This document shows, piece by piece, positions 1 to 64,000 of a DNA stretch of 64,000 nucleotides (positions are counted from its first letter, which is position 1; the number at the start of each line of letters is the position of its first letter). The notes beneath the pieces are model-generated. The model saw only the letters and a program-made list of their open reading frames with translations. It ran no database searches and was not told the DNA's origin. The stretch comes from Octopus sinensis. Its lineage: Eukaryota. The DNA is taken from NCBI RefSeq assembly GCF_006345805.1, contig NC_043000.1, forward strand, positions 95,294,001 through 95,358,000, given 5' to 3'. A program made the position numbers and the translations under genes.

Positions 1-620
1 CTTTATAATCTGCTTCAGGTAAACTCAGATCTTACACCAGCCAACACCTGGAAAACCGAAACAAGATCTTATTGTTACGATGAAAAATATCACAGTAAAA
101 AATGTTTTGTCAAAATTCTGTTACCTGAGAAACATCCTGTCGAACTATGCCCAGACAAAGAGATCACCCAGTGATTATCAAAGGTAAGTTCAGCTTTCGG
201 GAGACTCCAGTTCGTGTTGTGGGAAGATCATGGAAACTGATTGCCCACAAAAATAAAATTGTAGCAGGCGCTAAATAAAATGGCTAGGGTTCATTCTATC
301 TCCGTTGCCTTCGTTCAATTTGCAACATTAAGTGGCAAGACAAAGTCCCCCCATTCTTATTTGCAAGATGTGACATACTAGGCATAGAGAGTCTCTCTAT
401 AGCTGAGGTGGGCTGGTCATGTGAAACGCGTAGAAGAGACTTGTTAATCTAAATTCATCTTCTACAATTAAATTAGCAGAATCATCAGGGACCAATACCG
501 CCCGCTGCTGTTTTAAGGACACCCTAAAGATTCGTTTGAAAACCTACAAGATAAACCTGAAGATATGGGGATCGGAAAGACTGACTAGAGCTCAGTGGAG
601 AAGCTCCTACTATCTCCCGT
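1..620 (+). mobile_element. Degenerate RTE/BovB-like LINE, RT C-terminal part
   Basis: Manual translation gives KFCYLRNILS, DKEITQ*LSKVSSAFGRL, RCLRSICNIKWQDKVP, LRWAGHVKRV and FKDTLK. These are RTE-clade C-terminal motifs, broken by stops and frameshifts. Confidence 0.8.
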
Positions 621-816
621 TTTGAAGTATCCTACTACAACGTCTGCAACCTGATCTGTTGGTCCTAGATAGGTATGAATCCCCACATGAGACAACACTG
701 TACATCGGTGTCTGTCGGAGTAACGAGTGAGACCACCGCATCGTATGTGTGTGTATGTGTGTGTAGGAGTACAGAAGGAAAGAGAGGGAAATATCTAGTT
801 AGCAAGATAGGTAGAT

Positions 817-819
<3 letters not shown>

Positions 820-898
<79 letters not shown>
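820..898. repeat. (AGAT)n microsatellite
   Basis: Direct reading. Confidence 0.95.
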
Positions 899-899
<1 letters not shown>

Positions 900-1516
900 A
901 GATTGTCAGGAAGGCCGAGGGTGTCTTGGCATCACTCAGCAGGTCTTTTGTTAGCCGCTCTCCAGCCATCTATTTAAAACTGTATACAGCTATGGTACGA
1001 CCACACTTGGAATTCGCATCATCAGTTTGGAACCCCTATCTTGCACAGAACATTGACCTCCTGGAATCTGTCCAGAGACGTGCAACCAAACGCATACCCT
1101 CCATCAGACACCTACCATATTCTGAGCGCCTTGTTTCCCTGGGCATGGATTCACTGAAGCTCCGGCGTTTGGCGACGGACTTGGTAAACACCCACAAAGT
1201 TATCAACCACCTCACCAACAACAACACTGAACACCTTTTTGATCTCCATGTGTCTAACACACGTGGACATGCCTACAAAGTCAGAAAACAATACAGCTCC
1301 CATGACTTTCGGAAACATTTTTTCACGCTCAGAGTTGCTGAAGCATGGAATAAACTGCCTGCGTCAGTTGTTGACTGCCATGACACTGCATCTTTTAAGG
1401 CCCTCATGCTTTCCGAAATCCGCCGAAACTTCACCTGATTATATATACACTTTAGATGAGTTGTAGTGCACCTGAGCACTGTACACAATTATTATTATTA
1501 TTATTATTATTATTAT
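899..1516 (+). mobile_element. 5'-truncated CR1/L2-type LINE (RT C-terminus, short 3' UTR, (ATT)n tail)
   Basis: ORF 926-1438 contains LYTAMVRPHLEFASSVWNPY, LESVQRRATK, YSERL, TRGH and FFTLRVAEAWNKLP. (ATT)n tail at about 1488-1516. Reading frame is uninterrupted, so probably young. Confidence 0.9.
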
Positions 1517-1947
1517 AATGATGCTCACGCATTCTAACATTTTGCTATATTCTTCATCCTCCTAACTTTTATATTATAGATGAATAATATCATTTCTTCT
1601 TACACGCTTTGAAAAACCAGATCTGGTGAAATATAAAGTCACTGTCACCTTTTAAATGTTCATATATAAGACTATACATATATACCTACACTATAATAAA
1701 TAAAGTAAGATAAAGTAAAGTAAAATATTAGTTGTGTGTAACTTTTACTAAAAGAAAGCAATTATTAAAATCTTACAATTTCCAATTTTAATATTGTTTG
1801 ATCAAAATATCGTTTTCAATTTTCTTTTATTATTAAAGATTTCAAATACACGATTCAATTAGAAAAACTAGATTTTATTTACTGCCAGACAAGTTTTTAA
1901 CGTCTTAAATTTGTGTCCCTCTTCTTCTGCTGTTTCCTTACAACACA

Positions 1948-1997
<50 letters not shown>

Positions 1998-2265
1998 CTC
2001 TCTCTCTCTCCTCTCTCTTCCTTTCTCTTTCAACACTACCTTTGTTGAAATGCTTTCATTAAAAATAAGTGATAAGTTTTTGGATACTCAGACAATACTA
2101 ATAGAATTTTTTTAATTATATCTAACATATCAGTATTACTTAGGGATTTTTCATTTCAAGCAACGTTTCTACACGAAATCTGTCGGCTCCAATATAAACG
2201 AAAAAGTGAATAATAAATTCACTAAAATTAGAATCAGCTATCGGGTTGAATAAAAACTTGGTGCA

Positions 2266-2309
2266 CCATCAACCTGACGAGACTCAAGAAAATCGAAATG
2301 CATCTGATG
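2266..2309 (+). ncRNA. Degenerate hammerhead ribozyme-like motif in a probable Penelope remnant
   Basis: catca..CTGACGA(2274-2280) gact-caagaa-aatc GAAA(2295-2298) tgca TC tgatg; palindromic ATGCAT stem III; stem I offset by 2 nt. Confidence 0.45.
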
Positions 2310-2540
2310 TTCTCGTTAACCACTGCAGGAACAATTTTCATTCTCTTTCCAACCACCCCGATACATGTGTTTTCAACACACCACGCCAGTAAGAGATTTT
2401 CTCTCGGACGAAAACTACAGTATCTTGCCTGTTTATACATTGACTATGATACCTAGATGAGCATTTTAATACAATACTGTTTCAATTGCGTACACCTTTA
2501 TACGAGACATATATAGACACACACACTCGCGCATACATAC

Positions 2541-2614
<74 letters not shown>

Positions 2615-2617
<3 letters not shown>

Positions 2618-2845
2618 GAGGCGCAATGGCCCAGTGGTTAGGGCAGCGGTTTCGATTCCCAGACCGGGCGTTGTGTGTGATTATTGAGCGAAAACACCTA
2701 AAGCTCCACAAGGCTCAGGCAGTGGGTGGTGGTGACGCCTGCGATGGACTGGCGTCCCGTCCAGTAAGGGGGAACATATACGTCACAGAAACCGGGAAAC
2801 CGGGCCCATGAGCCTGGCTAGGCTTGAAAAGGGCTCATAAAAAAA
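2615..2845 (+). mobile_element. Chimeric tRNA-derived SINE (family E head, family F tail)
   Basis: Head gtggaggcgcaatggcccagtgg...gaaaacacctaaagctccac matches 40488. Tail cctgcgatggactggcgtcccgtccag...agaaaccggg...catgagcctgg matches 60315-60410. Confidence 0.8.
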
Positions 2846-2891
2846 TGTATGTATGTATGTATGTATGTATGTATGTATGCATATGTATGTA

Positions 2892-4674
2892 CAGCTGTGG
2901 AAAAAGTTTACCACCACCCATGTTTTCGAATGTTTTCCAGAAGTGAAAGACCAAGTGTTTTTGCTTCACATCTGACGAGAACGCTTAAACGTTTGGTTGC
3001 CGTAGATCCTCGGCTAACATCTACTGGTATCCTTGTTATTACTGCTAACGATAAAACTTGCTTAATGTTGTTTAAATAGACAACAGTTTTATCCTTGATC
3101 TTGTTTACAAATTTTGCAGATAATGTTAATAATGTGCGGTATTCAGGTTAATGCTGTGTTTTGTCTGGTAATTACCTGCTTTCATGTAAATTGCATTCTT
3201 GTCCCAGTTGTATTTGTAAACTTTTCTTTCGTATCTATTGCTAGTTTTTAACAATTTTGTAGCAGAGCGTTGCACGAATAGCTTGTTCGCTTTTTTTTTT
3301 TCTTTTTTGCCTGTACATTTTACATTTGTGCAACTTTTACAAAGAATACTGTGGTCATTGCATTGTACAAGTACAGTACATGCACGTGAGCTTTTCTATG
3401 CTATACAGCAATTTTATCTCTTTTTTTGTATTTTGTTCATTAATAGTTTAACCCTTTTGCATACATTTATTACCTTTTTACACCATGCTTTTTGCACCCT
3501 ACTTTTTGCACCATGCTTTTAATTTGCAGAATGGAACGGAATATTGAATTTTCTTGTGAAGTCCGTGTGCAAATCATTGCTCTTCATAATGAAAGACTAT
3601 CATGCCAAGCCATAACCTCTCGACTAAAATGTCACTATACTACAGTTGTTAGAACAATTAAAAGGCATGCTGAACAAGAAAACTTTGAACGCAGATCCAG
3701 AAATGGAAGACCAAGTGTTTTTACTTCACATCCTACGAGAACGGTTAAACGTTTGGTTGCCGTAGATCCTCGGCTAGCATCTGCTGTTATCCGAAAATAT
3801 CTGCCTCCGTGCAACTACATCACAGATAATAAGTTGCCAACTACCAGAACAATTCGGAATTTGTTGCGTAGGAAACTGAAACAGCGTGCCAGACGGCCTG
3901 TCCGAAAACCACTATTGAATGAATGCAAGTACTGCAAGTGGACAGTTGATCAATGGAAGCAAGTTTTCTTTTCAGATGAGTGCACATTCCAGCATAGACC
4001 AGTTAACTGTCGTTTTGTACCCAAATACACCGTCTCTATGATGTAGCAGCTCGCCAGCATAATGGTTTGGGGTTGTTTTAGCTGATATGGACGTGGAAGA
4101 TTTTAATTTCTACCTAAGGGAAGAACTGTCAATTCCAAGGTCTATCAAGAAATCATGGAAGAAAAATTGCTTCCATGTATGGAGAGTCACCAGACGACCA
4201 TTTTCCAGCAAGGTAATGCTCCTTGCCACTCCTCTAAAGCAATGAAAGCATTCTTCCTCGAGCAAACATCAGTGTTATGGAATAGCCCGACAAGAGTCCG
4301 GACATCAACCCCATTGAAAACCTTTGGTTGATTATGAAGAAGAAAGTTTCCTCTAAACATCCCAAAAACGTTGAAGAATTTAAGGCATCCATAAAGGAAG
4401 TGTTGGGCAAAGAAATTGACTAGAATGTTTGTCGTAGTATGGTACAGAGTCTGCCGACACGTCTGGAAGGAATTATACGAAACAAAGGCTACAGTTCCAG
4501 ATACTGACATATCTAGAATTTGTACTTGCAATAATGTTTTATGTGTCTTTCATTCATGGTACTAACTTTATATATGCAGAAATGTTTGATTTCGTGATAA
4601 AATGAAATGATTTGTCTTGTAGTAAGCGCTTTTGCTGAAAATTTAAGGTGGTGCTAAACTTGTTTCCACTGCTG
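2892..4674 (+). mobile_element. Full-length defective Tc1-like DNA transposon inserted in (TATG)n
   Basis: TIRs cagctgtggaaaaagtttaccaccacc (2892) and ggtggtgctaaacttgtttccactgctg (ends 4674), each flanked by TA. Confidence 0.9.
3531..4507 (+). pseudogene. Tc1-like DDE transposase pseudogene
   Basis: HTH region with GRP, WTVDQWKQVFFSDE, MVWGCF, FQQGNAPCH and SPDINPIENLW; internal stops and frameshifts. Confidence 0.9.
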
Positions 4675-4769
4675 TATGTATGTATGTATGTATGTATGTA
4701 TGTATGTATGTATGTATGTATGTATGTATGTATGTATCTATGTATGTATGTATGTATGTGTGTGTGTGT

Positions 4770-5205
4770 ATGTGACTGTGTGGTAAGAAGATTGTTTCCC
4801 AACCACATGGTTCCGGGTTCAGTCCCACTGCGTGGCAACTTGGGCAAGTGTCTTCTGCTATAGCCTGGAGCCAACCAAAGCCTTGTGAATAGATTTGGTA
4901 GACGGAAACTGTAAGAACCCCGTTGTATATGTATATATATATGTGTGGGTGTGTGGGTGTATGTGTGTGTGTCTGTGAGTCTGTGTCAGTGTCTATGTGT
5001 CTGTGTGTCTTTATGTGAGTGTATGCGTGTTTTCGTGTATGTGTCTGTCCTCCACTACCGCTTGACAACTGGTGTTGATGTGTTTACGTCCCCGTAACTT
5101 AGCGGTTCGTCCAAAAATTACTGGGGGTCGATTCATTCGACTAAAAACTCTTGAAGGTGGTGCCCTGGCATGGCTGCAGTCTAATGACTGAAACAAGTAA
5201 AGCAT
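4770..5205 (+). mobile_element. tRNA-derived SINE family B (internal microsatellite)
   Basis: gtgtggtaag...ggttcagtcccactgcgtggc...ttgggcaagtgtcttc; tail gactgaaacaagtaaa; at least 8 copies in the window. Confidence 0.85.
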
Positions 5206-5235
5206 AAAAAAGAGAGAGATGGAGATAGAGAGGGA

Positions 5236-5286
<51 letters not shown>

Positions 5287-5459
5287 CCTATTAAAGAAAG
5301 ACACTATTAAAGAGTACCAAGAACCCCAGAGACAGCTTGTTCGTCAACTTCATTCGTCTAAATAGCCGATCGTGTTTATACGTTACAAATTCATCCATCG
5401 AAGCTGTTGTCTACATTATTATCGTGTACTGTGTTTAACATTAACAAGATTCACATCAC

Positions 5460-6050
5460 ACATCATTCCGAAAACACATGACATGTATGTTATTTGTTTG
5501 TTAATTTGACTGTTTGTTTACAATATTTTTCTTGTTTTGTTTCCCTTCCTTCGGACATATTGGACACAATACAATTATAATGCCAATGGTCTTCATAGAC
5601 ACAATCAATAAAGTTTCAGTAATGCCGTTTGTTATTTTTTGCGGGTATTTTTCAGGTTTTTCATTTTTCGTCATCTATTTTCGTTTTTCGTTTTTTACTC
5701 CATTATTTATTTTGTAGTTTCTTCGTTTGTTGTTGTTGCTGTTGTTGTTGTTTCCATAGGCAAATAACATTAGATTGTTTTGCATAGAAAGAAGTAGCGA
5801 AACGAATTTGACTATTGATTTGTTAGTGAAGCAGAAGGTACATGTCTTCAGAGTTATTGGACTGAGTGAGTTTGGGGATATAAATGAAGTGAAATAACTA
5901 TACTTGAGACTTTGAAGTGTACATAGATTCATAATATCATACAAAATAGCTTTCAGAAATAAAAAAAAATAGATTAGAAAATAAGTTGATAGAAAAGAGG
6001 AAAATGAGCTTATCGTACAATCATGCCCTTTTTTGAGGCTATCTTTCATC
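5460..6050 (-). mobile_element. Possible highly degenerate Penelope-like RT/GIY-YIG remnant
   Basis: Minus-strand YDIMNLCT resembles FDxxxLYT; a Q..AYG motif and a downstream IIIVLCPIC-like segment are also present. Weak. Confidence 0.3.
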
Positions 6051-6974
6051 TATGTTAAATGAAATAGCAGGTATGTATACGCATGCATGTATATATGTAT
6101 ATATACATATATAGGCATATGCGTGCGCAGGTGTGTGCGCGCATATACATATTTCCACACATACATACATACATACATACATACATACATACATACATAC
6201 GTATGTACATATGTAATGCCGAAAGCTTGATTTTTATTCTGTCACATAAAATCGTTTATAGCAAATCTCTTTATAAAGTAATATTCTTCGTTGGCTCTGA
6301 AAATAGTCTTCATTTGAGACATATATATGCGTAGGAGTGGCTGTGTGGTAAGTAGCTTGCTAACACACATGCGCAGTTAGTCAGTTGCTTCCTGTTCAGC
6401 CAGAGTGGACGCGAGTCAACCAGCTCCGTCCAATTAAAGAAAAAAGACCAAAAACGGAAAGTTGTCGAGGTAAGTGATTTTGTTTATTGTGAGTTGGGCA
6501 TAATTTATTGCGTGCCAATTATTATTTCAGTAAGTTGTGTCCAACTCTGAGACAATTTCGCCTGCTCTCGGCGGCTGCCGTTTTTGTGTTTATTGAAAAA
6601 AAAGCAGTGGAGGGGCGTATCCGTCTTCGATAAATTGAGTGAATATTTTTTTCACGTAATTGTGAGAATTGTATTGTGCTGTAAAGAACTTTTTGTGAAA
6701 ACTGCTATATAGGGGAGTATTTTGCCTCCGAAGTTTGAACAAGTTTTACCAATTTTACACCAAGTTTTGTGGAAGTTGTGCGTTCCTGGTTCAATTTAGG
6801 CCGGGAGTACCAAATGGCCAGAAGGTTTTTGCTGTGTTATTGACTTTCTTTTTAACTTTATTTGACTCTCTCCTTTTTCACTGTGACTTTCTTCGGATTT
6901 CCTTTTCCTCTCGTTTTTTAGTTTTATTCTGAATACATTTTAAAAAAAAAACAAAAAAAAAACAAAAAAAGAAC

Positions 6975-8213
6975 ATGGCAATGAAAAATAACAAACTTTT
7001 GGAATGGGAGATCATACCGCCTAAAAAGTGGTTAAAAGACCGTGAAGATAGGACGGTGGTGTTGAGAACCTACTCCAAGGCACTCGACACCATCGCCCTA
7101 TTCGAAAAGACGGCAATTGAAAAGGAGTTGGAAGAGTATTTGCCAACAATTAAATTCATTTCCAGGGGTGTCAAATATGCAACGGTGTGGTTGCTATTTG
7201 ACACCCCTGAAGAGGCTTGCAAATTTGCTAGCAAACCCCTGGAGGGTAAGGAAATCTTATTCCTGCCCACGTACAAAAAAAAGAAATTGATGAAAGCTTG
7301 AATTTGCGGTCTGCCACCCGACATAGAACCCGAGTGGATAGAGGAGACTATCCGCCGGGGTCTGGGTGGCAGCGAAACTAAGCTCCTTAATGTAAAAGTT
7401 CTTCCTGCGGCTGCTTGGGTTGGGTCAAAAGCAATTTTGACCCTGTGGACCCAATCAGCCAATCTGGTTCTTCCAGATTTTTTGAAAATGGCCGGGTGCA
7501 GGTACCCGGTGATGCTTGAGGGTCGCCCCCCTAAGTGTCATCGGTGCTTGGAGTCCGGCCACATAAAGAAGAACTGTCCCCGGGAACAAAATAGGATCCC
7601 GGAACAGTTAAGTAAAACCCCTCTAGAAGAGGGAGTGATAACGGCCGAGAAAGCAGAGGACTCCTCAAACAGAGGCCGAAAGAGGAAAGTGAGCAACAAT
7701 GGGTGCTCACCAAAGGATAATAGGGATGAGGAGAGGAAGGCGAATCTTCCAGCCACGGAGGAGACGCACCCTCCCTCAGTTGAAAAGGGAAAAAAAAAGA
7801 AAAAGAGGAAGAAAAACGGGACATTACCGACTGTCAGTGTAGCACCGGAATGTCCCGGAACTACGTCGGTTGGGGTTGTGCCACCGACAAGAGAAGGAAT
7901 ACTGTTGGCGGGAACTGTGCCGCCACCGAAAGAACTGAACGTATTGGTTCTCTTCTATAGAGGAGGAGAAATTGAAAAAGTGATGGAAGAGCATCACAAG
8001 GGAGCACCTTTAGCCTTCACACAGGACCCCGAATGGCCTCCGCAGGTAGCTGTGGAGGCCGTGGCGTTCGACGTGACGCTTGGGCTAAAGGAGCTCAATG
8101 AAGACTATAACTTGGTCCCGGGCGACGCTGACTCGGAACTTGATTACGTTCTGAGGGAGGCGTGGTTGATGGTGGAGGGCGCGGGCACAAGCGACTTCGA
8201 GGACGATATGTAA
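6975..8213 (+). pseudogene. Gag-like ORF1 with CCHC zinc knuckle, one in-frame TGA at 7299-7301
   Basis: ORFs 6975-7301 and 7437-8213 are in the same frame and the gap is open (KA*ICGLPPDIEPEWI). EGRPPKCHRCLESGHIKKNC fits CX2CX4HX4C. Basic KKKKKRKK patch and acidic tail. Confidence 0.85.
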
Positions 8214-8234
8214 TTATTGAACTGTTACTATTAG

Positions 8235-8447
8235 TAATGGACTGCTAAGTCCAAAAATTGAAAAATTGTAAGAGGTTTAATACCTCGTTTTGTGTTTATT
8301 TTTATTAATAATGGACTGCTAAGTCCAAAAATTGAAAAATTGTAAGAGGTTTAATACCTCGTTTTGTGTTTATTTTTATTAATAATGGACTGCTAAGTCC
8401 AAAAATTGGAAAAATTGTAAGAGGTTTAATACCTCGTTTTGTGTTTA
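8235..8447 (+). repeat. 74 bp tandem repeat, about 2.9 copies, in the 3' UTR of the ORF1-only element
   Basis: taatggactgctaagtcc starts at 8235, 8309 and 8383. Confidence 0.95.
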
Positions 8448-9013
8448 TCCTTAAAAAGAACAATGTTTTAGAGAAGCGAAAGTCGGCGGGAGCTTTTGTC
8501 TTCTCCCATCCTTATCATCTTTCTTTCATTATCATTCACTTCATTAATGTCCTCGTCCAGCCCGTAAAGCTAACTTAATCTGTGTACTGCCTTTATGGCA
8601 AATGTTTTGAAATAAAGTAGCTTGCTTACCAACCACCTGGTTCCGGGTTCAGTCCCACTGCGTAGCACCTTGGGCAAGTGTCTTCTACTATAGCCTCGGG
8701 CCGACCAAAGCCTTGTGAGTGGATTTGGTAGACGGAAACTGAAAGAAGCCCGTCATATATATATATATGTATATATGTGTGTGTGTGTATATATATTTGT
8801 GTGTCTGTGTTTGTCCTCCCAACATCGCTTGACAATCGATGCTGGTGTTTACGTCACCGTAACTTAGCGGTTTGGCAAAAGAGACCGATAGAATAAGTAC
8901 TAGGCTTAAAAAAAGAATAAGTCTTGGGGTCGATTGTGCAGCGCCAATTCGGTGCTGCAGCATGGCCACAGTCACATGACTGAAACAAGTAAAAGAGTAA
9001 AAGAGTATATATA

Positions 9014-9051
<38 letters not shown>

Positions 9052-11042
9052 TATACTGTAAACAGGAAAGAATCAAGATGGTGGTATTCCATACGTGTAT
9101 TAAATGTGTCGATCGTTTTCATAGCTAATAGCACCATTTCATAAGTTTCTATATATGCAAATTATGAAAATCCAAACAATAATTAATTCATGAGTATGGT
9201 TACCGCTTGCCACCTCATCAGACCAGTGAAAGATAAGGTAGGTTTACCAGGTCCGGTCATGTAGAAGTGATAACGTTGTTCATGAATTGTTTAATATGGT
9301 TTGGATTTACGTAAATCGTAAATGTACACACCATTGTGAGCATGAATGAAATGGCTCCACTGGCTATAGAAACTATTGACACCTTTAATAAAGATATGGA
9401 ACACAATCAGCTTCACTCTTTCTTCTGTTTGGAAGTCCACTGGATTAAATTAATACAGATATTGATTTACCTCCCTTGACATTCTGTTAGGTTTTTTTTT
9501 TTTGTATGGAAAGCTGACCGAGGTATTTGTCTGAATTTCTTTAACTCCTACTTTCCTATGCGTGTGTGCGTCTATGTGCGTGTGTGTGTGTGCGTGTGCG
9601 TACGTGCGTGTGTGTGTGTGTGTGTGTGTGTGTCTGTGTGTGCGTGTTAGCAAGAGTAACTTCTAAGTTTTACCTACTGACCTATTGTGGCTCTACAAAC
9701 TATGTGCAGGAATTTGTATTCGTGTGTAATTATATGTGTATATGTAATTATATGTATCTAAAGCCAGATACACAAGCGCTCGAGGGTACACAGTTTTAGA
9801 GTAGACCTCCGAATCGGCGCTGCATAATCAGTGAATTCGGAGTTAATGGGATGATATACTTTTGTATATGTTTTGAGTGAGGAGAAATAGAAGTGTGAGT
9901 CAATGAGCTTGTAGTGGACAGAGGTGGAAATGACGGTGGAAGCAATTAAGAAACAAACTGAGTATTAGATGCAGTAAGATCTACTTCTGAATGAACTAAG
10001 TTAGTGTGTAACAGTCATTGGCTAACTGTAGCCTGTGGTTCTTTCTGAATAGCACGTCAATGAAAAAGTACCTCGAATTCTTTAGTAGTGCGGCTCGCTT
10101 GATGATCAGTCATTTCTCGCGTGGGCCATTTCTCGAAAAAGGTTGCCCATGTCTGGTGTAAGAGATTAAGCTATTAAGTTGATATGGTGGATCCGAGGCT
10201 GTCATCCTTATAGAGATCCTTTGTCGAGCACTTGAGTTCTCTGATCTCACGACATATGCCTTTCCTTTTCTTCTTTTCCCTCCTCCACCTCATCTCTTAA
10301 GTCCTTGACATTTGCTTCTACTCATTTTATTCAATAATTTAGTTACATTTCTCTTGGTTGTTCACTGATTATGTGAAAAGTGCCCGCTCTAACATCTTAG
10401 CACCACATTTTCAACACATTGTATCACACTTCCAACTTATACCACCTCTTTCAACTACATCCGTAGCTCCGCCTTACACAGACCAAATAAGCAGCTCATC
10501 TCTTAGCTATTCACACACCACACCATTCACTAGTCCTACGCCTTCTCTGTTTTAGCACATAGCGTCGCACACTTCAGAGGTGAAAGCAAACAAAATTCCA
10601 TGTTGTATGTTACCAAAAAGGCATTTTGCAGAGTGATAGCTTATCGGTGTAGATCTTTGTACTCCTGTTAAATCCATTATCAAATGGATACAGTGTATCG
10701 AGAAAAATCCCTCACAATTTTTTTCAGGATGCCCAGAAGCTGAATAAGATATTGATAACACAAAAAATGAAACTTTTTTCAGAATAACAGAAGATACTTC
10801 ATCATAAAAATGATGGCAAATAATTCGGGAAATATGTGAAGTGCGAAAAAATATTCAATAATTATTCAAATCCAGAGAGTCGGAATATTGAATGTCACCG
10901 ACGAAAATCGAATTAACCTTCTAAATAAAGATAGAACTGTACATAAAAATTTCTCTGCAAAAATCATTGCTATCATGTTGGTCTCTGTGATAACGAATAT
11001 AGTAGCAGAGTGAGTATGAAATGGAAAATTTGTCATGGAATA

Positions 11043-11073
<31 letters not shown>

Positions 11074-11559
11074 ATATTATATATATATATATAAGGTAAA
11101 ATTTGACATTGACAGTGACTTCGAAATTTATAAATAGAGTAGTATTGATTTCATGAAGCATTGACTGAGATGTGTATGTATGTGTATATGTATGTATATA
11201 CGTATACACACACACATATATGTATGTATATATATATATATATATATATATGGTGGTGCTCCAGCATGACTACGGCCGCATGGTTGAAACGAGTAAAAGA
11301 GTAATATAAAAGCACACATGCAACACCATTTCTGTTACTAAATTTGTCTCTGCTTTGATCAATCCGAAACTAATGCAGATATTACTACCAGAGTTGCTGG
11401 GGGAATAGGATCGAATTTGTTTTGAGGCAAATATCTTAACGAATTCCACGAAATGCTCTATTCAGCCCATTAACAGAATAACCTCCATTATTTCCTACAA
11501 AAGCTTGCTTTTCATAGCTATGAGGTATTATTAAAGCTTTTCTTCTATTAATTTGAGGG

Positions 11560-11920
11560 TTGGAGGGAGGAGGAGAGAATTGATATCTGTGGCTTTGCGG
11601 AGATTGGTAAAAATCAATTCCGAGAGTTGAATGATCGATTCCATTAACGTTGAGCTTTGTAGGATTACGCCTTCAGGAAAAATTCAAGTCGGCATCGACT
11701 TCCAGAAAGTGGGGATCGAGGAAGAAAGGATTGGAGAAAGTGTTTGGTGGGCATGATGTGAGAGAGAGACGAGTGCATCAAATTAACTTAGGGAGAGACG
11801 GTATACAGCTTGAAAGTTCAGAGGAGAAAAAATTGTTGTAGTAGAAGTAAACGAAGAAGAGAAGAAGAAATTACGTCTGCGAATCGAAATTGTGATATGT
11901 TGGTGAATGAGCACTAGCCA
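11560..11920 (-). mobile_element. Degenerate Jockey/CR1-group LINE 3' fragment
   Basis: Minus strand gives RRNF..L..FY.YYN...SSELSSCIP and SFLPR..LW-like motifs. Confidence 0.5.
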
Positions 11921-11962
11921 ATTAGTCGCACGACATTCTTTCCTTTGCTGATTGTGTGTGTG

Positions 11963-11998
<36 letters not shown>

Positions 11999-12013
11999 CA
12001 GTATTCCAGTGTC

Positions 12014-12235
12014 TGGAGGTCCGTGACCTAGTGGTTAGGGGGATGTCAGCATCATGATCGTAAAATTGTGGTTTCGATTCCTGGACGGAGTGGCGTTGCT
12101 CCAATCCATTCAGCTGGCAAAGTGAGTAATCCTGCGACGGACCGGCGTCCTGATCAGGTGTGGAAGACATATTCACTGTGGAAACCGAGAAACCCGCCCT
12201 ATGAGTCTGTATGACTCGAGAACGAACTTTACTTT
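12014..12235 (+). mobile_element. tRNA-derived SINE family F
   Basis: tagtggttagg...gtttcgattcctggac...cctgcgacggaccggcgtcc...gaaaccgagaaacc; homologous to 60167-60412. Confidence 0.8.
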
Positions 12236-12389
12236 TACGTTTTTCCAGTGTGGGTCGCATGTTGTGATGAGGAGTTAGCATCTAATGAGTACCGAAGTAA
12301 TGTTTAGCCTTGAAGAACCTTATTTATATGTCCGAAGTGCTGACATTGTTATGTGTGAGGTTAGCATGAAAAATGCTCAAAGATTGTAA

Positions 12390-13294
12390 ACCCCCAGCAT
12401 TTTTATTGATTGTATAGTCTTTTGGATATTTTTGCTATGTTTTTTTCAAACATTGGAAGGATCAGTTTGAAAAGTGTCCGGGTGTTGTTCTAAAAAACCC
12501 TATTTATGTTAGAGATATGCGACTGCTCTAAAACTGTTCCCTCTTTAGATCAGCTTATATTCTTACAAAAGCACTTTAGGCCTAATGTCTTTTATCAAGA
12601 ATTGACAGTTAACATGAAGTAAAAAGCAACACAAATTAGTGTTTTATATCCCTACGAGCAAAAGGCCTCCCACCCCGTCCAGTGGACGGTGCTGAGTTGT
12701 CAAGCATCTAAACCAAATTTTCTCAAAACAACTTGTCCGACCGTCCCATAGGCCTCCCTTTTGAGAAACACTGATTTAACCAAAATTTGAGACACCGTGC
12801 ATTTTTCTCACGTACGCGTAGTATCGATCACAACAGCTGATGTACTTGCGCGTACAAATGCACGTGCCCACGGCTTTATCGATCGCATTCTCACCTGGAA
12901 TCGATTTTTGTAATTTTTTCAAGACTTATACACGCCCTGATACCGTCGGTATCTACATATCAAAGGCGGCGAGCTGGCAGAAACGTTAGCACGCCAGGCG
13001 AAATGCGTAGCCGTATTTCGCTTGCCGTTACGTTCCGACTTCTAATTCCGCCGAGGTCGACTTTGCCTTTCATCCTTTCGGGGTCGATAAATTAAGTACA
13101 AGTTACGCACTGGGGTCGATATAATCGACTTAATCAGTTTGTCTGTCCTTGTTTGTCCCCTCTATGTTTAGCTCCTTGTGGGTAGTAAAGAAATAGGTAT
13201 CTACATATCAAAATTTGAGCGCAATCGGATGGAGGATGCCCGAGATCCTAGAAGACACGCACACAGACAGAGAGAACGGATTTTATATAATAGA
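12390..13294 (-). mobile_element. Probable non-autonomous Helitron 5' portion, interrupted by a SINE
   Basis: Minus strand begins A|TCTATTATATAAAATCCGTTCTCTCTGTCTGTG, followed by CCGATTGCGCTCAAATTTTG, typical of Helitron-N 5' ends. The 3' CTAG was not located, so the left boundary is approximate. Confidence 0.5.
12965..13195 (+). mobile_element. Full-length tRNA-derived SINE family A with 17 bp TSD
   Basis: TSD ggtatctacatatcaaa at 12948-12964 and 13196-13212; head ggcggcgagctggcagaaacgttagc. Confidence 0.92.
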
Positions 13295-13344
13295 TTGGGC
13301 TGAAATATTATCATTGATGCGTCGGTCAAAACGTCAAGTTTTAT

Positions 13345-13730
13345 TTCTTCTGACTCACTACGTTGAGTTCAAATGCCAGCGACTTTAGTTTTGCCTTTCA
13401 TCTCCCCGAGTTCGATAAAATAAAGTACCAGTCAAGTACTGAGATCAATAGTATTGAACTAACACCTCCTCCCCTCAAATTTGTGCTGAAATGAGAAACC
13501 ATTATTTAAAAGGCTGCGGACAATGCAGAATTGTTAGCGCTTTGGATAAAATGCATAGTGACAGTTCTTTTTGTCTTGAGTTCAAATTCTACCGAGGCCC
13601 CTCCGCCTTTTCTCCTTTTTCAGTCAATAAATTGAAATAGCCGTCAAGTACTAGAGTCGATGTAATCGACTTGCCCCCTCCAATTAAAAATTCCTGGGCC
13701 CGTACCAAAACTTAGAAAGAATTATTATTA

Positions 13731-13769
<39 letters not shown>

Positions 13770-14290
13770 GTTGTTGTTGTTGTTGTTTCTAGTTTAGATA
13801 AAATCCACCAGTTTTGATGGGGAAGGAATTAGTCTACATCATCGACCCCGAAGGAATGAATGTCAAAGTTGACTTCAGCGGAATTGGAAATCGGAACGTA
13901 AATCTTTACTGCAAAGTATTTTTGCATTATTTCTGTCGGCTCTTTACTTTCTGAGTTCAAACCCCACAGAAGTCACTGTGTCTTTCATTATTCCAAGGTT
14001 GTTAAATATGAAGAAACAATCAAGTACGAGGAGAATATAGTAAGCAGAGTGGAGTACTAAAATGAATCGAATCGGCTCTACTCTTCTCCAAAATATTAAT
14101 TTTAAATTTTGACACAAGGCCAGCAATTTTAGGGGGTGGTAATTTGATTACATTAAACCCCAGCGTTCCCCTGATACTTATTTTATTGACTCCTAAAGGA
14201 TGAAAGGCAAAGTTTACCTTGGCAGCATTTGAACTCAGAACATGAAGACGAATGAAAGGCCAATCGGCGTTTTGTATGGCGTGCCAACTA
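13345..14290. mobile_element. Cluster of about 5 degenerate family A SINEs in both orientations
   Basis: Recurring gagttcaaat...ttgcctttcatc...gataaa...gtacc and its reverse complement. Confidence 0.75.
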
Positions 14291-14360
14291 TATTACTACT
14301 TGTCTCTATTTTTAGAATTAATTACTAATATAATTTAATAATTATTAATTATTTATATAA

Positions 14361-14920
14361 CTAGAGCGTCATCCACCTTGTGACAAGTAATTTTGGAAAT
14401 ATACTTTTGCCAGCGTAGATCATATCAGGAAATATGGCATACGTACAGCACATACATAATTATAATTTAAATTTTATCAATTTTCTTGGCGCTAATACAA
14501 AATGATGAAATGAATACTAATTTTTAAAAGAAAAATATTTATTACCTTTAAAAAAATATAACAATAAATTTATCATCCGCATATTTGCAATAAATATATG
14601 TTATTAGTTTCCTACATTTTACCAACATAATTGCAATCTCCTCCATCGAGAAATCTATCTCTGCAAAATTTTATTAAAAATGTGTATTTTACAGAAATAC
14701 GTATTTGTGTCATATACATTTGTGTATAATACACTAATAGTACACGTTTTTTGTTATCTTCCTCGGTGTCTCTATTTTACTCCCTCTCTCTCTATCTATC
14801 TATCTATCTATCTCTATCTATCTTCCCCTCTCCCTCTCTCTCTCTCTCTCCAATGTGAAGAGTGATCGACGAAATAAGTCAACCAACAGCTCAATATTTA
14901 CATCAACTATTATTTTATAC
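14361..14920 (+). mobile_element. Unnamed dispersed repeat, probably Penelope-derived (other copies 26490-26858 + and 39512-39842 -)
   Basis: Shared aaaatgatgaaat.aatactaattt..aaaagaaaaatatttattac; (CT)n; hammerhead-like GTGAAGA gtgatcgac GAAA taagTC at 14855-14880. Confidence 0.6.
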
Positions 14921-14924
14921 AGCT

Positions 14925-15122
14925 TTACGTTTTGAGTTCAAATTCTGCCGAGGTCGACTTTGCCTTTCATCCTTTCGGGATCGATAAATTAAGTACCATT
15001 TGCGTACTGGGGTCGATCTAATCGATTAGCCCCCTCCCCAAAAATTTCGGGCCTTGTGCCTAGGGTAGAAAGGATTATTTTATACAGTTTTAAGGCAGCG
15101 AGCTGGCGGAATCGTTAGCACA
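14925..15122 (+). mobile_element. Family A SINE fragments
   Basis: gagttcaaattctgccgaggtcgactttgcctttcatcc, then a second head ggcagcgagctggcggaatcgttagc. Confidence 0.8.
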
Positions 15123-15946
15123 GAGTGCCGGATGATGATATTAAACCGGCTGATTGATTAAATCTACCGCCCAAATACACCATAATGGGATTTGAACTCG
15201 AAGCGCAGAAACAAATTCTGCAAACCATATCATATGAAAGGATGATATGCAAAGTTGACATCAGCAAGAGTTGAACTCACAGCGCAGACAATAAGAGCAA
15301 ACATCACGAAACATTCTGTCCTACGTTCTAACGATTCTACCATTTGCCGTCTGAGGCTATCTTATTCCCTTCCTCTCATTAGTTTCGGAGACTCCTTAAA
15401 AGGAAATAAGTGCTGTCTTCCTTCTCTGACTAAAAAAAGTTTTTAATGCATTCCATAACTTAAGCAAATATTTATTTTTATATTTTTATCATAATGCAAT
15501 TGAGTATTATTAAGTACCATAAACATGTGCATTTGTCATATGCGAATCCAAATTTACCATAAAAATTAGTCTGTTTTGCTAAAATATTCTTGACGGTAAT
15601 GTTATTAGTTTGAAAAGATCAGTTAATATGTTCTTTTTGTAATAAGTCAATTGCTTGTTTTATCTTAAACTGAAAGTAAATCTTGTTTTGTTGAGATATT
15701 AAACAACTGATTTCTAATGAATTCCTTATATTCTGCTAAATAAAATTTCAATTAGTTAATTATAAACGCAAGAATAGAAACAACAAATGAGTTGAAGGGA
15801 TCTACTAGAAATAACAGCTAAATACTTCTGGAATGTCGCCCTTACCATCATCACCATCTTAATGATCATTCTTGTCAATAAAGACAAGGAATACACACAC
15901 ACCTAATCCAAATTGATTAAAAGTTTAACAGAGATATATAGTAAGA

Positions 15947-16020
15947 CTAGCAGAGATACCCGGCATTGCCCAGTTACATTCAATAGAAGAATTAGACTTT
16001 TCCGTTATATATATATATGG

Positions 16021-16059
<39 letters not shown>

Positions 16060-17830
16060 TATATGTATATTAATATAAATACATGAAAGTACATGAAATT
16101 TGTTAAAAAAAGGGGGATCATGTATATACCTCCTGGCTGTTGAGATTATAACACCTCGTTGTAAACAATGTTCCTTGTTTTTCCTTGTGGAGCATATACA
16201 AAAAGGTTTCTTTTGGTTTCTACTCTTGAGCAGCCATCATACAGTTGCCTGTGCGAGAAGCAGGGCTCTTCCAAGAGAAGACCAGCTGCAGAGAGGGTTA
16301 GACCCTGAGATTTGTTAATGGACATGGCAAAGCTGACACGAAGGGGGAATTGTAGACTTCTGAATGTAAATGGAATTTCTGCTCCTGATGGAGTAAGAGG
16401 AAATCTTGGAATAAAGACGTCATCATCTTTTCCACATCTAGAAAGAATGATCGCCTCGATAACGTATGATATCATTTTCTTTATTACCAGTCGTGTTCCA
16501 TTGCAAAGTCTTGGTATTTCCAGATTGCGGAGTAGCATTACAGGAGTTCCAACTTTAAGTGGTAACATGTGTGGAGGTAGTCGAGGAGGCTCCAGTGAAT
16601 TGAGAAATTCAGGAGGATAGTTCACAACTTCATTTATATCTGGAATTGTATCAACAGACTTGTAAGTGTGCATAGTGCCGGGAAGAGAATGCATTAGCTG
16701 TTGATTAATTTTGTTAACAGCGACGTTTTTTGGAGCTAATATTGCTCTTTCGCACAGCCAATTGTGATTTTGGTAGTTTTGTGTGAAGTTGGGAAAGACT
16801 TTGTTTTTGAGGTCATCTACAGAATTAACAACAGAGGAAAATGACCACACTTCCATTTGTCCTGCAGCATCCAGAGGCATCTTGCCTTCACCAAGTGTCA
16901 AAATGTCCTGTGCAAACTTTGTGGACATTTTGTCGCCGTGTAGCTGAGCTCTCATGTTAGTGGTGAGACTAAAGACTGTAACATGATGCCAAATGGTAGA
17001 GGACTTTAGGCATGCTTGAACTTCATCAGCTCTAGTGCCTTTCGGAATGACAGGAAAAGTTTGCCTGAAATCACCTGACAACAGAAGCGTTACACCTCCC
17101 ATTGGAGCCTGACAGTCTCGGATGTCTTTCAGGGCTCTATCTAATGCTTCCAAAGCTCCCTTGTGAGCCATAGTGCACTCATCCCAGATAATTACTTAAC
17201 ACATTTTAAGTACTTGTCCCTGATATGAGCTTTTGTTGATGTTGCATGAAGGCATTTCGGATGCTGCTAAATTGAGAGGGAGTTTAAAAGTTGAGTGTGC
17301 TGTCCTGCCACCGGGTAACAAAGTAGCTGCAATGCCAGAGGAGGCTACAGCTACTGCAATGTCCTGATGCTACCTAACTTCTGCAAGGAGAAGCTTTGTA
17401 ATAAATGTTTTTCCTGTTCCTCCAGGAGCATCGAGGAAGAAGATTCGTCCCTCGCGTTGGCGTACACTGTTAAGAATAGTTCTGTAGGCCTGCAGCTGGT
17501 CCGGAAGTTATTTAGGCTCATTTTCAACAATGTACTTTGAAAGCGCTTGAGTGTCGTAGGTTGTTTCACGAATGACAGCAGGAGGAAGGCTATTTGACCC
17601 TGACCTGAATGCTTGTGGCAGGCCATACGTCGACAATTCATTTCCACCCAGTTTAGCAATTCTGTCTTCAATGTCAATGAGTGTTTTGTTATAGATTCCA
17701 TTGCTGATACCCTCCATGTCAGGATAGATCAGTTGAGCTTGGCGCTGAAGGGTCAATGTTTTTGAGATTCCGGTTCGAATGTAAGGCAGGTTTTAAAGTG
17801 TTCCCAACAGTTATTAGTTGTAGTGGTAGA
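15947..17830 (-). mobile_element. Helitron 3' portion derived from an autonomous element
   Basis: Minus-strand 3' end ctgggcaatgccgggtatctctgCTAG|T (CTAG at 15947-15950) with subterminal hairpin; PIF1-type helicase upstream. Confidence 0.9.
16146..17810 (-). pseudogene. Helitron PIF1-family (SF1) helicase pseudogene
   Basis: FFLDAPGGTGKTF (Walker A, about 17400-17440), AVASSGIAATLLPGGRTAHS, IIWDE, GDFRQ, LRNL..PRLCNGTRL, QFPLRVSFAMSINKSQG; TAA stop near 17195 and frameshifts. Confidence 0.92.
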
Positions 17831-17884
17831 GTTTTTATGCCGAATATGTACGTATGCATGTATATATATGTATGTATGCCTGTA

Positions 17885-18022
17885 TATATGTACAAAATCC
17901 ACTGAGAAGGCTTTTGTTGGTCTGAAGCTACAGCAGAAGACACATGCCAAGTCACCACACAGTGAGACTGAACCCAGGACCATGTGTTTGGAACGTAGTT
18001 TGTTACCACACAGCCACACCTG
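17885..18022 (-). mobile_element. Family B SINE 5' part
   Basis: Minus strand ggtgtggctgtgtggtaac...gggttcagtctcactgtgtgg. Confidence 0.8.
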
Positions 18023-20469
18023 CCCCTATTTATGTGTGTGTGCGTATGTGTGTATGGGTAGATATATTATGCATGTATATATGTGTATATATATGTGTAC
18101 ATATTACATGTACATCTATATATATACATCTACACATAAAATACAAAATACAAAATTATATCTTGATATCGCTAGTGATAGCAATACTCAAAATATATAA
18201 CAGACTGGAATTGTAGGCCCGTCTCTTGCAATTTCGATCAATTGGATCTTGTCCTCCCTCTTGTATAGAAGTGTACGGCTGCAGCGAAATTCATTTTTGA
18301 ACTTTCTTCTATCGAAGGCATTTTAACAAAAATGCTTCCGTAAAGACGGTGAAAATATTGTCAATTTCCCCAAACAGGGACACAATTCAATTTTTAAACA
18401 ATAACCAAAGCCCCTTCTCCGAAAGGGGGAGGGTTACGGTTTACAATTATTTAACAAATGCAACACAACATCGTTTCCCTGACGAGGAACCAACAAACGT
18501 GATTACAATAGTCAAACAGTAATAATAATAACAAACCTTTTTAATTTATCCCCATTTATGTGAAACCACTTATTCAAGTTCAAGTCATTGATGCAATTTT
18601 ATACGAATTGCTAATACACACACACATAATAAGGGTGAAAAATTGAATATTAATTTGACTAATATGAATTGAAAACCAGTGGTGTAGCATATAAGACCAT
18701 AGTGGATCTTCCTCAGGCAAAAAGGATGACCACTATTAATGGCTCATCCCTATTATATAATACTTTCACTTTAATAGTTTCACACTTGCAAGAAGAAAGT
18801 AGGAGAAAGTGTGGTGGTAATAGCAGGAGTAAACCACTTGAAATGAGAGAGGTAAATCATAAAATATTGAGTTTTCTCGAATTTTTGCTTAATTGGCGGT
18901 CAAATTGAAAAACATTTATATGCCATGACCCAATCAAATCTACTTCGAAAAATCATAGGTAAATTCCAATTGAAGAAATTCTATATTGCAGAATTGTATT
19001 AAAAAGGAACATGGGAACAGGCAGAGAAAATCTGCCTTTTATCATAAGAGATTGTTTTTAGATAAGCGCGGTGGCAACTCCAAGCCGGTTCAGGCCTTAT
19101 TAGACTTCTTTTGTCTCTGTAATCTATAACTGTTTCGGTTCACACCTGGCAAGTTTAGCCTGCCTCCTCTGAGGATGAACCTACTTTGATGTGGGTTCTT
19201 ATGAAATTTCTTGGCTGTTTTCACAATAAGGGCCCCAGTCTTATCAAGTTGCATATACCTAATCACTAAGATACTGTCAGACTGGAATAATCAGTCAGGC
19301 CATGGAAGATAATACTGCTTTTGGTTTTACTCCTGATCATTGTACGGTAGCTACAGATGCAGAAGTTAGGATCACCAATAACCATCGGATTGTGAAGCAA
19401 ACACACACTGTATTTCGAATGAAGAATTTGGACCTTTAGAGCTTCGAGCATTCGCTGTCACACACTCCCCAGTTTAGTGATGCTAGTGTCGTGATGAGGA
19501 TACATAAGAGTTAATTTGTCAGACAGAGGTGATTAGAAATTAGATTACAACATATGAAACCATTTTATAATGAAATGGGAGCTCATCCCTAGCTTTCTGA
19601 CTCTAGGAAGCAGGGATGAACCTAAACATTGACAAAATATGGTTTTGCTTATACTTAACAGAACTTAGAATGACTCAGAGGATTTTTGAGTAAAAACTAT
19701 TGATTAGGAAATTTAAAGCAATAATAAGAAAACTTCTTAAGCGTAGACCTAACATACAAATTCCTTTATAGATTCGTCGATAAGTTATCGACCCCCACAT
19801 CATGTAAATTTCTAAGATAAAACTATAAAGTGTGATTAATAGAAAAATTCTTGCTGTAAAAATAATGATTCCTTCATTTTTGTTTTATTTTTTGTCGCTT
19901 TTTAATAAGAAATATTTGAACGTATATAATGGAAATGCTTGATGAAATTGATGAAGGAAAATATAAATTCGGTCATATTATGTTGCTCTAATCGAAATAT
20001 TAAATGTAAAATATATGTTTCATAAACAGTAGTCATTACATCGATATCTAACAGGAAATTATTGTCTTAAATTACTGCGCTCTTCCAAATTTAGTTCGCT
20101 AATAATTCAGCACTCTTAATGATCAAAAACGTTTCAGATATTTATCGATTACTTAGAGAGACACCTAAACCCCTCCAAGGTCAACATTGATTCCAACCCC
20201 AGTACTAATGTAAAGAACATTACACCTTTAGATAAAGTGAAAATTTATTAGCCCTAATCATAATTCTTGACTACAGCGTCAAGGATGACAACTCCAGAAT
20301 ATATATTGACTAAAATTTTAATAGAAAGCATACCGAGAAGAATGAGTCTGTGTCCTTGACAAAATTTTTGATTGCTTTTCTTCGTATATCTTACAAATCA
20401 CAGCCTATTGCTGTGCTTACAAGAAGCTCTCTTTGCAGATATGCGGTTTCAGATTATGTTATACTGCGC

Positions 20470-20531
20470 AGCAGGTCGACCAGTATCTTGTGAGACAATT
20501 TGGCAGACCGAAGCTGTAGAAGCCCGTTGTA

Positions 20532-20564
<33 letters not shown>

Positions 20565-20750
20565 ATTTTTCCCTCTGCATGACAACTGGTGTTAGTTTGT
20601 TTACCTCCCATAACTTAGCGGTTGTCAAAGAAGACAGAATTAGTACAACATTTTAAAATATATGTATACTGTGGTCGATTTGTTCGACTTAACCCTTCAA
20701 AAGAGCGCCCCAGCATGGCTGAAGTTCAATGACTGAAACAAGTAAAAAAG
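20470..20750 (+). mobile_element. Degenerate family B SINE
   Basis: gaagcccgttg (GT)n ... taacttagcgg ... cagcatggctg..gactgaaacaagtaaaa. Confidence 0.75.
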
Positions 20751-20881
20751 TTTTTAGATTAAAGATACAAATTTTTTTTAATATTCTGAGATGTTGAAAA
20801 TTTACCGATACTTATTATGTCAACTCTTTCACCTAGCTGCTTCCATATTATTAAATGTTTTTGTAAATAATGTATTATATG

Positions 20882-21110
20882 TTTCTTTACTACCCACAAG
20901 GGGATAAACATAGAGGGGAAAAACAAGGACAGACAAACGGATTAAGTCGATTACATCGACCCCAGTGCATAACTGGTACTTAATTTATCGACCCCGAAAC
21001 GATGAAAGGCAAAGTCGACATCGGCGGAATTTGAACTCAGAACGTAACGGCAGACGAAATACAGCTACGCATTTCGCCCGGCGTGCTAACAATTCTGCCA
21101 GCTCTCCGCT
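20882..21110 (-). mobile_element. Full-length family A SINE
   Basis: Reverse complement of 12965-13195; imperfect flanking repeat ataatgtattat. Confidence 0.9.
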
Positions 21111-21269
21111 ACTATTGTATAATGTATTATCTTCTTAATAGAAAAAAGTTAGCAGGAAGGACAGGTCTTCGTGTACATTGAAGCTGTGTACATTTTGTCA
21201 TGTGTGTCGAATAATGGGAGTTCTCATGGATCTGACTTTTATCACTGAAATCTAAACCTAAACGTCATG

Positions 21270-21440
21270 TCTTTCGGCAGCTATCTTCTTGATGTTGTTT
21301 AATCTCTATGGCATCTTTGATCTCTTGCAAACAGTTTAGCGATACTTCTAACAGATTCCTTAGTTGCAGATATAGCCTGTTTCCGCCCAATTGAGAACCA
21401 TACAGCATAACCCGGGATATACAGTGATGGTTTGTGTGTG
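21270..21440 (-). mobile_element. Possible Penelope GIY-YIG endonuclease remnant
   Basis: Minus strand TVYPGLCC...AETG and QEIKDAIEIKQH resemble VYxIPC..YIGETG and RKIKEAIEI. Confidence 0.4.
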
Positions 21441-21631
21441 ATGTCGTGAGAGAGAACTCAGACATATCGTATGGAGAGGCGGAAACGAGAAACTCTGAAT
21501 AGCGACACGCGCAGGTTCGACTTTGAATAAATTTTGTTCCATTCAACCTAGCGGTATTGAGTACTTTCTTCAACTTAATTGCATTTCACAATGGTATTAA
21601 AAGTAATTATATATGTATGTGCGTTTACTGA

Positions 21632-21694
<63 letters not shown>

Positions 21695-22130
21695 TCTATT
21701 GGCTTGCTTAATCGTCAGATAATTGTGTGTAATATCTACTAATTAGATCTTTATGAATTTCTGATTAGTGCCTTACAGTAAATGTGATACAACTAATTAT
21801 AATTCATGTTAATATTAGGGATTTGCTACTTGTCATACAATCTAATTCCATGTAACTTTATATGAGATGTTCCCAAAAATATGTTGAATAGCAGTTTTAA
21901 AAAAAAAACGTAGTATATAAACACTTAGTTCTATTTTCTTTTGTTGCTGTTAAATAATGTGTAATTCTCTCAATATGATAGGGATGTCTTTCAAGATAAC
22001 GGAATCTTTTCATGTTATTTTGATTTAATTACATGAACGAACAGGACGTGTGTCCAAGCCGATAAAATAATGGATAAAATAATTAGATGAGAACACGGCT
22101 TTTAGTGTTTTGTTTCAGCTATTTGCTATG

Positions 22131-22354
22131 TATTGGGCTGTCAGATAAATTTGTTCGTGGAGCCGAAAACATGGCTTGATAAATTCTTCGAGTCAACACT
22201 GATTTCTGCCAGTGAGGCATTGACAAGCTAGTGGAATGTTGGCATGAAGTTGTGAACAATAAAAGAGACTATATTGGCTGGTTTGCTAAAGTTGTTGAAA
22301 AATGAGGATTAAAATGATTGGGTAAAAGCAGTGAATTTACCTGACAAGCCAATA
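22131..22354 (+). mobile_element. Internally deleted mariner
   Basis: TIRs tattgggctgtcagataaatt and aatttacctgacaagccaata; inside KTWLDKFFES...GIDKLVECWHEVVNNKRDYI (mariner C-terminus). Confidence 0.8.
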
Positions 22355-24151
22355 ATGTATTTGAGATTTATGGGTTTGTCAGGAGAAAGTGACAATACTC
22401 CTGATCTTCGGATTTTCTCTTCAGAGACAATTAAGCTTAACATGATTGGCATTTAGTTCGGAAATCTGTATATTGACGGCTGTTGTTAAAATTTTAAATA
22501 AAAGAAAGACATGGGTCCAGGATGTGTTTTTCGATGGTTTGACGTTTTGCAAAGAAAGAATTTGGAGAGTTTCTGAATACGGGGTCTGGGCGGAATTACA
22601 CCAATAGAATTGATAAGAGGAAGCATGATTTCTGCATTGGGTAGGTACAGGGTGAAGAAGTATATATCGAGCTATTTGAGAAGATGCTGATGTAATACAA
22701 AAGAATTGACGAAGTTCTTCTGTGGACTAAAGGTTGTAATGTTGTTGTTGAATGAATATTTTGTCAACCAATCGTGTGGCCTTCCTTGAAATATAATCTT
22801 GGATATCTGCCTGTGTATGTGTGTGTATGTATATATGTATGTGCATGTGTATATGCGTGTTCTTAATAAATAAGCTCCGATATCTGTTCTTTATTTTTGA
22901 TGGCATCAAAAACATTTAAATTGCGAATATGTTTAAAGAGTGCAGTTGATTTGAAAGTAGCTGATCTTTTGTTTCTAACAAATTGCCTCTGATGACTTTA
23001 TTCTTTCGTTATAATAGGTTTCTTTGTCTCAGCAGTATGAATAGATCAAGTCTCTGGGTACCAATCAAAAGATACATAGTTCATATCCCTTCAAAAGCCC
23101 AGTGCTGAGATCGTGATTAAGGCAACTCATAAAATGCTTGTGCTATAAGTACCATGAATGATACAACTCACCGTTGTAAAATGCAGGAAAGTTGTCTATT
23201 TGATAAGTTTTTATATCCAACTGATATGTCTTAGATACAACGCTATAAATCGTAATCTTTAAGTGACGTATTAATGCTTCAATGTAGAAGTCAAATGGTC
23301 AAGTGTATATCATATTGGACGACGAGAAGAAATATCTTAAAATGTTTGACGTTTAAGTCTACTTCAATGAGTCCAGTTTATTCAGAAAGTATGATTAACT
23401 CCACTGAACGTACTTCGTCGGCTATCGAGAATAGATACCACATCAAGTTAAGGGATGGCACGCAGCTCATTCCTTACTGAAGTCGACTACTGCGGCTTTC
23501 AAGCAAGGTTGGAGCATTGTTTTCGGCAGAAGATGGGTCTTGTACCTAAATTGAAGAAAGCCACCAACTAGACAGGGACGGCAGCGAAAATCAGGTAGCG
23601 GACAAAAGACGGCAAGTGCAACTCTTCCGTAGGTGAAAACTAATTGAATCTTCGCTGCCCCAATCAGGCGAAGCATGCAGGCTAAGGGGCGAAATGCTAG
23701 TGACCCTGAGATATTTGCTGACTACACGGAAATGTTTCCGACAGTACAAAGGTTTCAGAAGAGCTTGTAAGTACATCTGAGTAGCTCCTGCGGTTTCTGC
23801 ATGGGGTAAAGTATCTCAAATGTTCATTTTACCTTCGAGTAAATAATTCATTGTTTCTCATAAATCTAAGATTTCAAACTATATCTCCGAATAATGAAAG
23901 AGCATTTATTACATTTTGATTGATCAAGAACTGTTTGTGAAGGAGGAAGTAAGAAATTAGTTTTATTGTTAATTTCATTTTAACACGTATATCACATGTA
24001 TTTATGTCATGTGTGTGTCACGTGTATTGGCCTGTATATGTATAATATGAGGCAACTGCTTTATAAAGACTCTCAGTTAATTAAATGGAAGTTGATTAAT
24101 ATATAAGTAGCAGTCTTGATCTTTCTTGTCTTGAAGTAGACTCTCTTTACA

Positions 24152-24728
<577 letters not shown>

Positions 24729-24961
24729 TGTTTCTTATTTGCTGTTACATGTTTTATCTTCAATTCAAACATTGTTATTTCTTCGTGCTATTGAATCCAA
24801 CATTCTAAGTTTCTACTATCGGATTCTTACTGCAATACCAATCATTGGCAATATTGAATGCTTATTAAACAATATCGAGCTCAATTCTTACTGAAATTCA
24901 AACAATAGATTTGTAGAATTGCTGTAACTGGCAAAAACAACGAAGGAGCATTTGATTAATT

Positions 24962-25023
<62 letters not shown>

Positions 25024-25737
25024 CGCGCGTGTGTGTATACATATGTCTATATTCATACATTCACTTGTTAGGAAATGTACAAGCTCCGTAGAACTCCAAT
25101 GTTGACCACTCAAGCGTATATTGTAGAATCAGGAGGGTAGTTACACTTATGACGCTTTGAAGCATCAAGTTTCAGCTACAAAGCTAACGTTTCGTTGAAA
25201 TTAGCATTATAATGCTGTTGATGAAGTTCTTGTAGCATATTACTGCTATTATAAATGTGCCAATGTATATTATACCAATAGCAGTTATATTGAACTTATG
25301 ACAACTATAAACGAATCAACTTTTTTTAAATGTGCCTAATGAACATTTTTGATCTATCACAAAAGCTAACGCTCTCAATCTAAATAAGTAATGAACCTAT
25401 ATTGTTATCGATTAGAGGTTTGCTACTTGTCATATAATCTAACTTCATGCAATCTAAGATGGTTCTTAGATCTTTAGATCCTGCACAGGTTAACTTTGCC
25501 TTTCATCCTTTCGGAAAAGATAAAATAAAGTAGCTGTGAAGTGTTGTTGGTCATTGTAATCGATTTACACTTTCCTCACAAAAGTTGCTGGTCTTTCGCC
25601 AAAATTTGAAGCAATTACCATTGTTGATTTCGGCAAAACATTGGATTATTATGAAAAAGTAGAGAGAGAGGAAAAGGAAATGAAAAAGAGACGGACAGTG
25701 AGAGAGAGCAATTTATCATGATATGAAGGTACAGATA

Positions 25738-25929
25738 CAGGCATGGCTGTCTGGAAAGTTGCTTGCTTCTCAATATGGTTCAGAGTTCAGTCCCTCCGCG
25801 TGGTACCTTGGGCGTGTGTCTTTTACTATAGCCCCGAGCCGACCAAAGCTTTCTTAGTGGATTTGGTTGAGAGAAACTGAAAGAGACCTGTCATGAATGC
25901 ATGCATGTATGTATGAATGTATATATATA

Positions 25930-25978
<49 letters not shown>

Positions 25979-26135
25979 TGCGTATATCACCTCTTCCCGA
26001 CTGATGCTGATCTGTTTACGTTCCCGTAACTTAGTGGTTTGGTATAAGAAACCGATAGAATAAAATCCGGGCTTTCAAAAAAATAAGTACTACGGTGTAC
26101 CAGCTTGGCTGCAGTCCAGTGACTGAAGCAAGCAA
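25738..26135 (+). mobile_element. Family B SINE
   Basis: ggcatggctg...gagttcagtccctccgcgtggtaccttgggc...cgtaacttagtgg. Confidence 0.8.
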
Positions 26136-26859
26136 AAAGGTAGCTGAGAAGTAGTAACGAGGAAACTTAAATACATGTTTGTTGGATGTCTTTTGTTTTT
26201 TAAAAGCAATGTTTTTCTAAATGTATTTCGTGCCGTCGCAATTCCTTGTTTCATTTTAAAGGAAATTAAATTTATTCCGAAAGTGATAATATTATTTATC
26301 ACCATTCATTTACGAAACGATTTCAGTTAAAGCTTATAATCAGTTAGCAGCTTTGAAATAAGTGGATTCGTTTTTGATTTTTGTTTTTGTTTTTTTTTCT
26401 AATTCGAAACAAAATTTTGATGCTAAGGAAAGATTTCTCAGTTGCTTATATTATTATAGAGTGTGGCATTGAACCTATTTTTTTATCACCATGGGTAATA
26501 TCAAAGGCTATGGCATATATACAATGAGTGTAGTTTAACTTTTATGAAACTTCTTTGTGTTTTTACAAAATGATGAAATCAATACTAATTTCCAAAAGAA
26601 AAATATTTATTACCTTACAATAATATTACATATAGCAAACTTTTCGTTTCTATAACACCGCTCCTAAATCACTCCGTCATTTACGCCCTCTGCTCGTCTT
26701 CCTGCCACCAAGCCTAGCATGTGCACTTATCATGCACCCCTTATATTAACCCTCTCTCTCTCTCTCTCTCTCTCTCCTTTTCTATACGATATAAAGCGTA
26801 ACTGAAGAATCAACGAACCAACCAGCATTTTTATCGGCTATTATTATATAAAAATACAA

Positions 26860-27720
26860 GGCAGTGAGCTGGCAGAACCGTTAGCACGCCGGACAAAGTG
26901 CTTAGCAGCATTTCGTCTGTCTTTAAGACCTAATTTCAAATGTCCCCGAGGTCAACTTTACCATCCATCATTTAGGGTTTGATAAAATAAATACCAGTTT
27001 AGTACAGGGGTCGATGTAGTCATCTTACTTCCTCCCTCAAGATTGCTGGCCTTGTGCCAAAATTTGAAATTCTTTTATTGTGTGGGCGCCTCCAGACGAT
27101 GAAGTAGGCTAGCCCAATACGTAGATATAGAGGGAGAAGTCTAGACGTCAAGGTCAGACTAGTGAGCGAGTAAACTAGAGTCGAGAGTAGAAGAGTAGCG
27201 GTGAGAGTAGTAGAGTAGACTAGAACAGTTGAGTAGCAGAGTAGCGGTGAGAGTTGAGTGGAAGGTTTCGGAACGTACGACATAACATTTATATAAAGAT
27301 ATAAGGCAATGATGGGACAGAACCGTTAGCACGCCGGACAATGTACTTAGCGGCATTCCGTCCGACTTTGCGTTCTGAATTCCAATGCCACCAATGTCGA
27401 CGTTGCCTTTCATCCTTTGAGGGTCCATAAATTAAGTGCCAGTTTAGCATTTGGGTCTATCTAATCGTCTTAACCCCTTCCTCAAAATTGCTGATTTTGT
27501 GCCAAAATTTGAAACCATTATATACAAGGATATTGGTGAAAGTCATGAAATCCTAAGCCTAATAGATTTTTTTCACTCTGAGTTCAAATCCCGCTATCAA
27601 CTTTGCTCTTCCCCCCTTCGGAGTCGATAAGGTAACGTACCAGCCTAGTACTAAGGTTGATGGTAGTGACAATCCCATTCCACTCAAAGTCGATGACCTT
27701 ATGCCTAAATTTGAAACCTT
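26860..27720 (+). mobile_element. Head-to-tail array of three family A SINEs, interrupted by a solo LTR
   Basis: Copies start near 26860, 27305 and 27575; each ends in a ccaaaatttgaaa-like motif. Confidence 0.8.
27079..27287. mobile_element. Solo LTR, 209 bp, TG...CA
   Basis: Starts TGTG and ends TAACA; 5 bp TSD tttat at 27074-27078 and 27288-27292; internal repeat agagtagcggtgagagt x2. Confidence 0.7.
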
Positions 27721-28175
27721 TATTATACCAAATATTTAAAGTACATATATTTATTTTCCTAATCTAATAAGAAAGCTGATATTAGATTAAAAAATATTTT
27801 TTTTTTATTGCAAGATATTGCAATAAAATCACAACATCGTATGAAAAAATCGATATAATCGATTCAGAAATATTAAATAACATTTCTAAACTTGTGAATA
27901 ACTACTCTGTGACAGAACATTAAAAAACTGAATTATACAAATTGCGAACGATAGTTACAAAATGGTTTGATTCCTGAAGCTGTGATTTGATTTAATTTGT
28001 GCAAATAAAATTCAAAATTAGTTTATTTTTCGAAATTGAAATTTCATACGTATATGTATCACCTAATAACTCTATCAGTACTGCACGCATTATTTATTTT
28101 TATACATATTTATTTACTTTAGTAAGGTTAATTTTTTTTAATAAAAAAAAATAATAATAATGATAATGATAATAA

Positions 28176-28216
<41 letters not shown>

Positions 28217-28389
28217 GAGTGCGTGTGTGGATGAACAATTATGCAAATGTAAATATAATTATGCATATATACATACAAAATGTTTTCTTTTTCATCCTCT
28301 TGTTTGTATGTATGTTTAGATTTTTCTCACATATACGCACGCACAAACACACACACACATACACACATACGCACACACACACACACACA

Positions 28390-28503
<114 letters not shown>

Positions 28504-30239
28504 ATGTATGTACATATATGTGCTTTTATTTATATATATATATATATATATATTCACACAACCAGATTTACGCGTGCGCGCTCATTTTATCCGTTACAAA
28601 ATTTCGTCTATGTTCAATACAACCCAGTAAAATTTAAATGTAACTATATGTTTGTCTTTTTTTCTTTTACTTTGCAAGTGATCAGACATATGATTGAGAG
28701 GATAAAATAAAATTCTAAATAACGAGAAATAAACTTATGAAAATATAACATTGCTTTTCTTTGACATATTTCTTTATTTCTTTATATTGAATCTTTCATG
28801 ATTTGAAAAGTTGAAGAATAAAGAAAATAGTCTTAGTGGGAGTTTTATAACTTAATTCTTCTCATATAGCTTCGCAGAATATAACACATTTATTAAGATT
28901 GGGACTATTTTATGGAAAAACTGTACTATTTCAATACTAACTTCCATATTCCACCTTGTTTGTTCTCTTGGTTTGAAAGTATTTTTTCCATTCATATTCT
29001 TCTCTCTTGTTCTCTAGTTTTCAAGTTTTTCTTTCATTGCAGCTCCATGCAATTTCCGTATATCATATCCGATTCTCTTCTGTTTCGTTTCACAGGTTTT
29101 CTTCTCTCTATTCATTATTGATGATATATTGTTATTTCAGTATGTCTATTTTCTGTTCTGCTACACGTACTTAACGGTATATGACTGAAATATTTCTGGG
29201 TTTTTTGTCCATTGCAGATTCGAACTTCTTCTCCTCTTCCAATATGCCATAATGTTTTCTTCGTTTTTTACCTTCTAGTGCTGATGCACAATTTTAATTA
29301 CTTTTTTGTTTTGTATTGTTTTAATACAATACCGAAAATAACTACTTTTCAGAAGCAGCATTAGTCGTATCATGCAGTAAGGATTCAAGCACATATCGAA
29401 AAAATAAGCTAATTTAATTTATCATATGACAAACACACATATTTGGATTTGAGCGATAAATAATATTCAGAAAACATGATATTGATCCCTATGTGTAAAC
29501 ATGTGGCGTATTAAATACAATTCAATAGGTCAGGTGACTATTTAATGGATGGAAAATGTCCTTCTAGCTATTGGTAATTGTTTTAGAAGAGAAAAGAGAA
29601 AATATTATATTGTATGCCAGTTTCTGAGTTAGACGTGGAGCAAATTAAGCTCACATTATTCCATCTGTGAATATACACGAGTTCTGATTTAGTCGGCCAT
29701 TGATTGTCTTTAAAATTTTAATAAAATGAATTCCTCTACTCGGTTATATTGTTCCTTTCCAAAAATTAACGTCTTTCTTTTTCTTGAGAATCTATTCTTA
29801 ATGTTAATTTTCATTAGTTCATTTAACACTTGATCCTGAAGTTATATATTTGATCGAGTCAAGACTAGTTTGTCTTTTGTTTTGTTTTGTTTCTGCTATT
29901 TATATAGGTGTCAAAATAAAGCCTTAAACAATTAGGCTAAATCGATAAAATATATATTTTTGGAAGTTATCAAAAATTGCATTATAAAATTGTTTTTTGT
30001 AAAATATAAAGTTTAGTTCAATAAATACAATAGTCTAAAACAAAAGCCAAGGTGATAGCAAAGTAATTTAAAGCAAAAGCACTTAGCTCTAAATGTACGC
30101 GCTATGTATATATAGGTTATATAAATAAACGAAGTTGTGCTGTGTATATGCATGTATGTGTACGTTTTTACGTTTGTGTCTACATATATAACATATATAT
30201 ATATATAATCCAAACAATAAGATAAAGAAATACTTTAAA

Positions 30240-30723
30240 ACATCTTTAATGATCATTTATAATTTTTCTGTGCCAACTCGGCTTGCAACGCCGGTTTACG
30301 CAATATTCGAAATGAAAATTTACGTAATATTTACTATTTTAAACATTAGAGGGGCCCTTCATCAGATTTGCATCAAAGGTACGCTCTTACATAGTGCATC
30401 ATCCAGACATTTATTTATTTATTTTTGCATATGTCGTATTGTTCTTCCTTTTTATCCTTCCCACATGGTCTCTACATTAATTTTTCATTCCCTAACCATA
30501 CTTTTATTCACTTTTTGTTTCCTCTCCATATAAGCAAAACAAAAAGAAGCAATGTCTGGAAGACGCACAATGTAAGAGCGCACTTTTGATGCAGACCTGA
30601 TGAAGTACCACGCTAATGTCTAAAACCGCAAATATTACGTAAATTTTCACTTCGAATATTCCATAAACTGACATTGCAAGCAGAGTTGATACAGAAAAAA
30701 TTGTAACTGATCATTAAAGATGT
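30240..30723. mobile_element. Fold-back element with about 170 bp diverged arms and a degenerate hammerhead core
   Basis: 30240-30411 is the reverse complement of 30551-30723; CTGATGA at about 30597 and tcatcag at about 30359. Confidence 0.8.
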
Positions 30724-30949
30724 GTCAAAGAATTCCTTAACTTTCGCTACATCTACACAACGGTCTTACCATCGCGAAACCAGAAAATTCAGTATTAGTC
30801 TAGACTCCGATAGTGTTGATAGCCCGGAATTCAGGCTGTGTGTTTCTCTAGAAATACCCTACCTTTATACCTTACCAGGACCTAAGATATTTATATATAT
30901 GTGTGTGTGTGAGTGTGTGTGTATGTGTGTGTGGGGGGGCACAGACGTT

Positions 30950-31097
30950 GTTGCGTGGTAAGTATCTTGCTTCTCAATCACATGATCCCGGGTTCAGTTC
31001 CACTGCGTGGTACCTTGGGCAAGTGTCTTCTACTATAGCCTCGGACCGACCAAAGCCTTATGAGTGGGTTTGCTAGACGGTAACTGAAAGAAGCCCG

Positions 31098-31139
<42 letters not shown>

Positions 31140-31305
31140 GCATTGCATATGTGTGTGTATCTGTGTCTCTTGTCCCCCAACCATCACTTGACAACCGATG
31201 TTGGTGTGTTTACGTCCCCGTAACTAAGCAGTTCGGCAAAAGAAGTCGATAAAATAAGTACTATGCTTACAAAGAATAAGTTCTGGGATAGATTTCTTCA
31301 ACTGA
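30950..31305 (+). mobile_element. Family B SINE
   Basis: gtggtaagtatcttgc...gggttcagttccactgcgtggtaccttgggcaag. Confidence 0.85.
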
Positions 31306-31311
31306 AAGAAA

Positions 31312-31372
<61 letters not shown>

Positions 31373-31470
31373 CAAGAAGCAAATTAGAAATTACGTTTCT
31401 TTCGGTTGAAAAAGACGAATACATATAGGACTCTAGGAGAGAAGTGCTCAAATGATATTGAGCCAGGGAC

Positions 31471-32148
31471 ATATATCAATAATATAATTTAAGAATAAAC
31501 TTTGAATTCAGGTTAACGCTTCTACACTTCATCTACTATATATTTGTGAAAAGGGCGGACGTTGTCTCACTAGCAGTTGTGCAGGCAAAAGTGTTAGTAA
31601 ATGTAGTCGGGTTGACCAGAAAATTTGCACACCTATGTTAAAAGTACTGGGGAGTTTGCATGGCAACTTTGAGTTTGCTCAATTGAAAGGCGTAGCCTCC
31701 AGGGCAAAATCCCTAATCTTTATAATGTGGCCCGAGTAGACCCGAATGAAATCGGATTATAATACTAGTTACATATAAATGATACCATGGCTTTCAAATG
31801 TCAAAATGTCCGATTGAATTCGCACTTATCATGGACTACGACTATACTGACTTTTACATTTTATATATAATTTTCATAGTTGAGTATAATTTTATTTAAT
31901 ATATTTTTCTCTTTAAATTTTTAGTCGATTAACTTATTGTAATAATAATTTTTAGTCGATTTCATATACGTTTTCTGGACAAGTCCTGTATATTTTATAT
32001 TTTTTATATATGATCTCTACCAGGTGTTTTGTTTTTTGACATTTGAAAGCCATGGTGTCATTTATATGTAATGAAGTGTAGGAACGTGAATATAAAAAGT
32101 TCACTGACCTGAATTCAATGTTTGTTCTTAAATTATATTATTGATATG
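31471..32148. mobile_element. Fold-back element with left arm split by a Helitron
   Basis: 31471-31531 + 31769-31806 is the reverse complement of 32033-32148. Confidence 0.8.
31532..31768 (+). mobile_element. 237 bp non-autonomous Helitron
   Basis: A|TCTACTATA...ccga-atgaaa-tcgg hairpin...CTAG|T; no TSD; the empty site cacttca|ttacatata is preserved in the opposite arm. Confidence 0.85.
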
Positions 32149-32350
32149 TATATATATATATATGTGGGGTGGGAGTGATTGTGTGTGTATCTATATAAAA
32201 TATATATGATTTATAAATGTATATGCAATGTATAATGATACACATACATACACAGATATGTATGTGTATCTTGTGTACTGTACTTCATGCCAAAATTAGT
32301 TCAAATGTCGATTAACTGACATACCACATTTGTTGTTTAAAAACGGATAT

Positions 32351-32424
<74 letters not shown>

Positions 32425-33042
32425 TATATTTACGTATGTATGTGGGTATGTATGTGTATGTATATATATATGATGTATGCTCTATAAAATTATAAAATGC
32501 ACAGGTGTTTGACAATAAAGTATTCAGAGTTCATTACAGTGATAAGTGACAGCTTTTCATATCCAACCACGTCTATCTGCAAAGAAACGCCAGATAAGTG
32601 AAAGAACCATCTATTGAACGCAGGACTGGCAAATTTCAACGCTATACTTATACTATATACGTAATTCTTTTTCCATTGTTCAAGTCATTGGGTTTTAAAG
32701 ATGTTTATTTTATTCAGTATTGAAACCAGAAGCGTTTGTTACAATAATACTACTTGTTCGGATGCTAATTAAAATGAACGCCAATAGATTTTATTCTATC
32801 GATCTTTTGTGGTATCTCAGATTATTATCACTAAGTTCGATGGATCGTTCGTTTTGTAACATTATTGATTTATGTGACAACTATTAAGCTTTCCTGAACT
32901 CAGCCATTATTTTTTTCTTGATGTATATTGTAACACATACGCACACACACACACACACAGAGAAACACACAAACACACACATACAGTGAAACACACAAAC
33001 ACACACACACACATATATATATGCATGTATGTATATAAATAA

Positions 33043-33113
<71 letters not shown>

Positions 33114-33144
33114 TACATAATAACTATAATAATATATCATAATA

Positions 33145-33469
33145 ATAATATATATATTTTCTCCGATTTAAAGCGACATTTATACATAAACAAATTAACT
33201 GAAAAATTATGAACTAAGCCTAGCCAGATTCGAACCCACATATCAACGCTTACATAGCAACATGCGCATCCAATTGGGCCAAACGCTCTCTGGCTGGGCT
33301 TAGCTCATCATTTTCCAGTCAATTTGTTTATATATAAATGTCGCTTTAAATTGGAGAATATATATATTATAGTTATTGTTGAACTAATAGACTTCGATAC
33401 TCGCTTTTTCTCCGTAACTTACCAAGCCTTCTGGTTTGCTTATAAATATTATATGCAGTATTATATGTA

Positions 33470-33470
<1 letters not shown>
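33145..33470 (-). mobile_element. Fold-back element with a tRNA-like head as spacer
   Basis: Arms about 33145-33228 and 33289-33370; spacer on the minus strand reads gagcgtttggcccaattgg...gggttcgaa (A and B boxes). Confidence 0.8.
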
Positions 33471-33507
<37 letters not shown>

Positions 33508-33546
33508 TATATACGTAAATACGTAAAATTTGGCTGAAATTGATGG

Positions 33547-33646
33547 GTGAGCGTTGGCCCACTCGGTTGCTTATGCAGCCGTGTAAGCGTTGATATGGGG
33601 TTCGATCCTGGCTACGCTTAGTTCATCGTCTTCCAGTGAATTTGTT
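33547..33646 (+). mobile_element. Second copy of the same tRNA-derived head plus arm sequence
   Basis: gagcgttggcccactcgg...tgtaagcgttgatatgggggttcgatcctggctacgcttagttcatc. Confidence 0.75.
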
Positions 33647-34349
33647 TGCCAAAATTTGAACTCAATATTAAACATGACCAAAAGGTGGTGATCTTTCAGA
33701 ATCGTAAGCACGCCTGGCAAAATGCTCTTTTCGTTCGGAGTTCAAATATCGCTGGTGTCGACTTTGCCTCTCATCCTTTTGGGGATGTTCCTTTACATAC
33801 TACAGAAAAGCACACGAGATGCGACATAAAGCTGCAAACCGTGTGAGTGAAGTACACACTTTGCCTATTTTCACATTTATCAGTCTTACAGACTATGGTG
33901 GAAGGGATCGTCTGTTGAGCTGCTAAAAATGTAGTTTTACAAAAGTGAATTATAAACACCTTGCAGTATATATTTAACCAAGAACTGAGCTTCTACGTAG
34001 TCTCCCGACCTGCCGTAAGATTCAACCAAATCGCCCTCAAATTAGACCCTACCCTCTTAAAAAAAAAAGAGAATAAAGCATTATATAGTGTTTTCCGAGA
34101 AACACGGGGTGTTCGGGCTACATTCGATGATTTTTATGTCTCTTTTGTCACGAACAGTTTGATGTATTGGTGAATAGTCAACGACGAGAGCATAAAGATT
34201 AAAGTTGAAGTTGGGAAAACGTTAGCCGACATTGATGACTGGAAGTATCTACATATTGGGAAGCAGTTACTTGTAGTATGATGTTTCGCGCCGACAAAAT
34301 ACTGACATTGTGATAATGATCAGTAAATGCTGCAAAACATGACATGAAC

Positions 34350-34922
34350 ATCATGAAAACCAAGTTTCCTAAACTGTGATGGTCTTTGGGTGTATCTCCA
34401 AGGAGTGTGACATCATGCCGCTCCTAAGGCTCAATTCAGGCGGCTATAAGAAGCTGTTGTGGTCAAACCATTGCTGAAAACGGTTGCTGCTGGACGGCTA
34501 TACGTGTGGCAGCAGGATTCGATTCCTTGCCCTACCTCAGGAAAAAGTCAACGGTCGTTGTCGGAGAATTTCTACGACTTCACCAACCCTAATTTTGGGT
34601 CTCCTAATCCCCCTGATTATAATCCTGTAGATTACTTTGTGTTGGGCTCGATTGAAAAAGATACTAACCACTATGCCTGCAACACCAAGGGAGGGCTGGT
34701 GGCCAAGTTCAAGGAGGTGTTCGAAGCTCTTCTCTGGGACACAGTGAGGGATCTGTCTTGAAGCCATGGTGGAAGCTGATGGAGGTTACTTTAAATAAGC
34801 TGTCTTCCCCAGCCATAATCTAGCTCATACTTTTAGATTTTTAAAACACATATTTTAATGGAATGTTGTATTATCTTTTTTCTTTCATTCAAACTATCAA
34901 ATTTATCCCGAACACATAGTAT
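34350..34922 (+). pseudogene. Tc1/mariner DD37D (maT)-like transposase 3' fragment
   Basis: VMVFGCIS, AAGRLYVWQQDS, FGSPNPPDYNPVDYFVLG (SPDLNPLD-type) and EAMVEADGGYF. Confidence 0.8.
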
Positions 34923-37157
34923 TAAGTCTAAAAGGAAATGAGGGATAGTTATGATTGGAACCACCTTGATTTGAGATCTGCCCGAGCAGGGCTAATCTGA
35001 AATTAAACAACAAGGTGTTTTGAGCTAAGTAGACAAGGTTTAAGGTCTGAGTTGTTGACAGATATGGATAAATCGCAAAAACTATGCAATACTAGTGACA
35101 GAATAGAAATCAACAACTTTTGACTGATCTTTATCTTATTGAGTCAGCCTTTTGCTCTTTCATACCGGGGTTTGTGATGGCTGTTTCATCTTCGTGCTGG
35201 TCTTTCATTTTAAGTGTCGTTACAGCTGTTTATCACCGAAGAAGATATTACTTTATATTGATTTCACTATTGGCCTTGTTAATGGTTGCTATGATAACGA
35301 GTAATAACAGCGTTACGTAAGTCTTAACCAGGATGTATTGTCGGAAAACACATCTTTATTTTGCTTTACTGTGGGTACTCGTTTCTTTCCGCTCTGCTAA
35401 TACTGAAATGTTAAAGCTCAACACGAAAGTTAATAAATGTATTTATATGTACATACATATATGAGTGCAGTTTAACATGTGTATATAAATGTAGTTTATG
35501 CACGCACTTGTATAAATGCAGTTTAATTTATAACCCATTACACACGTATATTTAGTGATGATGTTTAGCACTTCAAGTTGAAGATATTGATATCTTCGCT
35601 CCTTAATCAAAACGAAATTCAATACCATTCTGCTTTATTCTATTCTTCAAAACATAATATCCTAATTTATCTGCTTTCTTTTGACATTAATTTATTCATT
35701 TACTTTACTTATTTATTTTCTTTGTTCAGATTCAAACTTTTTTTGTGGGAGTGTATTTTTAAAGTTTTGAACTAAAGAATAGAATTCTACATAAGCAGTT
35801 ACGATCTATATATTCCCTGTGGAACAAGTCAAAACAAGACAATTTCAAATGAAATACAAAAATGTAAAAATGGAAGACAACAAAATTCTAAACATTATTC
35901 AACAAATGCAAGTCGAAAGAATGTTAAACAAGGTCGGTAGGAAGAACGAATGAAAGAAAAGATTAAAATTGTTGATTTCAGCATACAAATTCTACAACAA
36001 AATTCCTTTTCAGTTAAGTTATTAACGTTAGATATCAAAAAGTTGCATAAATAAAGGAAAACTATAAGCAGAGCTGAAATGAAATCGTATTTAAAACTGT
36101 AAGATTTTTTTTTGTTTTTGTCTTTTTTATAGTTGTTTGTTCCCCATGTCACTCCGTTCAGCAGAATTTTTCTTTGTTGTGTCTTTCTAGTATGAAAACT
36201 TGTTCTTTGCAAATAAGGTATCAGTCCATGCTTAAATTACTAAAAAGAAAAAATAATCACTATCTTAGCATATTTCTTTGAAATACTATTTTAGAAAATA
36301 TGGTTAGTTGTTTCGGAGAATACCTATCTACTAAAGGAAAATTAAGGGTTAAGATGCAAGCTTAAAGAGAGAGCACGCTCCGATTGCCGTTGTTCTTAAA
36401 CTCCAGGTCATCCTGGTCGAGCACACGTGTGATCAAGAAAATTCCAACCGTAACCACCACCATAAAATTTTCTTTTCTGAGATACTGTTTCCCCAAACTA
36501 AATTATCCAATGTATTCTGTTTTCCATTCGATAGGATGTAATTTGTAGGAATTTGGCTGTTGCTTTTAGCATGTCGAAAGACCACATAAACGTCTGATAA
36601 TTGAATTATTGTTGATGCTGTTCCTACTGCTGGTGCTGGTGCTGTGGTTGTTGTTATTTAGTCCCAAGTCAATAGTGCACATCTGTGTCATTTTGGAAGT
36701 CTGCCAAATGACTAAATCTGAAACGCAGATCTCTTGTTCTGGATAAAGTATTGGCTGAAAATTTCATAAGCTGACCAAGATACTTTCAAAAGGAATGTGA
36801 CCAAATGACGTTTATTTTACAACAATCCCCTTTGCAGTTCACATAAAGGGCCAGACACAATACTACAGCATTCAAAAGTGTCGTACGGGTATTGTGTGAT
36901 AGTCGGAGAATGTACTTTTTATACCATTGTTCAGGCTGCTATTTGTAAACCAGTTGTTCTCATCTAGTCACAGGCCAGCCTTTACATATCAGCTCTTTGA
37001 TGTTCTTGAGACAACGATTAAGTCATATACCAAAAGAGTGGTGTTAAATATTCTTAGCAATTAATATACTTATATTTTCAAATATTTTTTGCGTGTATGC
37101 GATCTTTTGAATGTCATATAATTATGATATATACATGGTAATGATGTGATCAATTAG

Positions 37158-37221
<64 letters not shown>

Positions 37222-37230
<9 letters not shown>

Positions 37231-37973
37231 CAGTTTGTCTTTCAGGTTGTACCCTCACCCTGACCACGGCTTTCAACCGATTCTGATGAAACTTGACACA
37301 CACATAGCCCAATGTCATAATTCGAAACTAACGCAGCGAAAATTTTGAAAAGTTCACCCAATTCTGAAAAAAATCGATAAATTTTACATGGGATCCAGAA
37401 TCTAAGCTTATCATATGCAACACATTTTCCGTTGTAGTTTTCACAACTTGCAATCGAATTTCACTAAACTCATGGTGAAGCTTAATGTTACCCTAAGGAA
37501 CTTAATTCTGACGTTAGTTTTCCATGCAATACCATACCATCAGAAAAAATTGATAAAATCATGCCATTTTGGGAAATCGCGTTCAAATTCAAGATGACAT
37601 ATTTTCGACAATATCTTTAACAAATTGGCAGGAATTTTTTTTGAAATTCACAGCGAGCACCATGTCTGCTCCAAGGAGCTATACAACCCTTTTTATTCCA
37701 ATAGGATACGTTATTACTGGAAAAAATCGGTTAATTACATCATATGTGGCACACATAGCAAACCGATTTTTCTGTCATATTTTTTGGAAGTTCACACATT
37801 TTCCCTACTTCTTCAAGCATGCAAGGGAACGGTGCCTTGAATGCCTTAATGCCTTTTAGGCTTCATTTTACAAAATAACGGTTCAATGAGTACAAACAGG
37901 GTAAAAAGGTAAAGAGCATTGCTTATCGACAAAGTTTCTTACATACCCGGGCAACGCCGGGCTATGCTGCTAG
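37222..37973 (+). mobile_element. Non-autonomous Helitron
   Basis: 3' hairpin cccgg-gcaacg-ccggg (37946-37961) then CTAG|T at 37970-37973; 5' end buried in (TA)n; 3' end resembles that at 15947. Confidence 0.85.
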
Positions 37974-38014
<41 letters not shown>

Positions 38015-38024
38015 ATGTATATAC

Positions 38025-38101
<77 letters not shown>

Positions 38102-38939
38102 CAAACACATACATATCTACGTATGTGTAGTATGTGCGTGTATATGTGTGTGTTTAATTGCATAGATTCCAAGTGTAAGTTTGTGTGTTCATGTATGTGC
38201 AAACAAGGCGAGGACAAAAAATGAAGAAATGTAGAGAATGAAAGAAAAAAAATGAGGAGAATGAAAGAAAGAAAGCGAGGGAGAAAAGAAAAAGAGAATG
38301 AGAGAGAGGTGCTTCGTATTCAATTGCTTTCAGTCTAAAGAGAAATTGTTTCGAAGTGATTGAGTGTTTTGATCTGTTCTTAAACGGAGAGAGTAAAATA
38401 ATACTATATTGGAAAATATACTGTGTGAAATACAATTGCTCAAAAAATCGGAAATTTCTTGAAGCATTATACGATCGATTTATGGCGAACATTAATCATG
38501 GTGGTATATAATTTAAATGCGCTAGCCTCTATGTTATCCTGTATGTATATTATCGTGTTACAAAAACAGGCAGTGTTTTGCTATTCACGCTTCTGTATAG
38601 CTATTATAATAGGCTACGTTATTACACAAATAATACAGTTTTTTTCTTGAACAATAACATATATAATAATATATAATAATTGAATTCTCTACAATAAGTT
38701 ATTAAATGGTAGAATTTATGACAAATAATGTGCAGATTTAAAATGAGTGAATGAATGAATAAATAAATACAAATAACATAAACGCCTCCTAAATGAAAAT
38801 GTGCCAGATTCATCGATAAATTATACCTGTAGTTTTTATAACATGATTCCTGTAGTAATTGTTGTGGCATATTAAATGGTACGGTATGAATACCATGATA
38901 TATTCTGCGTTTTAATCCTTCTTTCTGCTTTTTGAACAC

Positions 38940-39510
38940 TTGTGAAATTTGGTGGTAGGGGGCTAGTTGATTATATTGACCCCTGTGTTTCACTGGTACT
39001 TATTCTTATTTCTTTAGAGAGGACAAACAAGGACAGACACACGGATTAAGTCGATTATATCGACCCCAGTGCGTAACTGGTACTTATTTAATCGACCCCG
39101 AAAGGATGAAAGGCAAAGTCGACCTCGGCGGAGTTTGAACTCAGAACGTAACAGCAGACGAAATACCTATTTCTTTACTACCCACAAGGGGCTACACACA
39201 GAGGGGACAAACAAGGACAGATAAACGGATTAAGTCGATTATATCGATCCCAGTGCGTAACTGGTACTTATTTAATCGACCCCGAAAGGATGAAAGGCAA
39301 AGTCGACCTCGGCGGAGTTTGAACTCAGAACGTAACGGCAGACGAAATACCGCTAAGCATTTCGCCCCGCGTACTAACGATTCTACCAGCTCGCCGCCTT
39401 CCATAACTGGTACTTAATTTATCGACCCCAGGGCTCAACTGATACTTATGTTATTGATCCAAGTGCTTAATTGGTGTTTGTGTTCTAACGATTCTGCCAG
39501 CTCGCTGCCA
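38940..39510 (-). mobile_element. Family A SINE cluster including a near-identical tandem pair
   Basis: The truncated copy at about 39005-39166 repeats part of the full copy at 39167-39400. Confidence 0.88.
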
Positions 39511-39703
39511 TCATGTCATTTTCAATAACAGCCAATATAAATGTTTGTTAGATAAATGTTTGTTAATTAGAATCATAGAGACAAGGGAGAAGGAGTTAAG
39601 AGGTTTAATAATAGAGTAATAAATATTTTTCTTTTCAAAATTAGTATCCATTTCATCATTTTCCATAGGCACCAAGAAATTTGATGCATGTTAAACTATA
39701 ACT

Positions 39704-39749
<46 letters not shown>

Positions 39750-40041
39750 ATATTATATATATATACCATATCTTCTTATATTGCTCATAGTGGCTAAGGT
39801 ATACTTCCAAAGTTACCTGTCATATGATGAGTGATGCTCTAGTATCATTATAATATTTATGTATTTTAAGAGCTGCAAGTAATAATGTTTGCGAAAGGTT
39901 TTTGATTAGCGAAGCTTGCATAAAAATATACTGCACATGTGTATGTGCGTATGTGTATCATAGGATATGCACAAATAGACTGATTATATGCAAATATATG
40001 TAATTGAGACATACATGTATACACAAATCACACACACACAA

Positions 40042-40084
<43 letters not shown>

Positions 40085-40087
<3 letters not shown>

Positions 40088-40236
40088 CGGGCTTCTTTTA
40101 GTTTCCGTCAAATAAATTTACTTACAAAACTTTGATCCACCCGAGACTATAGATGAAAATATTTCCCGAAGGTGCCACGCAATGGGATTAAACCCGTACC
40201 CATGTGGTTGGGAAGCAAACTTCTTACCACACAGCC
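40085..40236 (-). mobile_element. Family B SINE 5' half
   Basis: Minus strand ggctgtgtggtaagaagtttgcttcccaaccacatgg. Confidence 0.8.
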
Positions 40237-40485
40237 AACAGTGTGTAATACTATGTGACAAGGCTTGATTTTTTAGTTTTGAGTTACAATTACAATAATC
40301 CTTCCGAGAAGCTTTCATGCAGATTCCGTCCTCCCCGATTCCACTCCCAAGGCTTGAGACGAGCCAGTGCTATTGTAAAGATACTTACCCTACATGTCAT
40401 GTAGTGGGATTGAACCTACGACTTAATTGCGAAGTGAGCGCCTTAACCATTCGATTATATATTTCTAATGTGTGTAGAACCACAT

Positions 40486-40870
40486 CAGTGGAGGCGCAAT
40501 GGCCCAGTGGTAAGTGCAGGGGACTCGCGGTCTCAGGATCGCGGTTTCGATTCCCAGACCGAGCGTTGCGAGAGTTTATTGGGCGAAAACACCTAAAGCT
40601 CCACGAGGCTCCGGCAGGGGGTGGTGGTGAACCCTGCTGTACTCTTTCACCGCAACTGTCTCTCACTGTTTCTTTCTGTTTCTGTTGTACTTGTATTTCA
40701 AAGGGCCAGCCTTGTCACACTCTGTGCTACGCTGAATCTCCCCGAGAACTACGTTAAGGGTACACGTGTCTGTGGAGTGCTCAGCCACTTGCGCGTTAAT
40801 TCCACGAGTAGGTTGTTCCGTTGATCGAATCAACTGGAACACTCGTCGTCGCAACCGACGGAGTGCCATA
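40486..40870 (+). mobile_element. Full-length tRNA-derived SINE family E with 10 bp TSD
   Basis: TSD agaaccacat at 40476-40485 and 40871-40880; A box tggcccagtgg, B box gtttcgattcc. Confidence 0.88.
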
Positions 40871-42148
40871 AGAACCACATTATCTAATGTGATCTTAATT
40901 TTTTAAGACGGTAGGCCGTAAGTTGAAGGGGATCTGTTTGCGATTTCTAACAATATTTTAGACAATTTACAGCAGAAAATTTTAAAGTTTTAAAAGTCAC
41001 ATTTCTACTTAAAATGTTTTGATCTTAAAATACTGGTTAATCGACGGGAAAAATGCAGTAGATTTCGTTATTTATAAACTAAGCTGGAAAGTTAAAAACA
41101 GTATTCCGTTGATATTTTTTGTATTGCAGTAGCAATTTTTGCTTTGGATGATTTTAGACATCATATATGACTGATTTTGTCTTGTTTGACTTAAGAAAGT
41201 TTGCATAATAAACAAGATAATTTTCATAAAACAAAATGAAAAATGTCTTGATAAATTGTAATTGCTTCATTACATTATCAAATTTTTGATAAATTTCAAA
41301 TTAAAACTGTGACACCAAAATAATTATTTCCAATAAAATAATATCCAAACTAGCAAAATAAGTAAACATAGTGTAATACCTCAGTTGTATTCAAATATTT
41401 CGATGACATCTAATCTTCTCTCCAATTCGCTTCGAATCCTTTTCCTAACGTTTTACTGCGGGAGCTATATTTTGAAAATGTTTCAAATCCACTTCACTGA
41501 ACTTCTCTAATTATTCTTTCTTAGGTAAAACAAGCAAAATAACATCTAACGGGACCGACTCAAGCGATTATAATTTCTTATTCAAGGGTTTATTTGTGTG
41601 ATGGTTAATACAGAAAAGGTATTAATGATGATTTTAATTTTAGCTCATGAAAAACAATACCCGAGAAATGTCTCATACTATTTTATATTCGAGTGTCTCA
41701 CTTGAAAAACATTCACCAATATTTTTTATCTTGCTTCCAAATTGGAAGCATATAATGTGAAAATTGAAAAGAAAATGATTTACCGCTAAGCGCAAAGAAA
41801 CTGAAATTCCTTCCAGTTATGTATGCAAGAAAAATTGATATTAAATTTTCAAAGTAATTAAATTTTTACTGAATTAGTCAATCAGAGCTAATTGAAACTG
41901 GATAACTTGAGATTTCTTGATCTCGAGAGTTTCAGCTCGAGTGCACAATTTAGGTAAAGCTATATCATAAAAAGCAGCCGTCCACCGTCCTCATTTCATT
42001 GACAACTTGTTTGTTATTAATTTTCAAGAGAGATATTTATTTTCTCATTTTTACCATCGAATTTCAATTTATGTACGTTTAATGGAAATAATTCATTAAT
42101 TATCCTAATATTTCCTAAAGTAATATTAATGATTTTGTCAAAGTTATC

Positions 42149-42215
<67 letters not shown>

Positions 42216-42216
42216 G

Positions 42217-42247
<31 letters not shown>

Positions 42248-42499
42248 TCATTCTGTTTCCGCAACGACGCTGAGCATATCTATTAAAATTAAAATATTTA
42301 AATTAGTTTATCGCAATTATTAATAACATTATCGAATTATTTCCGTCATGAAAAGCAGCGTTTAATTTTTTTCCCATTTAATAAAAATTCATAAATTTCA
42401 GTAGGTGTTTCATTAAAATTTGTCGCACTTGTGATGTTAGCTCAGAGGAATTTGTTTCATCTGCTTTTTTCTTATTCATTCCAATTATTATTATTATTA

Positions 42500-42545
<46 letters not shown>

Positions 42546-43149
42546 CATTATTATTATTATTATTATTATCTTGATCCGTTTTATCTCACTTTTCCCTACA
42601 GCTATTTTTATATATAGTTATCCAAAGCTTGTAAACAGATGCATGATATTTTTTCTTCTTTTAAGAACGGAGCACTTGGTACAATATTAAATCCTCCTAG
42701 ACTAATGAGTTCGATGGAGTTTATTTTGAGCTACAAATTTCACTGAAAATCGTTGACATTAAAGAAATTACAAAGGTTTGTAAAATGTAAAAATGACTGA
42801 GAAAATGTTTGTGAGACGGGAAATATTTTTCAAGATGAGATAGAGTATGGATGATTAGAAAGCTAGAAACAGATACACTAATTAGGCTTAGCAGGTGGGT
42901 GTAATTAAATTCTAGCTTCAGAGAGGCACAGGCTGTTATGGTTTCAAGTAGAAGTCTCAGGAACAAGAAAACAGTCCGAGTGTAGACTTGTAGTGATACC
43001 GTATTAGTAGTGAGTCTTTGCCAATCGTCCGAGTTACATTTTATCACAGTGAGATAGATACGCAATTCAATTTCAATTTCTGTAGGTGATACTCTCCATT
43101 TTTTTAGGTCTTTTGTTGTGCCTGTCAACCTACGCAAATCTTAATCCTT

Positions 43150-43356
43150 TATAAAAGTGGGTGCTGAAAGTCCTTGGTTTTAAGGGTATCACGGAGGCCT
43201 AGTTGGAGGCCCAACCTTCCGAGTTCTTTTACGGGGCTATGAAGAACGGAAAGTGGGTGAGTCAGAGAGCGAAATGTGCTGAATAGAATTATAATGAACT
43301 GATTCTCCGGTATTTTCTTTCACCCAAAGCAAGGAACTTTTCAGCATGTCCTTGTA
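43150..43356 (+). mobile_element. Mariner-derived MITE
   Basis: Imperfect TIRs gtgctgaaagtccttggttt and aaagcaaggaacttttcagcat...ta. Confidence 0.65.
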
Positions 43357-43410
43357 TTGTATTATTCGCGTGCACGCGCGCACACACGCACGCACGCACA
43401 CACACACACA

Positions 43411-43464
<54 letters not shown>

Positions 43465-44191
43465 GAGGAAATTTGCAACTGTTTTGTCAAAATACATTGT
43501 TTTGAGAAAGACAAGTTCTCATTATTCAGCATTCGATCTCGATCAAAGCTCTATTATCTGCCGTTGCTAGCGAAAACCTAATCACTCTCTTCTTCTAGAC
43601 AGAACTGAACAGTTGAACTTTCTACTTCCAGCAAAAATACTCTTAATGGGCCATTATAAGCTGGATTAAACGATCGATTCGAGCAAACTGGCTTCAAACA
43701 TTGGCTTTCTTGCATACCGTTAGAGATATTCCGTTTTGTAGCTTTTTACATTCAGTACTCGAAATATCCCCTCCATTTAAAGCATGCTCACTATCTTCAG
43801 CTACCTGATGTCACCAACAATTAGTGCCACTGGATTTGCTTCAGGAATACCTTTGTGTCTCTCATTTATTATATGCATAAACAGTAACGTGAGATTAAGT
43901 GATTTGTTCAAAAACACAATGCACCTTCCGGTCTAGAAATTGATATCGCGATTCGCTGAATCATGAGTACGGTAAATCATGCGCCCTCACACACATACAT
44001 ACATACACACATACATACATACATACATACATACATACATACATACGTACATACATACATATGCATATATATATCTATATATATATATATATATTATATA
44101 TATATAATATATATATATATAGATATATATATATATATATAGATATATATATTATATAGATATATATATAATATATATAGATATAGATATA

Positions 44192-44400
44192 TATTATATT
44201 AAATTAGAGATAAAACCACTATTAGGTAGATCATTTATTTTATGTATTGGCTTATATTTTTCACTGTTTGATCTGCCTAATAGTGGTTTTATCTCTAATT
44301 TAATATAATATAATATAATATATTTATACAATAAAATTGGTTATATCCTAAATCTAATTTTTCCCTGTAAGTTTGGATTTATTCCCTAATATTATTATTA

Positions 44401-44407
<7 letters not shown>
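44192..44407. mobile_element. Fold-back element in (TA)n: 42 bp arms plus about 95 bp tail
   Basis: 44192-44233 is the reverse complement of 44269-44310 with one mismatch. Confidence 0.85.
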
Positions 44408-44440
<33 letters not shown>

Positions 44441-44907
44441 GGGTCTGTGTGTATGCATGTATTATTGTATCGCGTTTACAAGAATATATATTTATGTATT
44501 TTAATATATTTTGCTTATATTTTAATCGCGTGCATGCTTGCAAGAATACGTATTGTTAAAATATAATAGTTTTTGTTTAACCGCATCCATATTTAGTATT
44601 TTTGATTCGATTTTCTTTTCCTGCACGCAATGTTCTTTACTCTTTCAACTGGTTGATTCCGTTGTATACGCTACGTAAATAGAGCGATTTGTACTAACGT
44701 GCTATCGCATTTTGCATGCATATGCATTTATATCTTATTTCATTTAAATCTCATGTGTACTTAATCACATGTTTTCAATAATTCAATAGTTTTTTTGTTG
44801 TCTTTTTTATAAAAGTACAGTTTCCCCGCATCTTTTTATGCGCATCTGGTAGCAAATAAAAGAAATTATCATCATCATCATCATCATCATCATTATTATT
44901 ATTATTA

Positions 44908-44940
<33 letters not shown>

Positions 44941-44944
<4 letters not shown>

Positions 44945-45112
44945 GTTATTATTCAACATTGGGTAGTTTCAAGCAAATTTCTGCTACATCACCTGCTACA
45001 CTTCCGTGTTACTGGCATGTGTGCAGCATTGTATGATTATATGTTCATTTTTTTGTCGTTTTTAAGGGACTGTAAACTCTTGCCACTATTGTATTGAGTC
45101 AGATTGTTTTTG

Positions 45113-45152
<40 letters not shown>

Positions 45153-45552
45153 TATGTTTGACTTTTGCTTTATATTTGTACAAGTTGGCTCCAAGTCTCA
45201 CCCAGAGACCTCAAGAGACAACAGGGTTGGAAGTTCATGTTGTTGTTATGCCTAGTGTGCCATATATTTGGGGGGGTTGGGATGTTGTACTAATTATTAT
45301 TATTATTATTATTATTATATTATTATTATTTATTATTATTATTATTATTTATTATTATTATTATTATTATTATTTTATATTATTGTTATTATTCAACATT
45401 GGGTAGTTTCAAGCAAATTTCTGCTACATCACCTGCTACACTTCCGTGTTACTGGCATGTGTGCAGCATTGTATGATTATATGTTCATTTTTTTGTCGTT
45501 TTTAAGGGACTGTAAACTCTTGCCACTATTGTATTGAGTCAGATTGTTTTTG

Positions 45553-45592
<40 letters not shown>

Positions 45593-45732
45593 TATGTTTG
45601 ACTTTTGCTTTATATTTGTACAAGTTGGCTCCAAGTCTCACCCAGAGACCTCAAGAGACAACAGGGTTGGAAGTTCATGTTGTTGTTATGCCTAGTGTGC
45701 CATATATTTGGGGGGGTTGGGATGTTGTACTA

Positions 45733-45790
<58 letters not shown>
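44941..45790. repeat. 440 bp tandem duplication containing R4/Dong-like 3' ends and (ATT)n
   Basis: tattgttattattcaacattggg at 44941 and 45381; identical ORF text at 45104 and 45544. Confidence 0.92.
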
Positions 45791-45793
<3 letters not shown>

Positions 45794-48700
45794 GTTTGAA
45801 TTTTGCTTTGTATTTGTACTAGTTGACTCCAAGTCTCACCCAGAGACCGCAAGAGACAACAAGTTAGAAGTTCAAGTTGGTATTATGCCTAGGGTGTCAC
45901 ATATTTGGTTTTGCACATAGTATTGTTCTAGAGAATGTTTAAGAAAACATTAGTTTGTTTGAAAAATTGAGATTACAGTATTTTACGTGGGATATAGGCA
46001 GTTCCCATGAGCACTATCTTTTGAATTTCTGCCATTTTGGAGTTTCCTCGTATGAGCTAGGTAGGAATCAGCCCCTTTTGCTATCATTCCTAGGGCACCT
46101 ATGACAACAGGTTCCACATTTTGCCAATTTCTATTTCAAGATCTTTATATTTGCTAAATTTTTGGTAGGTCTTGACTGATACATTTATGTCGATTGGAAC
46201 AGTCATATCAATGAGGAGGCATGATTTTAGTCTGAAGTCTTTCAATATAATGTCTGGCCTATTCGCACCTATCTTCCTCTCAGTTTGAACGGTGAAGGTT
46301 CAGAGGAGTGAAATGTGATCATTTTCAAGCACTGGGGGTGGTTTGTGTTCCCACCAATTTTTATCATGGGACAGGTTCAAGTCTTTGCAAAATACCCAGT
46401 AAATATACTGTGCTGTTCTATCATGCCTGTTGAGATACTCTGTAGGCGCAAGAGGACTGCACATAGAGACATGATCAATGGTTTCATTTTGTTGTTTACA
46501 TACATGACGTAATCTCCGCTTGCGTCCATTTCAGGATGGGTGCACTATAGCAGACTACAGCAACAGTCCATATGTTGATGGCAGTCACAAGTTGAGTTTT
46601 GATTTCAAGAGATGTTTGAAGGGCTTCAAATATGCAGTGATGAAATTGTCTTTCATTTCTCTGTGCAAGATATTGTCCATCTCCAGAATCCCAAGGTACT
46701 TGTACCCACCATCATCCGAGTCTTCCATTCTCTCTCCGCTTGGCAATTCTAGGCCCCTACAGTCTGCTCTCTTCCCCTGTTTCAAAGTGAGCACCGCACA
46801 TTCGAGATACCGAATTCAATCCCTATATCTTTGCTGCACATCTGCACAGTCTCAACCAGCCTCTCCATTTCAGGCTCTGTTTTTGCGATCAGTTTTAAAT
46901 CATCCATGAAGAAAAGGTGATTGAGATGAGGTCCATTCTTTATCAGTTCATAGTGCGCGTTGACTTTGCGTAGAACTACAGAAAGTAGATTCAAGGCTAT
47001 AACAAATAACAAAGGTATTGTTACCTCGGCTAATTGCTGGCTGTTACAGAAAAGACGTGTTTTCCAACTAGGCATGTTGTTCTTAATCAGTGCACACACG
47101 TTCCTAGCTAATCCACTCACGTTGAGCTAATCCACGAATGCGGCAACATCCAGGCCATGCACAGGATTTCTTAGTACCGTTTAGTTCTTCATTACAACGT
47201 TGTCTATCACAAGGTGTTCCTTGGTACTATAGGATCTTTTTCGGCATCCCTTTTGTTCTACTGGAAGTATATTGTTTTCCGCAAGGAATGTATATATTTT
47301 CCCTGTGCGTATGCCTGTTAACACTTTCCATATGAGGTTAAGATAAGCAATAGGTCGGTAATGCCAACTTCATTGCCCTTTGACAAATCTTTCATCAACA
47401 ATATTGTCTTTCCCCTCTACAATCCCATCCGGGGCAATTGTCTGATTTACAAAGCAATTCGCTTGTGTATTGACCTAACCCAGTGGGGTCAGTAGCGTTG
47501 AATTTTGTCTAGTCCTGCTTTCCAGTTTGGCAGCTTTGATACCTGTGCAATGACATCTTCCGTTGTTATGCGCATATGATCCTGTCGTGGAGCCTCCGCG
47601 TGATGGAGTTCGGATCTCACGAAATGAATCCACTCAGCCCTGTGGTTGTGAGAAACGTCTTGTCACAAAATGTTATTCCATAATTGATGGGTTTTACTCT
47701 GCTTCTGGAGATATATTATCTTTTGTATCTCTTAAGCTCTTAAAAAAACTGCCTCTGGTTATTTGAGAATAACCCGTTTCACTGGAACTGCGATTTTGGA
47801 TTAGTGTAGTGTTGCACCTTTAATGTTTTTGCCCGCACACGTTGTCTTAGGGTTTCCATAACAGTTTTGAACCCTTTCTTTTCTATTTGGTATTTTGCAT
47901 CAAGATATCTCCTTGAATCTTTTTTAGCATTTTCCATTGTCCTTTAGCCATTCTTCTATGCGACTCAGATCTTTACGCAAAGTTTTAATATTGCTTTCAG
48001 TTCTCCACTTCAAGCATGGGTACCTCTGTCCATCTGCTTTCCTCTCTTTCTTTCCAACCACTTCACCTACTAAAATTGAAGTGGATCTGATCAAGTCCCT
48101 TGTTTCCGTTATATTTTTTGTCAGAATGTATTTCAGAATCTAACCAAATTTTTGGGTCACGCATTTCACATTGTTACGGTCGAAGCTTCTTAAATTCACC
48201 AGCTTGATCTCTGTTCTTGTAACTATTATATATTCTACTCTTATCTTGAGGTTTCTATATTCCTCAGTTATATCCTCTCGTAATACAGGGTTTTCTACAT
48301 TATATTGATTTGCCGGCCTCTATCTACTACAATTTCACCTTGCCTACGCATTTGCTGATCTTCACCTACATATTCTCCTCGAGTTTATCACCACTACATA
48401 TGCTTTTCCTGATTGTCTGAATTATGGCCTCATTAAGAAAGCTTCTATCCCGAATTATTTTTATCTGATTCATGAGCCCATTTTCTGTAATCTTGATGAC
48501 ACCCAGCTGGTTCCAAAAATGATTTTTTTTCCCGACAGCTTTACATCTGCCATTGTTCTTGTCTAGCAAGGCTTGTTCATGGCACTGGATTGCCTTTTTT
48601 TTTCTTCTTTGTGAGCACGTTGCATATTTTGACCAGTAAAAGAACTACGACTGGGTGAAGTCTGATCTCCCACTCCATTGCCCTCTGGGGGGGTCCCTGC

Positions 48701-49015
48701 CAGGCGCGGGAGATCTGGTGTCTTGGACATCCAGGATAATCTTCCCCTTCATGCCGTTATTTGAGTTTGAAATTGTTATCATTGCCAAGAATGAGAAGGA
48801 TTTTTTACAGGGTTTTCTCCCCGGGTGTGTTTATTTCAGATTTTCATGTAAACGATTACTCTAAATACAACACCAGCTCTCACTTGGTTGCTGGTCAAAG
48901 CTTTGGGACGCCAGGTTCACCCTATGTTACTTGCTGCAGACCTTCTACAGACGCAGATATTACACCAGCCTACGCAGAGCAAGGGTGGCACCAATTCCCT
49001 ACATGCTGAATGACT
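45791..49015 (-). mobile_element. Near full-length defective R4/Dong-like non-LTR retrotransposon (RT plus restriction-like endonuclease)
   Basis: PLLFVIALN, LNHLFFMDDLKL, GYKYLGILE, LLKSKLN; C-terminal ETIDHV..RHD, ANRPDII, IDM.VP.D, KYKDL.IEI and VIGALG; flanked by (TAA)n. Confidence 0.85.
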
Positions 49016-49205
<190 letters not shown>

Positions 49206-49207
49206 CT

Positions 49208-49525
49208 TGTATGTTTGACGTTTGCTTTGTATTTGTACAAAATGACTCCAAGTCTCACCCAGAGATCACAAGAGACAACAAGTTAGAAGTTCAAGTTGAC
49301 TAGGGTTCCATATATTTGGCCTTGCACAAAATATTGTTCTAGAGAATGTTTAAGAAAACGCACAGCAGATTAGACTATTGGAAAAAATTCATACCATCAG
49401 GCTACAAGTAACCTTAGATGCAAAGAACCCTCCAAAGTATCCTAACAGTCCCTAATAACACTGTTTTCTGGAACTGCACTAAACTAGGTTTTATACCTAT
49501 TTCCTCTATCCATTTGTTCAAATAT
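49208..49525 (-). mobile_element. Two further R4/Dong-like 3' fragments
   Basis: 49208-49340 matches the 3' UTR at 45791-45945; 49420-49525 encodes KWIEEIGIKPSLVQFQKTVLLGTVRILWRVL. Confidence 0.75.
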
Positions 49526-49947
49526 ATAAGAATATATGTTATGATTGTTGTTGCTGCTGCTGTTGGTGTTGATGTTGTTGTTGTAGTTGCTGTTGTTTTT
49601 GTTATGATGATGATTATTATTATGGTTTTTACTATTATTATGATATTTCGATTGGAAGAATTTCCATCTCTGGAAATCCTTTTAAATAGTATATTTAGAG
49701 ACTGAGGTATAGAATAGATTTTCCACTATAGTTTATTTTGTATATAGTGATTTTTTTTCCATTATTGTCCGACTATTAGTAACGAAAACTACAAAGTAAC
49801 GTTTTGTGAAACTTCCAGCTCGCGAGAAATATAATATAAATAAATCTACTTCCTGTGTATTCAGTACGCTCTTTTCTATTTCTTCAATACTTTTATATAT
49901 GTGTTTGTGAATATGCATGTACGTTTGTGTAGATATGTATGTGTATG

Positions 49948-49993
<46 letters not shown>

Positions 49994-50021
49994 TGTGTGT
50001 GTGTGTATGTGTGTGTGTGTA

Positions 50022-50052
<31 letters not shown>

Positions 50053-50293
50053 TTGTGTGTTTGTGTGTGTTTGTGTGTTTGTGTGTGTGTGTATGTGCAC
50101 ATATACGTGTATTTATGTAAACTTTATTTGCATATATATACACACAAGTGTTAAGGAATGAAATAGATCAAATCCGGGCTACAATGAGCCATTATTGTCC
50201 CTGAAAGTTGTTTTTTTATATTTACTACGAATTACTTGAAACTAACTTTCTTCCTACATCTCGATCCCTGGATCTTATATATTGTGTGGGGTG

Positions 50294-50325
<32 letters not shown>

Positions 50326-50377
50326 ATATTATATATATGTACACATATGTATATTTATTAATATATATGTATGTATG

Positions 50378-50409
<32 letters not shown>

Positions 50410-51039
50410 CGTATGCAGAGAAAGAGAGATTTTTAATATAAGCACACGAAGCAGTTAAAATCAAAGCAATGATATTATAAACCAGTGATTCTCAACCTTT
50501 TTCACCTTCGGGCCCACGTTTTATGATCGAAAAATCCCAAGCTAACTGACCTCTAAACCAGATATTTGACCCTCTTCTGAAATATAAACCCCATAAAGTA
50601 GTAATTGTTTCCACATGCCAGCTTCATGTGCGGATACAATCACAATCGTTAAATAAATACATCAGTGTATTAATATCTTCTTTATGTAACTTGCTATCAA
50701 AAAAAAAAACATCTAGAAATGGAAGAAAAGTATATTTACATTCTTATTTACAAGAAATGAAGAAGCAATTTAATGGATACATTGCAGTTGGTGCTTTTCA
50801 ATTAGGTTATCAATTTGAACTTCAAAGGATTGGTTCAATTTAAGAACATTCCTGCGCGCTAGAACGTGAAGTACATTCGTTGCAGGATTTTTCTTCGAAG
50901 AAAAAATTACTCCCCATAAACTTTGTGCGTGAAAATACGTCAAGCCGAGTTCCAAATGATATTATTCTACAACATGATTTCGCTCCTCAATGGTAGATAC
51001 TAACTTGGTTTTGGGAGCAAGGTTGAAACTTCTGTTACC

Positions 51040-51270
51040 ATAAAGACTACAGCAACAACACATTATCTGTTGAAGAAATTAGTAACAGAGGCTTTATAAG
51101 CAGTGATCCTTGGATATTTAAAGAGGACAGTCAGCAGTTGCTGATGAAATCCCAAAACGAGATTTAAACTGATCCAGTAATTCCTCATGATTTTGTCCGT
51201 GCATTTTTCCATATTCAAATAGTCAATTATGTCGGTGATTTCGGTTCCTAGTTGAATCGTCATATAGTTT
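51040..51270 (+). mobile_element. Penelope-like remnant with degenerate hammerhead
   Basis: LKKLVTEAL* resembles a GIY-YIG C-terminus; then CTGATGA(51141) aatccc-aaaac-gagatt TAAA ctga TC. Confidence 0.45.
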
Positions 51271-51664
51271 GATTGTAACAAAATAATATGTTTGTGTGTG
51301 TGTAATCATGTATGTGTGTGTGTATATATATATATACATATAGGTATATATATATGTATATATAGATACATGTATGTATATATAAATGTATACATACATA
51401 TACGTATATATATATGAATATATATACACATACATATATAAACACACACATACATGTATATATATATGCATGTATATATCACATATATATATTATATACA
51501 TATGTGTATATAGACATATATATATATACATATATCATACATTATAATTATATCATATGCATTTATACAACATATAACATTAAGATGTATATATACATTA
51601 TAATATATATATATATTATAATGTATATATATGTATATATAGTTATACATATATATAATCTATG

Positions 51665-51696
<32 letters not shown>

Positions 51697-54600
51697 CATG
51701 TGTGTGTGTAATATATACACTACAATATATACATATGTAAGTATATATGTATATATATATATATACATTAAATACACAATAGTATATACATGTACATTAA
51801 AATATTCATATTAATATGTTATATAATATACGTAATATATATGATATAGTCATACATATTATATTAAATGTTAATATATTATATAACGTACACATTATAA
51901 CAAAAATTATTTATAATACATACTATACAGTTACTCTCGCGTATATGTATTTGTGAATATATTTATCGTACTTAAAGTTGCAGCAACTGAGTTTCATAGA
52001 ATAATCTCATTTTTTGGTGTTGTTTTTTTTTTTTTTATATTGTCAACATATACCGTATAAATTTTCTGTTATCTAAAATGTCCTCCGTATTTCCTTCCAA
52101 TCTAATATTAAACTATTTAATTGTAGATCATTTGAATATTTTCTTTCAGTTTCCCTATCCAAAACGGTGGTATTTTGGTGAATCATTGTACCCACGGCAA
52201 AAACACTCTCTGTCGTGAAGAACTTCCATGGAATAAAAATCTTTTGTTCATTTCTTGCTCATCTTAGCAGCATTAGTTGAAAGGAACATTTTCAGTACCA
52301 GACTTAGACTGTACACGTCTTATTTTGGAGGAATTTAAATTGCATTCTTATGTCGAAACTATGTTGACATCGAAAAGATGTAATGATATTGGAATTGGAA
52401 AGCTATCTTAATACGTACGTGATTAATGCTTGCATAAGTACAAATTCGTGCAGATATTGCACAGTTGCCAATAGCTAAAGCAGCACGACATGATGTCTAG
52501 TTCAATTTGCTATCTCAGACAGAGTTTTCTGGATTGTCGAGACCCTTGGTGTGGGCTGAGACATGTGCCAAAAAAATAAAATATCAATGCGATCAAAAGA
52601 TTGGCTTGTAGGGACATCATCCGCCGTCGTGCTATGTTAGTGCCGTCGAATCTCACCGATACACACACATCAAATGGCCCCACGCGCCCGAGGGTATATC
52701 AGTGAACTGAACTGTGACAGTAGTGAACACCAGTTCGAGGTTACCGGTGGTGTATACAATCTTGGGCTGCTCATTGGTCGGTGACACCGCCGTTAATTTT
52801 TTTCTGAGAACAAAATGTTGTTGGCTATGATCTAATAATCGAATACTGCGGCCGAGGATGGTACGCGATACAAGTTCATATCACTGCTAGATACATATTT
52901 CTTTGGACCAGTAACAGGGGAAACAACTGATGCTACCTGTAAAACGGCAAGGCATTTCATTAACACTACTGGGGCAAAGATTGCTTTAGCGGCCTTTACT
53001 TCATTACAGTGACAAATAATTGGTCAGGCAACTGTTCATTACAATGCTTGTGGTACCAGTGTGATGTTGGAATATCGATGGTATCCCCATCCACTCCTTT
53101 GGAGTGCATGTGTGTGCGTGTGTGTTTGTGTGCGTGTGTGCATGTATGAATGTAGGTATGTATAATTTTTATTGTAAATACTCCACCAGTAAATGTCAAG
53201 CAGTTGTTACTTCTTCCTTCCTATAATCATTAATAGGTTGCTAAAATACTACAGGATTGTGTAGAATTTGATCGTATATACGAGTATAATAGTGTGTGAC
53301 AGTGTGTGAATATGCATTCACGTATACATGATGATCTAAATAGTCACAATTTTCGAGTTGCAGTGTGCATACATATACTCGTACACACACATATACGCGC
53401 ATACACACATACATTTATGCCTACAAAAATAAAGACAGAAAAAGAGAGGAAAACAAAGAAAGGAGAAGAAAGAAAATTAATGTTTGAAAGAAGGAATTTT
53501 GGGACACATGAAGAATTACATGCAAGCTCAACTGCATTCAAACGTACTATAAGCTCATTCTCGAAGAATTGACGCTTTTTTTTTTTTTTGTAATTAGAAG
53601 TAAATTTCACTAACTGTAGATTTTGTCGTGTCATCAGACAGAAAAAGATTGTTTCTTTTTAATGGCGTGTTCAAGAGAATAAGATTTAGAGATAGATGGC
53701 ATGAAGTGTCAACGAGAAGGAATAGAAGCCAAAAGAGATTTAATCGATTAGCTAATCATAAATTCGACATTTCTACACTCAGTGTATTTATTTTTCTTAA
53801 TGTTTTCTTTAGTCTTAATGTTTTTCTGTTGTTTTTTTTTTTTGTATTTTGATGTTGGTTATTTTTATTGCGATTTATAAACCGGTTGCTATAATAGTAT
53901 TCGATTAAAACTATTTTACTCGTAATTAACTCGGTGTAGTTCGTTCTGGAGAGGTTAAAGATTAAATTTCTAAATGCATTACACAAGTGTACACTCAGAT
54001 GTTGATTCAGTTTTCTTAATTCCTTCATTCTTTTGTTCGATAGCTCATTTGTTGGAATATTTTCTATAACATGTTTATGATTGATTAATGAAAGAGAAAC
54101 ATCAATAATTATTATGTAATTTTAGGATCATGTACCAGCCTCATTTCATTCAATTCCTTTGATATTATCAAGTTTTCGTAGCACTACAAAACGATAATTG
54201 CAGGCTTTTGTGCATCTCACAGCACAAATTTCTAATTAATATCTTATTCTGCTCTTTTACAACTATCAATATTACGCCTCTATTGACATAAAATAATTTT
54301 ACGTATAATTTCATCTGAGAGGAAGTGGCAGTGACTATGAGCTTTCCATGCATTTTTAGATTCTTAGGCTGTTGTTTCGCAATCGAGATATAATTTATAA
54401 ATTTAGAAAACTCGATGATTAGAATTCATGGAAATTGTCGTAGGGAGTGGAAAATCCAACACTTCGGACAGTCTTTCCTAAGGGAAATGTTGATAGCCGA
54501 AGAGGTCTTGAGAAAAACCTGTGTCCGAAACGCTTGACTTTTCGCTCTCCAGCATAATTTTACAGTTATCTTTCTGTTGAATTTTCTTAATAACATAAGT

Positions 54601-55175
54601 ATTACCCGTGCAGACACGCCCACCAGTCTCTTCGAATTGTTTTATCAAACTTAGATATGCTTCACCAGGTTAATGGATTCTCCATTCACTCTGAGATCGA
54701 AGTAGCTGCAAGAAGAGTAACACGTGTTGGTCTGTGTATTGTGGGGGATATCCGACAATATTCCTATCTGTGGGGATTAGCTGCTATTCTCTAGCGGCCT
54801 GACTTCAGACTGCATATGTCCATTATTTTGTAATAAGACGATAGGAGCTAGGCAATGATTTAGAAGAATGTTCCACCCACTTATCTTTCCGACTTTTCTT
54901 GATATGGAAAATTCATTTCATTTGATTCACATCAGCGAATAATGTTGATTTTAGTCTTGAAGTTGGTACTGAGTTGTTGTTATGTAATAGTTAAAGCACC
55001 TCACTGTCTCTGACTAATATTGAATCTTACTGAACCGACAAAAAGAAAGATAAATTAGCAGTGACCGAGACCCAGAGACCAGAAAAGGAAGTTATTGCTA
55101 CGCTCGAACCCACATATCAAACGAATCATATTTGAAGATAAGTTGGTGGAAACATATATACATACATACATAAAC

Positions 55176-55271
<96 letters not shown>

Positions 55272-55329
55272 CTTACTTGGAAACAGATGCGTCGCGTTCA
55301 ATTGAATAATAATAGATAATATATATTCT

Positions 55330-55480
55330 GTTTTGGGATTTGGTTTGCAAGATACTTTATGTGAGTTCGGGTGTTGAAGCATATTCTGATGTGTCTGGGG
55401 AGAGTCATTTTCTTTTTGTGCCGTTGAGTGTGTTAAATTATAAGGCACAAAAAGAAAATTACTCTCTCCAGACACAACAA
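55330..55480 (+). mobile_element. Small fold-back made of the family C SINE tail
   Basis: gtgtctggggagagtcattttctttttgtgcc pairs with ggcacaaaaagaaaattactctctccagacac. Confidence 0.8.
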
Positions 55481-55504
55481 AATAATATATATATGTATAT
55501 ATAT

Positions 55505-56028
55505 ATACATGCATATATGGGTACAGGACGTCACCAGCAGTGCAAATAACATAAAATACGTAAACAAACGAGGGAAAAACGACTGAAATATGTGAACAAC
55601 GAGAAAAAATGGAAAACAGGTCAAGTAGACACTGATAAAATCCCTTCATCAGTTGTCGGCTGTCTATCTACTCCTCATTTCGAGCGTTCACTATTTTCCT
55701 CTCGTTCTGGTCTAACGATCTACCATGTTTGCTTTCGTTCAGTTTCATTATATGTCTCCACTGTCATTTTTTATTTTGGTTCCCAACTGTGACCCTCTAT
55801 AAATCCTTTATGGTGCAGCTGTCTTTGAAGACTTATATTGTCGCTGAATGCTCGAAATGAGGAGTAGATAGACTGCCGACAACTGATAAAAGGTTTTTCC
55901 TTTGTGTTTACTTGTCCTGTTTTCCATTTTTTCTCGTTCATGTATTTCACTCGTTTTTCCCTCGTTTGTTTACGTATCTCATGTTATTTGCACTGCTGGT
56001 GACGTCCTGCAGCCATATATGCATGTAT
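55505..56028. mobile_element. Fold-back element with about 185 bp arms in (TA)n, degenerate hammerhead at 55818-55876
   Basis: 55505-55690 is the reverse complement of 55845-56028; gctgtc-t-TTGAAGA...ctc GAAA...TA gac(t/a)gc. Confidence 0.85.
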
Positions 56029-56052
56029 GTATGCGTATATTATAAATATATA

Positions 56053-56104
<52 letters not shown>

Positions 56105-56197
56105 TGTATATATAATGTATATGTTAATATAATTATATATATATATATATATATATAGATATATCATATATATATATAATATAATATATATAATGTA

Positions 56198-56246
<49 letters not shown>

Positions 56247-57165
56247 TTATATACGTTCTCCCATCAATAAGTGTCCAGACTGTTGCCATATAATGAAGCT
56301 AAGGCACCTAGAGTGAAGCCACTTGGCACAGAATGTCCTTAAACTCTGTTGTACATGCGCATAGAGTTTCATGGTTCTAGCTCACTTGGACCTTTTACAG
56401 CAGTGCTTGGAAGGAAAGTTTCCCCTCACAGCTGCGCACACATCTGCTATGTTTTTCTCAGTTCTGCTGGTAGCAGGTCTCCCAGAACGTTCGTCAATAC
56501 CGACATTTTTTTTTGGGGGGGGGGCCAGTAGAGATCAAGGTCAGTCTTTGCCAAGTGGCTTCACTCTGCATACTTTAGATTCGTTACTATGGCAATAATT
56601 CAGATACTTATTGATCAGATGGTACAAAAACTATAACACGAGGACGAGGTAAGATACATTCATTCTAAGGAAGAGCCTATAAAGAACTTACTTCCCTAGT
56701 TCTGTTGTTTGGTGACGGATAATGCACAGCACGTGTGATTGGGAAGGAGATACGAATAAGAAAGTGACTACATATAGTGATGTTATATAACCGACAAGCT
56801 CAGAAAAACCTTCCAAGCACCGACAAACCACACGACTGCCATTACAAAAATCATCGCTAATACATTGATTTCGCTCCATTCAATGCTTGATGAATTTAAC
56901 ATGAAAATGAATGCAGCCCATAGTTATAAAAATATTATAACCTGGATTCAATAAACGGACAGGACGAGGTAATTGAGGTTTAATATGGAATAATTAAAAC
57001 CTTTACTGTAAGTTAACTAGCCACCTCTTAGTTTTACAAATCTGTTACTCTGACATTGTGATGAGCTTATCCCACTATATAGCTTTTTGGATTGGGTTAA
57101 CTGTACGTCCGATAACCTATCTGCATGTGTGTCTGTGTCTGTAAGTATGTGTCCATGTGTGTGTG

Positions 57166-57241
<76 letters not shown>

Positions 57242-57242
57242 C

Positions 57243-57278
<36 letters not shown>

Positions 57279-57309
57279 TGTTAAGTGGGATGTACAGAAA
57301 TTGAATATT

Positions 57310-57498
57310 GAGAAAAAAAGTCGTCAGAATTTTGGAAAAAAAATCTTTTTATTTCTTCAATATTAATAGCGCTTTCGTTCTTTTCTCGAACTTGTCAAAT
57401 AAAATTTTATTTGACAAGTTCAACAAAGGAACGAAAGCACTAATAATAATGAAGAAATAAAAAGATTTTTTTCCAAAATCCTGACGACTTTCTTTCTC
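57310..57498. repeat. Spacerless palindrome with about 94 bp arms
   Basis: Centre aacttgtcaaataaaa|ttttatttgacaagtt at 57404/57405; arms end in CTGACGA. Confidence 0.92.
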
Positions 57499-57516
57499 TC
57501 TCACTCTCTCTCTCTC

Positions 57517-57566
<50 letters not shown>

Positions 57567-57794
57567 GTGACATTCAATATGATCGTGTAACAGATAGTTA
57601 GTTAGCCTCAAGCATAAACAAGGCTTGTATAGATAACACGAAGTAGATTATATTCAACCAATAAATTTTATCAACCAATGCGTCGCATACACATGGTCCC
57701 ATATCGGATTAGATAGGAATTTCGATAAGATGACCCATATACAGCTCTGGTATACAGCTACAAAGATGCAAGTTATGCGATATGTCCTCTCTCT

Positions 57795-57835
<41 letters not shown>

Positions 57836-57935
57836 CTATATATATATATATATATTATATATATATATATATATATAATATATATATATATATAAAGATA
57901 TATTATATATATATATATATATATTACATATTATT

Positions 57936-57966
<31 letters not shown>

Positions 57967-58030
57967 ATATAATATATATACATATATATATATATATTAT
58001 ATATATATATATATATATACATACATATAT

Positions 58031-58088
<58 letters not shown>

Positions 58089-58095
58089 ATTATAT

Positions 58096-58555
58096 TATAT
58101 ATAAGGGCTTAGTAAAATAAATTACTTTGCCACATACTGAACTCATAGAAATAGCAGCTAAAGAAATTTCTTTCTCAGCTATTTCTAATACTTAAAGAAG
58201 ATCTCTCTCAGATAGTGTTTGCCTAAACTGACTCCAAAAGTATGGGGGAAAAAACATTAAAAAAATCAGTGCAAAGGTTATTTGAGAACGTACGTTTCTA
58301 GATTAGTCAATTCGACATTTCTTTCTTCAGCTCAGAATTCCTTGAATCGGATTTGGGAACACTGAAAGTCGGGAGCATACCCTTTCGGCTTCTAATCACC
58401 TCTGAATTCTAATGAGTTCAGTATGTGGCAAAGTAATTTATTTTACTAAGCCCTTATATATAATGTAATATTTTGAATTCGCCTATAATGGTCCCTTAAC
58501 ATACTGAATACTTGGTGAATTGATTTAATAATTAATTAATTTTACCCTCAATTGT

Positions 58556-58560
<5 letters not shown>
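58096..58560 (-). mobile_element. Fold-back element in (TA)n with hammerhead in spacer
   Basis: Arms about 58096-58151 and 58406-58462 plus about 100 bp tail. Confidence 0.85.
58283..58334 (-). ncRNA. Minimal type I hammerhead ribozyme candidate
   Basis: TGAG CTGAAGA aagaaatgtc-gaatt-gactaatcta GAAA CGTACG TT CTCA; intact core, palindromic stem III, 4 bp stem I, imperfect stem II. Confidence 0.7.
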
Positions 58561-58594
<34 letters not shown>

Positions 58595-58597
<3 letters not shown>

Positions 58598-59272
58598 TGT
58601 AGGTATCAGTTAGAGGGGTTTAATACCTCCTAGGGATAATTAAATCCAGAGTCGCTCCTGGCTATTAGCTGGGTATGTATAGTCTTTTGTAACGTTGTAC
58701 GGTAGCAGGTGGTTCGGTTGGTAAAATGAAGTTTAGGTTATATAGGAGAAGAAAATGGATATAATAACAATGAGAAACTCGTGGTTTTCGTTGGAATGTC
58801 TTTAATTAGATAGATAACAAAGAAGGAAGAAGCAGAGATGACGATAGCATTTACGATCGTTTCAATTTACTCCCCTTCACCTACACCACCGGTGTTAACT
58901 AATCGTAAAACTGAAAACACACGTGCGAAGAAAATGTGCTTAATTAAACTAGGAAACCTGCACCTGAATAATACTCACCCCCACCCTAATTTCCCAACGA
59001 AACTAACCAATCTACCACAAGCAAACCTCTACCCAGCTTATTTACCAGTGCAATGACAAAACTTTAACGTAAGAATTACCACTTTGTTTACATTACCATC
59101 ACATATTATCAATTATTTTCGCATCCTAACCGATGCATCTGTCTATATTCGCATTCTGAATAGATTTACTTACTCCAGTAAATCGAAACGATCGTAAATG
59201 CTACCGATCGTAAAGACATACCAGCGAAAACCACGAATCTCCTATTGTTTAAATATTTATTTTCTTATATAT
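58595..59272 (+). mobile_element. Fold-back element in (TA)n with hammerhead
   Basis: 58745-58870 is the gapped reverse complement of 59177-59272. Confidence 0.8.
59151..59201 (+). ncRNA. Type I hammerhead ribozyme fold with a G8>U core change
   Basis: GCATT CTGAATA GATTTACT-tactcc-AGTAAATC GAAA CGATCG TA AATGC; perfect 5 bp stem I and 8 bp stem II. Confidence 0.8.
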
Positions 59273-59325
59273 ATATAATATATATATATATTATATATAT
59301 ATATATACTATATATATATATATAT

Positions 59326-59432
<107 letters not shown>

Positions 59433-59482
59433 TATAAATATACCTACCATAATATATGGGGGATGCTTGTGTGTGTGTGAAT

Positions 59483-59895
59483 GCGCATGGCTCAGTGGTT
59501 AGAGCGTCCGGTTTACAGTTCGATTCCCGGACTGGGCTGTGCATTGTGTTCTTGAGCAATACACTTTATTTCACATTCCTCCAGTTCACTCAGCTACAGA
59601 AATGAGTTACGATGTCACCGATTCCAGGCTGTAGCGACCTCTGCATTTTCCTTGGATAACATCGGTGGCGTGGAGAGAGGGGAGGCTGGTATGCATGGGC
59701 TACTGCTGGTTTACCATAAACAACCTTGCCCGGACTTGTGTCTCGGTGGGGGAAGGAACTTTCTTGGTGCAATCCCATGGTCATTCGTGACCGAAGTGGG
59801 TGGGGTCTCTATACAAGCAAATAAGTGGAAACCGAACCAGTGAGTGTGTTAAATAAATAATAAGGCACTAAAAGAAAATTACTCATCTCAGACAG
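59483..59895 (+). mobile_element. tRNA-derived SINE family C
   Basis: gcgcatggctcagtggttagagcg...ttcgattcccgg...ttcttgagcaa; tail aaggcactaaaagaaaattactc. Confidence 0.85.
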
Positions 59896-60166
59896 AATAT
59901 ATATATATATATATATATATAAATGCATGTATGTATATTTGTATGTATATACATAGTGAACATGATGACTCTTACGCAAGAATACATGAGTATAAATTAA
60001 GAGTTGAAACGGTCCTAAATCTTAAAAACCAACTTCTAATCAGAGTAGATACCCTAGATCCAAGAGAGATAGCGCTCTCCCTCTCTCTCTCTCACTCACT
60101 CACTCGCTCCTCTTTCTCTCCGCCTCTCTGTTAACACTCATATACTATATATATATATGTGTGTGT

Positions 60167-60412
60167 GGAGGCGCGTGGCTTAGTGGTTAGGGTGTCAGCA
60201 TCGTGATCGTAAGATTGTGGTTTCGATTCCTGGACCGGGCGACGCGTTATGTTCTTGAGCAAAACACTTCCTTTCACGTTGCTCCAGTCCACTCAACTGA
60301 CAAAAATGAGTAACGCTGCGATGGACTGCCGTCCCATCCAGCTGGGGAACACACACGCATAGAAACCGAGAAACGGACCCATGAGCCTGGGTAGGCTTTT
60401 AAAAGGGCGCAT
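60167..60412 (+). mobile_element. tRNA-derived SINE family F
   Basis: ggaggcgcgtggcttagtggttaggg...gtttcgattcctggaccggg...ctgcgatggactgccgtcccatccag. Confidence 0.85.
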
Positions 60413-60424
60413 TTATTTATTTTT

Positions 60425-60481
<57 letters not shown>

Positions 60482-60484
60482 TAT

Positions 60485-60885
60485 TGTTGTGTCTGGGGAG
60501 AGTCCTTTTCTTTTAGTGCCTTATTATTTAAGACACTAACGGTTCGGTTTCCACTCATTTACTTGTATAAAGACCCCACCCACTTCGGTCACGAATGATC
60601 ATGAGATTGCACCAAGAAAGTTCCCCTCCGAGACAAGTCCGAGCGATGTTGTTTATGGAAGACCAGCAGTGGCCCATGTATAAAAGCCTCCCTTCACAAC
60701 GCCACCGATATTGTCCAAGGGAAAGACAAAGGCCGATACAGCCTGGAATCAGTGACGTCGTAACTCATTTCTATAGCTGAGTGAACTGGAGGAACATGAA
60801 ATCAAGTGTCTTGCTCAAGAACACAACATACAGCCTGGTCCGGGAACTGAATTCACTATCTCATGACTGAACCTAACGCTCTGAC
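60485..60885 (-). mobile_element. Family C SINE, inverted relative to the 59483 copy
   Basis: Reverse-complement match across body and tail. Confidence 0.85.
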
Positions 60886-60949
60886 ATGTAGATGGTTGGC
60901 GAGATTTTTCCTCCGTCTTCCTTTTTTCTTGGACTTTCCTCTGTCTCTT

Positions 60950-60984
60950 GTTTCTGAAGAAGAGCTTTACTCGAAACGTAAAAC
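60950..60984 (+). ncRNA. Minimal type I hammerhead ribozyme candidate (Penelope-type)
   Basis: GTTT CTGAAGA a GAG-cttta-CTC GAAA CG TA AAAC; predicted cleavage after GUA at 60980. Confidence 0.8.
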
Positions 60985-61115
60985 TTCCATTCTTTCCTTC
61001 CCTGAGCGGCTGCTAGTACTTTGCATGTACCACGTCCTCGCATTTTGGTTTTTCTTGTGTTTTTTATTCGTTTTATTGATTTAACTATATATATATTATA
61101 TATATATATATATAG

Positions 61116-61146
<31 letters not shown>

Positions 61147-61763
61147 GCATGTACGTATTTGTTTCTGTAGTTACATATTCTATGGTTGAATATTTTAAAC
61201 ATTAGACAAAGTGGAAAACTCACTGGAACGTAGGATAGACTGCCGTGCGGTAGTTACTCTGGATTTTTAGACTCTGAATTCGAATTTCGCCGAGGCGCTT
61301 TTCATCCTTTCGTGAATGAAAAATAAAATACCACTTCAATATTAGTATTGATTCTTCTTCCTATTTTTTTTTTTTTTTTTTGCTGTGTATTTTATTTTTA
61401 ATTTAAAGGTCAACCCTTGTCTCACGCTGCTTTGTGCGAAGAATAACATTAAGAATACAGGAGTTTGTGGAATACTCAGCCACTTGAACGTTAGTTTCAT
61501 GAGTTTTCGGAAATTCAGATGGTCGAGACACTGAATGCTGATTTCGAAACCCACAGATGAACCACTATCATATGAAATATTTTAAATATTTTAAAATATT
61601 CGACTTTTTGAAGAATAGGCTGTTAAATATTCTAAATACTTCTTGAAATACGTATTTGATGTACAAATATCTATTTGTACATCAAATATGTATTTGTACA
61701 TAAAATACGAATCTTCGAGTTTTTCATTCAATTTTTCTTATACGCGCCCCTATATTTCTTTCC

Positions 61764-61800
61764 TTCTTCTGATGAAAGACAAACGTTCGAAATATTAAGG
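61764..61800 (+). ncRNA. Degenerate hammerhead-like motif
   Basis: ctt CTGATGA aagac-aaac-gttc GAAA tat TA agg; weak stems. Confidence 0.45.
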
Positions 61801-61994
61801 CACATTTTCTCTCCAATAAATCGCTACCCCAATACCCTATTTGGGAAACTTTATTTTTCGTGTGTTACCTTTTCGATTGTTCATTTATATTTGTGTTTTA
61901 AGTTTGTCTGCATATAAGTTTATACAAATATGTCTTCGTATTTCTCTTATGTATGTATGTATGTATGTATGTATGTATGTATGTATGTATGTAT

Positions 61995-62083
<89 letters not shown>

Positions 62084-62504
62084 TTTATATATTTATATAT
62101 ACATATCTTTTTTGTGGTCAAAAAATTTATGCGGTAAGACCTGCAAAAATTTCATCACAACAAAACATTTATATATGACTGCTGATGTGGAAGCCCAACG
62201 GTCAAAAAAACTTTAGCACAAAAGGTTATAAAGATGTGACCAGTATATCAGGAGATCAGGAGCCACGCTGACGCCAAGCCTACTTCAGTTTTTGAAAATG
62301 TCTATAAATATTCAATATAGATTTTGGAACTGTATCGTTCCAAACTGACAGCAAGAAACTGGTACAAGATTATGAAAATTCTGTAATAAAATGATATTTA
62401 AAAAATACAAAACTGGAGCATAATCGCGAGTTTAATGAAACGTATAAAAGAAAAGCTGTTCCCCATAGATTCATAGAAGCCAGACAGACGGACAGACCCA
62501 GTTA

Positions 62505-62649
62505 CACAGAAGAACGGACGGACGGAAGGATGGATGGATGGAAGGACGGGTGGACGGACAGACGGTTGAACGGATGGACGGAAGGACGAACGGACGTACG
62601 GATGGATTGATTGATGGATTGAAAGGTGGATTGATGGATAGATGAATAA

Positions 62650-62731
<82 letters not shown>

Positions 62732-62750
62732 TTGGTGACAATGACAACGG

Positions 62751-62802
<52 letters not shown>
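62505..62802. repeat. Compound microsatellite (GGAC/GGAT)n-(AGAT)n-(GAT)n
   Basis: Direct reading. Confidence 0.9.
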
Positions 62803-62803
<1 letters not shown>

Positions 62804-63054
62804 CAAGAAGGAACACTAAGCAATATGAAATATAATATCGAATATTCAATGTGTTGTATTGTCTCTCGAGTAATCTAATAAAAATATTATTACCAGGCTG
62901 CTGCAGTGTTATTCCAGTATTCCAATAATTCCATACATTAAAATTATTCTAATTTGGCAACTGTTATTGGGGAATTAAAAATATTGACAGAACATCATTC
63001 TAATTATTTTTTAATTCCCACATGTTAGGTTTTTTTATATTAGAAGGCTAAGAA

Positions 63055-64000
63055 GGTTAGCTGAAACGTTCATAGACTGAGCGAGATATTCTCATGAAGT
63101 TTGTTTTTCAACATAGTCCCCACCACGCCTGAGGTCCACACATTTCTTCTATCGGTGTTGCAGTGCTTTCATCCTGTGACTCAAAAACATCGTCAACAAC
63201 AGATATGACGTCATCATATCCGCAACACAAGTCCCCAGCTACGTATTTGCTCATGTTGAGAAGCAGATGATAGTCTGATGGGACCAAATCTGAAGAATAG
63301 GGACAGTGATCGAAGTGTTCAAAGCCATCTCACGCACATCAGCCACTGAAACCAACGACTTATGTGCTGAAGCTTTGTCCTGATGAAACAAAACCCCTTT
63401 CATTAATTTTCCTGGGTGTTTGGTCTTGACGGTCTTTTGTAATTGCCTCAGCAAGCTAACATAGTACTCTCCTTTGATAGTATGGCCATTTTAAAGATAT
63501 TGATAAACACTATGTCTTTTACATCCCAAAAAAGTGAGGCCATTACCTTCCCTGTAGATGAAACAACATTGGCCTTTTTTAGAGTAGGTAAGGAGGACGT
63601 ATTTCCACTGCATGAATTGTCTCTTTGTCTCTGGTTCAAATTGATGAACCCAACACTCATATTGGCTTAGGAAACGTTCAAGAAGACCAGCTGGATCTAC
63701 CTGAAACAATGTCAGATTTTCTCATGGAGTGATGAGCCTGGTATCAAAAGACGTGGCACCCATCGAGCAGAAAAAACCATCGTCCCGCCAAGTTCATTAA
63801 GCAATATATTCTCAACTCTCTCACGGTGTATGCTAATAGTAGCGGCTTTTTGATTTATAGTCAGTAACCTGCCATCCATCACCATGTGGTGAACACGATC
63901 AATGTTTTTTCTCGGGGATGACAATTGCAGGACGTTCACATTTTGGGTAATCTCTAGGACTCTCCCTTCCCCTCCTAAATGAGAGCTGCCCACTTTTGCA
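63055..64000 (-). pseudogene. Mariner transposase pseudogene running off the window end
   Basis: ARWVPRLL, ECWVHQFEPETKRQFMQWK, GKVMASLFWD, VLFHQDKASAH and YSSDLVPSDY; frameshifted. Confidence 0.92.

What the first reader, a model, noticed from the sequence alone, without database searches (positions are those of the whole stretch)
60950..60984. Intact 35 nt minimal hammerhead ribozyme
All core nucleotides are present (CUGAAGA, GAAA, GUA), with stem I GUUU/AAAC, stem II GAG/CUC and a stem III reduced to the palindrome ACGU. This form is known from Penelope elements, where cleavage is thought to need dimerisation. It sits in a roughly 200 bp pyrimidine-rich unit (60890-61085) ending in (TA)n.
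Basis: partly seen in the sequence, partly recalled or inferred. Interest (0 to 1): 0.7.

Follow-up and report, generated by a model that had tools for sequence, protein, structure and literature searches.

The report
Decayed solo Penelope-type minimal hammerhead
This is a real but ordinary self-cutting RNA motif of a known kind, in one worn, lone copy of a very abundant animal repeat that likely derives from a Penelope-type jumping gene, and this copy probably no longer cuts.

Summary
The motif is at 60950-60984 as described and is not chance: it is the only descriptor match in the window, against 2 of 150 resampled windows. It lies in one copy (60884-61085) of a repeat with over 3,000 matching contigs in each of two runs, roughly 10^4 copies. 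The same core occurs in 113 metagenome loci, where stem I covaries; 16 of them lie just downstream of a PLE thumb/GIY-YIG fragment. 'Intact' is overstated. About 97% of family depth has G at 60969 (4-bp stem II); this copy has a C·A mismatch and stem II is predicted unfolded. It is about 7% diverged from the majority and has no partner ribozyme or PLE reading frame in the window. The family's core CpGs decay like flanking CpGs. No reading frame was linked to this family itself, so a non-autonomous mini-element remains possible. One oddity: a predicted inhibitory helix (GUUUC:GAAAC), absent in 61 relatives. The scan noted this class before on other DNA (791 notes, at least 42 genomes). Verdict: known kind, low interest.

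The parts
60884..61085 (+). One copy of a high-copy, pyrimidine-rich interspersed repeat (likely PLE pseudo-LTR derived); lacks at least about 16-20 nt that other copies carry at the 5' end
   Evidence: summed depth is 35-42 over 60860-60875, 2,198-3,325 from 60884 and 374,000-436,000 over the motif; loose ends before 60884, 60895 and 60896 continue with a shared family sequence
60950..60953 (+). Stem I 5' strand GUUU; can also pair, with C3, to the core GAAAC (predicted inactive helix)
   Evidence: Sequence; p(C3:G12) 0.95 for this copy and 0.91 with the majority base
60954..60960 (+). Catalytic box C3-A9 (CUGAAGA)
60961..60961 (+). Extra unpaired A between A9 and G10.1, a hallmark of PLE minimal hammerheads
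   Evidence: Published consensus CUGANGAH (PMC4209133, Discussion and Fig. S3)
60962..60972 (+). Stem II and loop: 3 bp plus a C·A mismatch (60965·60969) in this copy; 4 bp with a 3-nt loop in the family majority
   Evidence: G at 60969 in 97.4% (X1) and 96.9% (X2) of depth; hairpin +0.1 versus -2.5 kcal/mol
60973..60976 (+). Catalytic box G12-A13-A14-A15.1
60976..60979 (+). Palindrome ACGU (A15.1 to U16.1); would form a shared 4-bp helix III in a dimer
   Evidence: dimer model from PMC4209133
60980..60980 (+). A17 of the GUA triplet; predicted cut on its 3' side
   Evidence: GUA is a natural cleavage triplet (PMC1636495 passages); U here in 10-11% of family depth
60981..60984 (+). Stem I 3' strand AAAC
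   Evidence: stem I covaries in related motifs
61086..61146 (.). (TA)n microsatellite, likely the insertion target
   Evidence: (TA)n preference of PLE clades in PMC8557442 passages
60460..60885 (-). Neighbouring tRNA-derived SINE-like repeat pointing away from the motif; lacks about 19 nt of its head and shares a 2-nt overlap (AC) with the repeat start
   Evidence: (83.8% over 401 nt to the inverted copy at 59524-59921), tRNA-like head of that copy

Best explanation
The motif is a PLE-type minimal type I hammerhead inside one lone, mutated copy of a repeat family of roughly 10^4 copies, which likely derives from the pseudo-LTR of a Penelope-like (probably Neptune-type) retrotransposon, and this copy is likely inactive. 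Inferred mechanism: in the source element two motifs on one RNA, or on two RNAs, pair through ACGU and swap stem I strands to form a double hammerhead that cuts after A17, slowly and probably only with help from the element's protein. The element's reverse transcriptase and GIY-YIG endonuclease then pasted a short 3'-end piece into a (TA)n tract. The copy has since decayed. Shown: sequence anatomy, family abundance, the private mismatch, no partner in the window, and linkage of the same core to PLE fragments in other animals. Inferred: PLE origin of this particular family, cleavage, dimer use, targeting and inactivity.
For: Fit to the published consensus, including the extra nucleotide, G10.1-C11.1 and the palindrome. 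3,008 and 3,192 contigs laid at >=80% in runs X1 and X2, with summed depth about 10,300-10,800 times the single-copy flank (a rough figure, as the tool warns that depth is no copy number). The same core occurs in 113 loci. Stem I, beyond the one base fixed by the pattern, pairs at position 2 in 100 of 114 motifs (shuffled mean 53, max 67; C-G 65, G-C 30, A-U 4) and at position 3 in 80 of 114 (mean 47, max 60). Covariation score 0.157 versus 0.066, 0 of 500 shuffles. 16 of 113 loci hold a same-strand PLE thumb/endonuclease fragment ending 94-908 nt upstream, with a CX2-5CxxC linker read by eye. Decay: at least 11 majority differences in 151 nt; G12 is A in 7-8% and the palindrome CpG is changed in 9-10% of depth, versus 6-25% at six flanking CpG positions. 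Stem II probability 0.04 here versus 0.83 with the majority base; double-hammerhead energy -1.5 versus -6.7 kcal/mol. No second motif in the window (next model hit 12.4 bits, E 0.24). PLE hammerheads are inactive as monomers and weak as dimers or need the protein.
Against: No reading frame was linked to this family: the window has no PLE fragment (best E 0.056), and the 113 loci share only the core with it (1 weak BLAST hit). The Pfam GIY-YIG hit is below its cut-off (19 versus 22.6 bits, 1 of 3 ORFs). The covarying motifs come from few lineages and several loci are duplicates, so independent events are few; pairs 4-6 of stem I and a fifth stem II pair (9 of 20; 320 of 5,000 shuffles reach it) do not covary convincingly. 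Copies that match this one's 5' part appear to run into (TA)n only about 16-20 nt further upstream (33 contigs, agreement 0.59), which fits a short fixed-length element as well as random 5' truncation. Published motifs with a 3-bp stem II exist (Caenorhabditis rows), so inactivity is a prediction. Only 3 kb downstream of the motif is visible.
Confidence: 0.68

Rival explanations
1. The unit is a nearly full monomer (about 220-230 bp) of a non-autonomous, protein-free mini-element or retrozyme-like repeat that borrows PLE enzymes and inserts in (TA)n, or a fixed-length copy of the 5' end of the PLE transcript, rather than a randomly truncated autonomous PLE. The ribozyme class and the decay of this copy are unchanged.
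For: The X1 loose-end consensus before 60884 reaches a TA run after about 16 nt and starts with TAACTATATATAT, identical to 61082-61094, as a head-to-tail junction would (9 of the 13 letters are low complexity). No PLE frame in the window. Retrozymes of 150-450 bp derived from pLTRs are in print. Unchecked notes describe such families in this genome.
Against: No backward joint is listed among 3,008 and 3,192 contigs (table 5), though few contigs lay on the last 25 nt, so the test is weak. Described retrozymes mostly carry canonical rather than minimal motifs. A sequence look-up found no look-alike among earlier notes. Most family members diverge upstream of about 60905, as several pLTR subfamilies would.
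Confidence: 0.24
2. This copy is still an active ribozyme (in trans with other family transcripts, or in a read-through RNA) and has been kept by selection.
For: All core letters, the palindrome and a 4-bp stem I are unmutated; one contig at single-copy depth spans the left junction in each of X1 and X2.
Against: An unmutated core is expected by chance at this divergence (p about 0.37). Stem II is weakened and stem I probability is about 0 in the unit. No partner. The adjacent SINE points away, and no host exon was recognised among 43 ORFs of 110 aa or more (5 of them scanned with Pfam).
Confidence: 0.05
3. The match is chance and has no hammerhead ancestry.
For: No Rfam hammerhead match; fold z-score -0.5; the loose core pattern is common.
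Against: Strict descriptor in 2 of 150 resamples; family majority strengthens stem II; same core downstream of PLE fragments elsewhere.
Confidence: 0.03

Closest known systems
Minimal type I hammerheads (min-HHR) in pLTRs of metazoan Penelope-like elements (Cervera and de la Pena 2014, PMC4209133; seen: main text parts 1-2 of 4, supplement 2 part 2 of 3 and search passages; supplement file 1 could not be searched)
   Same: CUGANGAH box with the extra nucleotide, G10.1-C11.1, GAAA-CG-U-H palindrome, short stem I, U-rich flanks, mostly solitary copies in thousands. The Acropora row (GCU CUGACGAA GGGC UAAC GCUC, CGUC AGC) is close to the commonest family among my 113 loci; a Xenopus row also cuts after GUA.
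   Different: No cephalopod row in the part seen ('octopus' 0 hits in the searchable supplement). Stem II is short (4 bp, 3-nt loop; 3 bp in this copy), whereas many published ones have 5-8 bp. Stem I 5' strand GUUU gives a competing helix with the core.
Neptune-clade PLEs (Craig et al. 2021, PMC8557442; seen: 12 passages)
   Same: The related loci carry the CX2-5CxxC linker before a GIY-YIG domain, 3' of which the same core lies; the window copy ends in (TA)n.
   Different: The linker is shared with the Nematis clade, no tree was built, and no protein is tied to the window's own family.
Poseidon element PAc of Anolis (PMC11167929; seen: 12 passages)
   Same: pLTR hammerhead; offers the protein-assisted mechanism, and insertion did not need cleavage in vitro.
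   Different: Another clade and host; in PAc the reading frame starts in stem II, while no ATG lies there in this copy.
Small dimer-cleaving PLE hammerheads (Lunse, Weinberg and Breaker; not held; seen only as cited in the review PMC6765202, passages)
   Same: Short palindromic stem III, cleavage as dimers.
   Different: Could not check whether this family or organism is listed there.
Metazoan non-LTR retrozymes (PMC7229834, passages; bioRxiv 10.64898/2026.07.22.740005, part 1 of 5 and passages)
   Same: Short non-coding type I hammerhead repeat with solo monomers, related to pLTRs.
   Different: This copy is solitary and minimal, not canonical; no tandem array or circular RNA shown.

Membership tests
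PLE minimal hammerhead (min-HHR) | Core CUGANGA, GAAA and UH in type I order | tested here: met
PLE minimal hammerhead (min-HHR) | Unpaired nucleotide between A9 and G10.1, and G10.1-C11.1 pair | tested here: met
   A60961; G60962-C60972
PLE minimal hammerhead (min-HHR) | Palindromic 15.1-16.1 segment with no helix III in the monomer | tested here: met
   ACGU at 60976-60979
PLE minimal hammerhead (min-HHR) | Helices I and II can form | tested here: met
   4 bp and 3 bp are complementary, but predicted probabilities in this copy are about 0.001 and 0.04; family stem II has 4 bp
PLE minimal hammerhead (min-HHR) | Compensatory changes among genomic copies of the family | tested here: inconclusive
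   Copy sequences were not obtainable. Loose ends hint at A at 60950 and T at 60984, but unphased, and both are plain transitions. Covariation was shown only across other species' families.
PLE minimal hammerhead (min-HHR) | Self-cleavage as a dimer | not testable with these tools
   Needs an assay
Penelope-like element pLTR | Family members flank a reverse transcriptase/GIY-YIG reading frame | tested here: inconclusive
   None in the window; no genome held; met only for other families with the same core (16 of 113 loci)
Penelope-like element pLTR | High-copy dispersed, mostly truncated solitary copies | tested here: met
Neptune clade | CX2-5CxxC linker and placement in a reverse transcriptase tree | tested here: inconclusive
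   Linker seen by eye in L022, L006 and L063 only; no tree
Non-LTR retrozyme | Head-to-tail tandem units at the locus | tested here: not met
   One motif and one copy of the unit in the window; tandem arrays elsewhere are not excluded
Non-LTR retrozyme | Expressed circular RNA | not testable with these tools
   No listed run is on record as RNA
Rfam hammerhead families | Score at or above the gathering threshold | tested here: not met
   No hammerhead family among 36 matches at E<=10

The most novel reading that the evidence does not exclude
This family carries a built-in off switch. The stem I 5' strand GUUU has two identical AAAC partners: one inside the catalytic core (GAAAC, made first, with an extra C3-G12 pair) and one after the cut site. 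The RNA would fold first into an inactive helix and cut only when a partner RNA or the Penelope protein remodels it. The helix has predicted probability 0.91-0.95 here and is below 0.3 in all 61 related motifs. I did not search the literature for this switch specifically.
Probability: 0.12. Interest if true: 0.5.

Novelty: new member of a known kind. Interest (0 to 1): 0.15.

Why it matters
Little for this copy: PLE minimal hammerheads are known from thousands of copies in many animals. It adds a family of roughly 10^4 copies in a genome that unchecked scan notes call an octopus; my two searches (octopus or cephalopod with hammerhead ribozyme) found no paper whose listing describes such a family. 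If the competing helix is real, the family would be a simple test of why PLE hammerheads cut poorly alone and need protein.

Tried and rejected
No whole genome is held, so copies could not be collected. BLAST of the unit found no second full copy in the window, only short matches, the best non-poly-T one 26 nt at 56626-56651. Rfam: no hammerhead. The family-specific pattern found 0 matches in viral contigs and 0 in prokaryote genomes. No RNA holder listed; the two runs guessed to be RNA gave 11 and 21 family contigs, 0 and 1 of them at 95% or more; this is not used as evidence. The second read-laying on 49 nt gave no variant table. No place where many molecules begin or end was listed, and no loose-end cluster at the cut site was among the rows shown (391 and 25 rows hidden), so cut-defined copy ends were neither seen nor excluded. 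The second core-like site at 61769-61792 was rejected: no usable stem II, 9 bits, E 2.6; the other eight or so CUGANGA...GAAA sites fail too. The covariance-model E-value (6.5e-8) is circular for the core, because its training set was chosen with a pattern drawn from this motif; I used it only to look for a partner. The gap between double-hammerhead and minimum-energy dimer (18.2 here, 13.0 with the majority base) lies within the range of the 61 relatives (quartiles 11.9-22.9), so it does not single this copy out. Lunse et al. was not held. ARAGORN found no tRNA gene in 58000-64000.

Full report
Observation. The 35 nt at 60950-60984 read GTTT CTGAAGA A GAG CTTTA CTC GAAA CG T A AAAC. The loose core pattern is common (8 matches, shuffled mean 3.5). 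A strict type I descriptor (stem I and II of 3 bp or more, palindromic helix III, UH), written after seeing the motif, hits only this site in the window and 2 of 150 Markov resamples. Rfam gives no hammerhead among 36 matches, and the minimum-energy fold is not the hammerhead.

The unit. Laying four public runs on 60860-61088 at 80% likeness placed 3,008 contigs from X1 and 3,192 from X2. Summed depth is 35-42 left of 60876, jumps at 60884 and peaks over the motif at about 10,300-10,800 times the flank. The tool warns that this is no copy number, so I read it as an order of magnitude. The copy runs from 60884/60885 to 61085 and is followed by (TA)n. On the left it abuts a tRNA-derived SINE-like repeat on the minus strand that lacks about 19 nt of its head. 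Other copies continue 5' of 60884 with a shared sequence, so this copy is cut there. No second motif lies in the window (next hit 12.4 bits, E 0.24), and no PLE protein fragment (best E 0.056, at 13413-13571). Only 3 kb downstream is visible.

State of this copy. G replaces A at 60969 in 97.4% and 96.9% of depth, so the family stem II is GAGC/GCUC with a 3-nt loop, and this copy has a C·A mismatch. Computed with that one base changed, the hairpin goes from +0.1 to -2.5 kcal/mol and its probability in the 35-mer from 0.04 to 0.83; the double hammerhead goes from -1.5 to -6.7 kcal/mol. The window letter is the minority at 11 places in 151 nt, about 7%, a lower bound because 18 rows were hidden. 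At that rate 13 core letters stay unchanged with p about 0.37. Across the family G12 reads A in 7-8% of depth and the palindrome CpG is changed in 9-10%, within the 6-25% of six flanking CpG positions. This fits neutral decay after insertion. Against firm inactivity: published motifs include 3-bp stems II, GUA is a working triplet, and the dimer energy gap is within the range of relatives.

Relatives. A pattern for the core with the 4-bp stem II found 113 metagenome loci with 114 motifs. They share only the core with the window's unit (1 weak BLAST hit), so they are other families. Stem I, where the pattern fixed only one base, pairs at position 2 in 100 of 114 (shuffled mean 53, max 67) and at position 3 in 80 of 114 (mean 47, max 60); among 62 distinct motifs 50 and 33 (means 24 and 18); positions 4-6 show nothing convincing. 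On 71 distinct sequences the covariation score is 0.157 against 0.066, with 0 of 500 shuffles reaching it. These sequences come from few lineages, so the counts overstate independent events. Three reading frames that I picked by eye from 75 look like the thumb, CX2-5CxxC linker and GIY-YIG part of a PLE protein; Pfam supports one weakly (GIY-YIG, E 0.0018, below cut-off) and two not at all. They hit 16 of 113 loci, the three query loci included and about five pairs being duplicates, always with a same-strand piece ending 94-908 nt upstream of the motif; four also have an inverted piece. Only 46 of 114 motifs have 1 kb or more of upstream DNA.

Mechanism. From the literature: min-HHRs lie in pLTRs, show no monomer cleavage and weak dimer or trimer cleavage (PMC4209133); the Anolis PLE hammerhead cuts only with the element's protein, and insertion in vitro does not need the cut (PMC11167929 passages). 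By inference the source element of this family worked the same way: two motifs pair through ACGU, exchange stem I strands and cut after A17; short end pieces were pasted into (TA)n tracts; this lone copy has decayed and likely does nothing. I put 0.68 on this. The main rival (0.24) keeps the ribozyme class but makes the unit a nearly full non-autonomous monomer or a fixed-length transcript end. Its support is a noisy loose-end consensus (33 contigs, agreement 0.59) that reaches a TA run about 16 nt upstream of 60884 and begins with the 13 letters of 61082-61094, plus unchecked notes on such families in this genome. No backward joint was listed, but coverage of the 3' end was too thin for a real test.

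One oddity. GUUU plus C3 can pair with the core GAAAC, which would block catalysis. Predicted probability is 0.95 (this copy) and 0.91 (majority base) in the 35-mer, and below 0.3 in all 61 related motifs. Most family contigs extend through both stem I strands, so the feature appears family-wide. It is a nearest-neighbour prediction on a short fragment, a longer fragment folds differently, and it may be an accident of an AU-rich stem. I give the regulated-switch reading 0.12.

Comparison and verdict. The motif meets every sequence criterion of the published min-HHR consensus. Membership of the repeat in a PLE is likely but not shown for this family, and tandem retrozyme structure is not met at this locus. 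Searches for octopus or cephalopod with hammerhead ribozyme listed 4 and 2 papers; I read passages of only the relevant one (PMC8557442), which do not describe this family, and an Octopus vulgaris repeat paper has no 'ribozyme' in its main text. Lunse et al. and supplement file 1 of PMC4209133 could not be seen and may list it. The organism label rests on earlier notes and recall and was not tested. The scan has 791 earlier notes with these key words in at least 42 genomes. This is a new member of a known kind, in a worn copy: interest 0.15.

Noticed in passing
window 59481-59921 (+) and 60460-60885 (-): Two copies of a tRNA-derived SINE-like repeat in inverted orientation, 83.8% alike over 401 nt, with a related copy at about 60168-60400 between them; read-through would give long double-stranded RNA.
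   Followed up: partly
window 61769-61792: Second CUGAUGA...GAAA site with a possible AUAU palindrome and CUU/AAG stem, but no usable stem II; 9 bits with the model.
   Followed up: yes
window 61639-61702: Near-perfect AT-rich hairpin of about 60 nt (sub-threshold microRNA matches in Rfam).
   Followed up: no
window 55387-55507: Short fragments of the SINE-like repeat's tail in both orientations, forming a local inverted arrangement.
   Followed up: no
window 899-1438, 3447-4046, 6933-8213, 16146-17195, 46782-47126: Other transposon remains: a LINE-like tail (by eye, no Pfam hit), a Tc1-like helix-turn-helix frame, a zinc-knuckle gag-like frame, a Helitron-type PIF1 helicase (E 4.5e-30) and a reverse transcriptase fragment.
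   Followed up: partly
window 60942-60948: A subfamily lacking 7 nt just upstream of stem I makes up about 8-9% of depth in X1 and X2.
   Followed up: no
window 59923 and 61145: Similar ATGCATGTA sequences follow two (TA)n tracts 1.2 kb apart; the 9-mer occurs 13 times in the window, so probably microsatellite decay rather than a target duplication.
   Followed up: yes
L010, L016, L017, L018, L042, L058 and others, just upstream of the motif: Many related loci carry an inverted partial copy of the hammerhead directly 5' of the motif (L042 has two complete motifs back to back), the inverted 5'-truncated arrangement described for PLE insertions.
   Followed up: no
L112:288-335: The only locus with any BLAST likeness to the window unit (77% over 48 nt); it has an AUUU/AAAU stem I and a longer stem II.
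   Followed up: partly
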